Below the pieces are notes generated by a model. The model saw nothing but the letters and a program-made list of their open reading frames with translations, searched no databases and was not told the DNA's origin. A stretch of 64,000 nucleotides of DNA from the NCBI GenBank assembly GCA_017502915.1, contig JAFVUB010000009.1:6232-70231 (forward strand), written 5' to 3'. Both the position numbers and the translations under genes were made by a program. This document shows positions 1 through 64,000 of the stretch, piece after piece (position 1 is the first letter of the stretch; each line of letters opens with the position of its first letter). Source of the DNA: Clostridia bacterium. GTDB lineage: Bacteria > Bacillota > Clostridia > Oscillospirales > CAG-272.

Positions 1-720
1 TTGGCTTCCGTAAGCATCATAGACGTCTGCCAATGTCTTGCCCGGGATAATGCACAGATAGCTTTTATAATCTTCGCTATTCGCGCTACTTGCTTCCAGA
101 CAAGGTATTCCTTTTCCATCTGTATATGCCTTAAAATCAATTTCTATATCCTGTCTACCTAAATCCGAAAAACATACGCGATAAATTCTATCTATATCCC
201 ATATCTGGCACTCCACAGGTATTCCATTGTAAGCTTTGGCATCTATTTCGCTTATTCTATTGCTCATGAAGCCATCGGTAAGTAATAGCAATCTGAATTT
301 ACGAATGCGATCTTTATGAAGAACAAGGGATTCGATCAAATCGGCTGCAGGAGTGCTTGGTTCGATCTCTCTCCGTAGCTTCCCCTCATAAACTTCTTCA
401 ACAAAATATAATACTCGGTCAAAAAGTGTTTGAGCATACGTTTTGGTTATTGTTTCTCGATCTTCGTCGCCAGTGTAATCTGCTATAATCAGATTGAATG
501 TTAGGTCAAATTCATCCAGTACGTAACCATCCACACGTATTTTCCTGCTGTTCTTACCAGTCCCTATATAGAACGCCGGGGTGAAATCTGACAACACTTC
601 GGCATTAATTAAATAGCTTGTTGCAATATTTACAAAAGCGGCATTTGAACCAGAGCCTTCTGTTGCTGCTGTTGCTTTTATTTCTTCCAAAAAATCTTTG
701 TGAAAATCACGTACGTCCAT
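1..720 (-). CDS. AIPR-family (abortive-infection phage-resistance) protein, N-terminal 240 codons; the ORF runs off the left edge
   Basis: Absent from the ORF track because there is no in-window stop. My reverse-complement translation from the ATG at 720-718 stays open for all 240 codons: MDVRDFHKDFLEEIKATAATEGSGSNAAFVNIATSYLINAEVLSDF...CQIWDIDRIYRVCFSDLGRQDIEIDFKAY...YKSYLCIIPGKTLADVYDAYGSQ. The IWDIxRIY, IEIDF and YLxIIPGxxLAxxYxxYG pattern matches what I remember of AIPR N-termini. The gene starts 9 nt after the upstream gene's stop. Confidence 0.6.
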   Translation of the reverse strand, partial: MDVRDFHKDFLEEIKATAATEGSGSNAAFVNIATSYLINAEVLSDFTPAFYIGTGKNSRKIRVDGYVLDEFDLTFNLIIADYTGDEDRETITKTYAQTLFDRVLYFVEEVYEGKLRREIEPSTPAADLIESLVLHKDRIRKFRLLLLTDGFMSNRISEIDAKAYNGIPVECQIWDIDRIYRVCFSDLGRQDIEIDFKAYTDGKGIPCLEASSANSEDYKSYLCIIPGKTLADVYDAYGSQ

Positions 721-729
721 TTTATCTCC

Positions 730-1656
730 TTAAATTTTAAAACGGTCAATCGTTAAAAGATCTAATTCGTATTTTGCGTTATGTACTTCGGGAGGAACAT
801 TACCTCTGGTCAACTTAGGGAATCCATCCTTTACACTGTACACTCTTTTTTCCGAAATCCTGTATCTCATTTCTTTATAGCGTTCACTATCCTTTAAATA
901 GTATCCACACATGGCTAATTTACAAAGGAATAAATCTGTTGCACCAATGGGTAACAGTTTTTTTACGTCGTCAACAACTTCCGGAAGAGATAGTGTTTGT
1001 ACTCCATTTGAAGTAGTCTTGTCCATAAAATAGACAACAAGATGACCGTTATCATTTCTGTCGAGTTGTTGTAACGAAGAAATTACAACAGTAGTTGAAG
1101 CTATTGTTGTCGCCTTAATTTCATTCCAGCTATTTTCGCAGATAAAATCCTGATCGCTACCCTCGGGGCCAACCCACGAATTTAAAGCCTTTATAGAACC
1201 TTCAGAAACCATCAATTCTTTAAGAAATAATAATTCTCCAATAAGTCCTTTTTGTGCCGAAGGTGAAAGCAATCCCTCACCTCTTTTTTGAAGCAAACGC
1301 ATCCAACTATTAAAGCGTGACAATATTGTTGCAATCGGATCCAGATTGTTTTGAGAACAATCTATTAAATCCCAACATAGCTTGACAAAAAGTTCATTTA
1401 ATGAAGGATAGTTTAACAAAAAACGAAGCGCGTATTTGCCGTTATCCATCTCCACGCAACTGGAATTTATTGCTTTAGAAGAAGCAGTTTTTTCCACCTT
1501 TCCGGTATCCAAAACCATGAAACACATTTGCTCGCCATAATATCCAATGTGAAAAGACAATGGATGATCTCCTGAAACTAGTAAGAATCCTCCGGTATTT
1601 GGCGATATACTATCCCATTTTCTCTGCAGTTCATTTATTGTCATATTCGTCATCAT
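730..1656 (-). CDS. PD-(D/E)XK motif nuclease-like protein
   Basis: 308 aa ORF. Candidate catalytic core is GPEGSDQDFICENSWNEIKATT (D ... E-x-K). It overlaps the upstream Z1 gene by 26 nt, suggesting translational coupling. Confidence 0.6.
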   Translation of the reverse strand: MMTNMTINELQRKWDSISPNTGGFLLVSGDHPLSFHIGYYGEQMCFMVLDTGKVEKTASSKAINSSCVEMDNGKYALRFLLNYPSLNELFVKLCWDLIDCSQNNLDPIATILSRFNSWMRLLQKRGEGLLSPSAQKGLIGELLFLKELMVSEGSIKALNSWVGPEGSDQDFICENSWNEIKATTIASTTVVISSLQQLDRNDNGHLVVYFMDKTTSNGVQTLSLPEVVDDVKKLLPIGATDLFLCKLAMCGYYLKDSERYKEMRYRISEKRVYSVKDGFPKLTRGNVPPEVHNAKYELDLLTIDRFKI

Positions 1657-4444
1657 CCTCGTCTGTGATGTCTACCCAGTTCTTTAATTCATTGACATTA
1701 ACCATATAATTTGCTTTTCTTTCAAGTCCGTCTTTCGGGAATCCCAGACCAAGCGCAAACAAGATATCGGGGTCCTCCGGCGTACGCGTACCTGTCGTAT
1801 TCTTAAGGATATGTATAAGTGCCAGTGGTCGACGATCTTTAATCAAGTACGTCCGATCGTTAATTTTTTCATTGTTTGCTTTGCTTTTTGCACGCAAATC
1901 ATCGATTGTATCTTTAGACAATCCAATTTTTGAGCAACCACCCGTACCAACTCGAACGTGATGTCCGTTGACTCGTATAAGATTTGTAATCGTCTTGTCC
2001 CACTCCAACTGTCTACCTTCCGGTTTTATAGACAAAACACGATCTATTAAATCAACATCTACTTCCGATTCCTCTGAGCCCTGTGGTATAGCGACATCCC
2101 AAAAATCAAGAACCTTTTCGTCTTCAGAAATATAATCCGCTAACGCAATTGGTTGGAAATTCAAGTTCCATGGATGCGTTGAGAATCCACGAACTAAATC
2201 TATAATTGCTTTTTTAGGTACACCTTTCCAAATATGAGCCTTTGTATTAACATCATACTCGTAATGTATACCCTCATCTGCCGAAAGACCTTGAATAAAT
2301 GAACGACACAAATCTTCGTTCTGCTTCAACGTTTGCTTATCACCTCTAAGACGAGGTGTTTCAAGCATACGTCCTGAAACAGTTATAGGTCGTGAAACGG
2401 AAGTTGCTGTACGCATCTTGTTTCTTGCAGTTATAAGAAGCGCACCGGGTGCCTGACGTACTTTTAATCCAAATTCCTCGGGTGTTTGGTTTTGGCGTTT
2501 CATTTTGCGCAATTCGTCTTTCAATTCGTTTACTGCATCGGTTATATATCCATACCAGTCAATTGCTTCCTCGCCCATCCAAACCTTGAACAAATCATCA
2601 TAATTAGGACGATATCCAAACCATCTGCCCATCTGCAAAAGAGTATCATACATCATCGTATTACGATAAAAATAGCTAACGCACAACCCTTCTAGAGTCA
2701 GACCTCTAGACAAACTATTTCCACCAACTGCAATAACACGCATACCAATGTTTTTATACTCGTAATAATTGAGAGAAGATGCTCCGTGTTGCTGGTTAAC
2801 TGAACGTACTTCTATACGCTTCGCTGCCTTGTACAAGTATTCTTCAAGAAGAACGTGCCATTCAACCCCTGCGAGATCTTCAAGTTCATATTTCTCCCAT
2901 ACTTCATGAAGCATAGAAATACTGGTTATTTTCATTGCTTTTTCCAGAGGCAAAGAAGAATAGTTTTCCAAGTCTGCTTTTATTTGATCTAAAAATTCAT
3001 CTATCAAATCAGCAGTTCTATTTTGAACTAATGTGAACCTGCTGACGTTTACCAACATAGATCTATGCTCAGTCGTATCTTTTCTATAATCGCAAATAGC
3101 TGTCGCAAGTACAAAATAGCGAATCGCTTCTTTCATGCTATATGGAATATCATATAATTCGTCGGCTAAATCTTTTTTATGTTTGAATACAAAGAAATCG
3201 TCCTGTTCGTCATTATAAATCGGTATTATCGCTTTGCCATAAACACCTTCGCATCGTGTGACGGCGTTTCCATTCTCCCAGTTATCGGCGTCGCCATTAC
3301 CAAAGATTTTATCTGCGCCAATGTATAACTCTGGTGTAGGCAATACCGTCAAAAAGTCTTTAGGGAACAGATTTTTGGTTGCTTCATCAGTTTCCGATTC
3401 CGGATTAATAAAAATATTAGCAAAAGGCGTTGCTGTAATACCTAAATATGAAGCCTGCCTAAAGCAATTCAATATATCCCTAATTGCTTTATTAATAGCT
3501 GTGGGATCTCTTTCTTCGGAATTGGTATTCACAGAAGCATTATCAGCCTCATCATCTATGAGCAGAAGAGGCAGATCTATTAGACCGTTTTCATAATCTG
3601 CGTTATTTTCCATTAACCATTTGTAGAGATTGTTAAGAACACTTTTGTTCTTTTTTACAACGAACAAAGCCGTTCCATTTAACGTCCTCAAACTAAGCCC
3701 TAACGCACGAAGCGTAGTCTTGTTGAAATCAGTTGCAACAGATGTAAAACACGCAATTCGTTTATCGGGATTGCTTGGAGGTATTTTGCCAACACCTACA
3801 GGTTTATTCTTTATCTCGTGATCCGCTTTCTTGTCGAGAGTATATTTACTCTCTACTCCCACAAACTCCGCATCCAGACGTTCTTGAGTCTGAACTCGAA
3901 GGTTTTCCATCATACCCGCAAGAACAATAATAACACGATATCCCGCATCCGAAGCTTTGTTACAAATAGCAGTATATGTTGCAGTTTTTCCCGACTGAAC
4001 ATCTCCAAGAAGCAAACCTCTTCGTTGGAACGGACGTTTGTGATCTTTGGGATTTCCCAAATCATCCATTACATCGCTCGATGTTTTATTCAAACGATTA
4101 ACAACATCAACGCCCCAATGTTTTACAACCTTAAGGTAGGTTTTGTATCTTTCCCAATAAAAACCATCATTCTCTTGAACGTGATACCAAGACTGATGCT
4201 CAACATCTCTGCCACGCAACGTAACAGCAAAACCAATAGTATGCAAAATGTTTGTGGCTAACGTTTTCTTAATCTGTACAAAATCATCATCGCTGACGGG
4301 ATACAATACATTGAAAGCTTTGCGTATAACCTCGGCTTCTTCATTAATTTGCTCCAACGTAGGTAAAGAATCCCCATATTTTCTATTAATTGTTGCAGTT
4401 ACCGTATCAACAATATAATGCATATTTTCAGTCATTGAATTCAC
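1631..4444 (-). CDS. Z1-domain protein (SF2 helicase/ATPase-like)
   Basis: 937 aa. Motifs seen: Walker A GDVQSGKT, Walker B LLIDDEADNAS, motif III GITATP and a motif VI-like LQMGRWFGYR. This architecture is typical of Z1-domain proteins. It overlaps the upstream GHKL gene by 17 nt. Confidence 0.75.
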   Translation of the reverse strand: MNSMTENMHYIVDTVTATINRKYGDSLPTLEQINEEAEVIRKAFNVLYPVSDDDFVQIKKTLATNILHTIGFAVTLRGRDVEHQSWYHVQENDGFYWERYKTYLKVVKHWGVDVVNRLNKTSSDVMDDLGNPKDHKRPFQRRGLLLGDVQSGKTATYTAICNKASDAGYRVIIVLAGMMENLRVQTQERLDAEFVGVESKYTLDKKADHEIKNKPVGVGKIPPSNPDKRIACFTSVATDFNKTTLRALGLSLRTLNGTALFVVKKNKSVLNNLYKWLMENNADYENGLIDLPLLLIDDEADNASVNTNSEERDPTAINKAIRDILNCFRQASYLGITATPFANIFINPESETDEATKNLFPKDFLTVLPTPELYIGADKIFGNGDADNWENGNAVTRCEGVYGKAIIPIYNDEQDDFFVFKHKKDLADELYDIPYSMKEAIRYFVLATAICDYRKDTTEHRSMLVNVSRFTLVQNRTADLIDEFLDQIKADLENYSSLPLEKAMKITSISMLHEVWEKYELEDLAGVEWHVLLEEYLYKAAKRIEVRSVNQQHGASSLNYYEYKNIGMRVIAVGGNSLSRGLTLEGLCVSYFYRNTMMYDTLLQMGRWFGYRPNYDDLFKVWMGEEAIDWYGYITDAVNELKDELRKMKRQNQTPEEFGLKVRQAPGALLITARNKMRTATSVSRPITVSGRMLETPRLRGDKQTLKQNEDLCRSFIQGLSADEGIHYEYDVNTKAHIWKGVPKKAIIDLVRGFSTHPWNLNFQPIALADYISEDEKVLDFWDVAIPQGSEESEVDVDLIDRVLSIKPEGRQLEWDKTITNLIRVNGHHVRVGTGGCSKIGLSKDTIDDLRAKSKANNEKINDRTYLIKDRRPLALIHILKNTTGTRTPEDPDILFALGLGFPKDGLERKANYMVNVNELKNWVDITDEDDDEYDNK

Positions 4445-5894
4445 CCTTTTCTTTCGCGTGGTCTATTTCTTCACTATACGCACAGAATGGCTCAGCTAGT
4501 TTTAGCGCTTCTATAGTAGAGTAGCGCTCTTCAATGCTCGCCTGTTGCATCACTATAGTTTTTACAAGTTCAATTATTTCTTTTGAAGCCATATCACTAT
4601 CATTTGCCAGTTTTTCGTCATTAGTTAAATCAATATAAAGAGAGTTCAAAGGCAAAGACATGCTTATCTGCTTCAAGAGAACATCAAGTTTCGAACGTAT
4701 ACCTGGATATTCTTGAACAATATCTTCTATCATAGGATAATCCGGATTGATTTCATAAAAAATACCACCGTCACGAGAAACCATTCTGTTCCACATATGA
4801 ATAACGTCATCTCTCGTTTCTTTTTTTCCGCGGTATGTCCAAGTCCGTTTGCTACCTTCAGAAATTTTTTCAATGATTACACCTAGATTTTGCTTTACAT
4901 CCTCTGGAGGTGTTGCTGTTGATTTTTTAATATCTAGCGTCCATAAATCATCAAGCGAGTTAGGTATATCAACTTGCACTCGAGCTAATTTCGACAAATC
5001 TCCCTGGCGCATCAAACGAAACCATGTGCCCCAAACCAGAAGTCGCTTATTTCTATACACATAAAACCCTTGTTGCTTCCTTAATCCTTCTTTTCCACCC
5101 AGATCCTTAAGTTCTTTTTGAGTCAACTTAGAAACATGTGGCAAAATATAAGGCTTAACTTTTACCTTTGCACCTCTAACAACAATTGTTTCTTCATCCA
5201 TAAGTTGCGTGCTTTTTTTAATCAAAAACGGATCTTGTGGAACGATGCTCATATCATTCATACGAATATCCAACTTTTTTAACCCAGTTTCACCGCTTAA
5301 ATAACGATGAAACACCAAGGAAAGATGTTCTCGTATCAAAGACATTTTCCTTGTGAAAGCTTCAGCTATATCATTTTCTCCAACCGCGAATTTATCCAAC
5401 TCTTGCCAAATAACCAACGTTCCATTTTCTAAAGACGTTAATTTGGAATAACTAGGGTAACTATTGAAATCCGAATTTTCAAGAATGATAAGAGACCACG
5501 ACTCTGCATGCTTCACGTGATCCAGATTCCATTGAGCACCCGAAACTCGACCGTTTTGCTTCGTAATCACGGTTAAAACTCTACATTGAGACAAAGATGC
5601 AGTCTTCATTCCAAGTCCGTATCTACCCAAATCATCTTCATCTCTTTCATCCAATGGATCTCTGCTGCCATACTGCATGGCGGCTATAAGTTTTTCTTCA
5701 GTCATGCCATGTCCATCGTCAAGTATCGATATATAAGACTCGCCTATCGGAAAGAAATCAATATCTACTCGTCCTGCTTTTGCAGCTACACTATTATCAA
5801 CAATATCAGCAATCGCAGCTTCTATGGAGTAGCCAATAGCACGAGTGGATTCCATAAGAGTCGGCGCATACGGGGGCATATCTTGGCATCTCAT
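4428..5894 (-). CDS. GHKL-superfamily ATPase (HATPase_c_3, MutL/MORC-like)
   Basis: 488 aa. Bergerat-fold motifs: IADIVDNSVAA (N box), LDDGHGM (DxGxG) and GRYGLGMKTAS (G2 box). An AAGGAGA RBS sits 7 nt upstream of the ATG at 5894. Confidence 0.75.
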   Translation of the reverse strand: MRCQDMPPYAPTLMESTRAIGYSIEAAIADIVDNSVAAKAGRVDIDFFPIGESYISILDDGHGMTEEKLIAAMQYGSRDPLDERDEDDLGRYGLGMKTASLSQCRVLTVITKQNGRVSGAQWNLDHVKHAESWSLIILENSDFNSYPSYSKLTSLENGTLVIWQELDKFAVGENDIAEAFTRKMSLIREHLSLVFHRYLSGETGLKKLDIRMNDMSIVPQDPFLIKKSTQLMDEETIVVRGAKVKVKPYILPHVSKLTQKELKDLGGKEGLRKQQGFYVYRNKRLLVWGTWFRLMRQGDLSKLARVQVDIPNSLDDLWTLDIKKSTATPPEDVKQNLGVIIEKISEGSKRTWTYRGKKETRDDVIHMWNRMVSRDGGIFYEINPDYPMIEDIVQEYPGIRSKLDVLLKQISMSLPLNSLYIDLTNDEKLANDSDMASKEIIELVKTIVMQQASIEERYSTIEALKLAEPFCAYSEEIDHAKEKGEFND

Positions 5895-5916
5895 ATATTT
5901 TCTCCTTAACTATAAA

Positions 5917-6129
5917 TCAGTATTTGTTAGGAACAATCTCTACAATGTCATCCATCGTACATTCAAGTGCAGTGCATATTTTCACGAGCACATCACTCGA
6001 TATAGTCGCACCATCTTTCTTCATCTTAGCGATGGTCGCAGGACTAACACCCGCCTTGGCAGCAAGTTCCTTGCTCTTCATTTCGCGATCAATAAGCAAT
6101 TTAAAAAGTTTCTTATAGCTGGCAGCCAT
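5917..6129 (-). CDS. XRE/Cro-C1-type helix-turn-helix transcriptional regulator
   Basis: 70 aa. The sequence MKSKELAAKAGVSPATIAKMKKDGATISSDVLVKICTALECTMDDIVE is a typical HTH_3-like pattern. Its stop is 22 nt upstream of the GHKL ATG on the same strand. Confidence 0.8.
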   Translation of the reverse strand: MAASYKKLFKLLIDREMKSKELAAKAGVSPATIAKMKKDGATISSDVLVKICTALECTMDDIVEIVPNKY

Positions 6130-6168
6130 ATTTCACCTCATAAAAATAAAAGTTTTTATACATATACT

Positions 6169-6197
6169 ATTTTACTACTTTAATCGACAAATTGCAA
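6169..6197 (-). promoter_or_regulatory. Putative sigma-A promoter of the xre-GHKL-Z1-PD(D/E)XK-AIPR operon
   Basis: On the minus strand I read TTGCAA (6197-6192), a 17 nt spacer and TAAAAT (6174-6169), about 40 nt upstream of the xre ATG. Confidence 0.45.
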
Positions 6198-6325
6198 GAG
6201 TTTTTGCAGAACAAATTACACGATCGCTAAATTTCTTATACTTGCGTAAATTGTGGCGTTCCTATCAATGATATAGGAACTAATATATCCGTTCCGATGG
6301 AAATGATTGAAGCAAAAACCTCTCT

Positions 6326-6363
6326 TCTTTGTTTAGTGCTGATCAAATTTTTCTCCATTAGGC
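6326..6363 (+). repeat. Imperfect direct repeat, copy A (tctttgtttagtgctgatcaaatttttctccattaggc)
   Basis: Hand alignment to 8037-8073. The first 17 nt are identical. Overall there are about 4 substitutions and 1 indel. Confidence 0.7.
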
Positions 6364-6555
6364 AGGGGCGTTGCTTTTGTATTTCGAGACTGATATTTGT
6401 GTTATGTGTAATGGCAGTATCGGCTTCATTTTAAATTGGTAATTTATATGTTCCTTTTTCTACTTTCATTTGTTATTGATAACCCAAATTAACATAAGTG
6501 TATTTTAAATGTCGAAATTTGTTTGAAAAGTGTATCATTTTTATAATAATAACTA

Positions 6556-6584
6556 TTGAAAAGTGTAAAAATATGTGTTATAAT
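6556..6584 (+). promoter_or_regulatory. Near-consensus extended -10 sigma-A promoter for the AAA+ ATPase gene
   Basis: TTGAAA (6556-6561), a 17 nt spacer, TG at 6576-6577 and TATAAT (6579-6584). A GGAGGAG RBS precedes the ATG at 6619. Confidence 0.6.
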
Positions 6585-6618
6585 ATTATTGAAAACTGTA
6601 TTATTGGAGGAGAAATCT

Positions 6619-7971
6619 ATGCTTTTTAGAAAAATCGAAAGGTTCATCAGAGAATATTTGACTTCAGACAGCAACAAAATCTTAGTGATTGACGGTGCAC
6701 GCCAGATTGGTAAATCATATATCATCCGCGAAGTTGGAAAAGATCTTTACAAAGAAAACTACATTGAAATAAACTTCGTCGAAGATAAGCAGGGGCCTCA
6801 GCTTTTTAAAAACATAAACACTATTGAAGATTTTTACTTCACGCTTAGCACTATCGCTGGCGAAAAAATGAAAGGCAAAGAAAACACCTTAGTATTTATC
6901 GATGAGATTCAAGTATATCCTCAGTTTATCACTCTGCTGAAATTTTTAAAACAAGATAATAAATATACGTATATTGCATCTGGTTCTCTCTTGGGAGTTA
7001 CTCTCTCCAACATAGGATCTATTCCTATTGGATCAATGGAAATCAAGAGAATGTATCAGCTTGATTTCGAAGAGTTTTTGATTGCCAACGGATTTTCACA
7101 AGAAGCAATCAAAATTCTTGAAAACAAATTTTTAGCAAGAGAAACTCTTGACGAAGCAATGCACGACAAGTTGCTGGATTTGTTTAAGAAATATTTAATT
7201 GTCGGCGGACTTCCTGATGCCGTAAATGAATTTTTAAAAACAAGAAACGTTGTTGCTATACGCAAAATCCAAGAAGACATAAAAACATTTTATGGAGAGG
7301 ATGCGTCTCAATACGATATTGAGAACAAATTAAAAATCAAGCGTATATACGATTATATTCCATCGGTTATGCAGAACACCAAAAAACGCATCGTGGCAAA
7401 AGATATAGAAGGCATCGTCGGAAAACGCTTTGCGAACTATGTTAATGAATTTGACTACTTGATTTCTTCCGGGATAGCACTCGAGGTTAAAGCTATTTCC
7501 AATCCCGTTTTTCCTTTAATTCAATCAGCAGATAAAAACCTTCTCAAACTTTATATGAACGACGTAGGTTTGCTCTCCGGTATTTTGTATAACAATAACG
7601 CAAAACCGATTCTTGAAGACGTGCGATCAGTTAACCTTGGCGCTCTTTACGAAACAGCAGTGGCAGGCCAGCTTAAAGCTCTCGACCATAAACTCTTTTA
7701 TTACGATAACAGAAATAATGGTGAAGTTGATTTTATGATTGACGATTACGATAATCTTGCGGTTCTTCCCGTAGAAGTAAAAAGCGGAAGAGATTACACC
7801 ACTCACAGTGCGCTGAATCATTTTATCACCAATGATAACTATCCCGTTAAAGCCGGATATGTTTTATCAAATGAAAGAGAAATTAAAACCGTAGGCAAAA
7901 TCACGTACTTCCCTATATATTTCGTAATGTTTCTTAAACCAATATCAAGCGCTGATGAGGTCTTGATATAA
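6619..7971 (+). CDS. AAA+ ATPase with a DUF4143-type C-terminal domain (COG1373-like)
   Basis: Trimmed from track ORF 6556..7971 to the ATG with an RBS (MLFRKIERFIREYL...). Motifs: Walker A GARQIGKS, Walker B LVFIDEIQ, and C-terminal GEVDFMI...PVEVKSG, a PD-(D/E)XK-like D...E-x-K typical of DUF4143. Confidence 0.7.
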   Translation: MLFRKIERFIREYLTSDSNKILVIDGARQIGKSYIIREVGKDLYKENYIEINFVEDKQGPQLFKNINTIEDFYFTLSTIAGEKMKGKENTLVFIDEIQVYPQFITLLKFLKQDNKYTYIASGSLLGVTLSNIGSIPIGSMEIKRMYQLDFEEFLIANGFSQEAIKILENKFLARETLDEAMHDKLLDLFKKYLIVGGLPDAVNEFLKTRNVVAIRKIQEDIKTFYGEDASQYDIENKLKIKRIYDYIPSVMQNTKKRIVAKDIEGIVGKRFANYVNEFDYLISSGIALEVKAISNPVFPLIQSADKNLLKLYMNDVGLLSGILYNNNAKPILEDVRSVNLGALYETAVAGQLKALDHKLFYYDNRNNGEVDFMIDDYDNLAVLPVEVKSGRDYTTHSALNHFITNDNYPVKAGYVLSNEREIKTVGKITYFPIYFVMFLKPISSADEVLI

Positions 7972-8000
7972 AATCATATTTTATGCCTTGAAAAAAAGAA

Positions 8001-8040
8001 AAGCCGATGAAGATTGCTTTGTTCTTCATCGGCTTTTCTT
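8001..8040 (+). terminator. Rho-independent terminator of the AAA+ ATPase gene
   Basis: A 12 bp stem, aagccgatgaag (8001-8012) paired with cttcatcggctt (8024-8035), followed by a T-rich tail. Confidence 0.7.
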
Positions 8041-8073
8041 TGTTTAGTGCTGACCAATTTTTTACCATTAGAC
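8037..8073 (+). repeat. Imperfect direct repeat, copy B (tctttgtttagtgctgaccaattttttaccattagac)
   Basis: Matches copy A at 6326-6363. It lies immediately 3' of the ATPase terminator. Confidence 0.7.
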
Positions 8074-8389
8074 GCCTTTTAAACTATAGTTTTTCTTCTT
8101 CCAAAGGCTATATGTTTTTCGAAAGAAAGCAGAAAAACACCTTTGCAAAACCGCTCTAAATGTTTACATAAAGGAACACATCTTTTGCCTGTAATAATGT
8201 TGTTTTTTCTCAAAACAACTAATCTACATTTTTCCTCTATACCTCTATTTTTGACACCAACGAATTCCGGAACATACGGAAACAACGGAAAATTTACTAC
8301 AAAACAGCACATTTTACTGGAAAATATGGAAAATTTGCAACGCAAAGTTTACAAAATACGCTTATCGGTCCGTTGGGGTGGTAGAGGCC

Positions 8390-8417
8390 GCAAGTTCAAG
8401 TCTTGTCACTCAGACCA
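8390..8417 (+). other. tRNA 3' fragment (T-arm, acceptor 3' strand and CCA); putative island attachment-site remnant
   Basis: gcaag-TTCAAGT-cttgt forms a canonical T-arm, with a G before the loop, a TTCRANY loop and a C after it. It is followed by the 7 nt cactcag, a, then CCA. No complementary 5' acceptor strand (ctgagtg) or anticodon arm lies upstream, so this is not an intact tRNA. Confidence 0.45.
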
Positions 8418-8456
8418 AAAAAGCATTGGAAACACTACGTTTTCCAATGCTTTTTT
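8417..8456 (+). terminator. A-tract / 12 bp stem / T-tract hairpin (terminator-like); repeat family copy 1
   Basis: aagcattggaaa (8421-8432) pairs with tttccaatgctt (8441-8452), flanked by A and T runs. It is nearly identical to 19245-19285. Confidence 0.65.
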
Positions 8457-8832
8457 CTTATCCTGTTACGCAGTTTTTCGCCGACTGCTACACAATTTGC
8501 TACGCAGCTGAAGGTCAGCTGCCGACATATTCAAAATTCGTAGCGCACCGCAAGACCGAACGAACGACCTTCTATGTAGCGCAGCCCTGACGTCAGGGCT
8601 CTACTTTTGGTACTGCTTCGGGGAGTGCTACACAAGCCCCCTAAAATTGTTAACTTTTTGTTAGTAAATCATATAAGTTAAAATCGCAGAACTCATTTCT
8701 GAATTCTGCGATTTTTTGATCCCTATAAAACCCTATAAAAAATGATATCAGTTTTTGTTGATTTGCCAAAAGGAACTCGTTACCAAACTTTTTAAGTGTC
8801 CTTTAAGCTCACTTACGAAATTGTATGACAAA

Positions 8833-8876
8833 TAAAAACAGCCTCAAATGCAGATATAGCATTTGAGGCTGTTTTT
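8833..8876. terminator. Bidirectional terminator hairpin downstream of the 8905..11103 gene
   Basis: The sequence is aaaaacagcctcaaatgc...gcatttgaggctgtttttt. The stem is flanked by A and T runs. Confidence 0.65.
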
Positions 8877-8904
8877 TATATTTCTTATTTCTTTTTTCTG
8901 CGTT

Positions 8905-11103
8905 TTACGGCAGCGTCACCTTGAATATGCGATCGGTCGGAGCAATTTCCTTACCGTCATGGAAGCACAAAGCACCCGATTCGTACAAAACGTAGAGTGC
9001 GCCGTCGTATACCGAAAGTCCCTGCGACATCGACATAGTAACGTAGCTCTCACCTTCAGCTTTAGAGTCGAGGAACCAAACGGGAACGCTCTTTCCGTTG
9101 AGAGTAACGGTGGTGTGCGCGGGCTCCTTGGTAACGTTATCGTAAACAATAAGCGTTGAGTTCACCTTATTTCCATACGAACGGCTAAGCACTATTTTAT
9201 CACCGATAACCGTAAAACCCTGGAACTTTTGATCTATCGAGAGTACTATATCCGGAGTTGCATACTGCATTCCGTCAACATACGCATCTTTGGCAAGTCC
9301 GCTCTCGGTTTCGTCGGTTATTATGTAGCCTACACACCAAGCTCCGTACTTTTTACCGTCACGGTTTGTCATATGGCGCCAGGTGGGGGTTGCATATTCG
9401 CTGTCGTTCGGAATATAAAAATCGCCAACCCACAGTATTCCGTCGGAATAGTTACAGAAGGACGCACGCGTCGGTACAGGAATTTCTTCCACAATTTTAA
9501 TCGTTGCCTGAAGTCCGTCTTCTTCAAAGGCAGATAACGGTATTCTGAAAAGCTTCTCCTCGGACGCTATAAACACGTTATCCTCGGTTACGGCAACACC
9601 GCCGGCATGGCTTGTGTGCTTTGAGCCGTCAACGTTTAAGATGCGATATTCGCCTACCTTTTTCCCGGTTTTTACATTAACCGTCAAAATCACAGACGTA
9701 TCGGAATAGGTATAATCCTTAAAATATCCGGAGATAAAGATAAGCTCTTTTTCTTCAGAAATATCCATTCCCTGAGGAATGAAGCCTTGCTTAAGACCGG
9801 GAACTACGGCGTCGGGCGTTGCGATGGCATTGAATTTGCTGTACGCAGGCTTCGTATATTTGTTGGTCGAAACGGTTCTATCCTGCGAGAAGACAAAGTC
9901 GTAGGCATATTTCGCTTCTTCATCATCGGGATCGATAGCCATTTCATTAGGAAGAACCTCGAAATGAACCGTTCCGTCAAGTCGGGTTGCATCCGCAAAC
10001 TCAAAAACGTCTTCCTCGGGATTTTCTACCTTTTCAACGTCGATAACGAATTCGTCACCTGCGGTTACAAAAACGTCTGCCACAGAGAAATAGGTCTCAG
10101 TTCCGGGCTTCGATCTCTTGTCGCCGATCACATAGGGGAACACGTATCTGTCTGCTGCTACATCACCCGTATAAACGATTTCTCCGTTTTTAACCTTTGC
10201 GGTATAAAGAAGATTTGGGTCGCTGTTGTCGGCGTCGTATATAACCTTGTACGAGGAAAGCTTAACTCCGTCAACGTAAAGAGTTGCAATAACGTCGTGC
10301 TTTACACTTCCGCTTACGATACGAGAGGTCTGATGAAGCTGAATTCCGATTCTGTGCCAACCGTAGTCGCCTATCATCGGGTAATCGTCCTCGGTCGCCG
10401 TGACCTTAAGTCCGTCGGGAATAGAAGGACCGTATATTATCTGCGTGTTGTTATCCGACTCAAATCCGCCGGCATACTGACACCACATCTTAGAGCCAAT
10501 ATCATCTACAAGAAGCAGATGATACGGGGTTTTTCTTGTGCCGCTGGTATTGCCACTGCTATCGCAGAGCATACCGAAATAAAGATAGTACGCGCCTGCC
10601 GAGTTGTTATTATTCGCAAGAGTTTCGTTCCAAAGGAAGGAAAGCTCTACGAAAAGGTCGTTGCCGTCCGGATCGTCTGCTGTGGGATAAAAATGCTTAT
10701 CTCCGAGAACGTCGGTCTTAATGTTAACCTTTTCAGTATGCTTGTTTGAAGCGTTTTCGTCAAAAATTGCGCTCTGGGGAACGGTTTCACTAAGAACTAC
10801 GCTTATTTCCTCGTGACAGCTGTCGCATTCGCCCGTCTTTGTGCCCTTGCTGAACGCCGTAGGACGAACTATTGTATCAAACGTTACACTTTCGTGATAA
10901 CAAGCTCCGGGCGTTTCGGGTGTTTCCGGCGTTTCGGGAGAGGCGGACGTTTCCGAGTCTTCCGATGTTTCCGATGTTTCCGGGGCTTCCGATGCTTCCG
11001 GCGCTTTTGGCGTTTCCTGTTTGTTACATCCAACCACCGCAAGCATCACCGACAGTGTCAACAGAGCTACCATAAATGCACATAAAATTCTTTTAATCTT
11101 CAT
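8905..11103 (-). CDS. Lipoprotein of unknown function with an acidic S/T/E/P-rich linker
   Basis: Trimmed to the ATG at 11103, preceded by an AGGAGA RBS. The N-terminus MKIKRILCAFMVALLTLSVMLAVVGC is a signal peptide with a lipobox. The linker reads PEASEAPETSETSEDSETSASPETPETPETP. I do not recognise a family for the large C-terminal part. Confidence 0.6.
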   Translation of the reverse strand: MKIKRILCAFMVALLTLSVMLAVVGCNKQETPKAPEASEAPETSETSEDSETSASPETPETPETPGACYHESVTFDTIVRPTAFSKGTKTGECDSCHEEISVVLSETVPQSAIFDENASNKHTEKVNIKTDVLGDKHFYPTADDPDGNDLFVELSFLWNETLANNNNSAGAYYLYFGMLCDSSGNTSGTRKTPYHLLLVDDIGSKMWCQYAGGFESDNNTQIIYGPSIPDGLKVTATEDDYPMIGDYGWHRIGIQLHQTSRIVSGSVKHDVIATLYVDGVKLSSYKVIYDADNSDPNLLYTAKVKNGEIVYTGDVAADRYVFPYVIGDKRSKPGTETYFSVADVFVTAGDEFVIDVEKVENPEEDVFEFADATRLDGTVHFEVLPNEMAIDPDDEEAKYAYDFVFSQDRTVSTNKYTKPAYSKFNAIATPDAVVPGLKQGFIPQGMDISEEKELIFISGYFKDYTYSDTSVILTVNVKTGKKVGEYRILNVDGSKHTSHAGGVAVTEDNVFIASEEKLFRIPLSAFEEDGLQATIKIVEEIPVPTRASFCNYSDGILWVGDFYIPNDSEYATPTWRHMTNRDGKKYGAWCVGYIITDETESGLAKDAYVDGMQYATPDIVLSIDQKFQGFTVIGDKIVLSRSYGNKVNSTLIVYDNVTKEPAHTTVTLNGKSVPVWFLDSKAEGESYVTMSMSQGLSVYDGALYVLYESGALCFHDGKEIAPTDRIFKVTLP

Positions 11104-11239
11104 ATTGAAAATTCTCCTGCAAATTATATATGATCGCCGCATAAAATGCAGCAATTGATTTGCTCGTCAAAGCCATTTTCTGTATGATTATTATATCATA
11201 ATATGCAGATATCCTGCAAGGATCACGATACGTTTCTTG

Positions 11240-12982
11240 TTATTTATTAAGCTTAACATCTATATAGATGGGGCAATGATCGGAGGCATTGAGCGCTGTA
11301 TTGCAGGTCAATCTGTTATAGAACAGCACTTCCTGTCCGGGAGATACCGCGATATGGTCGATACACAGCTTATCGCCGGGGACAGATGATCCCAGCGTAT
11401 GCGTTGTCCTTCCTGCGTTGACTATTTTTTTAGCCTTATATTTGGGATCGGTCATCTTCGTTGCCTTCAGAAAATCGTCAAACAGGTCTTCCTCATTACT
11501 GTTATAGTCTCCGGTTGCAAATATGGGCAGCTTATACTTTTCATAAAGGTCGTTTATGAGCTTGGCATTCTCTCCACACTGCACCTGACGCTTATCGTCT
11601 GTTATATCCCAGTGTGTGCAGGTGACGATATATTCCGCCCCGTCTGACTTACGGCGGAAGCGCGCCCACGTAAGGTTACGCATACTGTCACTGTTTCGAA
11701 CACTATACAGTGTGGTCTTACACTCGATCAGCTCGGTGGTGTGAATATTATACATAAGAGTAGAATAGTTGACCTTACCGCCGGGAACCTTATAGCTTGC
11801 GAATTTATACACTCCGTCAAGCCGAGACTCAAGCAGCGAGTACCACAGTTGAGTAGTTTCCTGAAGACCGATAACGTCGGGCAGGTACGAAAGAATGATC
11901 TCAGAGGTGTTTTTATCGCGACCGGGCAGAGTTGCCGCTGCCTTGTCGTCCCACAGCTCTGCAAGAACGTTGAAGGACATTATGCGAAGATCTGCGCCCT
12001 CGGCAAGCGTGGGGTCATACGAGCCCTTGAGGGCGACGTTACTCGAAACAACATTATCGTAAGCTTCCGGAATGCGGACGGTGTTGCTATAGACTCCGGA
12101 CATGAAGGTGGATTCAAACTTGTCAACGGCGAGAGAAGTTGCCGTTTCAGCGCAAGATCCGATAATTATTTTCTGACCGACTACTTTGATAGCATATCCA
12201 AGACCTGACATATCTTTCACGTGCACAGATTCCTCTCTGGACGTAAATCCTATAATAATTTCCTTGGGAGAAACGGCAGTGCTGTCGTCAACGCAATTGA
12301 GTTTTACACCGCAGTAACTCTCGATATCTGCAGCAAACTCCTTGGCGCAATTCATCATATACGAATCTCCCTTTGCATATACTATCCGATATTCGCTTAG
12401 CTGCTCTGGAGAAGAGATAAGATCGCGGATACCTGAATTCGAAACGGATTCACTTTTGAGCTTAATCACTTTGTTTGTTCCTTCGCCCTCGGCTGTAATT
12501 AAGTTGTTGATCAAATAGTCGACGGCTTCTTTGAGCGTTTTTTCGGAATGAGCTGCGATGACCACCTTGTTTCCGATCTTTTTTATGGCAAAATCGGAAT
12601 ATGCAACATCCTTAACAGCCTCTGCGGACTCCGGGCGATTTGTGTTGGCAATCAGTATTTCAAGCGCATTGGGATCGGGCTCCATACCGGCTTTAAGAAA
12701 ATCTGTTTTTGTGTTGACCTTATTGATGTCGGTCATTTCGTCGATCGCCTTTTGAAAATCGGAAACGATGTCGATAACAGCCCTTGGGGCCTTCACAGCA
12801 TACGTAATGACATACGAGGTGCTTTCGTCAAACAACACCAGATCGACCGGCTGCTCGGAAGCCGGAGGCTCCTCGGCAGACGTATTCGTATCACCGGGTG
12901 TAACGACTGTTGTAGGGGCGCAGGATGCCAATGCGATCACTACAAGCAACAGCGCTATTGCGATTTTAAGTTTCGATTTCAT
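11240..12982 (-). CDS. Lipoprotein with a C-terminal endonuclease/exonuclease/phosphatase (EEP) domain
   Basis: Lipobox in MKSKLKIAIALLLVVIALASC. EEP motifs seen: LRIMSFNVL, IGLQETT, DHIAVS and SDHCPIYIDVKL. Confidence 0.7.
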   Translation of the reverse strand: MKSKLKIAIALLLVVIALASCAPTTVVTPGDTNTSAEEPPASEQPVDLVLFDESTSYVITYAVKAPRAVIDIVSDFQKAIDEMTDINKVNTKTDFLKAGMEPDPNALEILIANTNRPESAEAVKDVAYSDFAIKKIGNKVVIAAHSEKTLKEAVDYLINNLITAEGEGTNKVIKLKSESVSNSGIRDLISSPEQLSEYRIVYAKGDSYMMNCAKEFAADIESYCGVKLNCVDDSTAVSPKEIIIGFTSREESVHVKDMSGLGYAIKVVGQKIIIGSCAETATSLAVDKFESTFMSGVYSNTVRIPEAYDNVVSSNVALKGSYDPTLAEGADLRIMSFNVLAELWDDKAAATLPGRDKNTSEIILSYLPDVIGLQETTQLWYSLLESRLDGVYKFASYKVPGGKVNYSTLMYNIHTTELIECKTTLYSVRNSDSMRNLTWARFRRKSDGAEYIVTCTHWDITDDKRQVQCGENAKLINDLYEKYKLPIFATGDYNSNEEDLFDDFLKATKMTDPKYKAKKIVNAGRTTHTLGSSVPGDKLCIDHIAVSPGQEVLFYNRLTCNTALNASDHCPIYIDVKLNK

Positions 12983-13043
12983 ATTCTCCTCCGAATTTTT
13001 TGTTCAAATATTTTACCTCAAATCAAAATTCCATTACAATGAT

Positions 13044-13175
13044 CTACTTCATGCTGAATAATATGTGCGCCATCGGCGTATCAAGCAAGTCGTGTGCGAC
13101 CTGCAAATCTTCTCTCGTTGAGACCTCCGAATTTCCAGCAAGGAAGAGGGGGTCGTGCATAAGCTTTTTAATCAT
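13044..13175 (-). pseudogene. Possible N-terminal remnant of a peptide-deformylase-like gene
   Basis: My translation gives a 43-codon ORF: MIKKLMHDPLFLAGNSEVSTREDLQVAHDLLDTPMAHILFSMK. It resembles the N-termini of Firmicutes Def-like proteins (D-x-x-FL ... DLLDT), but the catalytic part is missing. Confidence 0.3.
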
Positions 13176-13389
13176 TTATTATTCCTTCCATTTCAACATC
13201 TGTGCGAAATACAAAAACGTGGACACTAAACCTAAAGCCAACAGCCCTATAGAACAGGACGCTACAATCAAACACCATTTGCCAGAAAGCGGAATCGTAC
13301 TGTCAACGGAAGAACAATATTAACCATTGAAATCTGAAGCCCCAATACCATTGCCGCCACTTCTTTCTAACCGTCAAATTGAAAATTGT

Positions 13390-13911
13390 TTATTTCAATC
13401 CGCAAATCGAATACAGTTCTTCAATGCACGGGGTTTTGTATTGAATGTATTTATCTATATCGTCAGAGAACAACTCGGCTGCTTTTTCCTTTACTAAACT
13501 GTATTTCTTAACAGCTTCGGCGTTATGCCGAAGAAAATCCCTAAACGTAATGTGACGGTGTAATTCCTCGGAATACTGAGGACACACATACAAATGGTGC
13601 ATCATCAAATGCGGTTTATCCGTATATTTGAATGCCTCTCTGTCCTTTATTCCAAGATCGCCCTCGTGAATATATCCAATCGCTCCGAGCTTTCTGACAA
13701 TCTCATCAAACACCAAATAATCCTTTATAACAACGTCTATGTCAATGCAAGGCTTGGCGGACAAGCCTTCGACAGACGTGCTTCCAATATGTTCAATACC
13801 CAGGATCAAATCACCGATTTCAGCTTCAAGCGCGTTCTTGATTTCTTCAAAAGCCTTTTTCCACGCTTCATCATAAGGTACAACCACGACTCTTTTCGTT
13901 CGCATCTGCAA
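13390..13911 (-). CDS. GrpB-family protein
   Basis: 173 aa. The sequences VVVPYDEAWKKAFEE and IEHIGSTSVEGLSAKPCIDIDVVI are typical of GrpB. Confidence 0.75.
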   Translation of the reverse strand: MQMRTKRVVVVPYDEAWKKAFEEIKNALEAEIGDLILGIEHIGSTSVEGLSAKPCIDIDVVIKDYLVFDEIVRKLGAIGYIHEGDLGIKDREAFKYTDKPHLMMHHLYVCPQYSEELHRHITFRDFLRHNAEAVKKYSLVKEKAAELFSDDIDKYIQYKTPCIEELYSICGLK

Positions 13912-14080
13912 TCCTCGTCCAATTCTTATTTATCGATCGCTTTACTTCAACGTTACAGCGCAACCTTGGTGACGCTTCCATATTTATTATATCATAACTT
14001 TCGTTTCTTTTCAAGCATATAACGTAAAGAAAACGAGCGCCCACAGCCAAACCGGCTGTGGGCGCTCGATTGTTTTTTAG

Positions 14081-16468
14081 TCAGATCAATTCAAGCAGGC
14101 AATTTCTGACCGCCTCGTCCATCTCGGTCTCGTTGACCGCCGCTGCGCTGTCTATCTCCGGGTCGCAGATCTGTTTCCAGATCTTGCGCTTCACATCGTA
14201 AGACATCTGCGCTCTCTCAAGCACATCATAGATACGCTGCTTTCGGTTATCGGTCAGGGTGACGCTCTGCAAGGAAACGGCGATCTCACTCGTGACCTCC
14301 ACGTCGGGGATCTTGACCGTCAGACGCTTGAGGTCATCGTCGTAAGAGGTCTGAACGTCGACTGCATTGCCGTCAACCGTCACACTCACGCCACTGTTTT
14401 CAACCGAGCAGAACACGAGACTCCAGCATCTCTTTTCGGGAATGACCGAAAGATTGCCGCTTGCCTTGCCGACGGTGAATTTGCCGTCTGCATAGCAAAG
14501 CTCGGTGGAGACCCAATTCCCGTCCTTATCCTCGGGGGTATCGCCCTCGTCCTCCCACAGGGTGAAGCTGCCGCTATCGGCAGGAAAGACCAACACGTCA
14601 AGCGCGGCGGGGTTTTTAACGGTATTGCTGTATTCGGTCATATCGGTCATCGGAACGATAGCTCCCGCCTTCATCAAAACGGGAATATCGTCCACGCTTC
14701 TATACAGGTCGGTCACCTTACCGCCCGTGTAGACCGTGCCGTTGAACATATCGCACCAAAGACCCTCGGGCAGCCAGGTAGAAGCCTTTGCGGCTTTTGA
14801 TACGTTATCTATCTGCGAGGTGACAGGGGAGACGATAAGCTCAGAGCCGAAATAGTATTCGTTGGGAACGTTGTACGCTTCCTCTCTCTCGGGCTCGGCG
14901 TAGTACATCGGCTGAATGAGCGGCAGAGCGTTTCGGCTTGCCGCTCTGTTCATCGTGTAAAGATAGGGGATCATTGCGTGGCGCAATCGGAGATATCTGT
15001 TCATCACGTTTCGCGTGACGTCGTTGTATCTCCACGGCTCCTTTCCCGAGAAGGGGTTGTTCGAGCTGTGCAGACGGTTGATGGGGGAGAACACTCCGTA
15101 TTGAACCCAACGCGCCATCATTTCGTCGTCACGCTCGCCCCACATGTGTCCCCCGATGTCGTGGCTCCACCAGCCGTAGCCGATGTTGCTTGCGGTGTTT
15201 GTGAAGTAGGGCTGATAATCAAGGCTCTTCCAGGTGATCGACGTATCGCCCGAAAATCCGATGGGATATCGGTGGCTACCCACGCCGGCATAACGCGAGA
15301 AGGTCATCGGGCGCGTGCCCTTATGTGAGCTGTCAAGGTAGTGGAAATGGTTCAGTATCCAAAGCGGATCAAGACCCTCCATCTTGGAATTTGTTCCCTG
15401 CTGCCAATCGATCCACCAGAAATCAACGCCCTCTTTTTCAAGCTCGTGACAAAGAACGTCGAAATAGATCTTCATAAATTCGGGGCTGGACGGATCGAAT
15501 TCCACCGTTTTCTCGCTTGCGGGGTCGATGCCCATCGCCCTTGCCATCTTGGGATATATCTCCTCAAAAGCACGCACGCCGTCGGCAGGATGCACGTTGA
15601 GCGTGACCTTCATGTTCTTATCGTGCAGCCACCTCATAAAGCGCTCGGGATCGGGGAAAAACTTTCGGTTCCAGGTATATCCCGTCCAGCCGCGATCGTT
15701 ACCGCCGTACTTGGGATCAACGTCGTCCACAAGATGCCAATCCATATCTATAACGGCAACCGAGAAGGGCAGCCTTTCACGCTCAAAGCGGTTCATAAGC
15801 GCCATATATTCTTCCTCGGTGTAGCGATAATATCTGCTCCACCAGTTACCGAACGCGTATCTCGGAAGAAGGGGCGTTTTGCCGCACAGGTGATAAAAAT
15901 CCGAAAGAGCTTCCCTATATCTGTGACCGTAGCCGAAGAAATACAGATCGGTGCAGACCTTTCTCGGCTCTACGAAGCCCTCGTCGGTCAACGCCATCGA
16001 GGCGCTGTCGTCGATGACCGAAAAGCCCTCTCTCGACAGAACGCCCGTTCCAAGCTCGATCTTGACGCGGCTCTTATCCTCTGTAATATATTCGTCGCCG
16101 TCCACACGGTCAAGCGTTCTGTACGTACCCTTGAGGTCATTGAGCTTCTGACCGTAATTCCATACGGCCCCCTCGATCTCCTTCACCCTGACCGTCAAGC
16201 CGTCCTCGGAGAAGGGCTTTTCGTCGTAGGTCAGGATCAGTCTTTCGGTTTCCACGACCAGACCGTTTGCATTCCTTTCGACGCTGTACGGCACCGCCGT
16301 AAAATCTCTGTTTATGACCGACTGGGTCGCTCTGTCCTCAAACTCGCCCGTATTACTGTACTCGAGGCGAAGAAGCGAGGGCGTCAGCACCGTGATACGG
16401 TACTTATCTCCCTTGATGACCGACTCGTCCTTGCCGGCTCCGTGGGTCTTGAAGTTATATCTTTTCAT
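14081..16468 (-). CDS. Glycoside hydrolase family 31 (alpha-glycosidase, alpha-xylosidase-like)
   Basis: 795 aa. GH31-type motifs: VIDMDWH, DFWWIDWQQG, GFSGDT and WSHDIGGH. Confidence 0.75.
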   Translation of the reverse strand: MKRYNFKTHGAGKDESVIKGDKYRITVLTPSLLRLEYSNTGEFEDRATQSVINRDFTAVPYSVERNANGLVVETERLILTYDEKPFSEDGLTVRVKEIEGAVWNYGQKLNDLKGTYRTLDRVDGDEYITEDKSRVKIELGTGVLSREGFSVIDDSASMALTDEGFVEPRKVCTDLYFFGYGHRYREALSDFYHLCGKTPLLPRYAFGNWWSRYYRYTEEEYMALMNRFERERLPFSVAVIDMDWHLVDDVDPKYGGNDRGWTGYTWNRKFFPDPERFMRWLHDKNMKVTLNVHPADGVRAFEEIYPKMARAMGIDPASEKTVEFDPSSPEFMKIYFDVLCHELEKEGVDFWWIDWQQGTNSKMEGLDPLWILNHFHYLDSSHKGTRPMTFSRYAGVGSHRYPIGFSGDTSITWKSLDYQPYFTNTASNIGYGWWSHDIGGHMWGERDDEMMARWVQYGVFSPINRLHSSNNPFSGKEPWRYNDVTRNVMNRYLRLRHAMIPYLYTMNRAASRNALPLIQPMYYAEPEREEAYNVPNEYYFGSELIVSPVTSQIDNVSKAAKASTWLPEGLWCDMFNGTVYTGGKVTDLYRSVDDIPVLMKAGAIVPMTDMTEYSNTVKNPAALDVLVFPADSGSFTLWEDEGDTPEDKDGNWVSTELCYADGKFTVGKASGNLSVIPEKRCWSLVFCSVENSGVSVTVDGNAVDVQTSYDDDLKRLTVKIPDVEVTSEIAVSLQSVTLTDNRKQRIYDVLERAQMSYDVKRKIWKQICDPEIDSAAAVNETEMDEAVRNCLLELI

Positions 16469-16517
16469 AATGTTATCTGCCTTTCTGAAGCATTATCCGG
16501 TCTCGGAGCTGACGGCG

Positions 16518-18263
16518 TCAATCCTCGATGGCGGCCTTCTTTTTGTTGATACGGGAGATGATCTCCATATCAAACTTGGGCTCGCGCGTCTCGAAGGTGA
16601 AAAGACCGTTCTGCTCCTGCTCGACATCGGTCAGCTGGGTGTAGCAAAGACCCATGATTAGGGGATTGTCGAGAATGGCGTGCGTCAGACCCTCGTAACG
16701 TGCGTAGAACTCCTCGTAGCTCGTGGTGGCGTTGCCGTAGCTCCAGGAGACCTCCAGGTCGTTGCGGGGCAGGCAGAAGCCGATGCCGCCGTACTCCGAC
16801 ACGAACAAGGGCTGTCCGGGAGTCCATTTCTGGCGGCGGCGGCAGATCGCCATTGCCTCGGTGAACGAGCCGTTTTCAACTGCCTCGTTATAGCGGGCGC
16901 GGACCGACTCGGGATCCTGCTCGTAATCGTGAACGTCGTAGATGTCGGTGGAAACGTGGAACCAACCACTGCTGTCGATGCAGGGACGGGTGGGGTCGAG
17001 ACGCTTGGTCTCCTCGTAGGCGAGGCGGATGAAGCGATCGTCCTGACGCTTTCGCTGCGGACCGAAGTCAAAGGTCTCGTTAAAGGGACACCAGCCGATG
17101 ATCGAGGGGTGGTTGAAGTCGCGCTTGACCGAGTCCAGCCAGTCGGGCAGGAAGGTTGAAAGGTTTGCGGCGTCGGAGTGGTCAAGCCCCCAGCTGCCGT
17201 ACTCGCCCCAGACCATATAACCCATTCTGTCGGCGTGGTAGAGGTAGCGCGGCTCGAATACCTTCTGGTGCAGACGTGCGCCGTTGAAGCCGGCGTCAAG
17301 ACCGCACCGGATATCCTTGATCAGCATATCCTCGGTGGGGGCGGTGCAAACGCCGTCGTGGTAAAATCCCTGATCGAGTACCAGACGCTGGAAAACGCTC
17401 TTGCCGTTCAGCTTGAACTTGATGCCGTCCAGCTCTACCGAGCGCAGACCGAAATAGCTCTTGACCTCGTCCTGACCGAAGCGGATAACGAGATCGTAAA
17501 GTCTGCCGTGACCCAGCTCCCAGACGTGCTTTTCGGAGAGCTTGACCTCAAGCTGCGCGGTGACCGAGCGATTGACCTTTACCGCCTCGCCCACCTTTTT
17601 ACCCTTGTAAAAGACCTCTGCGGAAAAATCTCCGCGGCCGCAAAGCTCAGCGTCGATCATAACCGAAAGGTTTTCGAGGTCGGGCAGGATACGGGCGTAC
17701 TTTACGTAGCTCTCGGGTACTATCTCGTACCAAACGCTCTGCCAGATGCCCGTCGTTCTCGTGTAATAGCATTCGTGTGAGTAGAATCTCTGCGACTGCT
17801 TTCCCGTGCCCTGACGGGGGGAACGGACGTCGTCGCGGCAGCAGACCGTGATGACGTTCTCGCCGACGCTCAGCTGCTTGGTGATGTCGTACTCAAACGA
17901 GGTGTAGCCACCGACGTGGGGCAGTCCGACGCTCTTGCCGTTGACCCAGACGTCGGTCTCAAAATCAGCCGCACCGAAATGCAGTATGACTCGGTTGCCG
18001 GCAAGCTCTTGCTCGGTGAAGGAGACGGCTCTTTTATACCAAACGCAAGACATAAATTCCTTGTTGTTGACGCCCGAAAGCGGAGATTCGGGGCAGAATG
18101 GAACTATGATCTCCGAGGAGAGCACAGCCGCCTCGTGCAGCTTGCGGTCCTTGCCGCTGATACCGTTGTCTATCTCAAACTGCCACGTGCCGTTGAGGGT
18201 CTTCCAGTTTTTTCTCTCCCATTGAGGATTGGGATGCTCGGGACGGGGAATAAAAGTGTTCAT
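16518..18263 (-). CDS. Glycoside hydrolase family 2 protein
   Basis: 581 aa. Contains a sugar-binding N-domain, then NGARLHQKVFEP, HPSIIGWCPFNE and VSEYGG (TIM-barrel acid/base and nucleophile regions). Confidence 0.7.
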   Translation of the reverse strand: MNTFIPRPEHPNPQWERKNWKTLNGTWQFEIDNGISGKDRKLHEAAVLSSEIIVPFCPESPLSGVNNKEFMSCVWYKRAVSFTEQELAGNRVILHFGAADFETDVWVNGKSVGLPHVGGYTSFEYDITKQLSVGENVITVCCRDDVRSPRQGTGKQSQRFYSHECYYTRTTGIWQSVWYEIVPESYVKYARILPDLENLSVMIDAELCGRGDFSAEVFYKGKKVGEAVKVNRSVTAQLEVKLSEKHVWELGHGRLYDLVIRFGQDEVKSYFGLRSVELDGIKFKLNGKSVFQRLVLDQGFYHDGVCTAPTEDMLIKDIRCGLDAGFNGARLHQKVFEPRYLYHADRMGYMVWGEYGSWGLDHSDAANLSTFLPDWLDSVKRDFNHPSIIGWCPFNETFDFGPQRKRQDDRFIRLAYEETKRLDPTRPCIDSSGWFHVSTDIYDVHDYEQDPESVRARYNEAVENGSFTEAMAICRRRQKWTPGQPLFVSEYGGIGFCLPRNDLEVSWSYGNATTSYEEFYARYEGLTHAILDNPLIMGLCYTQLTDVEQEQNGLFTFETREPKFDMEIISRINKKKAAIED

Positions 18264-18344
18264 AAAAAATCTCCTTATTTTTTGGGACGAAGCCCTTGCT
18301 TTTTTTATCTGTCTTTATTATAATAGAAATATAGTGCAAATTCA

Positions 18345-19226
18345 ATGCAAAATATGAGCAAAAAGGTGTGTTATATGCGCAATATTTCAAATTCGACCTA
18401 CGCCGTCAAATATCCGAGCAAGGAGTTCGCCACGGCTTTTATTCCAAAGCACGGCGTTCCATTTCGCAATGCGGTCATCGGCATCACCTATCCCACCCCC
18501 GATTATAGCATTGAGCGACAAAGCAGCTCCCCCATAACGGTCTTTGAATACGTGCTCGAGGGGGAGGGCAAGCTGCTGATCGACGGAAAATGGCAGACCG
18601 CAGGGTCGGGCGATATCTATATCCTTCGCTCGGGTGAGCACCAGCACTATCGCTCCGCGCCGCAGCGTCCGTGGAAAAAGATCTGGATCAACTATATTTC
18701 GGATTATCTGACGGCAATGCTTGACGCATATAACATCAAATCGGGCATTTACAATTCCGACGCGGCAAGGGATCATTTCGAGCAGCTTTTCAAGCTCTCG
18801 CAAGCCGTCACCCCCGATCAGGACGCCTGCTATGCCATAGCCGAGCATATCCACGCCATACTGCACGCCATCGTATCGGAGCGCGGCGCAGGGCAATCGG
18901 ACAAATACAGGATCCTCGAGGCGCTGAACGCCGCCGTTTACAAAAAAACGAATCTTGATCGTCTTGCCGCCGACCTGCATATTTCAAAATCAAATATGAT
19001 CCGCATCTTCAAAAAGCATTACGGCGTCACGCCCTATGAATATTTGATCTCGCAGAAGATCTCGGCGGCAAAGCTTCTGCTGAAGGACACGAAAATGACG
19101 GTCAAGGAGATCTCGCAGCGCATCTGCATCACCGACGAGCATTATTTTTCCTCGCTTTTCTTTGCAAGGGTCGGTATGAGACCAAAGGAATACAGACAAA
19201 GTCATATACAAAACGCTAACACCTGA
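18345..19226 (+). CDS. AraC-family transcriptional regulator (cupin plus HTH)
   Basis: The C-terminus SKSNMIRIFKKHYGVTPYEYLISQKI...ITDEHYFSSLFFARVGMRPKEYR is a classic AraC HTH. The true start may be the ATG at 18375 (MRNISNS), which has an AAGGTG RBS. The gene is divergent from the GH2/GH31 genes. Confidence 0.8.
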   Translation: MQNMSKKVCYMRNISNSTYAVKYPSKEFATAFIPKHGVPFRNAVIGITYPTPDYSIERQSSSPITVFEYVLEGEGKLLIDGKWQTAGSGDIYILRSGEHQHYRSAPQRPWKKIWINYISDYLTAMLDAYNIKSGIYNSDAARDHFEQLFKLSQAVTPDQDACYAIAEHIHAILHAIVSERGAGQSDKYRILEALNAAVYKKTNLDRLAADLHISKSNMIRIFKKHYGVTPYEYLISQKISAAKLLLKDTKMTVKEISQRICITDEHYFSSLFFARVGMRPKEYRQSHIQNANT

Positions 19227-19244
19227 CCGTGACCGCCCGAACAA

Positions 19245-19285
19245 CAAAAAAGCATTGGAAAACGCTATGTTTTCCAATGCTTTTT
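19245..19285 (+). terminator. Terminator hairpin of the AraC gene; repeat family copy 2
   Basis: The sequence is aaaaaagcattggaaaacgctatgttttccaatgcttttt. It has the same stem as 8417-8456 and differs only in the loop. Confidence 0.7.
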
Positions 19286-19372
19286 GTTAGCTTTTAGATT
19301 TCTTTTTTATACTCCCCCGTGTTGATTTTTATACCGTGCTATCTTCATTTCGAGTCAACGGGTATTAAAAGA

Positions 19373-19627
19373 TCACGCTTGGCTAGTACCGGTTATCAGA
19401 TCACCCTGGGAGATGCCGGTTCCGTCGCTTAACTTATCGAGGACGTCAAGCGAGGCATTTGCGGTGCAGTTCTCGATCCTTGAGAGATATTTCACGTCGA
19501 CCTCACAATCCAGAGCAAGGCGTTCTCTTGAAAGATTCTGCCTTTTCCTATAATCGATCAAATTCTTTGATAGTCTTCTCCTTGACTTCTTGTCTGTTTC
19601 GATTTTAAGCTTTGGCTCTTTGTACAA
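19373..19627 (-). CDS. XRE-family HTH transcriptional regulator
   Basis: 84 aa. The sequence NLIDYRKRQNLSRERLALDCEVDVKYLSRIENCTANASLDVLDKL is an HTH_3 pattern. Confidence 0.75.
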   Translation of the reverse strand: MYKEPKLKIETDKKSRRRLSKNLIDYRKRQNLSRERLALDCEVDVKYLSRIENCTANASLDVLDKLSDGTGISQGDLITGTSQA

Positions 19628-19773
19628 TGTTCCGCTCCACCTTTAATAATCATTACCACTCATTCGTGGGATAAAAAAATTATAAAAATTTTTTCCAAAA
19701 GGGTCGATTGACCCTGGCGAATTTTGTCAAATAGGCTATAATGATGTCAAAGCAAGGAAAGGAGCATCGCAAA

Positions 19774-20025
19774 ATGAAGACCGAAAAATCAACCCCGACC
19801 TCTCTCGCCGTTCAACGCGAATACAGCTTAGCCGTGATCGCGAAGACAGACTCGGAGAACGCTTACGGCATAGCCGCGCACGATACGTTCGGAGATAACG
19901 CCGTCTACGTCAAGGAGATCGGCTCCGACAAGGAGCTTGCTACCTCGATCGTTGGCATTCTGAACGACAACAAAGTGCCCTGCGTCCATTTTATTGACAT
20001 CATCAATGACATGATGAATAAGTAA
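19774..20025 (+). CDS. Small hypothetical protein
   Basis: Trimmed to the ATG with a GGAAAGGAG RBS (MKTEKSTPTS...). It is divergent from the XRE gene. I do not recognise a family. Confidence 0.45.
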   Translation: MKTEKSTPTSLAVQREYSLAVIAKTDSENAYGIAAHDTFGDNAVYVKEIGSDKELATSIVGILNDNKVPCVHFIDIINDMMNK

Positions 20026-20090
20026 TTTTTAGACCCGCTGTTTAGCTTTTTTGACTTTTCTATTAATGTTTTTTATTTATGTTTGGTAGC

Positions 20091-20519
20091 TTATCTACAG
20101 GTTTCAAGATACTGGATAGTATGCCATTCACTTATTCCGTTAGTGAAAGCGCCAACCACCCATATAGCCTTGTACTGAACTCCGACCTCAGCCTCAAATT
20201 CAATGGCAATAGCTAAAGTTCCAACCGATTTGCTGCCCGAGATTTCGTCCATATATTCATACTCGGTGCCATTCCATTTATAGAGATAGAGCGTTCCCAT
20301 AATATGAGACGCAGTAGATTGCTTTCTTGCGGTGCCCGAGACGCATCCTTGCGTTCCCACAAACGCCATATCAATATTCATATTGGAAATGCTCGTCCAG
20401 TTAGGCGACACCGTTTCCTCGGGCTTTTGAGCGGCGAATGCCGGAATCGACAGGGAGCATAGCATAACTATTACAAGAGAAAGCGAAATAACGGATCTTA
20501 TCAGTTTTTTGCGTTTCAT
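20091..20519 (-). CDS. Secreted hypothetical protein
   Basis: The signal peptide is MKRKKLIRSVISLSLVIVMLCSLSIPAFA|AQ. The remainder of the protein is unassigned. Confidence 0.55.
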   Translation of the reverse strand: MKRKKLIRSVISLSLVIVMLCSLSIPAFAAQKPEETVSPNWTSISNMNIDMAFVGTQGCVSGTARKQSTASHIMGTLYLYKWNGTEYEYMDEISGSKSVGTLAIAIEFEAEVGVQYKAIWVVGAFTNGISEWHTIQYLETCR

Positions 20520-20635
20520 TTTTCCTCCAACGTCATTAATATCTGCGGGCCTACTTTTTATAACAAAAAGATCCCGAAAACGTGACAGAATTTTCGGGAT
20601 TTTTTTGTTTTTTATATTTTTTTCTTAAAAATATC

Positions 20636-21373
20636 TTATTTTACGCTTTCGGCATATTCGATAAGCTCTTCGAGATCACATTCGGTTGAAGCGATATAAT
20701 AAAAATACTCGCTGTCGCTCCACAAGATAATTATCTCATACTTGCTCACGTATTCAACGACCGTCGCATCGTTGCCGTTGATCTTAATATACGTAACGTC
20801 CACGTCTTCGTTATCAACATGGTTATAGTTTGGCTTAAGCAACCTCTGCGAAAAGGAGAAAAGATATTCGTCGTTAAAATAGTAATCAACAACAAACGTT
20901 GAGAGATTTTGTAATAAAATATCCTCCCGCACGCCCTCCGGCAGATCAGTAGGCTTTCGTATTTCTTCTATGCTCGTCGGGGCTGTCGGCTGTCCGTCGT
21001 TGGTATCAGTGGGCTCGGTCTCGGGCTCGCTTCCGCCGGGCGTTTCAAAGCGCACCGCAAAGCAGTTATCGTACCACTCGATGATCGCGCCGAATATCGC
21101 CTCTCTCCATTCGGGCACGCAGCCTATCATAATGCAACCGAGCATTGATATTATCATTATCGCCGCCGCAACGCGTAACGTCACGGTTCTTGCGCGCTTT
21201 AAGGCTGGTCTGCGTTTGCGTCCGTTAATCATCTTGGCCCTTTTTCTATAATACGAGGGGTCAAATTTTACCGACGAGGTATCAAGCTCATTAAGCTCCT
21301 TCGCATCCTCCTCGGCGCATTTCATTGCCGCTAAAGCGATCAAATGATCGAATTTATCCGATTTATTATACAT
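20636..21373 (-). CDS. Putative anti-sigma factor (single-pass membrane protein, DUF4367-like)
   Basis: Cytoplasmic N-domain, a TM segment (VAAAIMIISMLGCIMIGCV) and an extracytoplasmic domain. Its start overlaps the upstream sigma gene's stop by 8 nt. Confidence 0.55.
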   Translation of the reverse strand: MYNKSDKFDHLIALAAMKCAEEDAKELNELDTSSVKFDPSYYRKRAKMINGRKRRPALKRARTVTLRVAAAIMIISMLGCIMIGCVPEWREAIFGAIIEWYDNCFAVRFETPGGSEPETEPTDTNDGQPTAPTSIEEIRKPTDLPEGVREDILLQNLSTFVVDYYFNDEYLFSFSQRLLKPNYNHVDNEDVDVTYIKINGNDATVVEYVSKYEIIILWSDSEYFYYIASTECDLEELIEYAESVK

Positions 21374-21950
21374 ACAGATCCTTACCTCCCATCTTCAAAA
21401 GCTGCGCTCGCGCGCGTGAATATCTCTTTCTGACCAGTGCCTCCGAGATATTCATTATCTGGGCTATCATTTTGGTTTCAGCTCCCATACTTTTAAGTAT
21501 CACGATATCACGGTACTTTTCATCAAGCTTATTTACCAATTTATGAAGATTATCGCAATTCTCCTCACTGATATATATTTCTTCGACGCTCGACGAATAA
21601 TCGGGAATCTCCATTTCCACGTATTCCCCTTCCTCGTAGTCAAATACCACGAGAGGCTGCTCGTATTTGTTTCTTCGCCTTTTAATGCGTAAGGCGTTCA
21701 GAGCGCAGTTTCGTCCCACCACCGGGATCAGCTTGTCAAGATAGCCCTTGTCTCGCGCCAACTTGAATTTATCAATGCTGTATATCAGCGTGGCAACCAC
21801 CTCGTGCACGCAGTCCTGCGCCTCCTCGTGGTCGTGCAGATACTTCATGGCAATCAAATACAGCTGATGCTCATATTCTATGTATATCTTTTCAACGAAA
21901 TCGCCGTCGTCATCATTAACAACGGTTAAAATTATCGGCAACATATACAC
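21366..21950 (-). CDS. Sigma-70 family (ECF-like) RNA polymerase sigma factor
   Basis: Region 2-like sequence YLHDHEEAQDCVHEVV. Region 4 HTH sequence IVILKSMGAETKMIAQIMNISEALVRKRYSRAR. Confidence 0.7.
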   Translation of the reverse strand: MYMLPIILTVVNDDDGDFVEKIYIEYEHQLYLIAMKYLHDHEEAQDCVHEVVATLIYSIDKFKLARDKGYLDKLIPVVGRNCALNALRIKRRRNKYEQPLVVFDYEEGEYVEMEIPDYSSSVEEIYISEENCDNLHKLVNKLDEKYRDIVILKSMGAETKMIAQIMNISEALVRKRYSRARAQLLKMGGKDLYV

Positions 21951-22159
21951 TCCTCCTTCTTTTCATTCTGCCACAAAAAATTGACAACGATTTCCATTAA
22001 TTATACAACAAAATCCGTCAAAATGCAACACCTCCGTCAAGGCTCATCAAGCCGATTGACGACATTCCCGTCGAGCTTTCAAAGAAAGCTCGACGGGAGC
22101 CGTATATTACCGACCGTTTTTGAATAAACTTTAGTCAATCAAGTATTTCGAGGTGAACT

Positions 22160-22684
22160 ATGAAACGGTCGATAGGTATTTCGCAGCTGTTGGGCTTTGG
22201 CGTTACGGCTCTGGGCGGCACTTTATTGCATTTTCTCTACGATTGGCTCGGTGAGTCGGTCTTCGTCGCGCCCTTTTCAAGCGTGAACGAATCGACCTGG
22301 GAGCATATGAAGCTACTGTTTTGGCCTATGTTTATCTTCGCCGTCGTGCAGAGCTTCTTCTTTAAGGATCGCAAGGATTTTTGGTGCGTAAAGCTGCGCG
22401 GCACTCTTCTCGGGCTTATTCTCATACCCGTCCTTTTCTACACCTATAACGGCGTTATCGGCAAGTCTCCCGACTGGATAAACATCGCTATCTTCTTCAT
22501 TTCGGCAGCCGTTGCATATATTTACGAGACTCGACTTTTCAACAGCGGCAAGCTGAGTAGCCAAAACTCCAAGCGTTCCTTCATCTGGCTTTGCGTGATC
22601 GCCGTTTTGTTCGTCGTTTTCACCTTCAGAACTCCCGAGCTCGGCATCTTCAAGGACCCCTTGACCGGCGAGCTCGGAATATAA
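22160..22684 (+). CDS. Integral membrane protein of unknown function
   Basis: 174 aa with about five hydrophobic segments. It is followed by a bidirectional hairpin at about 22700-22728. Confidence 0.6.
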   Translation: MKRSIGISQLLGFGVTALGGTLLHFLYDWLGESVFVAPFSSVNESTWEHMKLLFWPMFIFAVVQSFFFKDRKDFWCVKLRGTLLGLILIPVLFYTYNGVIGKSPDWINIAIFFISAAVAYIYETRLFNSGKLSSQNSKRSFIWLCVIAVLFVVFTFRTPELGIFKDPLTGELGI

Positions 22685-22729
22685 AGGCAGCAAAAGCATA
22701 AAAGACATAGGCTTTCGCCTATGTCTTTG

Positions 22730-24160
22730 TTATTTCAAAAGCGAGATCGCGTCTCCGATCGTCTTCTCGAATGCCTCGCGGCCGTATTTATCAACGTCGC
22801 TCTTGCTCTTATCTCCGTGAGTTAAGCAGCCCGCGCCGCCGATGCAACCGCCGACACACGCCATTCCCTCAATGAAGTTTCCGTCGAGAACGCCCTTGTT
22901 GAGCTTGAGCAGTGCCATTCGGCAAGCCTCGATGCCGTCGCAAACGACAGGCTTGATCTCAAAGTCTATGTTCTGCTCCTTCATCGCCTGAACTGCCGCA
23001 TCAGTCAGTCCTCCGCTTCGGGCGAAGATTCGTCCGAAATACGACGCGTTATCGAGAACCCCCTCCTCAAGCGAGGCGATATCGAGATCTCGGCTGTCGA
23101 ACAGTGCCTGAAGCTCCTCAAAGGTCAGCACGGCGTCAAGATAGGGCTTAACCGTTTCAAGATGCGCCTCCGATTTCTTGGCAGTACAAGGTCCTATGAA
23201 GATGACCTTAGCCCCCGGTGTGGTCTCCTTTATATACTTGGCAAGTGCCGCCATAGGCGAGAGGTTATGCGAAACGTGCTTCAAAAGACTCGGGAAATTC
23301 AGCTCTATATATCTGACGAACGCCGGGCAGCACGAGCTTGTTAGCAGTCCCTTTTCGGCGAGCTCCTTTGCCTCTGCCATAGCCACCATATCGGCTCCGA
23401 GCGCCGCCTCAATAACGTCGTGGAAGCCGAGCTTCTTGAGTCCGGTAACGACCTGACCGAGCTTGGCGTACGAGAACTGGCTGGAGATAGAGGGAGCAAC
23501 GACAGCATAGACCTTATAGCTTCCGCCGTGCGGATTTTTTTCGCTCTTCTTGAGAATATCTATCGCGTTAAGTATATAAGACTTATCCGAGATAGCTCCG
23601 AAGGGACACTGATATACGCAGGCGCCGCACTGGATGCACTTCGAGTTATCTATCTTCGCCGCCTTTTCCTCGTTCATCGAGATCGCCTTGATCTTGCAGG
23701 CATTCTGACAGGGACGCTTACGGCTGACGATAGCGGTATAGGGGCAAACTCTGGCACAGGCTCCACATTCCTTACACTTAGATTTGTCTATATGTGCCAC
23801 GTGGTTGTGGTCAAAGGTGATAGCGCCGAAGCGGCAAACGTCCTCGCAACGGTGAGCCAGACAACCGCGGCAGGCGTTGGTGACCTCAAATCCGCCAACG
23901 GGACACTCGTCGCAAGCGATGTCTATTACCTCTATGACGTTGGGATTATTCTGATCTCCCCCCATCGCGAGCTTGACTCTCTCGCCGAGAATGGCTCTCT
24001 CCTTATAAACGCAGCAACGCATAGTCGGTTCTTTACCGGGGACGAGCCTCTTGGGAATATCTATAACGTTTTCGATAAGCTTGTCCTCCCACGCAAGGCG
24101 GGCGACCTCGCGCAGAACCTTATATTTCAAATGCTGTACTTTCGTATCAAATTTACGCAC
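22730..24160 (-). CDS. [FeFe]-hydrogenase, ferredoxin-domain-containing (group-B-like)
   Basis: H-cluster motifs: TSSCCPAF, FIGPCTAKK and IEGMACVGGCIGGAG. Upstream are several CxxCxxCxxxCP 4Fe-4S motifs (CKECGACARVCP, CIQCGACVYQCP). Confidence 0.8.
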   Translation of the reverse strand: MRKFDTKVQHLKYKVLREVARLAWEDKLIENVIDIPKRLVPGKEPTMRCCVYKERAILGERVKLAMGGDQNNPNVIEVIDIACDECPVGGFEVTNACRGCLAHRCEDVCRFGAITFDHNHVAHIDKSKCKECGACARVCPYTAIVSRKRPCQNACKIKAISMNEEKAAKIDNSKCIQCGACVYQCPFGAISDKSYILNAIDILKKSEKNPHGGSYKVYAVVAPSISSQFSYAKLGQVVTGLKKLGFHDVIEAALGADMVAMAEAKELAEKGLLTSSCCPAFVRYIELNFPSLLKHVSHNLSPMAALAKYIKETTPGAKVIFIGPCTAKKSEAHLETVKPYLDAVLTFEELQALFDSRDLDIASLEEGVLDNASYFGRIFARSGGLTDAAVQAMKEQNIDFEIKPVVCDGIEACRMALLKLNKGVLDGNFIEGMACVGGCIGGAGCLTHGDKSKSDVDKYGREAFEKTIGDAISLLK

Positions 24161-24174
24161 TTTTGCCTCCTGAC

Positions 24175-25347
24175 TTAAAAATAACTTACTTTTATGCGCT
24201 TACCCATTTTCTTGAGGCAGCTTGAAAGCTCCTCAACAAGGTTCATTTTTATATTGAAGTTGATCGGCAGATCGGGGTTCTGGTGAGCCGGATTGACCGC
24301 TCTTCCCACGTAGAAGTTGATATCCGTCGCCTCCTCGAACAAAAGCCTTGAGATAAGCGATGCGCCGTCCTTTTTGAAGTTCCACTCCTCGTAAAGCTCA
24401 TTCTCACCGAGATAATCCTTGGCGTACTGAATGACCTTATTCATCGTAATGACGCCCTCGGTCACGAGGTCAACGCCCTCGATATACGCGATGGGGGGAA
24501 CGTCACTGCGCTCAAAGCTCAAGCTGGCGCGGATCGGCTTGCCGAGGTATTTTGCCGCGATCGACGAGGTCGTGCCTCCGCAGACGATATGCTTGCCCTC
24601 CTTTGAGAAGAAGAGCGACATCATTCGGTTTGCATCGTCTCGGTTGGACGGCGGACCGAACAGAATGTTCATCGGCTCTCTCTTGCGGATCTTGACGACG
24701 CAGCAGGTAGTATCGTCTCCCGGCTTGTTGCCGTAGAGCTTATCACATTCGTCGACCAGCATAGTAGACAGATTTTTCGCGGTATACCCGCCGGCAACTA
24801 TAGCCTGCATATACTCGGCAATATCCTCGACCTTCCAGCCGAAGTTATACTTCCCGCCCATTCCCGCGTGAGGACAACCGTCGCTCATCGCGATGAAAAC
24901 GTCGTTCTCCTGCAACGTCACGGTCGACTTATATATCTTCTTGCCGCCGATGTTCATCTCGGTCTTGGGATAGTCGTACACCTCGTAGTCCCTTATAACT
25001 ATGACGTGCGGATTATCGTACTGAATGATCTCGGCGGTCTCATTGTTGAGAATGTGAAGAATGGTAAAGGTCGAATAGGCAACTCCGCGCAGAGAACAGA
25101 CGGGGAGCGTTGCCGCGATGGTGGAAACGCACTCCTCGATCGGAAGACCCGCCGCCATCATAGTCGAGATGATCTTTGACGTGAGGGTCGAGAGTATGCT
25201 CGCCTTAACGCCCGAGCCAAGTCCGTCAGCCAGAACGATGACGATAGAGTTATCGTCCTCCTCAATGACGTCAACGTGGTCGCCGCAAAGCTCCTCGCCA
25301 AAATGGTTTATGCTTTTATATCCGATGTCGGCAAAAAGATTATTCAT
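24175..25347 (-). CDS. SpoIIE/PP2C-family serine phosphatase with an extra C-terminal domain
   Basis: The sequences CGDHVDVIEEDD...VLADGLGSGVKASILS...SDGCPHAG are typical SpoIIE-type PP2C. About 165 C-terminal residues are unassigned. The start overlaps the stop of the upstream hydS-like gene by 8 nt. Confidence 0.75.
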   Translation of the reverse strand: MNNLFADIGYKSINHFGEELCGDHVDVIEEDDNSIVIVLADGLGSGVKASILSTLTSKIISTMMAAGLPIEECVSTIAATLPVCSLRGVAYSTFTILHILNNETAEIIQYDNPHVIVIRDYEVYDYPKTEMNIGGKKIYKSTVTLQENDVFIAMSDGCPHAGMGGKYNFGWKVEDIAEYMQAIVAGGYTAKNLSTMLVDECDKLYGNKPGDDTTCCVVKIRKREPMNILFGPPSNRDDANRMMSLFFSKEGKHIVCGGTTSSIAAKYLGKPIRASLSFERSDVPPIAYIEGVDLVTEGVITMNKVIQYAKDYLGENELYEEWNFKKDGASLISRLLFEEATDINFYVGRAVNPAHQNPDLPINFNIKMNLVEELSSCLKKMGKRIKVSYF

Positions 25348-27019
25348 CGCCCACCGACTCCTTCAGCTTGGTCAGGGCGATCTTGGTCTCTGCCGCCGTC
25401 TCGCCGAGAAGCGACGCGATCTCCTGAACTATTCTCATCTGCTTTTCAACCACTGAATCGGCAACCTCAAGGGTCTGCTTATTGATCCTCGATTTCTTTT
25501 CTCTGTCTGCCTCTTCCTCGGTTATATCTCTCATAATACCGATCAGCATATGAGAATCGGGGTCGTAAACGACGGTCTGCTCAACGTACTTATTATATTC
25601 GGCGAGATAGGTTCGCTGATCGCGAACGATCCTGCCGCTGTTTTTGACTCTGATGAACACCGAGGGGTCGAGTATACGAACGACCGGCTCTCCGAGAACG
25701 TCGGAAGCCGCGCGAATGTTCATTATCTTGCGAGCCGCAGTGTTGATCTGCTGGACCTCAAGGTTCTCGTTGAGAACGATAAGTCCGTTGGGCATATTTT
25801 TAACTATCGTATCCGAGAAGCTCTCCGCCTTGTCCTTTAAGAAGGGCAGACACATAGAGATCTCCGACTTGCCGTGTATTATCGCGATCGCCTTTTCGCG
25901 GCAGGAATTGTATCCGCACGTTCCGCAGTTCAGCTCGTCCGACGGCTTTGTCTTGCCCATCTGACGCAGGACCGACAGGATCTCGTGCTCGGAGGGAGTC
26001 GGGTATTTCGGCTCGATCATAGTAAAATGCTTCTTCAGCTCGCCCGGCGTAGGCTGACCGACCCCGAAATCGCGCTCTCCGGCATAGGCGGCAACCGCCA
26101 TATAGTCCTTGATCGGCGAGGTGCTGTGATATTTTTCCATGACCGGACCGCCAATGCAGCTTCCCACGCAGGCAGACATCTCGATAAAGCACTTATGTAT
26201 CTTTCCGCTTTCAATGTCCTTAAGCGCCGCGATACAGTTCTCAACTCCGTCAAGCGCGAGGTAGGTATATCCCGGCTGATCCTGCGCCATAGTCTTGAGA
26301 ACGCCTCTCGTCGTCGGGAAGAAGCGCGCGCGGCTCTCGGGGGTGTCGTCACACGATCTTTCCAGCTCAACGCCCTCTGCCTTGAGCCAGTTGGTAAGCT
26401 CCTCAAAGGTAAGAACGTCGTCGACCAAGCCCTCGTAGTGCTCCGCCTCGTCCTTCTTCGCAACGCAAGGACCGATAAAAACGGTTTTGGCGTTCGGCAT
26501 TCTCTTCTTTATGTCGGCGCAGTGAGCCTGCATGGGCGACATAACGTCGGCAAGATACTCCAGCGCCGCGGGGAAATACTTCTGAATGAGAAGGTTCACC
26601 GAATGACAGCAGGACGAGATAACTATATCTCTTTCCTCCTCAGCGAGAATCCTCTCGTATTCGGTCTTGACGATGGTCGCACCGACGGCGGTCTCCTCAA
26701 CGTCGTAAAAGCCGAGCTTTTTCAGCGCCGTTCTCATCGACTCGATGCCAACGCCCTCGTAGTTTGCGATAAACGACGGTGCCAGACTTACGACAACGGG
26801 GTCTCCGCTCTGGAGCAGTACCCTTGCCTTTTCGGTTCCGTCAACTATCTCCTTTGCATTCTGCGGGCAAACGACGAAGCAGTGTCCGCAAAGAATACAC
26901 TCGTTTCCTATGATATGCGCCTGATTTCCCGAAAAGCGGATCGCCTTTACGGGGCAGTGACGAATACATTTATAGCAGTTTTTGCAGTTTGATTTTTTCA
27001 AAGTTAAGCAATTCGGCAT
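25340..27019 (-). CDS. hydS: Putative sensory [FeFe]-hydrogenase (HydS-like: 4Fe-4S, H-domain, Cys motif and PAS)
   Basis: N-terminal CKNCYKCIRHCP and CILCGHCFVVCP. H-domain motifs deviate from catalytic ones: ISSCCHS, FIGPCVAKK and IEMSACVGSCIGGP. An extra CGTCGYNSC motif follows. The C-terminal region is PAS-like (IVKNMPNGLIVLNENLEVQQINTAARKIM...). Confidence 0.75.
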   Translation of the reverse strand: MPNCLTLKKSNCKNCYKCIRHCPVKAIRFSGNQAHIIGNECILCGHCFVVCPQNAKEIVDGTEKARVLLQSGDPVVVSLAPSFIANYEGVGIESMRTALKKLGFYDVEETAVGATIVKTEYERILAEEERDIVISSCCHSVNLLIQKYFPAALEYLADVMSPMQAHCADIKKRMPNAKTVFIGPCVAKKDEAEHYEGLVDDVLTFEELTNWLKAEGVELERSCDDTPESRARFFPTTRGVLKTMAQDQPGYTYLALDGVENCIAALKDIESGKIHKCFIEMSACVGSCIGGPVMEKYHSTSPIKDYMAVAAYAGERDFGVGQPTPGELKKHFTMIEPKYPTPSEHEILSVLRQMGKTKPSDELNCGTCGYNSCREKAIAIIHGKSEISMCLPFLKDKAESFSDTIVKNMPNGLIVLNENLEVQQINTAARKIMNIRAASDVLGEPVVRILDPSVFIRVKNSGRIVRDQRTYLAEYNKYVEQTVVYDPDSHMLIGIMRDITEEEADREKKSRINKQTLEVADSVVEKQMRIVQEIASLLGETAAETKIALTKLKESVGDE

Positions 27020-27024
27020 ATCGG

Positions 27025-27288
27025 TTATTTCCTTTCGCTTTCGATCGCGTCGAGAATTTTCTCCTTAAAAAAATCTCTGAAATTATCTCTCGTAACGCCG
27101 ACGTGTACCTCATCGTCCACCGTAACGGTGACGCCGACGCGATTGCACTTTCCGGTGCAAAAGCAGCCCGAAAGCACGATATCATCTTCTATATGATGCT
27201 CCTCTATCGCGCGCTCAAAAAGCTCAACGATCTCTTGCGAGCCCTTGAGATGGCAGGACGAGCCAACACAAATCTGAACAAACAGCAT
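27025..27288 (-). CDS. Thioredoxin-like [2Fe-2S] ferredoxin-domain protein (paralogue 2)
   Basis: Trimmed to MLFVQICVGSSCHLKGSQEIV...GCFCTGKCNRVGVTV. It shares the C-x4-C ... C-x3-C pattern with the upstream paralogue and sits 5 nt upstream of hydS. Confidence 0.65.
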   Translation of the reverse strand: MLFVQICVGSSCHLKGSQEIVELFERAIEEHHIEDDIVLSGCFCTGKCNRVGVTVTVDDEVHVGVTRDNFRDFFKEKILDAIESERK

Positions 27289-27292
27289 ATTT

Positions 27293-27535
27293 TCAGACCC
27301 TTGCCAGAACTTCTTTTGCGAAGAACTCCTCAACCGTTTCGGGAGTTACCGAATGGAAGGCGTCGTTTACCGTTACGCAAACCCCCTGCTGACAGTTTCC
27401 TATGCAAAAGGTTCCGCCAAGCTCGACCTTGTCGCCAACGTTGTTCTCCGCGATGAGCTTCTGCAGCTGCTCAACGACGCGGCGAGAGCCTTTAAGATGG
27501 CAGGAACTTCCGATGCAGATGGTGATCTTGATCAT
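27293..27535 (-). CDS. Thioredoxin-like [2Fe-2S] ferredoxin-domain protein (paralogue 1)
   Basis: The sequence is MIKITICIGSSCHLKGSRRVVEQL...GGTFCIGNCQQGVCVTV. Confidence 0.65.
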   Translation of the reverse strand: MIKITICIGSSCHLKGSRRVVEQLQKLIAENNVGDKVELGGTFCIGNCQQGVCVTVNDAFHSVTPETVEEFFAKEVLARV

Positions 27536-27588
27536 AATATTTTTACCTCACAATGTTATTTCAATTTTATCAGTTTAGATTGTTCCGC

Positions 27589-28338
27589 TTATTTATAATC
27601 GGCGGCTTCGATCCAGCGCATAAGCAGCTCTTTTTCCTCTGCTTTACCGTTCAAAAGCTGCACTGCCGAAACGAGCGGCAGCCATTTCTTTACGTACTGC
27701 TTTTCGGTATCGCTCATTTCGCAAAATGTCCTGAGATAGAGCTCCGCGCCCTCGACGTCCCCTCTCAAAAGGAAGAGCAGATAGCTTCTTGCAACGTCTG
27801 CCGAGGCGTTTCCCTGCGTCGCGTGCGACCAGTCAATGATATAGGGACGCCCGTCGTCGGTAATAATTATATTCGAGGGGGTGAAATCGCCGTGGCAAAC
27901 CTTGTTGTGCCTCGGCATACCCTCAATTCGGGTGTGCAGATCGTAGCGCGTCGTGGCGTCAAGCTCGGTGGCGGCGATCTTGAGGCTCATCTTGTCCTTC
28001 AGCTTGCTGAGAAGCGGGGAGGACTTGGCGTTGACCTCCATCTGAAGCTTAACGAGAAGGGTTATGTATTCCTCCTTCTTTTCGGGGTTTTCAGTCATCA
28101 GGCGCGAGAGGGTCTTGCCCGAGATGAACTCCGAAACGATAGCCCATTTGCCATCTACCATAGTGACGCCTACTATCTTCGGTATGTTAAGCCCCGTTTC
28201 CTCGATCCTGGCTTGATTGAGCGCCTCGTTCAGCACCTCTGCCTTGGAATACTCCTCGTTAAAGACCTTGATGCATCTGTCTCCGTCGCGATATATCGTC
28301 TTATTATTTCTGACTGCAATAACTCTGTCGAGCCTCAT
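27589..28338 (-). CDS. APH/choline-kinase-fold phosphotransferase
   Basis: The sequence CHGDFTPSNIIITDDGRPYIIDWSHA contains the Brenner motif HxDxxxxN and a DW/DF metal site. Confidence 0.7.
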   Translation of the reverse strand: MRLDRVIAVRNNKTIYRDGDRCIKVFNEEYSKAEVLNEALNQARIEETGLNIPKIVGVTMVDGKWAIVSEFISGKTLSRLMTENPEKKEEYITLLVKLQMEVNAKSSPLLSKLKDKMSLKIAATELDATTRYDLHTRIEGMPRHNKVCHGDFTPSNIIITDDGRPYIIDWSHATQGNASADVARSYLLFLLRGDVEGAELYLRTFCEMSDTEKQYVKKWLPLVSAVQLLNGKAEEKELLMRWIEAADYK

Positions 28339-28499
28339 TCTCCGTCCTCCTTGAATTGCTTTGGCAAGGAAAGCGCCGTTCGTGCCGTTTTATGCACATA
28401 TTTATTATATTGTATCACAAAAAGGCTTACAAATCAAGACGTTTGCTCAATTTACCCCCTGAATTACGGCAAAAAGGGACGCTTTTTTCAAAGCGTCCA

Positions 28500-29054
28500 C
28501 TAATTCACAGAATCGGTGCTTTTATGCTTTACGCGACGAATCGCGAGGTAGATTAAATATCCGATAACGAATCCGAGCGTGTTCAGTATCAGGTCGTCAA
28601 CGTCTGAGGACCTCTCGTAAAAAGGAAGCTGAAAAATCTCGATGAAAAGCGAGCTGAGAAAGCCGGAAAGAACGACTTTTTTATGACTGTTCAACCCCTT
28701 GAAGACGCTCGGCCAAACAATTCCCAGCGGCATGAACATCACCGTGTTTCCAACGACGTTGCGCAACGTCTCTCCGAGCGTCGGATAGTTGAGCATATTC
28801 ACGAAGGGCACGAGATTAACCCTCAGCGGCAATAGTCTTTGGGGGTCAAAAACGAGTGGTTGAACGGCACCGTTCACGCGTTCGAAGGGAAAACAGGTGA
28901 TCCTTGCAACCACAACTATACAAACGTACACCGTCAAAAGCTGCAGCTCCCGCTTTGCATTGATCCTTTTGGTCTTTATCCACACGACTCCCCGTACGGC
29001 GAGCCAGATCAGGCTTATCGTCGTCATAAGAAAAGTGCAAGAAATCTTTATCAT
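28500..29054 (-). CDS. VanZ-family membrane protein
   Basis: Motifs seen: NLVPF, GNTVMFMPLG and DVDDLILNTLGFVIGY. Confidence 0.7.
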   Translation of the reverse strand: MIKISCTFLMTTISLIWLAVRGVVWIKTKRINAKRELQLLTVYVCIVVVARITCFPFERVNGAVQPLVFDPQRLLPLRVNLVPFVNMLNYPTLGETLRNVVGNTVMFMPLGIVWPSVFKGLNSHKKVVLSGFLSSLFIEIFQLPFYERSSDVDDLILNTLGFVIGYLIYLAIRRVKHKSTDSVN

Positions 29055-29094
29055 TTTATCCTCTTTGAGTCTTTATTCTTCTTTCACCGCGGCG

Positions 29095-29919
29095 TTACAT
29101 CGTTTTGCGGTAATTATCTATGTTCTGATTCTCGTTGTAAGTAGGGTCGCCGGGGCAGATACCGTTCATCTCCTGCATTATGTGGTATGCTCTGGCACGA
29201 AGCTCCTCTGCCGCGGCGTGGGGCTTCAGGCTCTTGTCTGCGTATATCGGCTCGGCAATATGGAGATCGACGAACGGGCCTCTGCCGAATATTTTTCTAA
29301 ATCCCTTTCGGGGACGGAAGGACATCGAAATTGGGATGAGCGGCTTTTCGTATTTCACGGCATAATTGAACGCCGAGAGCTTAAGCGGTCGTATATCGGG
29401 ATAGAATTTCCACAGTGAGCCCTCGGGGAAGACGTGCATCCAGCGTTTGCTCGCGGCAACCTCGTCAAGACCGTGCTTGAACGCCGCCATCGCGTGAATA
29501 TTACCCTCGGGGATCGGCATTCCGCCGAGTATTCTCATAAACGGACTGAACCCACTCTCAAAGTTGGGCTTCCAAGCCGGAAAATAGCTTATGTGCGGAC
29601 GTATCGCCTTGAGAACGCAAAGATAGTCCCAAAGAAAAACGTGATTTGAAACGGTTATCGCGCCGTTTTTTAGCTCTTTTCTGTGCTTTCTGAGGTTTTT
29701 TCGTCCGTATATTCTGAGCCCGTGGGTCAAATGAGTCAGCGGGAACACCACGAGGTGAAGCAGTATCGCAACCAGCGCTCTTTTTATGCGAAACCACGCG
29801 CCGCGCGGCATATAGCTATAGTTTTCGTCAAGCTCGATCGGATGCGTGCGCTTCAGCTCGACCATGTGAGCGTCACTGCGCTCGGGATAGGTATAGTCAA
29901 GTTCGTGACGGTAGTACAT
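29095..29919 (-). CDS. Lysophospholipid (1-acyl-glycerol-3-phosphate-type) acyltransferase
   Basis: HX4D motif in SNHVFLWD, together with FPEGS. Confidence 0.7.
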   Translation of the reverse strand: MYYRHELDYTYPERSDAHMVELKRTHPIELDENYSYMPRGAWFRIKRALVAILLHLVVFPLTHLTHGLRIYGRKNLRKHRKELKNGAITVSNHVFLWDYLCVLKAIRPHISYFPAWKPNFESGFSPFMRILGGMPIPEGNIHAMAAFKHGLDEVAASKRWMHVFPEGSLWKFYPDIRPLKLSAFNYAVKYEKPLIPISMSFRPRKGFRKIFGRGPFVDLHIAEPIYADKSLKPHAAAEELRARAYHIMQEMNGICPGDPTYNENQNIDNYRKTM

Positions 29920-30044
29920 CTGCGGGTCTCCTTGCTATGCATTTTTCACTATGCTTTATATTGTAACACATTCCCAAAGCTTTTTCAATGGCTTTTATCG
30001 TCAAAAAAACACGCCTCGAGGACCGGACCTCGAGGCGGTTGGGT

Positions 30045-31358
30045 TTATTTCTTTCTCAAATGCTCCTTGCGGCTGCTTTCGGCAAGAATTGCCTGCGCGC
30101 TCTCTCGTGCGCTGACCTTGCCCTCGGGACGGATCTCTCCCGCCTTCTGGAGCGAGATCTTGGTGAGCAGCGGTCCGAAAAGCTCGTAAACGAGAACGGC
30201 GAAGAGCGTTATGTTTGCGACGATCGCTCCTTCAGCACCGAGTGCGCTTGCCTTCATTGCCATACCAAGCGCAACCCCCGCCTGCGGCAGAAGGGTTATT
30301 CCGAGGTAATTGACTATGTTCTTTTCACAATGCACCGCCTTGGCGCTTCCATATGCTCCGAAATATTTACCGAGCGAGCGCGAAGCTATGTATATAAGTC
30401 CGATAATTATGATCGCGAGGTCGGTAAAGACCGAAAGCTCAAGCTCGGCACCGCTGATGACGAAAAACAGTACGAAAAGGGGCGCCGCCCAGCGGTCAAC
30501 TCTTTCCATAAGCTCCTCGGAAAGGTTACAAACGTTGCAGAACACGGTTCCGAGCATCATGCAGCTGAGCAGCGGCGAGAAGGCAACGTGAATTCCGCCG
30601 ATCGGGAAGCTTATCATTGAAATAGCAACGGTGAGGAAGATAAATGCGACCGAGACCGAAAGTCTTTTTGATCTCGAATGGAAGAATCTCTCAAAGAAAT
30701 TGAAGGCAAAGCCCATGGCCGCGCCGAGCGCGATAGAGAGAACGACCTCAAGCAACGGCTCAACTATGATGGACAGTATGCTCAGCGAGCCCGAGGACTG
30801 CAAAGCTCTCGAAATACCGAAGGAAATGGCGAAAAGCACGAGTCCGACCGCGTCGTCAAGAGCAACGACCGGCAGAAGTATATCGGTCAAGGGTCCCTTT
30901 GCCTTATACTGCTTGACGACCATAAGCGTTGCAGCAGGGGCGGTCGCCGAAGCAATAGCTCCGAGGGTTATAGCTGCGGGGAGCGAGAGCTTATCTGGCA
31001 TCGCGAAGTGAACTCCGATCAGCACGGCGTCAACGATGAGGGTGGTTACCACCGCCTGAACTATTCCGATAACGGTTGCCTGACGTCCCGTCTTTTTAAG
31101 CTGAGAAAGTCTGAATTCGTTACCGATCGAAAAGGCGATAAATCCGAGGGCAACGTCCGAGATGAGCGAAAGCCCCTCAAGATCGTGCATCGTGTTAAAG
31201 CCCAGGCCCTGAACGTTCAGGCTTCCGAGCAGGTAAGGTCCGACGAGTATTCCCGCAACCAGGTAGGCGGTAACGGCGGGAAGCTTGGCAAGCTTTGCAA
31301 GGCGGGAAAGTGCAAGTCCTGCCAAGAGCACAACTGCCAAAGAAAGAAGTATCTCCAT
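30045..31358 (-). CDS. Cation:proton antiporter (CPA2/Kef-type Na+/H+ exchanger family)
   Basis: 437 aa polytopic protein. The N-terminus is MEILLSLAVVLLAGLALSRLAKLAKLPAVTAYLVAGILVGP. Confidence 0.7.
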   Translation of the reverse strand: MEILLSLAVVLLAGLALSRLAKLAKLPAVTAYLVAGILVGPYLLGSLNVQGLGFNTMHDLEGLSLISDVALGFIAFSIGNEFRLSQLKKTGRQATVIGIVQAVVTTLIVDAVLIGVHFAMPDKLSLPAAITLGAIASATAPAATLMVVKQYKAKGPLTDILLPVVALDDAVGLVLFAISFGISRALQSSGSLSILSIIVEPLLEVVLSIALGAAMGFAFNFFERFFHSRSKRLSVSVAFIFLTVAISMISFPIGGIHVAFSPLLSCMMLGTVFCNVCNLSEELMERVDRWAAPLFVLFFVISGAELELSVFTDLAIIIIGLIYIASRSLGKYFGAYGSAKAVHCEKNIVNYLGITLLPQAGVALGMAMKASALGAEGAIVANITLFAVLVYELFGPLLTKISLQKAGEIRPEGKVSARESAQAILAESSRKEHLRKK

Positions 31359-31630
31359 AGCAACTATCCTCTTTAGATTAATATTTTTCTGTTATTACTT
31401 AAAAGCACCGAGTTATTATACATCTTTCGACCGTAAATGTCAATGCAATTTTACATAATTTGATTTTTTTATCCTTTACCTCCAAAAAACGGCTCGAGAA
31501 GCGGAGTTATATTACATATTTTATTATTAATTATTGACATTGTATGCCTGTTGTGGTATCATTAATATGGGTATGGTCTGCTACATACGACCCTCTTTAA
31601 CGTGACAGAGGTCGATTCGCGAGGAGAATT

Positions 31631-33082
31631 ATGAGATCCGAAAACAAAACCGTAAAACCACAGCTTTTACCGCTTGAAGCGTCCCCCTCAAGCAGACTTT
31701 CCACGATCAGACGCTTTTGCATGAGCGCCAACTTTATGTGGCTGAACTTTCTGTGCGGTGCCGTTTTTATGCTGACCGGACACCCCGTTGCCGCAGCGGT
31801 CTTTTTCCTCGTTCTGATATCGGCACTGCTTTTTATATGCGACGACGTTTTGGCAACCACCCTGCCCTTTCTTTTGCTCTGCATCTCGGTTCTGGTCTGC
31901 TACGACTCGTTCAGCACCTTTATAAAATTCATCTGGCTCGCGCCGTTGCCGATTTCGGCACTGCTCTTTCACTTTATCCGTTACGCTCGTCCGATAACCC
32001 TTGGCGATAGCCTTTGGGGGCACGTGGGCGTTTCGATCGCCGTTATATTGGGCGGCATCGGAGCTATCGGTCTTTCAGACTATTTTTCAGGCTCGTCGCT
32101 CTACTATATCGCAATGCTTGGAGTCGGTCTGCTCGGGGCGTACGTCCTTATGAAGTCGCAGATCCGACCCCGTACCGACTACGATATTCGCGAAAAGCTG
32201 ATAACGGTCATGATCATCGCAGGAGCTTTTGCCTGTCTTGAGGTTGCGTACCTCGTCTGCCGTGTGACCTTTGAGTTCTCCTTGAGCGCCGAGCAGTTTA
32301 CCGATTATTTTTTAAGACTGCAAAGCCACAGCGAAGGCATCGCCCCCAACGCGTTACCGCTGATCGAGTGCATAATGCAGCCCTCGAACAATCTTTCGAC
32401 CTTCCTTATGATAATTCTGCCGGTTACCTTTTACCGTGCCGTCAGAAAGAACCCCGCCTACGCTCTGACCTCGCTTCTCTTTTTGGCAGGACTTTTCTTC
32501 ACTAAGTCAAGAAGCGGTCTGCTTCTCGGAGGTGTCGAGTTCGTTCTCTGTATAATCGTTTTCTCGTTGCTCATAAAGCGCCGCGCGCTTAAGTATACAT
32601 TTTTCGCCCTTGGCGTGTTAATACTTATTGCGGGCGGTATCATCGGATGTCGCATTCTGCTTGATTCGTCGGCGTCGGTCGTCGGAGAGGTGCGCTATTC
32701 GCTCCTGCTCCGATCGTTTGAGGATTTTAAGAACAACCCTCTCTTCGGTCAGGGCATCGGAAGCCGAAGCAATGCCGATCTCTACCCCGGAAAGACCGGA
32801 ACTATCCTCTGGTATCATATGATCGTACCTCAGGTCATCGGCAGTATGGGAGTTGTGGGTATCATCGGCTACGGTCTTCAGCTCTTCTTTCGAGTTCGAC
32901 TCGCCGTCAAGAAGCTGAGCGAGTATACCGTCGTCTTCTTTATGTCCTACGTCGGACTTCTTATGATGTCGCAGTTAAACCCCGGTGAGTTCTGCCCCAT
33001 TCCGTACGGGCTCATCGCCGTTCTGCTCTTCATTATGATCGAAAACGAGCCCGACCGTCGGGCAAACAAATCGCAAATATAA
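31631..33082 (+). CDS. O-antigen ligase/polymerase-like (Wzy_C) membrane protein
   Basis: 483 aa polytopic protein with FFTKSRSGLLLG and a following loop. GAGGAG RBS. A TTGACA-17-TATCAT promoter with an upstream TG lies at about 31536-31564. Confidence 0.55.
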   Translation: MRSENKTVKPQLLPLEASPSSRLSTIRRFCMSANFMWLNFLCGAVFMLTGHPVAAAVFFLVLISALLFICDDVLATTLPFLLLCISVLVCYDSFSTFIKFIWLAPLPISALLFHFIRYARPITLGDSLWGHVGVSIAVILGGIGAIGLSDYFSGSSLYYIAMLGVGLLGAYVLMKSQIRPRTDYDIREKLITVMIIAGAFACLEVAYLVCRVTFEFSLSAEQFTDYFLRLQSHSEGIAPNALPLIECIMQPSNNLSTFLMIILPVTFYRAVRKNPAYALTSLLFLAGLFFTKSRSGLLLGGVEFVLCIIVFSLLIKRRALKYTFFALGVLILIAGGIIGCRILLDSSASVVGEVRYSLLLRSFEDFKNNPLFGQGIGSRSNADLYPGKTGTILWYHMIVPQVIGSMGVVGIIGYGLQLFFRVRLAVKKLSEYTVVFFMSYVGLLMMSQLNPGEFCPIPYGLIAVLLFIMIENEPDRRANKSQI

Positions 33083-33096
33083 AAATTGGAGATATT

Positions 33097-33471
33097 ATGG
33101 CAAAGCACAGAACCGGTCGTGTTAACGACGAAGTATTGAAGGAGGTTGCCGCCGCACTGCGCGAGGTCAAGGACCCCCGCGTGGCATCGGCATTCGTCAG
33201 CGTCACCGGCGCTGAGGTCACCCCCGATTTCAAGTTCGCTAAGATATACTATTCCTCGCTCCGCGGCGACAAAAAGGAGCTTGCTAAGGGTCTTGCCTCG
33301 TCGGCAGGCTTCATTCGCCGTCATCTCGCGCAGAGCATCAACCTCCGCGTCACCCCTCAGCTGACCTTCGTTGAGGATCAGTCTATCTCTCACGGCGCGC
33401 ACATTTCAGAGCTCTTGCATCGCATTGAGTCGGAGTCGCCCGCCGAAACGGCTTACGAAGATGAAAACTGA
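33097..33471 (+). CDS. rbfA: Ribosome-binding factor A
   Basis: The sequence is RVNDEVLKEVAAALREVKDPRVASAFVSVTGAEVTPDFKFAKIYYS. Confidence 0.85.
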   Translation: MAKHRTGRVNDEVLKEVAAALREVKDPRVASAFVSVTGAEVTPDFKFAKIYYSSLRGDKKELAKGLASSAGFIRRHLAQSINLRVTPQLTFVEDQSISHGAHISELLHRIESESPAETAYEDEN

Positions 33472-34444
33472 GACGCGTGCGCTGTCCTTTTTCGAGCTTT
33501 GCGACGAGCTTGCCAAAAAGCAGGACAGTCTGATACTTTTTCACACCCGTCCGGACGCCGACGCCGTCGGCTCGGCGTTTGCTCTGAAGCTTATCATAGA
33601 AGCACTGGGCGCCAAGGCGTACTGCCTTTGTGCCGACGAGCTTCCCCGCCGTCTTCGCTTTCTGACCGATAGCTTTGACAGGCTCGACTCGGTCGGACAA
33701 ATTGATTCCTATCGCGTTATAACGGTCGACTGCGGGTCTGCCTCTCAGCTCGGCTCACTTTACGAGCACCTCAAGCCGTCGTTGGCGATAGACCACCATC
33801 GCACCTCTACCCCCTTTTGCGACGGTTACACCGACAGTGCCGCCGCCGCGACCGCCGAGATAATCTACGAGGTGTCTCAGGATCTGATCGAAAGAGGCGC
33901 GCTGACTTCGCTGCCCCGCCGTTTTTACGAATGCGTCTACGCGGCGATCAGCTCGGACACCGGCTCGTTCAGATATTCAAACACCACCCCTAACACCCAT
34001 AGGATCGCCGCCGAGATCATCGCTCGCGGCATTGATGCCGCCGATATAAACCACAGCCTTTTTGAGTCCAAAACTCTATCCGAGCTTCGCGCAAGCGCCG
34101 CCGCGACCGACCACCTGTCCACCTATATTGACGGACGCGTTGCCGTGGTTGCCTTTTCCGCCGAGCAGCTCTCAAGGCTTGAGATCGAGCGCGAGCATTA
34201 CGACGTTTTTATCGACGTTGCCCGTTCGCTCGCCGGAGCCGAGGTCGCCTTTTCGGTTCGTTGCGCGCCGGGAGACCGCTACTGCCGCGTTTCGATGAGA
34301 TCCTGCGGAGAGGTCGACGTCTCGCGCATCTGCGCCGCCTTCGGCGGCGGAGGACATATCCGCGCCGCAGGCTGCACCGTTGAGCTCGACGACGTCAACG
34401 AGGTCGTCAAAAGGGTACTTAAGGAGATCGAAAAGCAGCTATGA
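33461..34444 (+). CDS. DHH-family phosphoesterase (NrnA-like nanoRNase/pAp phosphatase)
   Basis: Trimmed to the ATG at 33461 (MKTETRALSF). Motifs: HTRPDADAVGS, DHH (AIDHHRT) and GGGHIRAAG. It overlaps the rbfA end by 11 nt. Confidence 0.75.
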   Translation: MKTETRALSFFELCDELAKKQDSLILFHTRPDADAVGSAFALKLIIEALGAKAYCLCADELPRRLRFLTDSFDRLDSVGQIDSYRVITVDCGSASQLGSLYEHLKPSLAIDHHRTSTPFCDGYTDSAAAATAEIIYEVSQDLIERGALTSLPRRFYECVYAAISSDTGSFRYSNTTPNTHRIAAEIIARGIDAADINHSLFESKTLSELRASAAATDHLSTYIDGRVAVVAFSAEQLSRLEIEREHYDVFIDVARSLAGAEVAFSVRCAPGDRYCRVSMRSCGEVDVSRICAAFGGGGHIRAAGCTVELDDVNEVVKRVLKEIEKQL

Positions 34445-34821
34445 GCAGTAATCTTTATTCGTCTGCCGCGCTGGCATATCTCGGTGACTGCGTGATCGAG
34501 GGTTGCGTTCGCGAGCATCTCGTCCGCTCGGGGATCTCACACTCGGCAGAGCTGAACGCCAAGGCGCTTGAGTTCGTTCGTGCGTCGGCACAGGCAGAGG
34601 CGGTCAAAAACATACTCCCCGTGCTGACCGACGAGGAAAACACCGTCTTTCGCAGGGGAAGAAACATAGGTCACACGAACACCCCCAAGAGCGCAACGCC
34701 GGGACAGTACCGAGCCGCGACCGGTATGGAAGCGCTGTTCGGCTACCTGCACCTTGAAAAAAGAAACGACCGTATCACCGAGCTTTTCGCTCTGGCATAC
34801 CAAGACAAAATACAAAACTAA
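34441..34821 (+). CDS. mrnC: Mini-ribonuclease 3
   Basis: Motifs seen: LAYLGDCVIEGCVREHLV, RGRN and ATGMEALFGYLHL. Confidence 0.8.
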   Translation: MSSNLYSSAALAYLGDCVIEGCVREHLVRSGISHSAELNAKALEFVRASAQAEAVKNILPVLTDEENTVFRRGRNIGHTNTPKSATPGQYRAATGMEALFGYLHLEKRNDRITELFALAYQDKIQN

Positions 34822-34841
34822 CAGCAAAGGAAGAAAAAGCA

Positions 34842-35330
34842 ATGTCCAATCCCAAGATCAGATTTGAAATTGAAAATTACGGTAGCATCGAAGCCGAGCT
34901 TTATCCCGAGATCGCGCCCAAAACGGTTGAGAACTTCCTCGGACTCGTAAAGAGCGGATTCTTTTCGGGACTTATATTCCATCGCGTTATCTGCGGATTT
35001 ATGATCCAGGGCGGCGGCTACGACGCCTCGCAGCGTCATCACGACGCTCCTGCCATTCGCGGTGAGTTCCGCGCCAACGGATTTGCGCAGAACACCCTCA
35101 AGCACACCCGCGGCGTTCTTTCCATGGCGAGAACCATGGACCCCAACTCGGCATCGTCGCAGTTCTTTATCATGCACGAGGACGCACCGCACCTTGACGG
35201 TCAGTACGCCGGATTCGGTTGCGTCACCGAGGGCATCGAGGTTGTGGACAAGATCGCGAACGTTCGCACCAACTTCTCGGATATGCCCCTTTCGCCCGTC
35301 GTTATCACGAGCGTTTCGGTCGTTGAGTAA
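34842..35330 (+). CDS. ppiB: Peptidyl-prolyl cis-trans isomerase (cyclophilin type)
   Basis: Motifs seen: FHRVICGFMIQGGG, SMARTMDPNSASSQFFIM and LDGQYAGFG. Confidence 0.85.
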   Translation: MSNPKIRFEIENYGSIEAELYPEIAPKTVENFLGLVKSGFFSGLIFHRVICGFMIQGGGYDASQRHHDAPAIRGEFRANGFAQNTLKHTRGVLSMARTMDPNSASSQFFIMHEDAPHLDGQYAGFGCVTEGIEVVDKIANVRTNFSDMPLSPVVITSVSVVE

Positions 35331-35396
35331 AGCTCTGCATATTTTAATTCGGAAGCAAATAATTTATAACAATATTTGAAGCAGGAGGACAACATA

Positions 35397-35834
35397 ATGT
35401 CAAAATGGAACGATTTTTGTGCAGGTGTTTCGAAGACCACCAAGAGCACGGCAGACAAGACCAAGAACATAGCAAACCTCGCCTCTCTTCGTGTCAAGCT
35501 CGGCACTCTTGAGAGCAAGGTTGCTGACGAGTATGATACTCTGGGACGTATCTACTACTCGCAGGAGGTTGGCAAGATCGATAGCGGAGAGGCGCTTCGC
35601 GATCAGATCAGAGCCATCAGCGACATCAACAAGCAGATAAACGCCGTCAACGCCGAGATCCGCGAGATCAAGAGACTTGAGGCAGAGGCAAAGGCAGCTC
35701 GCGAGGCAGAAAAGGAAGCCAAGCGCGCTGCTAAGGAAGCCGCCCGCGCCGCCGAGGAGGCAGCTGAGCTTGAGCTTGACGTAGAGGTCGAGGTTGAGGT
35801 CGCAGAGGACGCCGCTGAAGAGGTCAACGAATAA
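35397..35834 (+). CDS. Coiled-coil hypothetical protein
   Basis: Trimmed to the ATG after an AGGAGG RBS. The protein has a charged K/E/A-rich C-terminal half. A terminator hairpin (acaccgacacg...cgtgtcggtgt) follows. Confidence 0.5.
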   Translation: MSKWNDFCAGVSKTTKSTADKTKNIANLASLRVKLGTLESKVADEYDTLGRIYYSQEVGKIDSGEALRDQIRAISDINKQINAVNAEIREIKRLEAEAKAAREAEKEAKRAAKEAARAAEEAAELELDVEVEVEVAEDAAEEVNE

Positions 35835-35876
35835 TAAAGAACACCGACACGTAAACCGTGTCGGTGTTCTTTATTA

Positions 35877-36494
35877 TTATCTCGATTCTATGACGAAAAG
35901 CTCGCCCTTTCGTACGCCAACGAGGGCACAATTTCCGTTTATCTCGTTACTTACGGCGTACTGCAGGTTCGGCTTGAGCTTGGCGTTCCTCAACGGGTAC
36001 TTAACTCCCTCTGCCTCAACACCCTTGGCAACACTGCCGTGAGCCAGCAGCGAAAGATAGGTGTATCCGCTTCTCGGAACGAGCTCGCTTTCGTTTTTGA
36101 TAAAGCGAACACGGTTTCTTCCGTCAAGCATCAGAGCCCGAAAGCCGCGAATCTTGGCGTCCACCAATATACCGAGGTTAGACATGGTATGGTCAAGTCT
36201 TCCGTCGAGTCCGCCGACGATAACTATCTCGCCCGCGCCTCGTTCAAGCGCTATCTCGACTGCCGCCTGAGTGTCGGTTATGTCCTTTTCGGGCTTGAGC
36301 CTGATCACCTCGACCGACTCGGGCAGCTCTCCGTCAAACGAATCGAAGTCTCCGACGAAGATATCCACTCTGTCACCAAGCAGCTCGGCGTTCTTATATC
36401 CCGAATCGGCGGCGATACGCAGGTCGTCTCCCTTCGGGTGCTCGGTTATGTTCTCGGGCAGGATAGACCCGCCAACGTATATAAATGCTTTCAT
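35877..36494 (-). CDS. thiN: Thiamine diphosphokinase
   Basis: Trimmed to MKAFIYVGG. Motifs: IAADSG, GDFDS, EKDITD and GGLDGRLDH. The start overlaps the rsgA stop. Confidence 0.75.
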   Translation of the reverse strand: MKAFIYVGGSILPENITEHPKGDDLRIAADSGYKNAELLGDRVDIFVGDFDSFDGELPESVEVIRLKPEKDITDTQAAVEIALERGAGEIVIVGGLDGRLDHTMSNLGILVDAKIRGFRALMLDGRNRVRFIKNESELVPRSGYTYLSLLAHGSVAKGVEAEGVKYPLRNAKLKPNLQYAVSNEINGNCALVGVRKGELFVIESR

Positions 36495-37453
36495 TTCGTA
36501 TCCCAGCTGTGCTTTTGCTTCAAAATATCGTAAAGCGCAAGAAAGCTCTCGTGGCGTGACGGCGCTATCCTTCCCTCTCTCAGCTTTTCGAGAACGGCAC
36601 AGCCCTCCTCCTTGGTATGCGTACATTTAGTATAACGGCAATTACCTATACAGTCGTCAAACTCCCGGAAGGTTTCGGGCAGGTCCTCCTTCGAGAAGAA
36701 GTCGAACCTTTCGAAATCGAGCATTGAAAATCCGGGTGTATCAGCAATAAAGCCGCCGCAGCTTTGGAAGAGCTCGACCTTACGCGTAGTATGTCTGCCT
36801 CGCTCGGTCTTGCGGCTGACCTCTCCCGTCGAGAGCTTCAGCTCGGGAAAAACGAGGTTCAGAAGGGTCGACTTACCAACGCCCGAAAGACCCGCAAACG
36901 CCGCCGTCCTACCGACGAGCGCGCTCTTTACGTAAGAGGCGAACTCCTCAACGCCGTTGCCCTCAAAGCAGCTCAGCACGAAGACCCGAAAGCCGGCAAG
37001 TCGGTATACCTCGGCAAGAGACTCGGCGCGTTCGGGGTCGAGCTCGCTCTTTCCGATAACGATGACCGGCTCTATTTTGTTAAATTCGCAGATCGAGATC
37101 AACTTATCCGCCGTGAAGAGCGAGGGCTCAGGGCGCTTTGCCGCCATAACGACGAACATCAGATCAAGATTTGCAAGCGGCGGACGGATCAGCTCGTTAT
37201 ATCTCTCGTTGATCGAGTCTATAACGATACCCGCCCCCTCGGGCGAGGGGATCATATCCTCGTTGAACGAGCTGTCGTCGTAAACGACGCCTACGCTGTC
37301 CCCCACGAGCGGGGACTTTTTTTCGTGCCTGAAAACGCCTCGGGCGCGGCAGACCACCGTCTTACCCGAAAGGGGCGTTCCCTCGTTATCAAGCAGGATA
37401 CTGTAGAGTCCTCCGTTGCTTGACGTTATCTTTCCGTTGTTTCTGTATTCCAT
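36491..37453 (-). CDS. rsgA: Ribosome small-subunit-dependent GTPase A
   Basis: Motifs: GLSGVGKSTLLN, the circularly permuted order with VIGKSEL before the P-loop, and the C-terminal zinc motif CRYTKCTH...C. Confidence 0.85.
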   Translation of the reverse strand: MEYRNNGKITSSNGGLYSILLDNEGTPLSGKTVVCRARGVFRHEKKSPLVGDSVGVVYDDSSFNEDMIPSPEGAGIVIDSINERYNELIRPPLANLDLMFVVMAAKRPEPSLFTADKLISICEFNKIEPVIVIGKSELDPERAESLAEVYRLAGFRVFVLSCFEGNGVEEFASYVKSALVGRTAAFAGLSGVGKSTLLNLVFPELKLSTGEVSRKTERGRHTTRKVELFQSCGGFIADTPGFSMLDFERFDFFSKEDLPETFREFDDCIGNCRYTKCTHTKEEGCAVLEKLREGRIAPSRHESFLALYDILKQKHSWDTK

Positions 37454-38493
37454 ATTACCTCGTCAGCCGTAAAGTCGGGCAAAGCCCCGTCGGCTCTGTC
37501 CTGATTCACGATCAGTATGACCGAGACGATGAGCGCGATCAAAAAGACCGCCGCCGCGCCGAGCAGCATAAGTATTCCCTTGTTGATACCCGTTTCGGCG
37601 TTCTGCCTTGCGAGAATGTCCTCGTCTGGCTCTCGGTTGAAATCGAACTCGACGTTTGGATAGTTTTCAAGCGTTTCTATCGCGTCGAGCATAGCTTCGG
37701 CGTTTTCAAATCGCATGAACGGCGTTTTCTCCATGGCGTGCAGAATGATCTGCTCAAGCCCAAACGGTATCTCGGGGTCAAGGACTCTCGGGCGTATGGG
37801 CGACTGCTCGATATGCATACGCGAGACGGTTGACGTATCCTCTGCCGAAAAGGGCAGTCGTCCGGTTGCCATCTCGTACATCATAACGCCCAGCGAATAG
37901 ATATCCGACCTTCCGTCCACCACCCTGCCGGACGCCTGCTCGGGGCTGATATAATAAACGGTTCCAACCGCTTTATCCGACTCAACGTTATCGTCAGAAT
38001 CTACCATTCTTGCAATGCCGAAGTCGGTCAGCTTAATGCCGCCGTCAGGCAGAAGCATAATGTTTTGCGGCTTGACGTCGCAGTGTATCATATCACGTCC
38101 GTGAGTGTGCATCAGGGCGTGAAGTATCTGCTTGGTATAATGTATTATCTCCTCGGGCGGCAGCGCACCGTACTCGTCTATTCTCGTTTTCAGCGTGTTC
38201 GCCTCAACGTACTCCATTACGAAGTACGGCGGCTCATCCTCGCCCGAAACGCCCTTGATGTTGACGATGTTCGGGTGGTTCAGGTGACACATCTTTTCCG
38301 CCTCGGCAAAAAACTTTCTCGTTGCCTCGTCCCGCGCCTGTTCGGGGCAACACTCAAGATTCAGCAGCTTGAGCGCCACCGCCTCACAACCGACGGTATC
38401 AAAAGCGCCGTAAACGGTTGCCATTCCGCCAACTCCGACGACGCTGACTATTTTATAACGCCCTCCAAGCGTTTTCCCGATCATATTATCCAT
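37426..38493 (-). CDS. prkC: Hanks-type Ser/Thr protein kinase, membrane-anchored, without PASTA domains
   Basis: Motifs: GVGGMATVY, ALK, HCDVKPQNIML, DFGIA and SPEQ. There is a single C-terminal TM segment (ILMLLGAAAVFLIALIVSVILIV) and then only about 27 residues. I chose the ATG at 38493, 2 nt after the phosphatase stop. Confidence 0.8.
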   Translation of the reverse strand: MDNMIGKTLGGRYKIVSVVGVGGMATVYGAFDTVGCEAVALKLLNLECCPEQARDEATRKFFAEAEKMCHLNHPNIVNIKGVSGEDEPPYFVMEYVEANTLKTRIDEYGALPPEEIIHYTKQILHALMHTHGRDMIHCDVKPQNIMLLPDGGIKLTDFGIARMVDSDDNVESDKAVGTVYYISPEQASGRVVDGRSDIYSLGVMMYEMATGRLPFSAEDTSTVSRMHIEQSPIRPRVLDPEIPFGLEQIILHAMEKTPFMRFENAEAMLDAIETLENYPNVEFDFNREPDEDILARQNAETGINKGILMLLGAAAVFLIALIVSVILIVNQDRADGALPDFTADEVIWNTETTER

Positions 38494-38495
38494 AA

Positions 38496-39260
38496 TCAAA
38501 GCTCCGCCATAAGGACTGTTATGTTATCGTCTCCGCCGGCCTCGTTTGCCAGCAAGACCAGCTTCTTCGCTCTCTCCTCAAGGCTCACGTCGGAGGACGC
38601 CGCGCCGTATATCTCGTCCGACGTCAGCATTCCCGAAAGACCGTCCGAGCAGAGCAGCAGGCTGTCTCCCTTTTTGACCTTGATCTCGGCAATATCGGTC
38701 TGGACCCCGACCGAGATACCGACGGCGCGCATTATTATATTGCGGTCGGTGCGCTTCTCCGCCTCAGCCTCGGTGATCTCACCGATATCCACGAGATACT
38801 GTATGTAGGAGTGATCGCGAGTCAGCTGCTCGATGCCGCTGCCGTTTATTTTATAGAGACGGCTGTCTCCCACGTTGACCGACCAGACCCGAAGCGGCGA
38901 GGTCATAATAAACGCGCCGACGAGAGTCGTTCCCATACCCTTGAGGGTGGGATCGTCCTGCGCCTTCTGCCAGACCTCGAAGTTTGCTGATCCTGCGGCG
39001 CCGTCCAGCGCCAGACGGACGTCTGCCTCGGGATCGGGAAAGCGCAAAACGCCGCCCGAGATATAGTCCTCGGTCTGAAGCACCATTTCCTCGGCAAAGC
39101 TGTTTCTCGCCGTTTCGGATGCCTCGGCGCCGCCTGCCTCTCCGCCCATACCGTCGCAGACCAACAGCAAAAAGGCGTTGTCGGCAATACGGTAGATGCC
39201 GTAGCAGTCCTCGTTATTCTGTCTTTTTCTTCCTATATCGGTCAGTCCGTAAAAATTCAT
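38496..39260 (-). CDS. PP2C-family Ser/Thr phosphatase (Stp/PrpC)
   Basis: Trimmed to MNFYGLTDIGRKRQNNEDC. Motifs: VCDGMGG, LCSDGL and GGDDNITV. AGGAGA RBS. Confidence 0.85.
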   Translation of the reverse strand: MNFYGLTDIGRKRQNNEDCYGIYRIADNAFLLLVCDGMGGEAGGAEASETARNSFAEEMVLQTEDYISGGVLRFPDPEADVRLALDGAAGSANFEVWQKAQDDPTLKGMGTTLVGAFIMTSPLRVWSVNVGDSRLYKINGSGIEQLTRDHSYIQYLVDIGEITEAEAEKRTDRNIIMRAVGISVGVQTDIAEIKVKKGDSLLLCSDGLSGMLTSDEIYGAASSDVSLEERAKKLVLLANEAGGDDNITVLMAEL

Positions 39261-39285
39261 ATCTCTCCTGCGAGTTCTCTTTATC

Positions 39286-40368
39286 TTACTCATCTTTTTC
39301 GTCTTTTTTAGCCGATTCGGCACGGCGAAGCTGTCCGCACGAGGCGTTTATATCGGGCCCGAGGGTTCGGCGCACGGTGGCACGTATGCCGTTTTTCTCA
39401 AGAAGCGCGGCAAACGACGACACCGCCGCCTTTGCAGGCTGCGAAAATCCGCTTTCCGCCACAGCGTTTACCGGAATGAGGTTGACATGTATCGGGAAGC
39501 TCTCCCTTTTCGGTCTGAGCTTTGAGTTCAGCTTTGCAGCCAACGCCTCGGCGTGCTTTTGCGAGTCGTTCTTCCCGGCGATCAGGGTATACTCAAAGGA
39601 TATACGTCTGCCCGTTCTGTTATAATAACGGCGACAGGCGTCGAGCAGCGCGTCAACTCCGTACTTACGGTTGACCGGCATTATCGCCGAGCGAGTGGCG
39701 TCGTCGGGCGCGTGGAGCGAGATCGAAAGGGTTATCGGCAGGTCCTCTCCCGCAAGACGGTCGATCTTATCGACCAGACCGCAACTTGAAAGCGAGATAT
39801 GACGGTATCCGATGCAGATACCTCTCTCGTCGTTGACCAGCCTTAAAAATTTTATAACGTTATCGTAGTTATCAAGCGGCTCGCCGATGCCCATCATTAC
39901 GATGCCAGAGATGCGCTTTCCCATATCTCTTTGTGCGGCAACGACCTGACCGAGCAGCTCGCCCGCCGTGAGGTCGCGAACTCTGCCGCCGATGGTCGAG
40001 GCGCAGAAGGCGCAGCCCATACGGCAACCGACCTGCGACGATATGCAGACCGTCAGCCCGTGGAGATACTCCATTACGACGCTCTCAACGCAGTTTCCGT
40101 CGGCAAGCTCGAAAAGATATTTGACAGTTCCGTCCACCGCCGAGATGAGTCGGCGCTTGACGGTCGGGATATGACAGCTCGCTACGGCTAAAAGCTTTTC
40201 CTTAGTAGCCTTACCGATATTAGTCATCTCGTCAAGCGATACTCCGCGGTGAAGCTGGGGAAAGATCTGCGACGCGCGGTATTTCGGCTCGCCGACCGAC
40301 ACGACCAGAGCCTCAAGCTCCTCGGGTGTCAGCGAAAGAAGATCTGTTTTGTTCTGAAGTTCGTTCAT
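39286..40368 (-). CDS. rlmN: 23S rRNA/tRNA (adenine-C2)-methyltransferase, radical SAM
   Basis: Motifs: VGCRMGCAFCAS (CxxxCxxC), GMGEP and the C-terminal CGQL. Confidence 0.85.
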   Translation of the reverse strand: MNELQNKTDLLSLTPEELEALVVSVGEPKYRASQIFPQLHRGVSLDEMTNIGKATKEKLLAVASCHIPTVKRRLISAVDGTVKYLFELADGNCVESVVMEYLHGLTVCISSQVGCRMGCAFCASTIGGRVRDLTAGELLGQVVAAQRDMGKRISGIVMMGIGEPLDNYDNVIKFLRLVNDERGICIGYRHISLSSCGLVDKIDRLAGEDLPITLSISLHAPDDATRSAIMPVNRKYGVDALLDACRRYYNRTGRRISFEYTLIAGKNDSQKHAEALAAKLNSKLRPKRESFPIHVNLIPVNAVAESGFSQPAKAAVSSFAALLEKNGIRATVRRTLGPDINASCGQLRRAESAKKDEKDE

Positions 40369-40376
40369 ATTGTTCC

Positions 40377-42899
40377 TTAAAGGTTTGATGGATTGAGATC
40401 TATTGAAAGCTGCGGCTTTTTGGGTGTCTTAAAGCCCTGACCGAACTGCCGCAACACCGTTGCGAACAGCTCTCTTGAGCGGCGGTTCAAACGGCATTTT
40501 ATGACGAAGCGCATACGGTATCGGTCGTCCACCTTGTATACCGGCGCTTCAAACGGCCCGAAGGTTATCTGCGGCACGTCCGAGAACTCGCCGCCAAAGC
40601 TCCGTTTGAGCAGTGACGCGAGATGCTCAACGGCTATCATCAGCTCGCGCTCGTCGTGATGCGAGACGGTCAAAAGAACTATATCGCAAAACGGCGGGAA
40701 GGTCAAAAGCTTACGTAAAAGGATCTCCTGCTCGTAAAAGCTATCGTAATCCTGCGCGCAGGCAAGCCGTATTATATCGTTATCGGGGTTGTTCGTTTGG
40801 ATTATTGCGCGACCTGCGCGGTCGGCTCGACCCGCGCGACCTATGACCTGAGTCAGAAGCGCAAAGGTTCGCTCGTTTGCACGGTAGTCGTCGAGATAGA
40901 GCGACATATCGGCGAGAAGCACGCCAACCAGCGTGACCCGCGGGAAGTCGTGTCCCTTTGTGACCATTTGAGTACCGAGCAGAACGTCTCCGCTTTCGCG
41001 GAACTCACCGATCAATCGGTCGTACGCCAGCTTTTGCGAGGTGGTGTCGGCATCCATTCTCATGATCTTTGCGTCGGGCAAGAGTGTGGACAGCTCCTGC
41101 TCCACTCTCTGAGTTCCGAAGCCGCATCTTGAAAGATGACCCGACGAGCAGGACGGGCACTTCTCGGGCAGTCTCATTCTACGTCCGCACCAATGGCAGA
41201 CCAGCTCGCCCGAGTCGTAGCTTCCCCGCTTGGTATGATAGGTCATAGCGACCGAGCAGGAGGGGCATTTCACCGCCTGCCCGCAGTCAACGCAGCTGAC
41301 GAAGGTGTTATACCCCCGTCGGTTCAGGAAAAGGATCGACTGCTCGTCCCTTTTGTCGGTCTCTATCAGCGCCTGCGCCAGCTCGTTACCGAGCGGCGAG
41401 ACGTTACCCCCGTGAGCCTCCAGCCTCATATCGGCTATAGTGACCTGCGGAAGCCTTGCTTTGCCGTAGCGCTCTCTCAGCCGAACGAGGGTGTATACCC
41501 CTTCCTTTGCCTTCTTAAAGCTCTCGACCGACGGAGTTGCCGACGAGAGCAGCATCAACGCCGAGTTTTCGGCGCAACGAAGTCTTGCTATATCGCGAGC
41601 GTGATATTTGGGCGTCATATCCGATTTGTAGGTATGCTCCTGCTCCTCGTCAATGACGATCATTCCAAGGTTTTTGACCGGGGCGAAGACCGCCGACCGC
41701 GTTCCGACTACTATATCGGCAAGACCGCGACGAACGCGAATATACGCGTCGTATCTCTCTCCCGCCGAAAGCCCCGAATGCATAACGGCGACCCTTTCGC
41801 CATAGCGCGAGCAGAAAACTCCCAGCATCTGCGGCGTGAGCGCGATCTCGGGAAGCAGGACGATAACTCCCATACCCCGCCGCGTCAGCTCGTCTATCAT
41901 GCCGAGAATGACCGTCGTCTTACCGCTTCCCGTAACGCCGTAAAGCAGCGCTCCGTGCGGCTTTCCGTCACGCGTCAGCTCGGTGAGCGTCCGAAGTGCG
42001 GCGGTCTGCTCGGCGTTGGGGGTCAGCTTCTCGGGCTCGGTCACCGTTACCGCAACCGGGTCACGGAAGACCTCTCGACGGTCGAGCGTCAAAATTCGGT
42101 TTGCCGTCATGGTATTCAGCTGACTTGACGTCAGCCCGGGTATGGTCTCAAGCAGCTCTCTTTCCGAGACCTCTCCACCTACAAGTCTGTCTATAACGGC
42201 AAGCTGCGACGGCAGCGTCAATCGACGCTTCATTTCGCGAACTCTGCCACCGGCACGGAGCTGGGTCAGCTCGTCGGACGTAAGCTCGGTCGAATAGACC
42301 TTCTCGGTACGAAGTGAGCTATCGGTCGTCTCGCGGCTAAGCTCGATAAAGCCCTGTGTGATCAAAGCGCCGAGCGATTCCTCCGCCTGAGCTCCAAAGC
42401 GAGAAAGCAGAAGATCGTCGCGAACGCCCCCCCTCTCGCGAATATATTCATAAGTCAAAAGCGCGCCGGGAGGAAGCTCTCCGCCGTCAAACGGAAGCTC
42501 CTTACCGGTCACGCGGTATATGCGAACGCTTTTTGCCGCGCCCGACGGCACGACGGCACGAAGCGCATCCCCAACCGTGCAGAGCGTCATCTCCGCCATA
42601 TAGCGGCAGATCTTGAGCTGCTCTGCGTTCAAGGGGCAGACGTCGGTCTGCACCGAAAGGATCGGCTTCGCCTTTTTAAGCTCCACGTCGGCGTGAAGCT
42701 CAACTACAACTGCACTTTGACGGCGGTTTCCACCACCAAACGGCACAACGACAAACGCCCCCGGAACAGCGGTGTCTCGGAGGTCGGGCGGAATATAATA
42801 ATCATACATCCGGTCGGCGGCGAAGGGAACGTCCAAAAGATGCACGCCTGCAAAGCTCTTGGAAGCGCCCCCTGCCGCGTCGTTTGCCGAGTGGCTCAT
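40377..42899 (-). CDS. priA: Primosomal replication-restart helicase PriA
   Basis: 840 aa. Motifs: GVTGSGKT, DEEQE, a Cys-rich zinc region (CVDCGQAVKCPSCSVAM...CHWCG...CPSC) and GRAGR. Confidence 0.9.
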   Translation of the reverse strand: MSHSANDAAGGASKSFAGVHLLDVPFAADRMYDYYIPPDLRDTAVPGAFVVVPFGGGNRRQSAVVVELHADVELKKAKPILSVQTDVCPLNAEQLKICRYMAEMTLCTVGDALRAVVPSGAAKSVRIYRVTGKELPFDGGELPPGALLTYEYIRERGGVRDDLLLSRFGAQAEESLGALITQGFIELSRETTDSSLRTEKVYSTELTSDELTQLRAGGRVREMKRRLTLPSQLAVIDRLVGGEVSERELLETIPGLTSSQLNTMTANRILTLDRREVFRDPVAVTVTEPEKLTPNAEQTAALRTLTELTRDGKPHGALLYGVTGSGKTTVILGMIDELTRRGMGVIVLLPEIALTPQMLGVFCSRYGERVAVMHSGLSAGERYDAYIRVRRGLADIVVGTRSAVFAPVKNLGMIVIDEEQEHTYKSDMTPKYHARDIARLRCAENSALMLLSSATPSVESFKKAKEGVYTLVRLRERYGKARLPQVTIADMRLEAHGGNVSPLGNELAQALIETDKRDEQSILFLNRRGYNTFVSCVDCGQAVKCPSCSVAMTYHTKRGSYDSGELVCHWCGRRMRLPEKCPSCSSGHLSRCGFGTQRVEQELSTLLPDAKIMRMDADTTSQKLAYDRLIGEFRESGDVLLGTQMVTKGHDFPRVTLVGVLLADMSLYLDDYRANERTFALLTQVIGRAGRADRAGRAIIQTNNPDNDIIRLACAQDYDSFYEQEILLRKLLTFPPFCDIVLLTVSHHDERELMIAVEHLASLLKRSFGGEFSDVPQITFGPFEAPVYKVDDRYRMRFVIKCRLNRRSRELFATVLRQFGQGFKTPKKPQLSIDLNPSNL

Positions 42900-43175
42900 T
42901 TAGTCCTCGTCCGGAGTTTCGTCAACGATAACGAAGTTGCCGTCGTTGATGCGGTCGATAGACAGACGAACTGCCTTTTCGTCCTTCAGCTCCTTGTCTA
43001 TCATAGTTGCGATAGGTCTCTCGCCTTCCTTGACGCCGGCGGCGCGCTCAGCCTCGGTGCGCTGACGGACGTATTCGTCGGTTATGATACGGGCTCCCTT
43101 TGCGGCGGCAAGTGCCAGCTCATAACGGTTATACTCGCCCTTCGTAAGCTCCTGGATTGTGGGTTTGATCATCAT
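42900..43175 (-). CDS. rpoZ: DNA-directed RNA polymerase subunit omega
   Basis: The sequence NRYELALAAAKGARII is present. The gene sits between gmk and priA. Confidence 0.8.
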   Translation of the reverse strand: MMIKPTIQELTKGEYNRYELALAAAKGARIITDEYVRQRTEAERAAGVKEGERPIATMIDKELKDEKAVRLSIDRINDGNFVIVDETPDED

Positions 43176-43205
43176 GATAAAGCTTGCTCCTTCAATATAT
43201 ATGAG

Positions 43206-43820
43206 TTAGTTTTTGTTCGCAAAATAATCTTCGGCGGCGCTCGCGCGGCGGTCGAGCGAGCAACGCTCGGCGGCGGCAATGGCACGAATGTTCTCGAGCG
43301 CGCGCTCGGTCTCGCCCGTGGGGTTATACACTATGTAGTCGTAGACAGACAGGCTCTTCAGCTCCTCGCGGGTCTGCTCGAGTCGCTTCTGTATCAGCTC
43401 CTCGGTCTCGGTTCCGCGGTACCGCAGTCTTCTCTCCTGCTCGGCAAACGACGGAGGAAGCAGCATGACCAGCACGGCGTTCGGGCACTTTTCCTTGACC
43501 TGCTTTGCACCGTTGACGTCTATTTCAAGAAGAAGATTCTTTCCCGACGCGATAATACGCTCGGCGGCGCTCTTCGGAGTTCCGTAAAACTGACCGCAAT
43601 AGCTGTTGTACTCAAGGAAATCTCCCTCGGCAAGAAGCCTCAAAAACTCCTCGCGGCTGACGAAGCTATAGTCAACTCCGTCGACCTCTCCGGGTCTCGG
43701 GTCTCGGGTCGTTCTCGACACCGACGGGCAAAAATCTCCCGATGCATAAAGCATCTTGCACACCGTTCCCTTGCCCGATCCGGCAGGGCCGGACACGACC
43801 ATTATAACGCCCTCGTTCAT
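43206..43820 (-). CDS. gmk: Guanylate kinase
   Basis: Motifs seen: [29 protein letters not shown] and [12 protein letters not shown]. Confidence 0.9.
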
Positions 43821-44077
43821 GCCTCGTCGTCCTCGCCTTCGTCGTCGTCCGATATTCTCTTGGCTATCGCCTCGGTCTTGAGCGCCGAGAGGATAACGTG
43901 CTCGCTGTCGGTGATTATGACCGCGCGGGTCTTACGTCCGCAGGAGACGTCTATCGTTCTTCCGGTGTCCTTTGCGTCCTGCATAAGTCTTTTGACCGGC
44001 GCCGAATCGGGGCTGACCAGCGCAACTATGCGGTCGGCAGAGACCATATTGCCAAATCCTATATTTATGAACTTCAT
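43817..44077 (-). CDS. remA: RemA/DUF370-family regulator
   Basis: The sequence is [36 protein letters not shown]...[12 protein letters not shown]. The start may alternatively be 44095. Confidence 0.8.
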
Positions 44078-44087
44078 AGCCTTTTCC

Positions 44088-44975
44088 TTACTCAATGTTT
44101 TGTATCTGTTCCCTTATCTTTTCAAGCTCACACTTAACGTCGACGACCAACCTCGCGGCGTCGGCGTTCTGGCACTTCGAGCCGATGGTGTTGATCTCGC
44201 GGTTCATCTCCTGCATAAGAAAGTCGAGCTTTCGACCGGCAGGCTCGTCGGCAGCGAGAATGGTATCGAAGGTGACGAAGTGGGAGCGCAAACGAACCAG
44301 CTCCTCATCTATCGCGATACGGTCGGCGTAAGCGGCGCACTCGGTCAGTATCCTTCCCTCGTCAGCCTTGACTCCGAGGTCGGAGAGCAGGCGGTTCAGT
44401 CTTTCTCTGATACGGGCGTTGCCGTTCTCGACGTCGTCCTTCGAGATGACCTCTATGCGGTCAACGATGGTCTTTATATTTTCAAGCTTGGCGTTGAGGT
44501 CTGCCTCTATACGCTGACCCTCCGCCTGCCTTGCGGCGATGAAGGAATCAACAGCCACCTCGAGCACCGAAAGCACGGCAGCCCAGTCCTGCTCGGCGTC
44601 GACCTCCGGCTTTTTCACGGTAAAGATGTTTCGGTCGGCGGCGACCTTCATAACGCTGATGTCGTCCTTCAGCCGATACTGACGGCGAAGCTGACGGAGA
44701 GCCGCAATATACGCGTCTGCATACTGCTCGTCGATACCGAGACCGATCTGCTCCGACTCACTCTGCCCGACCGACACGTTGACGTCCACCTTACCTCGGC
44801 TAATGCCCCTTGAGGTCAGATAAGGCTTAACGCGGTCGTCCTGACAGCCGAGAGTTCGCGGCATACGCACCGAGCAATCGAGAAAACGGTTATTTACCGA
44901 GCGAAGCTCAACGGTTATCTCCCGTCCGTTCACGCTTGCCGAAGCCCGCCCGAAAGCGGTCATGCTCTTCAACAT
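44088..44975 (-). CDS. YicC-family stress-induced protein
   Basis: Trimmed to [11 protein letters not shown] with an AAGGAGAG RBS. The C-terminus contains [12 protein letters not shown]. Confidence 0.8.
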
Positions 44976-45228
44976 GGAAACACTCTCCTTTATAACTATA
45001 ATTATATTAATTATATCCCTTTTTAATCGGTTTGTCAACCGTTTTAACGACTTATGCGCGCGCTCAAAGCTTTTTTTCGCTTTTTTACCAAAAATCAAAA
45101 AAAAATTGCGCTGTACCTATTGCAATAATCGCGAAAATGGTGTAAAATAAAATGTAATTATGTGACATACGTAAAAAATCAATCTAAAAATCAAAAAAGC
45201 CATCGTGTGATGGCGTGGAGGTTATTTT

Positions 45229-45786
45229 ATGGTAGTAGCAGGCGATTTCAAAAACGGTATCACCTTTGAGATGGACGGTCAGGTCTATCAGGTCATCGAA
45301 TTCCAGCACGTTAAGCCCGGTAAGGGTGCCGCGTTCGTTCGCACCAAGCTGAAGAACGTTATCTCGGGTGCTGTCGTTGAGAAGACCTTCAGCCCGACCG
45401 ATAAGTACGAGAATGCTTACATCGAGAGAAAAGAGATGCAGTATTCTTACAATGACGGCGATCTCTATTATTTCATGGATATGGAAACCTTTGAGATGCT
45501 GCCCCTGAACAGCGATAAGCTTCCCGACAACTTCAAGTTCGTCAAGGAAGAGATGATGTGCAAGATCATTTCGTATAAGGGCAACGTTTTCGACGTTGAG
45601 CCCCCCACGTTCGTTGAGCTGGTCGTCACCTCGACCGAGCCCGGCTTTGCAGGAAACACCGCTCAGAACACCCTCAAGCCCGCAACGCTTGAGACCGGTG
45701 CTGAGATCAAGGTCCCGCTCTTCATCAGCGAGGGCGAGCTTCTTAAGATAGACACCCGTACCGGTGAATATCTCGGCCGCGCTTAA
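45229..45786 (+). CDS. efp: Elongation factor P
   Basis: The sequences [37 protein letters not shown] and [11 protein letters not shown] are present. Confidence 0.9.
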
Positions 45787-45840
45787 TTTTAAGCCTTAAC
45801 GAAAATTAAACGCCGCGCACGCGGCAGAACGGAGATTTTT

Positions 45841-46254
45841 ATGACTCTTATTGAAAAGGCGGCATACCTGAAGGGTCTTGCCGATGGACTGAAACTTGAC
45901 AAGGAGACCGCCGAGGGCAAGCTCATCGGCGCGCTCATCGACATCGTCGGTGACCTTGCAAACGCTCAGGCAGATACCGACGAGGATCTGCAGTATCTGA
46001 ACGACTATATCGAAGAGATCGACGAGGATCTCGGCTCGCTTGAGGAAGAGATCTACGACCTCGAGGACGATGACTGTGACTGCGATTGCTGCGACTGCTG
46101 CGATTGCTGTGACGATGAGGACGAGGACGACGGCTTTGAGATCACCTGCCCTTCCTGCGGCGAGATCATAGTTCCGCTTGATATCGACGAGGAGGACCTC
46201 GTTTGCCCTCATTGCAACGAAAAACTCATCTACGAGTTTTCTGACGAGGAGTAA
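45841..46254 (+). CDS. Acidic protein with a Cys/Asp repeat and a C-terminal zinc ribbon
   Basis: 137 aa. Residues 79-90 read CDCDCCDCCDCC within an acidic D/E stretch (aa 74-97), followed by CPSC...CPHC. The gene lies directly downstream of efp. Confidence 0.65.
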   Translation: MTLIEKAAYLKGLADGLKLDKETAEGKLIGALIDIVGDLANAQADTDEDLQYLNDYIEEIDEDLGSLEEEIYDLEDDDCDCDCCDCCDCCDDEDEDDGFEITCPSCGEIIVPLDIDEEDLVCPHCNEKLIYEFSDEE

Positions 46255-46339
46255 TTGACCTGTAATAAAAGGCTCAGCGACGCGCCGCTGAGCCTTTTTC
46301 TTTCCGAAAGCTCTTGACATCGGTGAAAAAATGTGATAT

Positions 46340-46630
46340 TATAAGCTAAACCGTTAAAGGAAGAGTAAGTAGGTCGGGGTAACGACTTCACAGAGAGCCG
46401 CGGAAGCTGAGATCGCGGTATGTTCTCCTCTGCCGAATGGACTTCCGAGGGTCGGCTGAAGGCGCTTTGGCGTTGCGTATGCCGAACGGAGAGGCACTCT
46501 GTTAGCAAGGGCAGCATATTATCTAACGATGTGCAAAAGGTGGGCGAGTTTTCGCCAAGCAGGGTGGCACCGCAAGAGGTTTCGTCTCTTGTCCCGGCAT
46601 TTCACGGGACAGGGGATTTTTATTTTCCGC
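46340..46630 (+). promoter_or_regulatory. T-box riboswitch leader, Trp (UGG) specifier
   Basis: Elements seen: AGAGA (46392-46396) and GCTGAGA in stem I; GAA-TGG-A specifier context with TGG at 46438-46440; T-box core AGGGTGGCACCGCA (46561-46574); terminator tgtcccg...cgggaca plus a T-run (about 46588-46627). Confidence 0.8.
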
Positions 46631-46663
46631 CTGCTCCGAATCTAAACAAGGAGGACAATAGCT

Positions 46664-48031
46664 ATGTCCGATACTAAAATCCCTTATAAGATCTATCTTT
46701 CGGAGGACGAGATACCGAAAAAATGGTATAACCTCCGAGCCGACATGAAAAAGAAGCCGGCGCCGCTGCTCGACACGAAAACGATGCAGCCCATAACGCT
46801 CGAGGCTCTGTCCGAAGTCTTTTGCCGCGAGCTCGCCGAGCAGGAGCTCAACGAGACCGACGCTTATATCGACATTCCCGACGAGCTGATCGACTTCTAT
46901 AAGATGTATCGTCCCGCGCCGCTGATCCGCGCCTACTGCCTTGAAAAGCAGCTCGGAACGCCCGCCAAGATATACTATAAGTTCGAGGGCAACAACACCA
47001 GCGGAAGCCACAAGCTCAACTCCTCTATCGCGCAGGCGTATTACGCCAAAAAGCAAGGTCTTGAGGGTGTCACGACCGAGACCGGAGCCGGTCAGTGGGG
47101 CACGGCACTTTCGATGGCTTGCTCCTATTTCGGACTTGACTGTAAGGTCTTTATGGTCAAGGTCAGCTACGAGCAGAAGCCGCACCGCCGAGAGGTCATG
47201 AGGACCTACGGCGCGTCGGTCACCCCCTCCCCCTCCGAAACCACCGAGGTCGGCAGACAGATCCTTGCCGAGCATCCCGGAACGGGCGGCTCGCTGGGTT
47301 GCGCCATCTCCGAGGCGGTCGAGGTGGCTATGAACTCTGACGGACGCTACCGCTACGTTCTCGGAAGCGTTCTCAATCAGGTCCTTTTGCACCAGTCGAT
47401 AATCGGTCTTGAAGCCAAGACCGCGCTCGATAAATATGGCGTCAAGCCCGATATAATCATCGGTTGCGCCGGAGGCGGCTCAAACCTCGGCGGACTCATC
47501 GCCCCCTTTATGGGAGAAAAGCTCCGCGGCGAGGCAGACTACCGCTTTATCGCCGTTGAGCCGGCGTCCTGCCCGTCGCTTACCCGCGGCGTTTACGCCT
47601 ACGACTACTGCGACACGGGACGCATCTGCCCGATGGCAAAAATGTATACCCTCGGCTCGGGCTTCATTCCGTCAGCCAGCCACGCCGGCGGTCTTCGCTA
47701 CCACGGTATGAACTCGGTCCTTTCCGAGCTTTACGATCAGGGTCTTATGGAGGCGGTATCGGTCGAGCAGACGTCGGTCTTCGCCGCCGCACGCGAGTTT
47801 GCCCGTATTGAGGGAATACTGCCCGCCCCCGAGTCGTCGCACGCCATTCGCGTTGCCATCGACGAGGCTATCCGTTGCCGCGAGACCGGCGAGGAAAAGA
47901 CCATCCTCTTCGGACTGACCGGAACGGGATACTTCGATATGGTCTCCTACGAAAAGTTCAACAACGGAGTCATGACAGACTATATCCCCACCGACGACGA
48001 GATCGAAGCCGCCGTCAGCAAGCTCAAATAA
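46664..48031 (+). CDS. TrpB-like PLP-dependent enzyme (tryptophan synthase beta, type 2)
   Basis: 455 aa, the long TrpB2-type length. The PLP-lysine context is TSGSHKLNS, and GGGSN is present. No trpA gene is adjacent. Confidence 0.8.
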   Translation: MSDTKIPYKIYLSEDEIPKKWYNLRADMKKKPAPLLDTKTMQPITLEALSEVFCRELAEQELNETDAYIDIPDELIDFYKMYRPAPLIRAYCLEKQLGTPAKIYYKFEGNNTSGSHKLNSSIAQAYYAKKQGLEGVTTETGAGQWGTALSMACSYFGLDCKVFMVKVSYEQKPHRREVMRTYGASVTPSPSETTEVGRQILAEHPGTGGSLGCAISEAVEVAMNSDGRYRYVLGSVLNQVLLHQSIIGLEAKTALDKYGVKPDIIIGCAGGGSNLGGLIAPFMGEKLRGEADYRFIAVEPASCPSLTRGVYAYDYCDTGRICPMAKMYTLGSGFIPSASHAGGLRYHGMNSVLSELYDQGLMEAVSVEQTSVFAAAREFARIEGILPAPESSHAIRVAIDEAIRCRETGEEKTILFGLTGTGYFDMVSYEKFNNGVMTDYIPTDDEIEAAVSKLK

Positions 48032-48070
48032 AAAGCTATCCCGACAGCCAAGTGCTGTCGGGATAGCTTT

Positions 48071-50530
48071 TTATTCTTCAACGCTTCCGTTGACGGCTTT
48101 TTCGTAGAATTCCTGCTTGGTGATGAGTATGCGGCGGGGCTTGTTTCCGTCAGCCTCGCTGACGTATCCCAGCTCCTCCATACGGTCGATGATCTTGGCG
48201 GCACGTCCGTAACCGATCTCGAGCTTACGCTGGAGCAAGGAGGTCGAGATCTTGTTTTCCTGTATCGCGATCTCAACCGCCTGCCGGAACTTTATGTCGC
48301 CGTTCTCCTCTGACATATCGGCGGCGTCAAGAGCCGCGCCTCCCGTCTTCTTCTCGCCAACGTTCATAGCGGCCGCCTCCATGCTGTCCATAAAGGCACT
48401 GTTGTACTCAACCGGCGCATTGTTTGCCTTGATAAAGTCAACGATACGACCGACCTCGGCATCCTCAAGGAAGGCTCCCTGAACGCGCATCGGCTTGGCA
48501 AGACCTATCGGTGAGAAGAGCATATCTCCCTGTCCGACCAGCTTCTCGGCGCCGCTGATGTCGAGTATCGTTCTCGAGTCGACCTGCGACTTGACCGTGC
48601 AGGCGATACGCGACGGAACGTTTGCCTTGATAAGACCGGTGATAACGTCGACCGACGGTCTCTGCGTACCGATTATCAGGTGTATACCAACCGCTCTCGC
48701 CTTCTGGGCGATACGGGTTATGAACTGCTCAACGTCTGCCTTTGCCATCATCATAAGGTCGGCAAGCTCGTCGATAACTATGATCAGCTTGGGCAGATAC
48801 TCGCGGTCGGGATCGCGAGCCGTGGCTTGGTTGTAGGCGTCGACGTCACGAACTCCGACGTCCTCGACCAGCGTATAGCGTCGCTCCATCTCGGCAACGG
48901 CTGAAGCCAGCGCACCCGCCGCCTTTCTCGCGTCGCTGATGATCGGGCAGTAAAGGTGCGGAATATGCTGATAGATGCTGAACTCGACCTTCTTCGGGTC
49001 TATCATAATGAGCTTGACCTTGTCGGGCGAGTTCTTGTAAAGCAGGCTGCAAACGATACCGTTGATACAGACCGACTTACCGGATCCCGTGGTTCCCGCG
49101 ATTATAACGTGCGGCATCTTCTTGATGTCAAAGAAGATATTCTTACCGCCGACGTCCTGACCGAGAGCTACGGTCAGCGGCGAGGAATTGCGGAAGGTGT
49201 CGGTATCTATCAGCGAGCGCAGTCTGACGGTGGCACGAACGGTGTTCGGCACCTCAACACCAACTGCCGGCTTGTTCGGGATCGGAGCCTCGATACGAAT
49301 GTCTCCCGCCGCGAGGTTGAGAGCTATGTCGTCAACAAGGTTTGCAATAGCGCGAACGCGAACGCCCGAGTCGGGGAAGATCTCGTAACGGGTGATAGTC
49401 GGTCCAACCGAGCAACCGATGTCCTTAACGCGGATATCAAAGCTCGTAAGAGTTTCAAGCAGCTTGCGCTTGGTAAGTGCGATAGCTTCCGAAAGGTCTG
49501 CCTTCGAGGTCTTGTCCTCAACCAAAAGATCAATGGGAGGCGCTATCCATTCCGCCTTCTCGGGGATAGGCTCGACAACACTCTCGCCATCCTCGTCAGG
49601 CGCGCCGAAGACCTGCGGCTCGCTATCTTCCTCGGCACTCTGCAAAGTGCCTTCGGGGGCGTTTTCATTGAACACCGCTTCAAGCTTAAAGCTTGAGGTC
49701 GTGCCGTCCTGCGAAACGATCTCGATAAGCGGCTCTTCCTTTTCGGTGACGATCGGATCGGCGTCGAGCGGCTCCTCTTTGTAAAGCTCGGACGGATCGA
49801 TCTCCTCCTTCTTTTCGGCAAGCTGAGCGGTCTTTTTCTCCTCTGCCTCCTTGGCGGCAAGCTCACGGCGAACGGCAACACGCTCGGCGTGCAGCGCGCG
49901 GCGGAGCTTTATCCACTCCATGACCTCAAGCGGCGTGATGCCTATTATGAGCAGTGCCAGAATGAAGACGAGAACTGCCAACAGTATCGTCGAGCCGACA
50001 ACGCTCAGACCGACGTACGAAAGCCAGCCGAGCGAGCCTCCGATGAATCCTCCGCCGATCATTTTGCCTCCGCGTACGAAAAGCTCAGCCACTCCGGCGT
50101 AAGCACAGGTCTGAGGGTCGGGGCAGGCGGACGAGAGATATATTACCTCGAAAAGCGCCGAACAAAACAGCACTATGAGCGAAAGCAGTACGGTCTTCAC
50201 GGCAACTCTGCGGCGGTCTATCAAGCGACGCCACAAGCAACCAAGATATACAAAAATTCCTATTACAAGATACGCGCCGAGCCCGAAAAGTCCGCACAGT
50301 ACGATCGTCACGCCTTCTCCGAGCGCTCCGACCAGTCTCCACGGCAAAAGACAGAGCAGCAAAAACAGCGCCAGAACGAACCAGATAAAGGGCATGAATT
50401 TGTGTATCAAGCGCTCGGAGGGGCGCTTCGTTTCGCTCTTTTTCTTGCTCTTTTTATTGGCGGCAGCACTTTTCGAGCCGCTCTTTTTCGAAACGGTTAT
50501 TTTTCGTTTATTTTCGTTATTCCCTGCCAT
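48071..50530 (-). CDS. ftsK: DNA translocase FtsK/SpoIIIE
   Basis: N-terminal TM segments. Motifs: GTTGSGKS and VIDELADLMM. A C-terminal gamma winged-helix is present (ISTSLLQRKLEIGYGRAAKIID). Confidence 0.9.
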   Translation of the reverse strand: MAGNNENKRKITVSKKSGSKSAAANKKSKKKSETKRPSERLIHKFMPFIWFVLALFLLLCLLPWRLVGALGEGVTIVLCGLFGLGAYLVIGIFVYLGCLWRRLIDRRRVAVKTVLLSLIVLFCSALFEVIYLSSACPDPQTCAYAGVAELFVRGGKMIGGGFIGGSLGWLSYVGLSVVGSTILLAVLVFILALLIIGITPLEVMEWIKLRRALHAERVAVRRELAAKEAEEKKTAQLAEKKEEIDPSELYKEEPLDADPIVTEKEEPLIEIVSQDGTTSSFKLEAVFNENAPEGTLQSAEEDSEPQVFGAPDEDGESVVEPIPEKAEWIAPPIDLLVEDKTSKADLSEAIALTKRKLLETLTSFDIRVKDIGCSVGPTITRYEIFPDSGVRVRAIANLVDDIALNLAAGDIRIEAPIPNKPAVGVEVPNTVRATVRLRSLIDTDTFRNSSPLTVALGQDVGGKNIFFDIKKMPHVIIAGTTGSGKSVCINGIVCSLLYKNSPDKVKLIMIDPKKVEFSIYQHIPHLYCPIISDARKAAGALASAVAEMERRYTLVEDVGVRDVDAYNQATARDPDREYLPKLIIVIDELADLMMMAKADVEQFITRIAQKARAVGIHLIIGTQRPSVDVITGLIKANVPSRIACTVKSQVDSRTILDISGAEKLVGQGDMLFSPIGLAKPMRVQGAFLEDAEVGRIVDFIKANNAPVEYNSAFMDSMEAAAMNVGEKKTGGAALDAADMSEENGDIKFRQAVEIAIQENKISTSLLQRKLEIGYGRAAKIIDRMEELGYVSEADGNKPRRILITKQEFYEKAVNGSVEE

Positions 50531-50655
50531 TTCGTCCTCCGGAAAAATATATCTTCAAAAATCGGGGTATGCTATTTAATGAATTGCAGCTTACCCTTTA
50601 ATTATATCACACTTTTACCGCAAATGCAATAAATTTTCAAGAAGGACGATAAATT

Positions 50656-51045
50656 ATGAGGCTCTTAACTGACAGGTCGGGACGAACGTCCTCTCTTAGA
50701 CTGATCGCGATCGGCATCGCGGCGGGAATCGTTAACGGACTGCTCGGTGCCGGCGGCGGTATCTTGATAGTTTTCGGCGTCTCTCCCCTGCTCGCCACTG
50801 ACCGACAGGGTCAGCGGGACGTTTTTGCGAACGCCCTTGCCGTTATGATGCCGGTGTCCATCGTGTCGGTCATCAGCTATATTCTCGCGGGCAGGCTGGA
50901 CGGAGCGCAGTTCGGTCTCTACGCCCTTCCCGCCGCGCTCGGCGGCGTTCTCGGCGCCTTTCTGCTCGACCGCATAAACCTTACGTTGCTCAAGCGACTT
51001 TTTGCCGTCATCGTAATTTGGTCGGGACTTTATATGTTGTTTTAA
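50656..51045 (+). CDS. TSUP (TauE/SafE) family half-size membrane protein
   Basis: 129 aa. The sequence GIVNGLLGAGGGILIV is a TSUP signature. Confidence 0.65.
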   Translation: MRLLTDRSGRTSSLRLIAIGIAAGIVNGLLGAGGGILIVFGVSPLLATDRQGQRDVFANALAVMMPVSIVSVISYILAGRLDGAQFGLYALPAALGGVLGAFLLDRINLTLLKRLFAVIVIWSGLYMLF

Positions 51046-51054
51046 GGGGGACGA

Positions 51055-51405
51055 ATGGTAGTCGTTGACCTTTTGGCGTCCTTTTCGATCGCCGTTCTTT
51101 CGGGTATGGGGATCGGTAGCGGCGGTCTGTTCGTCATCTATCTGACGCTCGTTTCGAGCACACCCCAGCTCGCGGCGCAGGGACTAAACCTTCTGTTTTT
51201 TCTCTTTTCGTCGGGTTCGGCGCTGCTATACCACCTTTTTCGCCGACGAATATTCTGGAACGCCGTTCTTCTTCTGACCGTGACCGGCATTTTAGGCTCA
51301 CTGCTCGGAAGCTTGATCGCCGGCGTTCTGCCGGTGCCGATCATCAAGCGTTTGTTTGGCGCGATGCTACTTCTTTCGGGCGGAGTTGCCCTTTTCAAAA
51401 AATAA
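51055..51405 (+). CDS. TSUP (TauE/SafE) family half-size membrane protein
   Basis: 116 aa containing GMGIGSGGLFVIYL. It starts 9 nt after the previous gene. A terminator hairpin lies at about 51407-51431. Confidence 0.6.
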   Translation: MVVVDLLASFSIAVLSGMGIGSGGLFVIYLTLVSSTPQLAAQGLNLLFFLFSSGSALLYHLFRRRIFWNAVLLLTVTGILGSLLGSLIAGVLPVPIIKRLFGAMLLLSGGVALFKK

Positions 51406-51434
51406 CCGACGAACGGTGCGTTCGTCGGTTGTTT

Positions 51435-53591
51435 TTATAATTTGGTTCTTTTCAAAAGCAGTGAGTTGGTGACCACCGAGACCGAGCTGAACGCCATAGC
51501 CGCCCCCGCAACGACGGGTGACAGCAGTCCGACAGCCGCCAGCGGTATGCCGATGCTATTATAGAAGAACGCCCAGAAAAGGTTCTGCTTTATCTTGAGC
51601 ATAGTCGCGCGAGAGAGCCGCACCGCCGTCGGAAGCAGGTCTATTCCCTGACCGACCAGAACGGTATCTCCCGTTTCAATGGCTATATCGCTTCCGCTCG
51701 CAACGGCAAAGCCAACGTCTGCCGCGGCAAGTGCCGGCGCGTCGTTGATCCCGTCTCCCGCGACGGCGACAAGACCGTATTTTTCTCTGATACGTTCAAG
51801 CGCCTCGACCTTTCCGTCGGGCAGGACCCCTGCCACAAACTCGTCAATGCCGAGCCTTTGGGCAACGACCCTTGCCGTTCCCTCGTTATCTCCCGTGACC
51901 ATTACCGTTCTGATCCCCAAGGCTCTCAGCTCCGCGATCGCTCTTTCCGAGCTTTCACGGATCGGGTCTGCCACAGCAATAACGGCTACGAGACTGCCGT
52001 CAAGACTCATCGCCATGACCGTTTTGCCCTCGCCCTCAAGCGCCGAGATACACACTCTTTGTTCGTCGGTGGCTACCGACTCGTCTATTATCCACGACGG
52101 CTTCCCGATGCAGACCCTTTTTCCGTCCACCGCAGCAAGCACTCCAAGCCCCGCCTTCTCCTCAAAGCTCTCGACGCTGAGAGACGCATTCGGTCTGTAC
52201 GCCACGATAGCCGAGGCTATCGGATGCCCGGACACCCCTTCAAGGCTTGAGGCAAGCTCTGCCGCCTCATCTCGGTCGATGCCAAAGGTCAGAAAATCGG
52301 TCACGGTAGGTCTTCCCTCGGTCAGAGTTCCCGTCTTGTCAACTATGATCGCGCCGATGCTACAGGTCTGCTCGAGCGCGTCGGCGTTTTTGATGAGTAT
52401 TCCCCGTCCCGCGCCTCTGCCGATGCCGACCATCAGAGCCGTTGGCGTTGCAAGTCCGAGCGAGCAGGGGCAGGCTATGACGAGCACCGACACCGCGCAG
52501 CTTATAGCTGTCGTCAGATCTCTGAAAACGAGATTTAGCGCCAATGTTATGAGAGAAATAGCCATAACGGTGGGCACGAAGATAGCCGCCACGCGATCGG
52601 CAAGCTTTTGAACGCTCGCCTTTGAGGACTGCGCCGTCTCAACCATTCGTATGATCCCGGCAAGCAGAGTCTCCTGACCTATCCCCTCGGCTATCATCGT
52701 CAAAGCTCCGTTGCCGTTGACCGTTCCGCCGAAAAGACCATCTCCAACCTTTTTTTCAACCGGAACGCTCTCGCCGGTGAGCATAGACTCGTCTACGACC
52801 GAGCGTCCGTCAAGTACGCGACCGTCCACCGGAATGCTCTCACCGGGACGAACGACAACTTGATCGCCCTTGACGATCTCTCCGACAGCCACAGTTACAT
52901 AACGTCCGTCGCGAAGCACCGTAGCGCTTTTGGGAGTGAGATCCATAAGCTTTGACACCGCCTCCGAGGTTCGGTTCTTGGCGCGCATCTCGAGCATTTT
53001 TCCGAATAAAATAAGGGTTATTATGACGACCGAGCTTTCAAAATAGTAGTCCGTCCCGCCCGACAAAAGGTTATAAAGGCTATATCCCCACGCCGAAAGC
53101 GTTCCGACCGAGACCAAAAGATCCATACCGGGACTTTTGTTTTTCAGCGACAGTACGGCGGCTCGGTAAAATCTGAACCCAACCCCGAACTGCACCGGCA
53201 AGGACAGCGCAAGCTGCAGCCAGCCTGCGTGATGAAGGGCGTGCGTCAGCTCGGAGTGAGGCGCGACAAGCATCATTATCATGAGGAAAAGAAAGGGCAA
53301 CGAAAAGACTGCCGAGATCGCGAAGGCGACCGTCAGTCGTTTCATTTCGCTTTTGCGGAACTCAGCGGGGTCGATTATGACCTCGTATCCCGCGCCCTTG
53401 ATCGCTCGGGTCAGTCTTCTTCGGTCGACCCTTTGAGGATCGTACTCGATCTCGGCTCTCCCCAATGCGTACGAGACCGAGGCGGTAATTACCCCCTCGG
53501 TCTCCAAAAGCGCGTTCTGGGCGGCGGCAGCGCAACGAACGCAGCTCATTCCGCCTATTTTCAAAGTAAGAGTTTCACTTCTTTTGTTCAA
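51435..53591 (-). CDS. copA: Copper-translocating P1B-type ATPase
   Basis: HMA domain GMSCVRCA; TM CPC motif ([11 protein letters not shown]); DKTGTLT; GDGINDAP; Cu-type determinants YN (FFYNSIG) and MAFSS. TTG start at 53591 with an AGGAGA RBS. Confidence 0.85.
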
Positions 53592-53604
53592 AGCTTTCTC
53601 CTGT

Positions 53605-54522
53605 TTAGCTCAAAAATCCTTCTATGATCTTTGCCTCGGCTTCCTCCTCGGTCATTCCAAGGGTGCGAAGCTTGAGTATCTGCTCGCCGGCGATCTTACC
53701 GATAGCCGCCTCGTGTATCAGCGCGGCATCGCCGTGATTTGCGATAAGGCGGGGGGCGGCGTTGACCGACGCTTTGTCGGCAATAATGGCATCGCACTCC
53801 GAGTGTCCGCTGCAGGGCGCGTTTCCGACGATATCCGAGGTATAGACCTGCTTCGACGTATCGCGGGCAACGGCACGCGACACGATGTCCGCCGCCGAGT
53901 CAAGTCCGTTCAGCTCGACCTTGAAATTCGTTTCGGCAAACTGATCCTTCGCCGTCAAAAGTCTTTCGCGAACGAGCAGTCTTGCTCCCTCCTCGCAAAC
54001 GGCAGAGGTATTACGTACCGAGCGGTCAACTCCGCCGATCTGCTCGGTATCCATTTCAAGGACCGAGTTTTTGCCGAGGAAGACCTCGGTCACGGGGTCT
54101 ATGCTTCGGCCTCCGCTTCCCATACCCGTTCCGATATGCTTTTCAAGGTATTTAACGCGCGAGCCCTCCTCAAGGAAGAAGCGGTGGATACCGTTATGTC
54201 TTGCATCGTGACCGTCCGAGGTGTGAACTCCGCAGCCCGCAACGATAACGACATCGGCATCCTTTCCGACGAAAAAGTCGTTGTAAACGAGGTCGTTGAC
54301 ATCCCCGTGAGTGACGCACGCGGGTATATATACCGTCTCTCCGACCGTTCCCGCCGCGATGCGAATGTCGATACCCGGCTTGTCGGTCTTGTTCTCTATC
54401 TTTATATTTTCGCTCGACTGACGGCCGGCACAGCCGCCGTCCTCTCGGATGTTGTACGCCCCCTTGAAATCGGGCTTGAAGTCTGTGATCTGACCGAGCA
54501 GCATTTTGGTTATATCATTCAT
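53605..54522 (-). CDS. SufB/SufD-family Fe-S cluster assembly scaffold protein
   Basis: Trimmed to MNDITKML. The C-terminus [34 protein letters not shown] is typical of SufB/D. The start overlaps the sufC stop by 8 nt. Confidence 0.75.
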
Positions 54523-55249
54523 TGAACGCCACCTCCTGCTTACGGCAGGCGTATGCCGCACTGCCCGACGATAAGACCCTCTCCATCATTTCGTTGGCGG
54601 GTCCGGACGCACCGAGCTTACCGTCGGAAAGCAGAACGATCTCGTCTGCAATTCGCAGTATTCTCTCCTGGTGCGAGATTATTATAAGTGTTCCCCCCAG
54701 CTCCTCGTGGATGCGGCGGAACGCCTTTATCAGATTTGCAAAGCTCCAAAGGTCGATTCCCGCCTCGGGCTCGTCGAAGATCGAGAGCTTGGTTCCGCGG
54801 GCTATGACCGAGGCAATCTCGATTCGCTTGATCTCGCCGCCCGAGAGCGCCGAGCTGACCTCGCGTCCGAGATATTCGCTCGCGCAAAGACCGACGTTAC
54901 CCAGAATATCACAAAGCTGGGCGTCGCTAAGCTTACGGTCGCCTGCCGACCACTGAAGAAGCTGACGTACCGTCACACCCTTGAAGCGGACCGGCTGCTG
55001 GAAGGCAAAGCTGACGCCGCGGCGGGCGCGCTCGGTCACATCAAGGTCGGTTATGTCCTCTCCATCAAGATAGATCTTACCGCTATCGGGGGTAACGATA
55101 CCGGCAATTATTTTGGCAAGAGTGGTCTTGCCGCCGCCGTTCGGTCCGGTGATGACCACCAGCTTACCGTCGGGTATTGTCAGGTTCACGCCGTCGAGAA
55201 CACGGTTTCCCTCGGGAGTGCTCCACGATATATTTTCAAGTTTTATCAT
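54515..55249 (-). CDS. sufC: Fe-S cluster assembly ABC ATPase SufC
   Basis: Motifs: GPNGGGKTT, LSGGEIKR and LSIFDEPEAGID. Confidence 0.85.
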   Translation of the reverse strand: MIKLENISWSTPEGNRVLDGVNLTIPDGKLVVITGPNGGGKTTLAKIIAGIVTPDSGKIYLDGEDITDLDVTERARRGVSFAFQQPVRFKGVTVRQLLQWSAGDRKLSDAQLCDILGNVGLCASEYLGREVSSALSGGEIKRIEIASVIARGTKLSIFDEPEAGIDLWSFANLIKAFRRIHEELGGTLIIISHQERILRIADEIVLLSDGKLGASGPANEMMERVLSSGSAAYACRKQEVAFNE

Positions 55250-55394
55250 TTAAGTCTCCTTGTTTTTCAAAAACATCCATTCATTGTTTATTATATACCT
55301 TTTAGGCGAATTATGCAATAGTCTTTCGGGATATTTTATCGCAAAGGCGCAAAAAAGCGATCATTTACCTTTTTGGGCAAACGACCGCTTTTCG

Positions 55395-56231
55395 TTATTT
55401 TAATATTATTTGGGTCTTACCGGGGTCAACCCGGTCGCTCTCCATTATCAGCTCCCCGATGCTCTCGGCGCGAATTATCCCACCCGAGGGGTTGATAACG
55501 CTGTCTATCCCTCCGACGATCTCAACGTCCACCGTTGAATACTCAAAGGCAAGCGTGGTGTTCGGCAATCGGCAGTTCTTCATAACGAGGTTTTCAATAT
55601 AGCAAAGCCCCTGCAGGCTTTCGACCGTACAGTTGACAAAGGTCAGATTTTTGGCGTTCCAGCCTATGTACTCGCCCGAAACGTAGCTGTCGTAAACGGT
55701 TACGTTCTCGCTGTTCCAAAAGGCGTCCTTGGTTATCAGCTTCGAGTTTCGTATAACAACGTTTTTTACCCCGTCAAACGAATATTTACCCTCGAGATAA
55801 AGCTCGTCGAACTCCATATTTTTACTGTTGAGCGCGAAGTAATCGCCCACAGCGCGGACCTTTTTGCCAACGACGTCCTCGCAGTCCCAGAGCGTTTCGG
55901 GGCTCGCCGTGAACGAAACGTTCTCAAAGCGAACGCCTCGGTCACGCCTGAAGGTCTTGGGGGCGCTGACCGTGCAGTTTTTGAGAGTTATGTTGTCGGT
56001 ATACCAAGCCGCCGCGCGACCGTTGACCGTCAAGGTAGTGTCGCAGAGCGTGACGTCCTTGCAATACCAAAGGGGATACCACCAATCAAAGGTGCTGTTA
56101 TATACCTCGACTCCGCGGCTCTCCTTCAACGGAGACTCGCCGTCCTTGAAGAGCGAATCGTATACCTTAATGCCCGACGAGGCAAACAGCGCGCGCTCGC
56201 CGGTAAATATTCCGTTTCTTTTTTCGTTCAT
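55395..56231 (-). CDS. DUF3737-like right-handed beta-helix protein
   Basis: The sequence has repetitive beta-helix turns with N-x-T/V. The N-terminus GIFTGERALFASSGIKVYDSLFKDGESPLKES matches what I remember of DUF3737. Confidence 0.5.
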   Translation of the reverse strand: MNEKRNGIFTGERALFASSGIKVYDSLFKDGESPLKESRGVEVYNSTFDWWYPLWYCKDVTLCDTTLTVNGRAAAWYTDNITLKNCTVSAPKTFRRDRGVRFENVSFTASPETLWDCEDVVGKKVRAVGDYFALNSKNMEFDELYLEGKYSFDGVKNVVIRNSKLITKDAFWNSENVTVYDSYVSGEYIGWNAKNLTFVNCTVESLQGLCYIENLVMKNCRLPNTTLAFEYSTVDVEIVGGIDSVINPSGGIIRAESIGELIMESDRVDPGKTQIILK

Positions 56232-56245
56232 TTTTCAAAAAGTCC

Positions 56246-56932
56246 TTACTTTAATACTGCGATGACCGTTCTGAACATCAGACCGATATCGTTCCAGAAT
56301 CCAAATTTTTCAAGTCCCTCAAGATTATATCTCATCTTTCCGGGCAGCACCTTTTCGAGATAGGCGCGCTCAACGTCCTCGACTCCGTCAAGCAGCTCGG
56401 CTTCGTCCTTATAGCAAATGCTTGCAAGATTGGTAACGCCGGCGGGAAGAAGCAGGGTCGCCATCATCTCGTCGGTATATTTTTCAACGTAGCGCGGCAC
56501 CTCCGGGCGAACGCCGACGAGCGTCATATCCCCCGAGATGACGTCAAGCAGCTGAGCGATCTCGTCGAGCCTGCATTTTCTTATAAAGCTGCCCACGCGG
56601 GTTATACGCGAGTCAGCTCCAACGGTTACGAGACTTCCCTTTTTATCGGCGTCTGACACCATCGTTCTGAATTTGTGAATATAAAACCGACGACCGTACT
56701 GCGTGACTCTCTCCTGACGGTAAAATACCTTGCCGGGCGAGTCCGTCTTAATTGCGATAGCCAGGATCAAAAAGACGGGCGAGAGCAAAACGAGCAATAT
56801 AAGCGAGACGAAAAGGTCAAAGCATCTCTTGAAAAAGAGGCTCACTCGCTTTTTTTGCAGCAGCTCGTAATAAGGACGAACCGCATCGTTTTGCATATTT
56901 TCGGGCAGCAGTTCCCATTTTTTAAGCATCAT
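56246..56932 (-). CDS. Small monotopic phosphoglycosyl transferase (bacterial sugar transferase, PglC/WbaP-C-like)
   Basis: The sequences SPGKVFYRQERVTQYGRRFYIHKFRTM, DEIAQLLDVISGDMTLVGVRPE are present. Confidence 0.8.
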   Translation of the reverse strand: MMLKKWELLPENMQNDAVRPYYELLQKKRVSLFFKRCFDLFVSLILLVLLSPVFLILAIAIKTDSPGKVFYRQERVTQYGRRFYIHKFRTMVSDADKKGSLVTVGADSRITRVGSFIRKCRLDEIAQLLDVISGDMTLVGVRPEVPRYVEKYTDEMMATLLLPAGVTNLASICYKDEAELLDGVEDVERAYLEKVLPGKMRYNLEGLEKFGFWNDIGLMFRTVIAVLK

Positions 56933-56935
56933 ATC

Positions 56936-58156
56936 TTATTTCGTATACTCCTCTACGACCTTTATATAGGTTTCGATGATATACTCAACCTCGTCATCGG
57001 TCAGCTTGGTGTTCAGCGGCAGAGTGATCTCGTTTTCGTAGCACGCAAGGGCGTTCGGATAATCTTTTATATCAAAGCCCATCGCGCGATACGCCGTATG
57101 AAGCGGAAGCGGCTTATAGTGAACGTTACAGTTAACGCCCCGCTCTGCCATCTTTATTATGATCTCGCGCCGCTCGGCATCACCGATGCCCCTGACACGG
57201 GTCAGATACAGGTGTCCGCTCGAGACGTGCTCATCGGTATAGTGCGAGAGAACGTCTATCCCCTTCGACGAAAACGCGGCATCGTAACGCTCTATGATCT
57301 CACGGCGGCGAGAAAGCATCTCGGGATAGCGCTCAAGCTGAACGAGCCCTATCGCGGCGGCAATATCGGTCATATTGCACTTATACCAAGTGCCGACGAC
57401 GTCGTACTCCCACGCGCCGAGCTGAGATTTTTCCAGCGCATCCTTCGACTGACCGTGAAGCGACATAAGCTGAACTCTGCGGTATATCTCGGCATCGTCG
57501 ATCCCGTCGATATGACGCCAAGTCATAGCCCCTCCCTCCGCCGTTGTCAGATTCTTGACGGCGTGAAAGCTGAAGTTTGTGAAGTCGGCGACCTGACCGA
57601 CCACCCTTCCGTGATACTCAGCACCGAAGGCGTGCGCCGCATCGGCAACGACGGCGATACGTCCAAGCTTCTCCTGAAGCTCGCCACAGGGACTGAATTT
57701 CGGGCGACAGCGCTCAACTATTTCGTATATGCGGTCGTAATCGCAGGGAACGCCGGCGATGTCCACGGGGATTATTGCCTTGGTCCTCTCGGTTATCGCC
57801 GCCTCAAGGGCGTCGTAATCCATCTCAAAGCCGTCCTTACGGCAGTCAACGAGGACGAGCTTGGCACCTACGTGGCAGACGACCGACGCCGACGCCGTAT
57901 AGGTATAAGCCGAGGTTATGACCTCGTCGCCCGCCCCGATGCCGAGCAGACGCAAAGCAAGCTCGGCGCACGCCGTTTGCGAATTGAGGCAAATGCAGCC
58001 GGCGCTCCCAAGCTGCTCGGTAATGTTTTTTTCAAGCTGCTTGGTTCGCGGCCCGGTGGTTATCCAGCCCGAACGAAGCACCGAGGCTACCGCCTCTATC
58101 TCCCCCTCACCGATATCGGGAGGTGAAAACGGTATATTATATTTAGGTTGGATCAT
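56936..58156 (-). CDS. DegT/DnrJ/EryC1/StrS-family sugar aminotransferase
   Basis: Trimmed to MIQPKYNIPFSPPDIG. The PLP-lysine context is FSFHAVKNLTTAEGG. Confidence 0.8.
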   Translation of the reverse strand: MIQPKYNIPFSPPDIGEGEIEAVASVLRSGWITTGPRTKQLEKNITEQLGSAGCICLNSQTACAELALRLLGIGAGDEVITSAYTYTASASVVCHVGAKLVLVDCRKDGFEMDYDALEAAITERTKAIIPVDIAGVPCDYDRIYEIVERCRPKFSPCGELQEKLGRIAVVADAAHAFGAEYHGRVVGQVADFTNFSFHAVKNLTTAEGGAMTWRHIDGIDDAEIYRRVQLMSLHGQSKDALEKSQLGAWEYDVVGTWYKCNMTDIAAAIGLVQLERYPEMLSRRREIIERYDAAFSSKGIDVLSHYTDEHVSSGHLYLTRVRGIGDAERREIIIKMAERGVNCNVHYKPLPLHTAYRAMGFDIKDYPNALACYENEITLPLNTKLTDDEVEYIIETYIKVVEEYTK

Positions 58157-58245
58157 ATCACTTCTTTTGCCCCGAGCGAGGCTTCCTTTCCGGGAGCTAA
58201 AGCACCCCGACATCCAATGCATTATAGCAGATACAGGCAGAGCTG

Positions 58246-59388
58246 TCAATAATCCGCGCCGTTTTTGTTGACACCGACCGACCCTTCTCTGACGATTTCG
58301 CATATCTCACGGGCGTTTTGGTCGACGTCGTCGCGAACCGACAGCTCAAGGTCGCAGACCTCGGCGTTCCGATACTCAAAGTCGAGCGACATGATTCGCC
58401 TTGCCTTGTCCTCGTCCGAAATATCGCGACCGAGAATATCAAGCAGGACCTCCTCGCGCTCACGCTGCAAAAAGACCAGCATCGCGCGGCTTCGGTAAAG
58501 GTTTTTAAGGGTCAGCGCTCCGCAGATGTCTATCGGGATAACGGCGCACTCTCCCCTTTCAACAATCGGGCGTATCTCGTCGTCAGACGTGCCGAAATAA
58601 TACTTACTGTATACCGTCGTTTCGATAAACGCGCCGTGATCGCGCTCGGCAAGGAACTGCTCCTCCGAGATAAAGCGGTACGCCGTTTCGCTCTCACCGT
58701 CGCGCCGCGGTCTGGTGGTGGTAGTGAGCGGCTTGCAAAAGCCATCGATACGGGTCAGCGACGCGGCTATCTCATTTTTTCTCGATCCCGACGGACCGAC
58801 GAGGCAGATGACCCCGCCCTCTTTAAGATCGGGCGATTTTTGGGTGAACGAGCTTCGAACCATCTTGCAAAGATGGAGAAAATCGCTGTAGTCGTTGACC
58901 GACAGAAGACCCGAAAGGTGAGTGTTCCACGGGCGTCTGAAAAGCACGGGATATGCCGCGCGGGACGCCGAGATGTTATGCGCTCCGTCGTCGAGCAAAA
59001 TGTCGAGCGACATGACCTCCTTGCGCGTTCCAATGACTATGTTCTCGGCGGGGATCTCGGGGAAATCGCGGATAAGACGCTCGGCGCGAACGCTCATGCA
59101 CGCCGCCGGAACTGCCGTCACGAAAAAGACGTCTGCCAGACGTGACAACTCGCGAACGAACTTTTGTGCGCCCGGAAGTATGGGCTGATTTTTGACGAAA
59201 TCGGGATCTGAATAGAGCGCCACTCGCTCGTCGTAATACCGACCGACTCTTCCCCAGCCCTTGATCTCGTTTATATCCATCGGCTCTTCATCGGGGTGGG
59301 CGGCGTTTATCAGCGACAAAGCGTACGCGTTGCAGTCATACAGCGTATCGTCAACGTCAAGCCCTATTCGAAGTCTGTATTTTCTCAT
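58246..59388 (-). CDS. Fusion protein: N-terminal HAD/NT5C-type 5'(3')-deoxyribonucleotidase-like domain plus C-terminal guanylate-kinase-like domain with a degenerate P-loop
   Basis: The N-terminus has IGLDVDDTLYDC (HAD motif I) and LLDDGAHN. The C-terminus has LVGPSGSRKN instead of GPSGxGK[ST], but keeps TTTRPRRDGE, YRFISEEQF and YYFGTS. Confidence 0.6.
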   Translation of the reverse strand: MRKYRLRIGLDVDDTLYDCNAYALSLINAAHPDEEPMDINEIKGWGRVGRYYDERVALYSDPDFVKNQPILPGAQKFVRELSRLADVFFVTAVPAACMSVRAERLIRDFPEIPAENIVIGTRKEVMSLDILLDDGAHNISASRAAYPVLFRRPWNTHLSGLLSVNDYSDFLHLCKMVRSSFTQKSPDLKEGGVICLVGPSGSRKNEIAASLTRIDGFCKPLTTTTRPRRDGESETAYRFISEEQFLAERDHGAFIETTVYSKYYFGTSDDEIRPIVERGECAVIPIDICGALTLKNLYRSRAMLVFLQREREEVLLDILGRDISDEDKARRIMSLDFEYRNAEVCDLELSVRDDVDQNAREICEIVREGSVGVNKNGADY

Positions 59389-59499
59389 TTCTTTCGAAAT
59401 TCCTATCCTTAAAAGTATTACCTAAATTATACATAATAACACGGTGTTTGTCAACTTAAATTTAAGAGTGACAAGGATATCGCTGCTCTTAACTATCGG

Positions 59500-59528
59500 T
59501 TGACAATCTCCCGATTTTGAGTTATAAT
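59500..59528 (+). promoter_or_regulatory. Consensus sigma-A promoter of the aro operon
   Basis: TTGACA (59500-59505), a 17 nt spacer and TATAAT (59523-59528), about 50 nt upstream of aroC. Confidence 0.6.
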
Positions 59529-59576
59529 ATCACCGTTAGTTAAGATAACAAATTCTCATAATACAGAGGATATAAG

Positions 59577-60671
59577 ATGAAAAACAGTATTGGTTCGAGC
59601 GTTATTTTAACGCTTTTCGGTGAGAGTCACGGACGCGCCGTCGGCGCCGTTCTTGACGGAATGGCACCCGGCATTGCCGTCGATGAGGAATTCATCGCGC
59701 ATCAGATGGAGCTTCGCCGCTCGGTGGCAGCTCTTTCGACCCCCCGCCGCGAGAGCGATCGCGTTCAGATACTCTCCGGAGTTTACGAGGGTAAAACGAC
59801 CGGCACTCCTATAACCTTCGTAATCGAAAACGAGCAGCAAAGGAGCGCCGATTATAAAAAAAGCTCGTCGGTCGCCCGCCCCGCGCACGCCGACTATACC
59901 TCGTTTGTCAAATATCACGGATACGCCGATCCCAACGGAGGCGGTCACTTTTCGGGTCGCATAACGGCGGGCATAGTTGCCGCAGGAGCGATCGCGCTCA
60001 CCGCGCTCGCCGCCAAGGGCATCACCGTCGGCTCTCACATAGCATCTCTCGCAGGGATCTCGGACCGCCCCTTTTCGATCGACCCGCAAAGCGAAATAAA
60101 AGCCCTGTCAAGCAAAGCCTTCGCTGTTCTTGACGACTCTGCCGCCGAGGCTATGACGGTAAAAATACTTGAGGCAAAGGAAGCGGGAGATAGCGTTGGA
60201 GGCGTTCTTGAAAGCGCCGTTTGCGGTCTTCCTGCAGGCGTTGGAGAGCCTTGGTTTGACGGACTTGAAAGCGTTCTTGCCCGTGCGATATTCGGAATTC
60301 CCGCCGTCAAGGGCGTTGAGTTCGGCTCGGGCTTTGCCCTTGCCGGGATGAACGGCTCGGCGGCAAACGACCCCTTCCTCGTCAAGGACGGAAAAATACT
60401 GACCGATACCAACCACGCCGGCGGTATTCTCGGCGGCATTTCAAACGGTATGCCACTCATCGTTCGCACCGCGATCAAGCCGACGCCCTCGATATTCAAG
60501 GCTCAGCGGAGCGTTGATCTCGAGCGCGGCGAGAACGCCGAGCTTCGTCTCGTCGGGCGTCACGACCCCGCCATCGTCCACCGCGCAAGAGTTGTGCTTG
60601 ACAGCATGATCGCCATCGTTCTGTGCGACCAGCTCTGCCTGCGCTTCGGAACCGACTATCTGATGCCGTGA
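59577..60671 (+). CDS. aroC: Chorismate synthase
   Basis: The sequences FGESHGRAVGAVLDG, RPAHADYT, GGGHFSGR and GGISNGMP are present. Confidence 0.9.
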   Translation: MKNSIGSSVILTLFGESHGRAVGAVLDGMAPGIAVDEEFIAHQMELRRSVAALSTPRRESDRVQILSGVYEGKTTGTPITFVIENEQQRSADYKKSSSVARPAHADYTSFVKYHGYADPNGGGHFSGRITAGIVAAGAIALTALAAKGITVGSHIASLAGISDRPFSIDPQSEIKALSSKAFAVLDDSAAEAMTVKILEAKEAGDSVGGVLESAVCGLPAGVGEPWFDGLESVLARAIFGIPAVKGVEFGSGFALAGMNGSAANDPFLVKDGKILTDTNHAGGILGGISNGMPLIVRTAIKPTPSIFKAQRSVDLERGENAELRLVGRHDPAIVHRARVVLDSMIAIVLCDQLCLRFGTDYLMP

Positions 60672-60676
60672 AAAAT

Positions 60677-61921
60677 ATGCAATACGGACTTATAGGTGAA
60701 AAGCTCTCTCACAGCTTTTCAAAGGAGGTCCACGCCGCCCTTGCCGACTACGACTATCGCTTGGTCGAGCTATCCCGCGACGGGCTGGACTCCTTTATGC
60801 GCTCTCGCAACTTCAAGGCGATAAACGTAACCGTGCCCTACAAAAGCGCCGTTATTCCCTATCTCGACGTCATTGACGACACCGCCCGTGATATCGGCGC
60901 AGTCAACACCGTAAAATGCATCGGCGATAAGCTTTACGGCTACAACACCGACGTCTTGGGGCTTCGCGACCTTATTTTAAGAGTTTCGCCCGAGACGCGC
61001 GGCAAAACGGTACTGATCCTCGGCAGCGGCGGTACGTCCAAAACGGCACACGCCGTTTGCTCCTCGCTCGACCCTCGCGAGATCGTAACGGTCGGTCGCG
61101 TCGCTCGCGACGGAGTGATCGACTACGAGAGCGCCTACCGCGATTACTCCCACGCCGACCTTATAATCAACACCACCCCGCTCGGTACGTATCCCGATCA
61201 GGACGCCTGCCCTATCGACCTTTCAAGCTTTGATAGATTATCGGGAGTTGTTGACGTCGTTTATAACCCGCTTCGAACAGAGCTCGTGGTGTCGGCAAAG
61301 AAGCGAGGCATCGCCGCCGAGGGCGGGCTTTATATGCTGGTCTCCCAAGCCGTTCACGCCTGCGAGATCTTCACCGAAACGGTCATCGCGCCCGAACGGG
61401 TCAGCGCGGTATTCTCTGACATTCGAGCAAGCAAGGAAAACATTATACTCGTCGGTATGCCGGGCTGCGGAAAAAGCACGGTCGGGCGTCTGTTGGCAAA
61501 GGAGCTCGGTCGCCCCTTTATCGACACCGACGAGCTGATCGTCGAGCGCGACGGCAGACCGATACCGCAGATCTTTGCCGAAAACGGCGAGTCCTACTTC
61601 CGCGAGCTTGAGGCGTCTGTCATACGCGACGTCTGCCTGCAAAGCCGAGGTGCGGTCATTGCCACCGGCGGCGGAGCCGTTTTGAGAGAGGAAAACGTAC
61701 ACGCTATGAAACGCGTCGGTCGTATATATTTCCTTGACCGTGACATTGAAAACATTCGTCCAACGGCAGACCGACCGCTCTCTCTTGACCGCGAGGCGCT
61801 CTCAAAGCGCTATAGCGAGCGTTATCCGATATACTGCGCTGTATCCGACGTTCATCTCACACCCGACGAGTCGGTCAACGCCCGCGTTCAAAGCATAAAA
61901 AAGGAGTTTTTATCGCTATGA
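60677..61921 (+). CDS. aroE/aroK: Bifunctional shikimate dehydrogenase / shikimate kinase
   Basis: Trimmed to MQYGLIGEKLSHSFSK. AroE motifs: NVTVPYK, GAVNT, YNTD and GSGGTSK. The C-terminal AroK domain has LVGMPGCGKSTVGR and GGGAV. Confidence 0.8.
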   Translation: MQYGLIGEKLSHSFSKEVHAALADYDYRLVELSRDGLDSFMRSRNFKAINVTVPYKSAVIPYLDVIDDTARDIGAVNTVKCIGDKLYGYNTDVLGLRDLILRVSPETRGKTVLILGSGGTSKTAHAVCSSLDPREIVTVGRVARDGVIDYESAYRDYSHADLIINTTPLGTYPDQDACPIDLSSFDRLSGVVDVVYNPLRTELVVSAKKRGIAAEGGLYMLVSQAVHACEIFTETVIAPERVSAVFSDIRASKENIILVGMPGCGKSTVGRLLAKELGRPFIDTDELIVERDGRPIPQIFAENGESYFRELEASVIRDVCLQSRGAVIATGGGAVLREENVHAMKRVGRIYFLDRDIENIRPTADRPLSLDREALSKRYSERYPIYCAVSDVHLTPDESVNARVQSIKKEFLSL

Positions 61922-62346
61922 AAATAATGATCATAAACGGACCCAACCTCAACCTTCTCGGCGTTCGCGAGCCCGAAATATACGGACGCGAGACCTATGC
62001 CGATCTGCTTGACAAGATCAGATCCCACGCCAAATCTCTCGGCGTTGAGGTCGAGTTTTACCAGTCAAACCACGAGGGCGACCTCGTTGACTGCATACAG
62101 TCGACCTACCGTCGCTGCGACGGTATAGTTATAAATCCCGCCGCCTATACTCACACCAGCATCGCCCTGCTCGACGCCGTAAAGTCGGTCGGTGTGCCGA
62201 CCGTCGAGGTACATATCTCGAACCCCGACAGCCGCGAGGAATTCCGCCGCGTCAGCTATATCAGGCAGGCGTGCGTCGCCTCGATCTGCGGCCACGGAAC
62301 GAACGGCTATCTTGAGGCGATAGACCTGCTTTTATCGAAGCGATGA
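61918..62346 (+). CDS. aroQ: Type II 3-dehydroquinate dehydratase
   Basis: The sequences INGPNLNLLGVREPEIYG, QSNHEG, INPAAYTHTS and HISNP are present. Confidence 0.9.
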   Translation: MKIMIINGPNLNLLGVREPEIYGRETYADLLDKIRSHAKSLGVEVEFYQSNHEGDLVDCIQSTYRRCDGIVINPAAYTHTSIALLDAVKSVGVPTVEVHISNPDSREEFRRVSYIRQACVASICGHGTNGYLEAIDLLLSKR

Positions 62347-62392
62347 AGCAGATAAAGAAAAGCAACCAAAGCTGCGCTTTGGTTGCTTTTCT

Positions 62393-64000
62393 TTATTTAT
62401 TCAGCTTTTCAAGATCGTTTTTGCGGATCTCGACACGTCTTACCTTACCGCTGATGGTTTTCGGAAGCTCGCTGACGAACTCCACGATCCTCGGGTACTT
62501 ATAAGGAGCTGTGTGCGTCTTGACGTACTCCTGGATCTCCTTTTTAAGCTCGTCGCTACCCTCTTTGCCCTTGACGAGAACGATGGTTGCCTTGACTATC
62601 TGTCCTCTTACCTCATCGGGAACGGGGGTTATTGCGCACTCAAGCACGTAGGGCAGCTCCATTATGACGCTCTCTATCTCAAACGGACCGATGCGGTATC
62701 CCGACGACTTGATAACGTCATCGATACGACCGACGTACCAGAGATATCCGTCCTCGTCCATCGTTGCCTGGTCTCCCGTGTGATAGAAGCCGTCGTGCCA
62801 GACGTCCTTGGTCTTCTCCTCGTCGCGGTAGTAGCCGATAAACAGACCGCAGGGCAGATTTTCCTTGGTGCGGATACAGATCTCGCCGGTGTCTCCCGTC
62901 TTACATTCATTTCCGTCCGGATCGAGTATAACGACATCGTAAAGCGGGCTCGGTCTTCCCATAGAGCCGATCTTGGTCGTTGAGCCGACAAAGTTTGCGA
63001 TCGACAAGGTGGTTTCGGTCTGCCCGAAGCCCTCCATAATGGTGAGCCCCGTCGCCTTCTTGAACTGGTTAAATACCTCGGGGTTCAGCGCCTCGCCTGC
63101 CGTCGTTGCATATTCTATCGAGGAAAGATCGTACTTCGAGAGATCCTCCTTGATAAAGAAGCGGTACATAGTGGGCGGCGCGCAGAAGGTGGTTATGTTG
63201 TACTTTGCGAACATCGGCAGAATGTCCTCCGAGCGGAATCTGTCGAAATCGTAGGTAAATATCGCCGCCTCGCAGAGCCACTGACCGTAGAGCTTGCCCC
63301 AAAGTGCCTTACCCCAACCGGTATCCGAGATGGTGAAGTGCAGTCCGTTCGGGTTGACGTTATGCCAATGCTTTGCCGTCGGATAATGACCGAGCGCATA
63401 CTTATACGAATGAGTTGCGATGCGGGGATATCCCGTCGTTCCCGACGTGAAGAGCATCAGCATCGGGTCGTTGCCGCAGGGAGTGCTCTCGGTGCGGTAG
63501 TAATGCGAGCTGAAGCGCTCCATCTCAACGTTAAAGTCGTTCCAGCCGTCTCTCTTGCCGCCAACCAATATCTTGAGCATTTCGGGGAACTCGGCTGCCG
63601 CACGCTCTGCCTCGGTCGAAACGTCGCCGTCTGCCGTGCAAACTATCGCCTTAACTCCTGCCGCCCGATATCGGTACGTAAAATCGTGCTCGACGAGCTG
63701 GTTTGTTGCGGGAATGGCTATCGCGCCGATCTTGTGAAGGGCGAGCATGCAGAACCAGAACTGGTAATGTCTTTTGAGAACGAGCATGACCGTATCTCCC
63801 TTTTTGATACCGAGAGATTCGAAATAGTTTGCCGTTCTTGCCGAATATTTCTTCAGCTCACCGAAGGTGAATCTGCGGTCGGTCTTATCGTTCGCGACCC
63901 ACATCATCGCAAGCTTATCGGGGGTCTTTTCGGCGATAGCGTCAACGCAGTCGAAGGCGAAGTTGAAGCGGTCGTCATTCTTGAAGGTGATGCCGTTGAA
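62393..64000 (-). CDS. AMP-forming acyl-CoA synthetase (medium-chain type), N-terminus outside the window
   Basis: Motifs: FTSGTTGYPR (AMP-binding), YGQTE-like GFGQTE, GD...DEDGY and the C-terminal SGKVRR. The frame stays open upstream of the track's Met, reading ...FNGITFKNDDRFNFAFDCVDAIAEKTPDKLAMMW, up to position 64000. Confidence 0.8.
   Translation of the reverse strand, partial: FNGITFKNDDRFNFAFDCVDAIAEKTPDKLAMMWVANDKTDRRFTFGELKKYSARTANYFESLGIKKGDTVMLVLKRHYQFWFCMLALHKIGAIAIPATNQLVEHDFTYRYRAAGVKAIVCTADGDVSTEAERAAAEFPEMLKILVGGKRDGWNDFNVEMERFSSHYYRTESTPCGNDPMLMLFTSGTTGYPRIATHSYKYALGHYPTAKHWHNVNPNGLHFTISDTGWGKALWGKLYGQWLCEAAIFTYDFDRFRSEDILPMFAKYNITTFCAPPTMYRFFIKEDLSKYDLSSIEYATTAGEALNPEVFNQFKKATGLTIMEGFGQTETTLSIANFVGSTTKIGSMGRPSPLYDVVILDPDGNECKTGDTGEICIRTKENLPCGLFIGYYRDEEKTKDVWHDGFYHTGDQATMDEDGYLWYVGRIDDVIKSSGYRIGPFEIESVIMELPYVLECAITPVPDEVRGQIVKATIVLVKGKEGSDELKKEIQEYVKTHTAPYKYPRIVEFVSELPKTISGKVRRVEIRKNDLEKLNK

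What the first reader, a model, noticed from the sequence alone, without database searches (positions are those of the whole stretch)
6326..8073. AAA+/DUF4143 ATPase gene is bracketed by a 37-38 nt imperfect direct repeat, like an inserted cassette
Copy A is tctttgtttagtgctgatcaaatttttctccattaggc (6326-6363). Copy B is tctttgtttagtgctgaccaattttttaccattagac (8037-8073). They are in the same orientation, share the first 17 nt exactly, and differ overall by about 4 substitutions and 1 indel. Between them lie only a strong promoter, the single ATPase ORF and its terminator.

COG1373-type AAA+/DUF4143 proteins (ATPase plus a PD-(D/E)XK-like C-domain) are reported as enriched in defence islands, but their function is unknown. 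The repeat could be a duplicated target or att site from insertion of a one-gene module. It could also be the repeated end of a small mobile cassette.
Basis: partly seen in the sequence, partly recalled or inferred. Interest (0 to 1): 0.55.

Follow-up and report, generated by a model that had tools for sequence, protein, structure and literature searches.

The report
Repeat pair predates inserted ATPase gene
The two 37-nt repeats around this candidate anti-phage ATPase gene are real, but they are older fixtures of a mobile defence island: sister islands without the gene keep both copies, so the gene landed between them and did not create them.

Summary
The repeat is real: 6326-6363 and 8037-8073, with a 17-nt exact core and only two matches in 64 kb against 0.11 expected. 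It is not an insertion scar.

The ATPase (6619-7971) has AAA_14 and DUF4143 domains and matches PADLOC candidate PDC-S01. It lies about 400 nt inside the right end of a defence island. That island carries an XRE-headed Mza-like/Dcm operon and ends at a 45-nt tRNA-Pro(GGG) 3' fragment (8373-8417).

Sister islands with 96-98% identical operons (L019, L024) lack the ATPase but keep both boxes. So do islands with a different XRE-Dcm-SNF2 operon (L157-L166). In all of them the boxes lie about 140 nt apart, separated by small terminator hairpins. Box B is the T-tract and tail of a conserved terminator.

ATPase homologues elsewhere share only about 130 nt of promoter plus the ORF. Four loci have no box and two have a single box upstream.

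The ATPase is therefore cargo inserted between pre-existing boxes. These boxes belong to a small, undescribed family of 30-40-nt sequences found at module junctions in these islands. Their function is unresolved. Interest is modest.

The parts
6326..6363 (+). Box A, the A-class copy of the box family. It has no hairpin to its left.
   Evidence: Flank homology shows it is the positional orthologue of box A' in ATPase-less islands.
8037..8073 (+). Box B, the B-class copy. It forms the T-tract and tail that follow terminator hairpin hp2.
   Evidence: It is the positional orthologue of box B'.
7991..8045 (.). hp2, a bidirectional intrinsic terminator. The stem is 8003-8013 / 8023-8033, with an A-tract before it and a T-tract after it. 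It belongs to the island backbone, not to the ATPase unit.
   Evidence: I3. One search gives -35.8 kcal/mol, z = -8. The homologous hairpin in L019, L024 and L157 carries compensatory stem changes, GAAGA/TCTTC versus GAGG/CCTC.
6619..7971 (+). ATPase gene of 450 aa with AAA_14 and DUF4143 domains (a PD-(D/E)xK-like C-terminal domain). It matches PADLOC candidate single-gene defence system PDC-S01.
   Evidence: Pfam; PDC-S01, E = 3.7e-172; sequence with GARQIGKS, VFIDEIQ and EVDF...VEVK.
6493..6618 (+). Conserved promoter and leader of the ATPase unit. Four phased (TTG)AAAAGTGTA motifs lie at 6493-6502, 6523-6534, 6556-6567 and 6589-6600. The main promoter is TTGAAA-17-TGnTATAAT at 6556-6584. 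An RBS follows.
   Evidence: (D6), and alignments A2 and A4. Nucleotide homology to six homologue loci starts at 6492-6523.
6364..6487 (+). Segment of unknown origin between box A and the ATPase unit. It holds a weak stem-loop at about 6386-6427, possibly the counterpart of terminator hp1 in sister islands.
   Evidence: z = -0.45, not significant. No significant similarity to the L157 spacer or to the L186/L187 upstream regions.
5917..6129 (-). XRE/Cro-C1 HTH gene of 70 aa. It is the first gene of the minus-strand defence operon and looks like a controller (C-protein-like) gene.
   Evidence: The identical protein heads ATPase-less islands. Homologues at 97-99% identity head a different Dcm-SNF2-DUF4062 operon.
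730..5894 (-). Mza-like operon. HATPase_c_3 (MzaB-like) is at 4428-5894, the Z1 helicase (MzaC-like) at 1631-4444 and DUF4420 at 730-1644. The operon continues beyond the window start into AIPR, Dcm, an SLFN-type helicase, NUDIX and HNH genes.
8074..8372 (+). att-proximal arm between box B and the tRNA fragment. It contains short direct repeats (8278-8300 / 8319-8341). It is not homologous to the arm of L019-type islands.
   Evidence: D8; the alignment score is within the shuffle range.
8373..8417 (+). The 3' 45 nt of tRNA-Pro(GGG), from the anticodon loop to CCA. It is an att remnant that marks the right end of the island.
   Evidence: An intact tRNA-Pro with the same 3' half is at L039 23-98. 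ARAGORN and Rfam find no whole gene here. The DNA to its right differs among the window, L011, L019, L024 and L157-L165.
8417..8456 (.). Terminator hairpin immediately after the tRNA fragment.
   Evidence: I10.

Best explanation
**Setting.** The two 37-nt copies are pre-existing 'boxes' in the conserved non-coding right end of a family of defence islands. These islands end at a tRNA-Pro(GGG) 3' fragment.

The usual layout, left to right on the + strand of the window, is:

- the XRE gene and its promoter;
- box A;
- a small terminator, hp1;
- terminator hp2, with box B as its T-tract and tail;
- an arm of about 300 nt;
- the tRNA-Pro fragment.

**The event.** In this lineage, about 1.5 kb was inserted between box A (with hp1) and hp2. 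The insert is a promoter with four phased motifs plus the AAA_14-DUF4143 (PDC-S01) ORF. Homology to other copies of the gene ends at the stop codon, so hp2 now serves as the gene's terminator.

**Shown.**
- Both boxes persist in islands without the ATPase.
- The ATPase unit has no terminal repeats in four of six other loci and a single upstream box in the other two.
- The island ends at a tRNA fragment.

**Inferred.**
- The insertion occurred by illegitimate or short-homology recombination in a terminator-flanked, hypervariable slot, not by a site-specific event that duplicates a target.
- The boxes are kept because they have a sequence-specific role, either as terminator tails or as protein-binding sites.
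- The unusually high A/B similarity in this strain reflects local homogenisation (short-patch gene conversion).
For: 1. **ATPase-less sister islands keep both boxes.**
   - L019 and L025 are 96.4% identical to window 917-6362. L024 is 98.1% identical to 917-6247. Both lack the ATPase.
   - They still have box A', a spacer of about 70 nt, hp2 and box B'.
   - A box profile finds exactly two copies in every island locus.
2. **The module is older than the cargo.**
   - The same ~700-nt right-end module is found next to a different operon, XRE-Dcm-SNF2-DUF4062, at 83-90% identity (L157-L166).
   - In an alignment of 7 of these modules, A' is invariant over 35 nt and hp2 3' arm + B' over 34 nt.
3. 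**Positional orthology.**
   - The window's backbone from 6121 to about 6372 aligns continuously with L019.
   - hp2 is homologous and carries compensatory stem changes.
4. **The ATPase unit is separable from the boxes.**
   - Homologues at 77-83% aa identity sit in unrelated contexts, for example beside a pyr operon, a sigF operon or ksgA.
   - Nucleotide homology to the window spans only 6492/6523 to 7971/7976.
   - No bracketing repeats are present.
5. **Island boundary.** The tRNA-Pro 3' half at 8373-8417 marks it, and the DNA to its right varies. In L011 that DNA includes a tyrosine integrase.
6. **Strain-specific extent.** In L011, which has the ATPase, box B is only 22/28 identical to A in the core and has no A-like tail.
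Against: - Window boxes A and B are both 'type I', at 26/28 identity to each other. They are 25/28 identical to the C-class copies that lie beside OLD-like and reverse-transcriptase genes in L157 and L159. A' and B' are only 19-23/28 identical to every copy outside their own class. Simple vertical descent of two independent boxes does not predict this.
- The two closest ATPase homologues outside this species (L186, L187) carry a box exactly at the left edge of their shared unit. Some link between the boxes and the ATPase unit therefore remains.
- No ATPase-free version of the window-type (type I) module was found. The 'empty' state is known only from the diverged L019-type module.
- The junctions are placed only to about ±20 nt on the right. 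On the left the range is about 6364-6490.
- The function of the boxes is not established.
Confidence: 0.7

Rival explanations
1. **First reader's model.** Insertion of a one-gene ATPase module created the repeat, either as a target-site duplication or as attL/attR. Alternatively, the repeats are the two ends of a small mobile ATPase cassette.
For: - The repeats are direct and bracket a single gene with its own promoter.
- The gene is absent from sister islands.
- L186 and L187 have a box at the left edge of the ATPase unit.
Against: - ATPase-less islands have two boxes, not one.
- Box B is separated from the ORF by backbone terminator hp2, which is also present in the empty islands.
- Homology among ATPase units ends at the stop codon and about 130 nt upstream of the start. 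Boxes A and B lie outside that span.
- Four homologue loci have no box, and L186 and L187 have none downstream.
- No transposase or recombinase lies in the module, and it has no terminal inverted repeats.
- 37 nt at 87% identity is unlike a target-site duplication.
Confidence: 0.05
2. **Recombination-signal model.** The boxes are recombination signals or anchors of a module-shuffling system. Each defence module would start with a box and often end with a hairpin. New cargo, including the ATPase unit, would be joined at box edges. This could happen through an unidentified site-specific recombinase or through short-homology crossovers between boxes. The result would be arrays of modules separated by boxes.
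For: - The left edge of every box (the start of the T-tract, after ...CC) is where homology between variant loci breaks. This is seen in L019 vs L024 and L186 vs L187. It is also seen among the B and C classes, which follow different hairpins.
- The ATPase insert begins close to the right edge of box A.
- C-class boxes lie next to other defence cargo, an OLD-like ATPase and a reverse transcriptase.
- Type I boxes are nearly identical across different genomes and positions.
- The boxes are invariant while their flanks are hypervariable.
Against: - There are only four positional classes and about six independent junctions.
- No recombinase is associated with the boxes.
- The boxes lack the inverted-repeat core typical of tyrosine or serine recombinase sites.
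- The hairpins are perfect terminator-like stems, not attC-like.
- A stretch of 30-35 nt is marginal for RecA-dependent exchange.
- In the window the right junction of the insert is at hp2, not at a box.
- Boxes are absent from most PDC-S01 loci, from viral contigs and from all but this locus in the GTDB and JGI scans.
Confidence: 0.15
3. **Functional-site model.** The boxes are purely functional cis-elements: terminator tails or insulators, or binding sites for a regulator, integrase or excisionase of the island. Their similarity would then reflect a common recognition sequence, not common history with any cargo. This is compatible with the best explanation and differs only in emphasis.
For: - A' is invariant over 35 nt and hp2 3' arm + B' over 34 nt across 7 diverged modules.
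- B-class, C-class and some post-tRNA tails follow hairpins and begin with a T-tract.
- A promoter-like site follows B' (TTGCTT-17-TACAAT) and B (8061-8090).
Against: - The identical XRE protein occurs with both type I boxes and A'/B' boxes, so there is no co-variation.
- No XRE gene lies near the D-class boxes.
- The distance from box to promoter is not conserved.
- A-class and D-class boxes have no hairpin.
- The motif TTTTCTTTGTWTWTAG is not a general feature of terminators in the window.
Confidence: 0.1

Closest known systems
tRNA-linked genomic (defence) islands with variable cargo slots
   Same: - The island ends at a 3' tRNA fragment.
- The DNA beyond the fragment differs between strains and can hold an integrase element.
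- The cargo consists of defence genes: Mza-like/Dcm, PDC-S01, and OLD-like or reverse-transcriptase genes in relatives.
- Gene-sized presence/absence differences occur between near-identical islands.
   Different: - The island's own integrase and the intact tRNA-Pro at the other end were not found in 14 kb further left.
- The conserved ~700-nt non-coding end module, with two boxes and two terminators, is not a described feature.
PADLOC candidate single-gene defence system PDC-S01 (COG1373-type AAA_14 + DUF4143 ATPase)
   Same: - Full-length match to the PDC-S01 HMM (E = 3.7e-172).
- Pfam AAA_14 and DUF4143 domains.
- Walker A and B motifs and a D...ExK motif are present.
- It lies in a defence island.
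   Different: Anti-phage activity of PDC-S01 is unvalidated according to PMC12988326. Nothing here tests it.
Integron gene cassettes and attC sites (including integrase-less CALIN arrays)
   Same: - Single-gene units separated by hairpin-containing sites.
- A conserved sequence at the 3' base of the hairpin.
- Homology breaks at a fixed point next to the hairpin.
   Different: - No IntI integrase is present.
- The hairpins are perfect terminator stems without the R''/L''-L'/R' architecture or extrahelical bases.
- The conserved tail is 30-40 nt, not 7 nt.
- The cargo has its own strong promoter.
- Two of the four box classes have no hairpin.
attL/attR direct repeats of site-specific integrative elements and target-site duplications of transposons
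   Same: Direct repeats bracket an inserted gene.
   Different: - The empty sites carry two copies.
- The repeats do not abut the limits of the conserved unit.
- No recombinase or transposase is in the unit, and it has no terminal inverted repeats.
Controller (C-protein) regulated restriction-modification operons
   Same: A 70-aa XRE/HTH gene is the first gene of a methyltransferase-linked restriction-like operon. The same regulator, at 97-100% identity, heads two different Dcm-linked operons.
   Different: Binding of this regulator to the boxes is not supported. The operators are more likely the ACAAATTGCAAG / ACAAATTACAAG repeats nearer the gene. That is inferred only from reading the sequence.

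Membership tests
Target-site duplication of a transposable element | Short (2-15 bp), identical direct repeats immediately abutting the element termini. | tested here: not met
   The repeats are 37-38 nt at about 87% identity. Box B is separated from the ORF by backbone terminator hp2.
Target-site duplication of a transposable element | Terminal inverted repeats and a transposase within the element. | tested here: not met
   No inverted repeats lie at the limits of the unit. The only ORF is the ATPase.
Site-specific integrative cassette (attL/attR) | The empty site in relatives carries a single att copy. | tested here: not met
   ATPase-less islands L019, L024 and L157-L166 carry both boxes about 140 nt apart.
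Site-specific integrative cassette (attL/attR) | The same repeats flank the cassette wherever it occurs. | tested here: not met
   L013, L015, L016 and L188 have no box. L186 and L187 have one upstream box only.
Site-specific integrative cassette (attL/attR) | A cognate recombinase and a detectable excised form. | not testable with these tools
   No recombinase gene lies in or next to the module. Excision products need PCR or long-read data.
Integron cassette / attC | An attC with R''/L''...L'/R' sites (RYYYAAC ... GTTRRRY) forming an imperfect hairpin, together with an IntI integrase or an array of such sites. | tested here: not met
   The hairpins are perfect terminator stems. The box ends ATTAGGC / ATTAGAC lack the essential G. 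No integrase is seen in the window ORFs that were inspected.
PADLOC PDC-S01 | Full-length match to a PDC-S01 HMM. | tested here: met
   PDLC04792: E = 3.7e-172, residues 1-444 matched to profile positions 1-438 of 452.
PADLOC PDC-S01 | ATPase domain fused to a PD-(D/E)xK-superfamily domain. | tested here: met
   Pfam AAA_14 covers residues 19-154 and DUF4143 covers 228-390. The motifs are visible in the sequence. The architecture is described in PMC12988326.
PADLOC PDC-S01 | Protection against phage. | not testable with these tools
   The literature says validation is pending.
tRNA-associated genomic island | A partial tRNA copy (3' end) at one boundary, beyond which the sequence differs between strains. 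| tested here: met
   8373-8417 equals the 3' 45 nt of tRNA-Pro(GGG). Divergence starts right after ...CCAAAAA in L011, L019, L024 and L157-L165.
tRNA-associated genomic island | An intact tRNA and an integrase at the other boundary. | tested here: inconclusive
   Neither was found within about 14 kb to the left of the window (L181). A tyrosine integrase lies to the right of the fragment in L011/L021, but it belongs to a neighbouring element.
Mza defence system (PADLOC) | MzaB (HATPase_c_3) and MzaC (Z1 helicase), with AIPR and DUF4420 partners and a cytosine methyltransferase. | tested here: met
   MzaB E = 2.5e-80 and MzaC E = 9.7e-119. DUF4420, AIPR and DNA_methylase neighbours are present.

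The most novel reading that the evidence does not exclude
The 30-40-nt boxes would be the junction signal of a previously undescribed way of assembling defence islands in gut Clostridia. Their approximate consensus is CC|TTTTCTTTGTTTAGTGCTGACCAAATTTT. Gene-sized defence modules (PDC-S01, OLD-like, reverse transcriptase and others) would be joined at the left edge of a box, often just after a terminator stem. An unidentified recombinase or box-to-box exchange would do the joining. On this reading the pair around the ATPase is one visible instance of a cassette-like shuffling system without an integron integrase.
Probability: 0.12. Interest if true: 0.65.

Novelty: new member of a known kind. 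Interest (0 to 1): 0.3.

Why it matters
As flagged, the finding would have given a one-gene mobile defence cassette with recognisable ends. That would have been a direct handle on how COG1373/PDC-S01 genes, among the commonest predicted defence genes, spread. The evidence shows something more ordinary: a cargo gene dropped into a hypervariable, terminator-flanked slot at the tRNA-proximal end of a mobile defence island, between repeats that were already there.

Three things remain useful:

1. A clean natural presence/absence pair for a PDC-S01 gene in otherwise 96-98% identical islands.
2. A conserved promoter with four phased motifs that travels with this ATPase subfamily.
3. A small family of conserved boxes at module junctions. 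This could be followed up as a possible recombination or regulatory signal.

Tried and rejected
- **Dispersed repeat.**
  - The 21-nt pattern found only this same locus in the GTDB genomes (L011) and the JGI metagenomes (L012).
  - The 18-mer and the A' and B' patterns gave only chance hits or none in viral contigs.
  - A looser hairpin-plus-T-tract pattern gave 115 unrelated hits.
  - Conclusion: not a common dispersed element.
- **Known RNA.** Rfam gave nothing at gathering thresholds. At permissive E-values it gave only terminator-like noise. ARAGORN found no tRNA or tmRNA gene.
- **Phage or plasmid relatives.** No phage match. One distant plasmid match covered the ATPase ORF only.
- **Coding stub.** A minus-strand frame (..QNL[VI]STKQR[RK]..) looked conserved between the two C-class copies. 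The A versus A' differences are not biased towards third codon positions, start codons are not conserved, and box B is frameshifted. Rejected.
- **Conserved RNA hairpin within the box.** A and B can each fold (GUUUAGUG / CAUUAGRC). A', B' and the C copies do not share that pairing. Rejected.
- **dif/Xer-like or attC-like site.** No matching arm symmetry or core sites. Rejected on reading the sequence.
- **XRE operator.** The identical XRE occurs with different box types, and no XRE lies near the D-class boxes. Not supported.
- **Homology of window 6364-6487.** No significant similarity to the hp1 spacer of sister islands or to the box region of L186/L187.
- **Homology of the window arm (8074-8372).** No significant similarity to the L019-type arm, or to the sequence beyond the tRNA fragment in L159.
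- **Left end of the island.** Walking 14 kb to the left found more operon genes (SLFN-type helicase, NUDIX, HNH, radical SAM, dNK-like, def). It found no tRNA-Pro and no integrase.
Full report
**Observation**

Copy A (6326-6363) and copy B (8037-8073) lie in the same orientation. They share TCTTTGTTTAGTGCTGA exactly and differ by 4-5 substitutions and one indel overall. The similarity starts four bases further left, at 6322/8033.

Allowing three mismatches, the 17-mer occurs only at these two places in 64 kb. Shuffles give 0.11 expected. A flank-against-flank BLAST gives E = 1.2e-6. This is homology, not chance.

Between the copies lie:
- 124 nt of unassigned sequence;
- a strong promoter, TTGAAA-17-TGnTATAAT at 6556-6584;
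- a 450-aa ORF (6619-7971) with Pfam AAA_14 and DUF4143 domains;
- a very stable hairpin, at -35.8 kcal/mol and z = -8.

Copy B begins in the T-tract of that hairpin.

**Context**

To the left, on the minus strand, are:
- a 70-aa XRE/HTH gene;
- a HATPase_c_3 protein that matches PADLOC MzaB;
- a Z1 helicase that matches MzaC;
- DUF4420.

Beyond the window start the operon continues with AIPR, a Dcm methyltransferase, an SLFN-type helicase, NUDIX and HNH genes. This is a Dcm-linked, Mza-like defence operon.

The ATPase itself is a full-length match to PADLOC candidate PDC-S01 (E = 3.7e-172). According to PMC12988326, PDC-S01 is among the most common predicted defence genes. [quoted passage not shown]

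About 300 nt to the right of copy B, positions 8373-8417 are the 3' 45 nt of tRNA-Pro(GGG). An intact copy with the same 3' half is in viral contig L039. ARAGORN and Rfam find no whole gene in the window.

Immediately after ...CCAAAAA the sequence differs between strains:
- In the 98.7%-identical GTDB MAG (Eubacteriales SGB_7833, L011/L021) a tyrosine integrase follows.
- L019, L024 and L157-L165 each have other DNA there.

The ATPase therefore sits about 400 nt inside the right end of a mobile defence island that is bounded by a tRNA fragment.

**The decisive comparison**

The identical XRE protein occurs on contigs whose Mza-like operon is 96-98% identical to the window but which lack the ATPase. 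L019 and L025 have nothing in its place. L024 has an unrelated 229-aa minus-strand gene further left.

These 'empty' islands do not have one repeat copy. They have both:
- box A' (CTTTTATTTGCTTACTGCGTATCAAATTTTGCACCTTG);
- a spacer of about 70 nt;
- the same terminator hairpin, with compensatory stem changes (GAGG/CCTC against GAAGA/TCTTC in the window);
- box B' (TTTTCTTTGTATATAGCGGTGCAAATT...).

The window's XRE-upstream backbone aligns continuously with L019 through box A, to about 6372. The hairpin plus the first ~28 nt of box B also align. The arm between box B and the tRNA fragment does not.

XRE homologues at 97-99% identity head a different operon, XRE-Dcm-SNF2-DUF4062. Those loci carry the same ~700-nt end module at 83-90% identity (L157-L166). 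In an alignment of seven such modules:
- box A' is invariant over 35 nt, next to a hypervariable left flank;
- the hp2 3' arm plus B' is invariant over 34 nt;
- a small terminator (hp1), whose stems differ between variants, lies between the boxes.

A profile of the boxes finds exactly two copies in every island locus. The two copies are therefore backbone features that exist whether or not the ATPase is present.

**The ATPase unit**

Homologues at 77-83% amino-acid identity sit as solitary genes in unrelated neighbourhoods. Examples are an ABC transporter beside a pyr operon, a sigF operon, ksgA, DUF4435/AAA_15, and an acyltransferase beside GrpB.

Nucleotide homology to the window covers only 6492/6523 to 7971/7976. 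That is about 100-130 nt of promoter and leader plus the ORF, ending at the stop codon. Each locus has its own terminator.

The conserved upstream part carries four (TTG)AAAAGTGTA motifs with a 32-33-nt period. One of them is the -35 element of the main promoter.

None of these loci is bracketed by repeats. The window's terminator and box B therefore belong to the island, and the inserted unit is roughly 6.45-7.98 kb.

The left junction lies somewhere between 6364 and 6490. The intervening 124 nt match nothing I could find. The right junction lies within about 15 nt of the stop codon.

**A complication that keeps the story from being closed**

The boxes are a small family. I distinguish four classes by position:
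- A class: no hairpin to the left (window box A and the A' copies).
- B class: follows hairpin hp2 (window box B and the B' copies).
- C class: follows other hairpins, outside the island end module.
- D class: at the left edge of an ATPase unit, with no hairpin.

C-class copies occur beside an OLD-like ATPase gene in L157 and beside a reverse-transcriptase cluster in L159/L161. Each follows a different hairpin.

D-class copies occur in the two closest ATPase homologues outside this species, L186 and L187. They carry one box exactly at the left edge of their shared unit, about 40 nt upstream of the first promoter motif. That box is significantly similar to A, B and B'.

In a 28-nt core:
- window A, window B and the two C-class copies are 25-26/28 identical to each other ('type I');
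- A' and B' are 19-23/28 identical to every copy outside their own class, including each other.

In every comparison the left edge of the box, where the T-tract starts after ...CC, is where homology between variant loci breaks.

They are absent from viral contigs. In the GTDB and JGI scans they appear only at this locus.

In L011, which has the ATPase, box B lacks the A-like 3' half. Eight mismatches cluster at 8046-8069, inside a stretch (7994-8320) that diverges tenfold more than the rest. This suggests a short-patch homogenisation in the window lineage.

**Interpretation**

The best-supported reading (confidence about 0.7) is that the ATPase promoter-plus-ORF unit was inserted into a hypervariable, terminator-flanked slot. 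That slot lies between two pre-existing boxes in the island's conserved right-end module, and the gene uses the backbone terminator.

The mechanism of insertion is inferred, not shown. I take it to be illegitimate or short-homology recombination.

I give it about 0.05.

A more interesting rival is that the boxes are junction signals for shuffling defence modules. The coincidence of breakpoints with box edges, and the type I copies beside other cargo, favour it. It rests on few junctions, has no recombinase, and does not explain why the right junction here is at hp2. I give it about 0.15.

A purely cis-regulatory role for the boxes, as terminator tails or binding sites, is compatible with the main reading. 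I could not support a link to the XRE protein.

**Novelty and score**

The gene is a known candidate defence gene. The setting is a known kind of tRNA-linked defence island with variable cargo. The repeat is not what makes the gene mobile. The box family and the conserved end module are undescribed but of uncertain meaning.

Interest is 0.3, and the case is a new member of a known kind.

Noticed in passing
window 8373-8417 (and L011 5832 onward, L019, L024, L157-L165): A 45-nt 3' fragment of tRNA-Pro(GGG) marks the island's right end. The DNA beyond it differs between strains. In the 98.7%-identical MAG (L011/L021) it is a tyrosine-integrase element. This looks like a tandem-integration hot spot.
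   Followed up: partly
window 6493-6600: Four phased (TTG)AAAAGTGTA motifs with a 32-33-nt period lie upstream of the ATPase. They are conserved in homologue loci at 70-77% nucleotide identity over the ATPase unit. One motif is the -35 element of the main promoter. They could be an autoregulatory operator array for this PDC-S01 subfamily.
   Followed up: partly
L019/L157-type loci, between box B' and the tRNA fragment (e.g. L157 3800-4140, minus strand): The ~330-nt arm is conserved at over 90% across 7 island variants. It has a promoter-like TTGCTT-17-TACAAT right after box B' and a direct repeat AACGACCACA x2. An 18-bp perfect palindrome, TGTAAACAATTGTTTACA, abuts the tRNA fragment. The arm may encode an RNA or hold recombinase sites. 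The window's arm (8074-8372) is unrelated in sequence.
   Followed up: no
window 1-5894 and L181 5516-20915: A long co-directional operon runs XRE, MzaB-like, MzaC-like, DUF4420, AIPR, Dcm, SLFN-type helicase, NUDIX, HNH, TipAS, radical SAM, dNK-like, then peptide deformylase. The same XRE, at 97-99% identity, heads a different Dcm-SNF2-DUF4062 operon in L157-L171.
   Followed up: partly
L030 7690-7984; L006 11769 onward (same sample, ERZ28018841): L030 has the 5' half of tRNA-Pro, then about 240 nt of unrelated sequence, then CACTCAGACCA. After that come the same terminator and 732-aa gene as in the window. L006 leaves the window sequence at 8387, inside the tRNA fragment, and runs into an NhaC-like gene. 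These are either assembly breaks at the repeated tRNA sequence or a real rearrangement.
   Followed up: no
L019 4240-4300 (minus strand): The tRNA-Pro fragment in L019 carries a 40-nt hairpin-forming insert between the T-stem and the acceptor strand.
   Followed up: no
L188 about 190-520 (also L189-L193): A run of about 8 short hairpins, each followed by (A/C)ATATCGAG/T, lies upstream of a 79%-identical ATPase homologue. Some of these contigs come from the same samples as the window strain.
   Followed up: no
window 10904-10998: Eight register-shifted copies of a 9-nt tandem repeat (GTTTCCGGN) lie inside the 732/749-aa minus-strand ORF, which has no Pfam or PADLOC match.
   Followed up: no
window 8470-8640: Repeated GTTACGCAG / GCTACGCAG / TGCTACACAA motifs lie just to the right of the tRNA fragment. 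They are shared with L157 and may be arm-type or attB-flank sites.
   Followed up: no
L024 844-1533: A 229-aa gene with no Pfam or PADLOC match occupies a second variable slot, between the XRE promoter and box A', in an otherwise 98%-identical island.
   Followed up: partly

What the first reader, a model, noticed from the sequence alone, without database searches (positions are those of the whole stretch)
22730..27535. Putative H2-sensing signalling operon: two [2Fe-2S] proteins, a HydS-like PAS hydrogenase, a SpoIIE phosphatase and a second [FeFe]-hydrogenase
Seen in the sequence:
- Five minus-strand genes are separated by 4, 5 and 14 nt gaps and one 8 nt overlap.
- The 559 aa protein has an H-domain with deviant motifs: SSCCH instead of TSCCP, and MSAC instead of GMAC in the third motif. 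It also has an additional CGTCGYNSC cluster motif and a C-terminal PAS domain.
- The 476 aa protein keeps canonical TSSCCP, GPCTAKK and GMACVGGCIGGAG motifs.

Established knowledge: group C [FeFe]-hydrogenases (HydS) are proposed H2 sensors genetically linked to PP2C phosphatases and kinases. Their output pathway is still poorly defined.

Inference: here the sensor is wired directly to a SpoIIE-type phosphatase that has an unassigned 165 aa C-terminal domain. No STAS or anti-sigma partner is in the operon, so the phospho-substrate is unknown. It could be the co-encoded hydrogenase itself or a distal regulator.
Basis: partly seen in the sequence, partly recalled or inferred. Interest (0 to 1): 0.55.

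Follow-up and report, generated by a model that had tools for sequence, protein, structure and literature searches.

The report
Known phosphatase-linked hydrogen-sensor operon

Summary
Every sequence observation holds: five tightly packed minus-strand genes, the quoted motifs, the PAS domain, and an unassigned C-terminal domain on the phosphatase.

The cluster is not new. Gene for gene, it is orthologous (57-78% identity, same order, same 8-nt overlap) to six of the eight genes (rex and adhE are absent from the window) of the Ruminococcus albus 7 pRUMAL01 cluster Rex-AdhE-phosphotransferase-Fdx-Fdx-HydS-PP2C-HydA2. That cluster is H2-responsive in published work. HydDB already names this class [FeFe] group C3, "phosphatase-linked". 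The Thermoanaerobacterium hfsABCD operon is described in the literature as the same kind.

The operon boundary should move to 28338. An APH/RIO-type kinase-fold gene lies 53 nt upstream. It is conserved there in 52 of 73 related loci, in R. albus and in a distant clade.

Comparative work adds three points:
- The conserved core is a thioredoxin-like [2Fe-2S] ferredoxin, a PAS protein with an invariant LLGETTAETK helical tail, and the phosphatase with its family-specific C-terminal domain.
- The hydrogenase domain of this core is dispensable in one CODH/ACS cluster.
- The phosphatase's C-terminal domain is a confidently folded α/β domain with no family match.

The signalling output remains inferred.

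The parts
28404..28432 (-). Promoter-like site (TTGTAA-17-TATAAT, 10/12) upstream of the phosphotransferase gene. It lies downstream of a terminator-like hairpin at 28477-28498 that closes the preceding VanZ gene.
   Evidence: consensus scan only, not proof of function; sequence read.
27589..28338 (-). Phosphotransferase, 249 aa, with an APH/RIO/Bud32-like protein-kinase fold. Candidate opposing kinase.
   Evidence: PF01636 APH 49.4 bits (cutoff 23.2) and RIO1 5e-10. 64.5% identical to R. albus WP_013483408 'phosphotransferase' at the same position. Present directly upstream in 52 of 73 evaluable related loci and in L084. K24, E38, H149-G-D151, N156 and D169 are invariant in 45 orthologs. Nearest solved structures are choline kinase LicA 4r77 (E=1e-4) and Bud32. 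Only 53 nt separate it from the next gene, with no terminator between.
27293..27535 (-). Thioredoxin-like [2Fe-2S] ferredoxin 1 (80 aa; Cx4C...Cx3C ligands).
   Evidence: PF01257 36.9 bits (cutoff 24.8). 73% identical to R. albus Fdx1. A homolog precedes the PAS/HydS gene in all seven distant PAS- or HydS-containing contexts.
27025..27288 (-). Thioredoxin-like [2Fe-2S] ferredoxin 2 (87 aa), a tandem paralog of the first.
   Evidence: PF01257 31.8 bits. 57% identical to R. albus Fdx2. The duplication is shared with R. albus and the close relatives; more distant clades carry one copy.
25340..27019 (-). HydS-type putative sensory [FeFe]-hydrogenase (559 aa). Segments: N-terminal 2x[4Fe-4S] (about 26855-26998), H-domain (26144-26800), Cx2Cx4Cx16C [4Fe-4S] motif (25844-25933), PAS (25523-25813), conserved helical tail (25343-25522).
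   Evidence: Pfam domains. 70.7% identical to R. albus HydS, with the same motifs. Alignment to group A HydA 8a6t shows CC retained, M353->G and M497->S. The LLGETTAETK tail core is identical in six of seven distant loci (L086 has ...AESK; the window itself reads LLGETAAETK), including a PAS-only protein.
24688..25347 (-). PP2C/SpoIIE phosphatase domain (aa 1-220 of the 390 aa protein). Its start overlaps the HydS stop by 8 nt.
   Evidence: PF07228 1.5e-14. In the AF2 model (pLDDT 90.2, pTM 0.89) this domain matches SpoIIE 5mqh, 3pu9 and RsbX 3w40 (E 1e-14 to 1e-11). Invariant D23, D41-G42, D156-G157 and D211-D212 in 41 diverse homologs.
24178..24687 (-). Family-specific C-terminal alpha/beta domain of the phosphatase (aa 221-390). 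Conserved motifs: GPP, CGGTT, DLVTEG, DGAS, VGxAxNPAH. Function unknown.
   Evidence: No Pfam or NCBIfam match. 1080 clusters at 50% identity match it at E<=1e-3. The full-length proteins among the 150 best hits listed, and every homolog whose contig I examined, carry it fused to the PP2C domain. The two apparent stand-alone forms checked proved to be contig-end truncations. The model gives alternating strands and helices (a beta-alpha-beta fold with five main strands), confidently folded. Only weak resemblances: GmhA/SIS E=0.12 and GlmS or a Rossmann-fold protein in Foldseek.
22730..24160 (-). Ferredoxin-type monomeric [FeFe]-hydrogenase (476 aa) with canonical H-cluster motifs. Ortholog of R. 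albus HydA2.
   Evidence: TIGR04105 579.7 bits (cutoff 450). 74% identical to R. albus HydA2. Nearest solved structures are group A enzymes only, at E about 1e-31.
22701..22728 (.). 12-bp-stem hairpin with T-tracts on both strands, immediately after the hydrogenase stop codon. Likely the end of the transcription unit.
   Evidence: No other terminator-like site lies on the minus strand between the weak 5-bp-stem site at 22745-22760 (inside the 3' end of the hydrogenase gene) and 28338.

Best explanation
**What it is.** The locus (28338 to 22701, minus strand) is the ortholog, in an uncultured gut Oscillospirales bacterium (Acutalibacteraceae-like), of six of the eight genes (from the phosphotransferase gene through hydA2; rex and adhE are absent from the window) of the Ruminococcus albus 7 pRUMAL01 cluster. 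It is of the same kind as the Thermoanaerobacterium hfsABCD operon. It is a group C3 ('phosphatase-linked') putative H2-sensing module encoded together with the ferredoxin-dependent H2-evolving hydrogenase it is thought to control.

**Most likely mechanism.**
1. H2 reacts at the H-cluster of HydS. That site is tuned for sensing: M353->Gly and M497->Ser, as in the Thermotoga maritima sensory hydrogenase TmHydS.
2. The resulting redox change reaches the C-terminal Cx2Cx4Cx16C [4Fe-4S] cluster. The small [2Fe-2S] ferredoxins act as dedicated redox partners.
3. The PAS domain and its invariant helical tail change conformation and modulate the PP2C phosphatase, which is translationally coupled to HydS and probably bound to it.
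4. The phosphatase, opposed where present by the upstream kinase-fold phosphotransferase, sets the phosphorylation state of a target that has not been identified.
5. That target adjusts expression or activity of the ferredoxin hydrogenase and of NADH-consuming fermentation branches (AdhE, LDH).

**What is shown and what is inferred.**
- Shown here: gene content, orthology, synteny, intact catalytic residues and domain folds.
- Taken from the literature: H2-responsive expression of the R. albus cluster and the regulatory phenotypes of hfs deletions.
- Inferred: steps 2 to 5.
For: **Orthology.** PT 64.5%, Fdx1 73%, Fdx2 57%, HydS 70.7%, PP2C 78% and HydA2 74% identity to the R. albus genes, in the same order and with the same 8-nt HydS/PP2C overlap.

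**Sensor features.** M2f architecture (Fer4 x2, H-domain, FeS motif, PAS). M353->G and M497->S, matching TmHydS as described in PMC10055695.

**Conservation.** The Fdx-Fdx-HydS-PP2C-hydrogenase order is kept in about 75 of 80 species-level loci, while the flanks are never conserved. At least 599 of the candidate stretches returned by the scan of GTDB species-representative genomes encode a relative of the phosphatase.

**Coupling.** The HydS/PAS gene overlaps or abuts the phosphatase gene in all seven distant PAS-containing contexts. The LLGETTAETK tail is conserved across phyla.

**Enzymes look active.** The PP2C metal-binding Asp residues are invariant and the fold is confirmed. The kinase catalytic residues are invariant.

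**Recurring neighbours.** Rex, AdhE and LDH recur next to the module.

**Literature.**
- The R. albus eight-gene cluster is 111-fold down-regulated when H2 is removed by a syntroph (PMC6776011).
- Deleting hfsB raises adhE expression and ethanol yield, and this depends on intact hfsC and hfsD (PMC5707799).
- Group C3 is defined as phosphatase-linked (PMC5037454).
Against: - No experiment anywhere shows that HydS regulates the phosphatase, or that H2 rather than the ferredoxin redox state is the signal. As of 2026 the signalling role of the C-terminal cluster remains untested, and earlier hypotheses are challenged for group D (PMC13104023).
- This HydS keeps the C299-equivalent cysteine, the S319 equivalent and the E282 equivalent. 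It may therefore turn over H2 better than TmHydS.
- The phosphotransferase is missing from 21 of 73 close relatives and from five of the seven more distant HydS/PAS-linked loci examined outside the close-relative set (present in R. albus and L084). Its nearest solved relative is a small-molecule (choline) kinase.
- One homolog of the phosphatase (Acetoanaerobium) has no PAS or HydS neighbour.
- The window lacks rex and adhE and has no Rex-operator-like site near the operon.
Confidence: 0.65

Rival explanations
1. The module senses redox state rather than H2. The conserved cassette ([2Fe-2S] ferredoxin, PAS with helical tail, phosphatase with its C-terminal domain) reports the reduction state of the ferredoxin or Fe-S pool. 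The H-domain is an optional front end that merely equilibrates that pool with H2.
For: In L082/L083 the same ferredoxin, a PAS-only protein with the same tail motif, and the phosphatase sit inside a CODH/ACS plus NuoEF-like cluster with no H-domain at all. The small ferredoxin is conserved in all seven PAS- or HydS-containing contexts. Rex, an NADH/NAD+ sensor, is a frequent neighbour.
Against: In the window and in almost all relatives the H-domain is intact, with all four H-cluster cysteine ligands. R. albus expression follows H2 partial pressure (PMC6776011). The two readings are not exclusive, because H2 would be read out as a redox change.
Confidence: 0.2
2. The cluster encodes a multi-subunit catalytic hydrogenase (as 'Hfs' was first described), in which the 559 aa protein and the ferredoxins are electron-transfer or catalytic subunits. 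The phosphatase would be only a minor modulator.
For: hfs was identified as the main H2-producing hydrogenase of T. saccharolyticum, and deleting the whole operon lowers hydrogenase activity (PMC5707799, PMC11837493). This HydS retains the C299-equivalent proton-relay cysteine and the S319/E282 equivalents. TmHydS and TamHydS (the related group D sensory hydrogenase of Thermoanaerobacter mathranii) do catalyse H2 turnover slowly (PMC8163306, PMC10055695).
Against: Deleting hfsB alone increases hydrogenase activity, and hfsD alone suffices for the phenotype (PMC5707799, PMC11837493). M353 and M497 are replaced as in sensory enzymes. The Fdx-HydS-PP2C trio occurs without any adjacent catalytic hydrogenase. 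A PAS domain and a phosphatase have no role in a purely catalytic complex.
Confidence: 0.1
3. The phosphatase acts directly on the co-encoded hydrogenase (post-translational control), rather than on a regulator.
For: The two genes are adjacent and probably co-transcribed. Changes in adhE transcript do not explain all enzyme-activity changes in hfs mutants (PMC5707799).
Against: The phosphatase module is found next to a bifurcating HydABC, next to CODH/ACS, and with no hydrogenase downstream. In seven relatives an LDH gene separates the two genes. R. albus regulation is at transcript level, 111-fold (PMC6776011).
Confidence: 0.07
4. The upstream phosphotransferase is an unrelated small-molecule kinase (choline, aminoglycoside or thiamine-kinase-like) that merely rides in the operon. 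It is not the phosphatase's counterpart.
For: The best solved-structure match is choline kinase LicA, and the best Pfam family is APH. It is absent from many clades that carry the module.
Against: It holds the same position, immediately upstream of the ferredoxin gene, in three lineages whose phosphatases are only 45-78% identical and whose outer flanks differ. RIO1/Bud32 protein-kinase models also match it.
Confidence: 0.35

Closest known systems
Ruminococcus albus 7 pRUMAL01 cluster Rex-AdhE-phosphotransferase-Fdx-Fdx-HydS-PP2C-HydA2 (RUMAL_RS17350-17385; Zheng et al. 2014; Greening et al. 2019, PMC6776011)
   Same: Six genes are orthologous (57-78% identity), in the same order and orientation. 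The 8-nt HydS/PP2C overlap is the same. The deviant HydS motifs are the same (ISSCCHS, GPCV(A/S)KK, EMSAC, Cx2Cx4Cx16C). The tandem ferredoxin duplication and the phosphatase C-terminal domain are shared.
   Different: The window lacks the rex and adhE genes that head the R. albus cluster (no tblastn hit anywhere in the 64 kb). Its flanks are unrelated. Whether the window is chromosomal or plasmid-borne is unknown (the R. albus cluster is on a megaplasmid).
hfsABCD operon of Thermoanaerobacterium saccharolyticum / T. thermosaccharolyticum (Shaw 2009; PMC5707799; PMC11837493)
   Same: As described in those papers: HfsB is a PAS-containing [FeFe]-hydrogenase homologous to R. albus HydS, HfsC is a serine phosphatase, and HfsD is a ferredoxin-linked hydrogenase similar to HydA2. 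The genetics indicate a regulatory role linked to adhE and to lactate flux.
   Different: I could not fetch the hfs sequences, so identity, the presence of the phosphatase C-terminal domain in HfsC and the nature of HfsA were not compared. No kinase-fold gene is reported in hfsABCD.
[FeFe]-hydrogenase group C (M2f), subtype C3 'phosphatase-linked' (HydDB, PMC5037454); biochemical model TmHydS (PMC10055695)
   Same: Domain architecture: N-terminal 2x[4Fe-4S], H-domain, Cx2Cx4Cx16C, PAS. M353->Gly and M497->Ser exactly as in TmHydS. Adjacent Ser/Thr phosphatase.
   Different: It keeps Cys at the C299 position, where TmHydS has Ala; only 17% of group C sequences have Cys (PMC10055695). It also keeps the S319 and E282 equivalents. 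It may therefore have a more canonical proton path than TmHydS.
Group D (M2e) putative sensor TamHydS (PMC8163306, PMC13104023)
   Same: N-terminal clusters, H-domain with altered second sphere, and the C-terminal Cx2Cx4Cx16C cluster.
   Different: [quoted passage not shown] The window protein has PAS plus a helical tail and a PP2C partner.
PP2C partner-switching modules (SpoIIE/SpoIIAA/SpoIIAB; RsbU/RsbV/RsbW; Rv1364c)
   Same: SpoIIE-family PP2C fold (Foldseek E about 1e-14 to 5mqh, 3pu9, 3w40). Controlled by an adjacent sensory (PAS) element, as in RsbP and Rv1364c.
   Different: No STAS antagonist, no GHKL anti-sigma kinase and no cognate sigma factor is conserved nearby. Instead there is an APH/RIO-fold kinase and a novel C-terminal alpha/beta domain.

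Membership tests
[FeFe]-hydrogenase group C / HydS (M2f, subtype C3) | H-domain with the four H-cluster-ligating cysteines | tested here: met
   Fe_hyd_lg_C 3.3e-50. Cys is present in SSCC-H, GPC, MSAC and GSC; these align to the group A ligands in 8a6t/7p5h.
[FeFe]-hydrogenase group C / HydS (M2f, subtype C3) | N-terminal two-[4Fe-4S] domain, C-terminal Cx2Cx4Cx16C motif and a PAS domain after it | tested here: met
   Fer4 families at aa 8-55; PF04060 FeS at aa 363-392 (1.2e-9); PAS at aa 403-499, 25.2 bits against a cutoff of 22.6. The spacing CGTC-GYNS-C-16 residues-C was read directly.
[FeFe]-hydrogenase group C / HydS (M2f, subtype C3) | Altered second coordination sphere: M353 and M497 replaced by small or polar residues | tested here: met
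   GPC (Gly for M353) and M-S-A-C (Ser for M497). These are the same residues as in TmHydS (PMC10055695).
[FeFe]-hydrogenase group C / HydS (M2f, subtype C3) | Loss of the proton-relay cysteine C299 (typical of group C but not universal) | tested here: not met
   SSCCH aligns with TSCCP, so Cys is retained. The same is true of R. albus HydS. 17% of HydDB group C sequences have Cys here (PMC10055695), so this does not exclude membership.
[FeFe]-hydrogenase group C / HydS (M2f, subtype C3) | Adjacent serine/threonine phosphatase gene (defines C3) | tested here: met
   A PP2C gene overlaps the HydS stop by 8 nt. This is conserved in R. albus, Monoglobus and four further distant HydS loci (L081, L084, L085, L086).
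[FeFe]-hydrogenase group C / HydS (M2f, subtype C3) | Phylogenetic or HydDB placement in group C | not testable with these tools
   No HydDB and no reference tree are available. Proxies: 70.7% full-length identity to R. albus HydS, which the literature places in group C (PMC6776011). Against NCBIfam the protein scores only 194.8 bits for TIGR04105 (cutoff 450) and 75.8 bits for the group A model (cutoff 406).
[FeFe]-hydrogenase group C / HydS (M2f, subtype C3) | H2-dependent signalling | not testable with these tools
   Requires biochemistry or genetics. It has not been demonstrated for any member.
R. albus hydS-hydA2 / hfs-type operon | Gene order ferredoxin(s)-HydS-phosphatase-ferredoxin-dependent hydrogenase on one strand, tightly spaced | tested here: met
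   About 75 of 80 relatives keep it. The comparison with hfsABCD itself rests on the papers' descriptions only.
PPM/PP2C (SpoIIE family) phosphatase | PP2C fold with metal-binding aspartates | tested here: met
   PF07228. AF2 model pLDDT 90.2. Foldseek hits to 5mqh, 3pu9 and 3w40. D23, D41, D156, D211 and D212 are invariant in 41 homologs.
Partner-switching module (RsbU/V/W, SpoIIE/AA/AB) | STAS-domain antagonist and GHKL anti-sigma kinase encoded with the phosphatase | tested here: not met
   No STAS or HATPase_c family appears among the operon proteins or conserved neighbours. The ECF sigma/DUF4367 pair at 20636-21950 is not conserved in any of the 80 relatives.
Group B-type monomeric [FeFe]-hydrogenase (NCBIfam TIGR04105) | Full-length match above the curated cutoff and canonical H-cluster motifs | tested here: met
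   579.7 bits against a cutoff of 450, covering aa 4-448. TSSCCP, GPCTAKK and GMACVGGCIGGAG read directly. Note that PMC6776011 labels the R. albus ortholog 'group A1'. I could not resolve the label conflict without HydDB.
Thioredoxin-like [2Fe-2S] ferredoxin (NuoE/HydC-type) | PF01257 match and the Cx4C...Cx3C ligand pattern | tested here: met
   36.9 and 31.8 bits against a cutoff of 24.8. C7/C12/C44/C48 pattern in the 80 aa protein.
Protein-kinase-like (APH/RIO/Bud32) phosphotransferase | Kinase fold with beta3 Lys, alphaC Glu, HxDxxxxN catalytic loop and a DFG-equivalent Asp | tested here: met
   PF01636 49.4 bits against a cutoff of 23.2. K24, E38, HGD149-151, N156 and D169 are invariant in 45 orthologs. 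Whether the substrate is a protein or a small molecule cannot be tested here.
SIS or MGS-like phosphosugar-binding domains (considered for the phosphatase C-terminal domain) | Significant profile or fold match | tested here: inconclusive
   Profile against PDB: GmhA E=0.12. Foldseek: GlmS probability 0.57, Rossmann-fold protein probability 0.85. No Pfam or NCBIfam hit in 26 members. The domain was not filed under either family.

The most novel reading that the evidence does not exclude
The real signalling unit is a cassette that has not been described as such: a thioredoxin-like [2Fe-2S] ferredoxin, a PAS domain with an invariant LLGETTAETK helical tail, and a PP2C phosphatase carrying a dedicated C-terminal alpha/beta domain. 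The cassette can be plugged onto an H-cluster domain (HydS) or work without one, as in a CODH/ACS cluster. In the Ruminococcus/Acutalibacteraceae lineage its missing counterpart is the upstream APH/RIO-fold kinase. The phosphatase's C-terminal domain would be a new ligand- or partner-binding domain that integrates a metabolic signal with the H2/redox signal, controlling the H2/ethanol/lactate branch point of gut fermenters.
Probability: 0.3. Interest if true: 0.6.

Novelty: new member of a known kind. Interest (0 to 1): 0.3.

Why it matters
Group C sensory [FeFe]-hydrogenases are abundant in rumen and gut microbiomes. They are thought to decide whether fermenters dispose of electrons as H2, ethanol or lactate, which affects methane emission and biofuel yields. 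Their output pathway has never been demonstrated.

This locus adds no new kind of system. The comparative results do give concrete, testable handles on that open question:
- a candidate opposing kinase;
- a conserved docking tail on the sensor;
- a conserved small ferredoxin partner;
- a phosphatase-specific domain of unknown function.

All four are already present in the experimentally tractable R. albus 7.

Tried and rejected
- **Single-sequence AF2 of the phosphatase** gave a useless model (pLDDT 38). It was repeated with a 41-sequence alignment.
- **Foldseek of the whole model** against PDB returned only PP2C matches in the 50 rows shown. The C-terminal domain could not be searched alone and no structure jobs remained.
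- **Foldseek against BFVD** gave only weak Rossmann-like and SIS-like hints.
- **The MGS-like/SIS-like idea for the C-terminal domain** came from motif resemblance (CGGTT vs ATGTTG; NPAH vs AVPH). It was not supported by Pfam, NCBIfam, a PDB profile search or hhalign.
- **Apparent stand-alone 160-170 aa versions of the C-terminal domain**: the two checked lie at contig ends, and one visibly continues upstream in frame into PP2C sequence. Rejected.
- **A profile search with the diverse alignment** again returned only 80-90% identical relatives and added nothing.
- **Rex operator search** (TTGTGAA-N6-TTCACAA, up to 3 mismatches): four hits in the window, at chance level and none near the operon. 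No inverted repeat lies in either upstream intergenic region apart from the VanZ terminator.
- **The ECF sigma/DUF4367 pair downstream** was considered as a possible output and rejected, because it is absent from all 80 related loci.
- **Zheng et al. 2014** could not be read. Its content is cited only through later papers.

Full report
**1. Observation**

The ORF list shows five minus-strand genes:
- 27293-27535 (80 aa);
- 27025-27288 (87 aa, using the ATG that matches the R. albus start);
- 25340-27019 (559 aa);
- 24175-25347 (390 aa);
- 22730-24160 (476 aa).

They are separated by 4 nt, 5 nt, an 8-nt overlap and 14 nt. All quoted motifs are present in the translations.

Pfam and NCBIfam results:
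- Both small proteins are thioredoxin-like [2Fe-2S] ferredoxins (PF01257).
- The 559 aa protein has two Fer4 motifs, an [FeFe]-hydrogenase H-domain, the PF04060 Fe-S motif (exactly Cx2Cx4Cx16C) and a PAS domain.
- The 390 aa protein matches SpoIIE/PP2C over aa 31-220 only.
- The 476 aa protein matches TIGR04105 'monomeric [FeFe] hydrogenase' at 579.7 bits (cutoff 450).

'SSCCH' retains both cysteines. The meaningful second-sphere changes are M353->Gly and M497->Ser in CpI numbering (alignment to 8a6t and 7p5h).

**2. What it is**

A protein search of the plasmid collection hit Ruminococcus albus 7 pRUMAL01. The annotated region reads Rex, AdhE, phosphotransferase (249 aa), (2Fe-2S) ferredoxin, (2Fe-2S) ferredoxin, [Fe-Fe] hydrogenase (558 aa), SpoIIE phosphatase (389 aa) and a 478 aa 4Fe-4S/hydrogenase protein.

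The window genes are orthologous to six of these:

| Gene | Identity to R. albus |
|---|---|
| Phosphotransferase | 64.5% |
| Ferredoxin 1 | 73% |
| Ferredoxin 2 | 57% |
| HydS | 70.7% |
| Phosphatase | 78% |
| HydA2 | 74% |

The 8-nt overlap and the HydS motifs are identical.

What the literature says about this cluster:
- It is the 'eight-gene cluster' that falls 111-fold when a hydrogenotroph removes H2. [quoted passage not shown]
- HydDB names the class group C3, 'phosphatase-linked (putative)' (PMC5037454).
- The hfsABCD operon of Thermoanaerobacterium is described as homologous: HfsB resembles HydS, HfsC is a serine phosphatase and HfsD resembles HydA2. It has been dissected gene by gene (PMC5707799, PMC11837493).

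The system is therefore a new member of a known kind.

**3. Extent and conservation**

The best 80 loci are Acutalibacteraceae/Oscillospiraceae gut metagenome-assembled genomes (MAGs) at 78-92% identity.

tblastn of ten window proteins against these loci showed:
- The ferredoxin-ferredoxin-HydS-phosphatase-hydrogenase order is kept in essentially all loci that span it.
- None of the window's flanking genes (VanZ, DUF6512, ECF sigma, DUF4367) is ever conserved.
- The APH/RIO-fold gene at 27589-28338 is conserved directly upstream in 52 of 73 evaluable loci.

The same gene holds the same position in R. albus and in a Limadaptatus-like lineage whose phosphatase is only 45% identical (L084: Rex-AdhE-APH-Fdx-HydS-PP2C-hydrogenase).

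In the window this gene lies 53 nt upstream of the first ferredoxin gene, with no terminator between. It is preceded by a terminator-like hairpin and a TTGTAA-17-TATAAT site. A 12-bp hairpin follows the last gene. These are consensus matches, not proof. Together with the synteny, they make a six-gene unit (28338 to 22730) the best reading.

The kinase-fold protein keeps K24, E38, HGD149-151, N156 and D169 in 45 orthologs. Its nearest solved relatives are choline kinase LicA and Bud32. It is probably active, but whether its substrate is a protein or a small molecule is open.

**4. The phosphatase and its C-terminal domain**

With a 41-sequence alignment AlphaFold2 gave pLDDT 90.2 and pTM 0.89. 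The N-terminal domain matches SpoIIE, 3pu9 and RsbX, and the metal-binding aspartates are invariant.

Residues 221-390 form an alpha/beta domain of alternating strands and helices with five main strands. Its conserved loops are GPP, CGGTT, DLVTEG, DGAS and VGxAxNPAH.

- A search of 1.84 billion cluster representatives found 1080 clusters with this domain.
- The full-length proteins among the listed hits, and every homolog whose contig I examined, carry it fused behind the PP2C domain. The two apparent stand-alone forms I checked are contig-end truncations.
- No Pfam, NCBIfam or PDB-profile match is significant.
- Weak SIS-like and Rossmann-like hints and my own MGS-like idea were not supported by hhalign.

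The domain remains unassigned.

**5. The conserved core**

Contexts of homologs outside the close-relative set:

| Locus | Gene context |
|---|---|
| L081 | Fdx-HydS-PP2C, with no hydrogenase downstream |
| L085 | Rex-Fdx-HydS-PP2C-hydrogenase |
| L086 | Bifurcating HydABC, then Fdx-HydS-PP2C |
| Monoglobus (L091) | Fdx-HydS-PP2C-hydrogenase |
| L082/L083 | Thioredoxin-like ferredoxin, a 173 aa PAS-only protein and the phosphatase, inside a CODH/ACS plus NuoEF-like cluster |
| Acetoanaerobium (L092) | Phosphatase with no PAS or HydS partner |

In all seven PAS-containing cases (these five loci plus L084 and R. albus) the PAS or HydS gene overlaps or abuts the phosphatase gene. The C-terminal 60 residues of the PAS protein carry the core LLGETTAETK, identical in six of the seven (L086 has ...AESK, and the window itself reads LLGETAAETK), including the PAS-only protein.

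I infer that the signalling cassette is ferredoxin plus PAS-tail plus phosphatase with its C-terminal domain. I also infer that the tail is the likely docking element. This is inference from conservation, not a demonstrated interaction.

Recurrent accessory neighbours are Rex, AdhE and L-lactate dehydrogenase. In seven close relatives LDH is inserted between the phosphatase and hydrogenase genes. This fits the published link between hfs mutations and ethanol or lactate flux.

**6. Mechanism and rivals**

The best-supported model is the literature's. H2 is read at a tuned H-cluster. The signal passes through the C-terminal cluster and PAS to the PP2C phosphatase, which resets a phospho-target that governs the ferredoxin hydrogenase and the NADH-consuming branches. 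I add the upstream kinase-fold protein as a candidate opposing kinase, and the small ferredoxins as dedicated partners.

None of the signalling steps is shown anywhere. [quoted passage not shown]

Rivals:
- A redox-pool sensor rather than an H2 sensor. This is supported by the H-domain-less variant.
- A catalytic Hfs complex. This is weakened by the hfsB-deletion phenotype.
- Direct dephosphorylation of the hydrogenase. This is weakened by contexts that lack it.
- The phosphotransferase being an unrelated small-molecule kinase.

**7. Verdict**

Novelty: new member of a known kind. Interest is modest (0.3). What remains of interest is the still-unknown output pathway, for which this analysis offers specific candidates.

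Noticed in passing
L007, L008, L009, L010, L011, L033, L038 (about 9190-10140 in the loci where the phosphatase starts at 8001): In seven close relatives a 315 aa L-lactate-dehydrogenase-like gene (identified by eye from its N-terminal sequence; no family search was run) is inserted between the phosphatase and the hydrogenase genes. In these loci the kinase-fold gene is absent upstream. In L016, L018, L020 and L023 an LDH-like gene lies divergently upstream instead.
   Followed up: partly
L008 5154-5792, L009 285-911, L054 4003-4671; also L084, L085, L087: A Rex redox-sensing repressor gene sits immediately upstream of the ferredoxin-HydS module in several lineages. In L008, L009 and L054 it was identified by eye from its N-terminal sequence; in L084 and L085 from recorded Pfam domains; in L087 from the annotation. 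In R. albus and L084 it comes with AdhE. The window has neither gene, and no Rex-box-like site near the operon.
   Followed up: partly
L082 and L083, 7172-9152: A thioredoxin-like [2Fe-2S] ferredoxin (98 aa), a PAS-only protein (173 aa) with the same LLGETTAETK tail, and the phosphatase with its C-terminal domain lie inside a CODH/ACS plus NuoE/NuoF-like cluster of a Spirochaetia-like metagenome contig. This is the signalling cassette without any hydrogenase domain.
   Followed up: partly
window 25343-25522 (aa 500-559 of the 559 aa protein): After the PAS domain comes a 60-residue, probably helical tail (it contains no histidine) with the motif QEIAxLLGET(T/A)AETK. It is conserved from Clostridia to Spirochaetia-like contigs. 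No Pfam family covers it.
   Followed up: partly
L092 6992-8173 (Acetoanaerobium noterae record NZ_CP154629.1): A homolog of the phosphatase with the C-terminal domain (39% identity) follows two ORFs that look like CoA-transferase subunits (identified by eye from their sequences; no family search was run), with no PAS, HydS or ferredoxin gene nearby. The family is therefore not exclusively hydrogenase-linked. The 2.6 Mb record is labelled a plasmid but carries almost no annotation.
   Followed up: no
[not shown]
   Followed up: no
window 8905-11154 (-): A 749 aa ORF with no Pfam match at E<=1e-5. It lies next to an Exo_endo_phos-domain protein (11240-12982).
   Followed up: no
window 20636-21950 (-): An ECF-type sigma factor and an overlapping DUF4367 protein (a likely anti-sigma pair) lie just downstream of the operon. 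They are absent from all 80 related loci, so they are probably unrelated to it.
   Followed up: yes
L091 10083-10340 (Monoglobus pectinilyticus): An HPr-family phosphocarrier gene lies on the opposite strand just downstream of the Monoglobus Fdx-HydS-PP2C-hydrogenase cluster. HPr is a known Ser-phosphorylated protein, but this was seen in one genome only.
   Followed up: no
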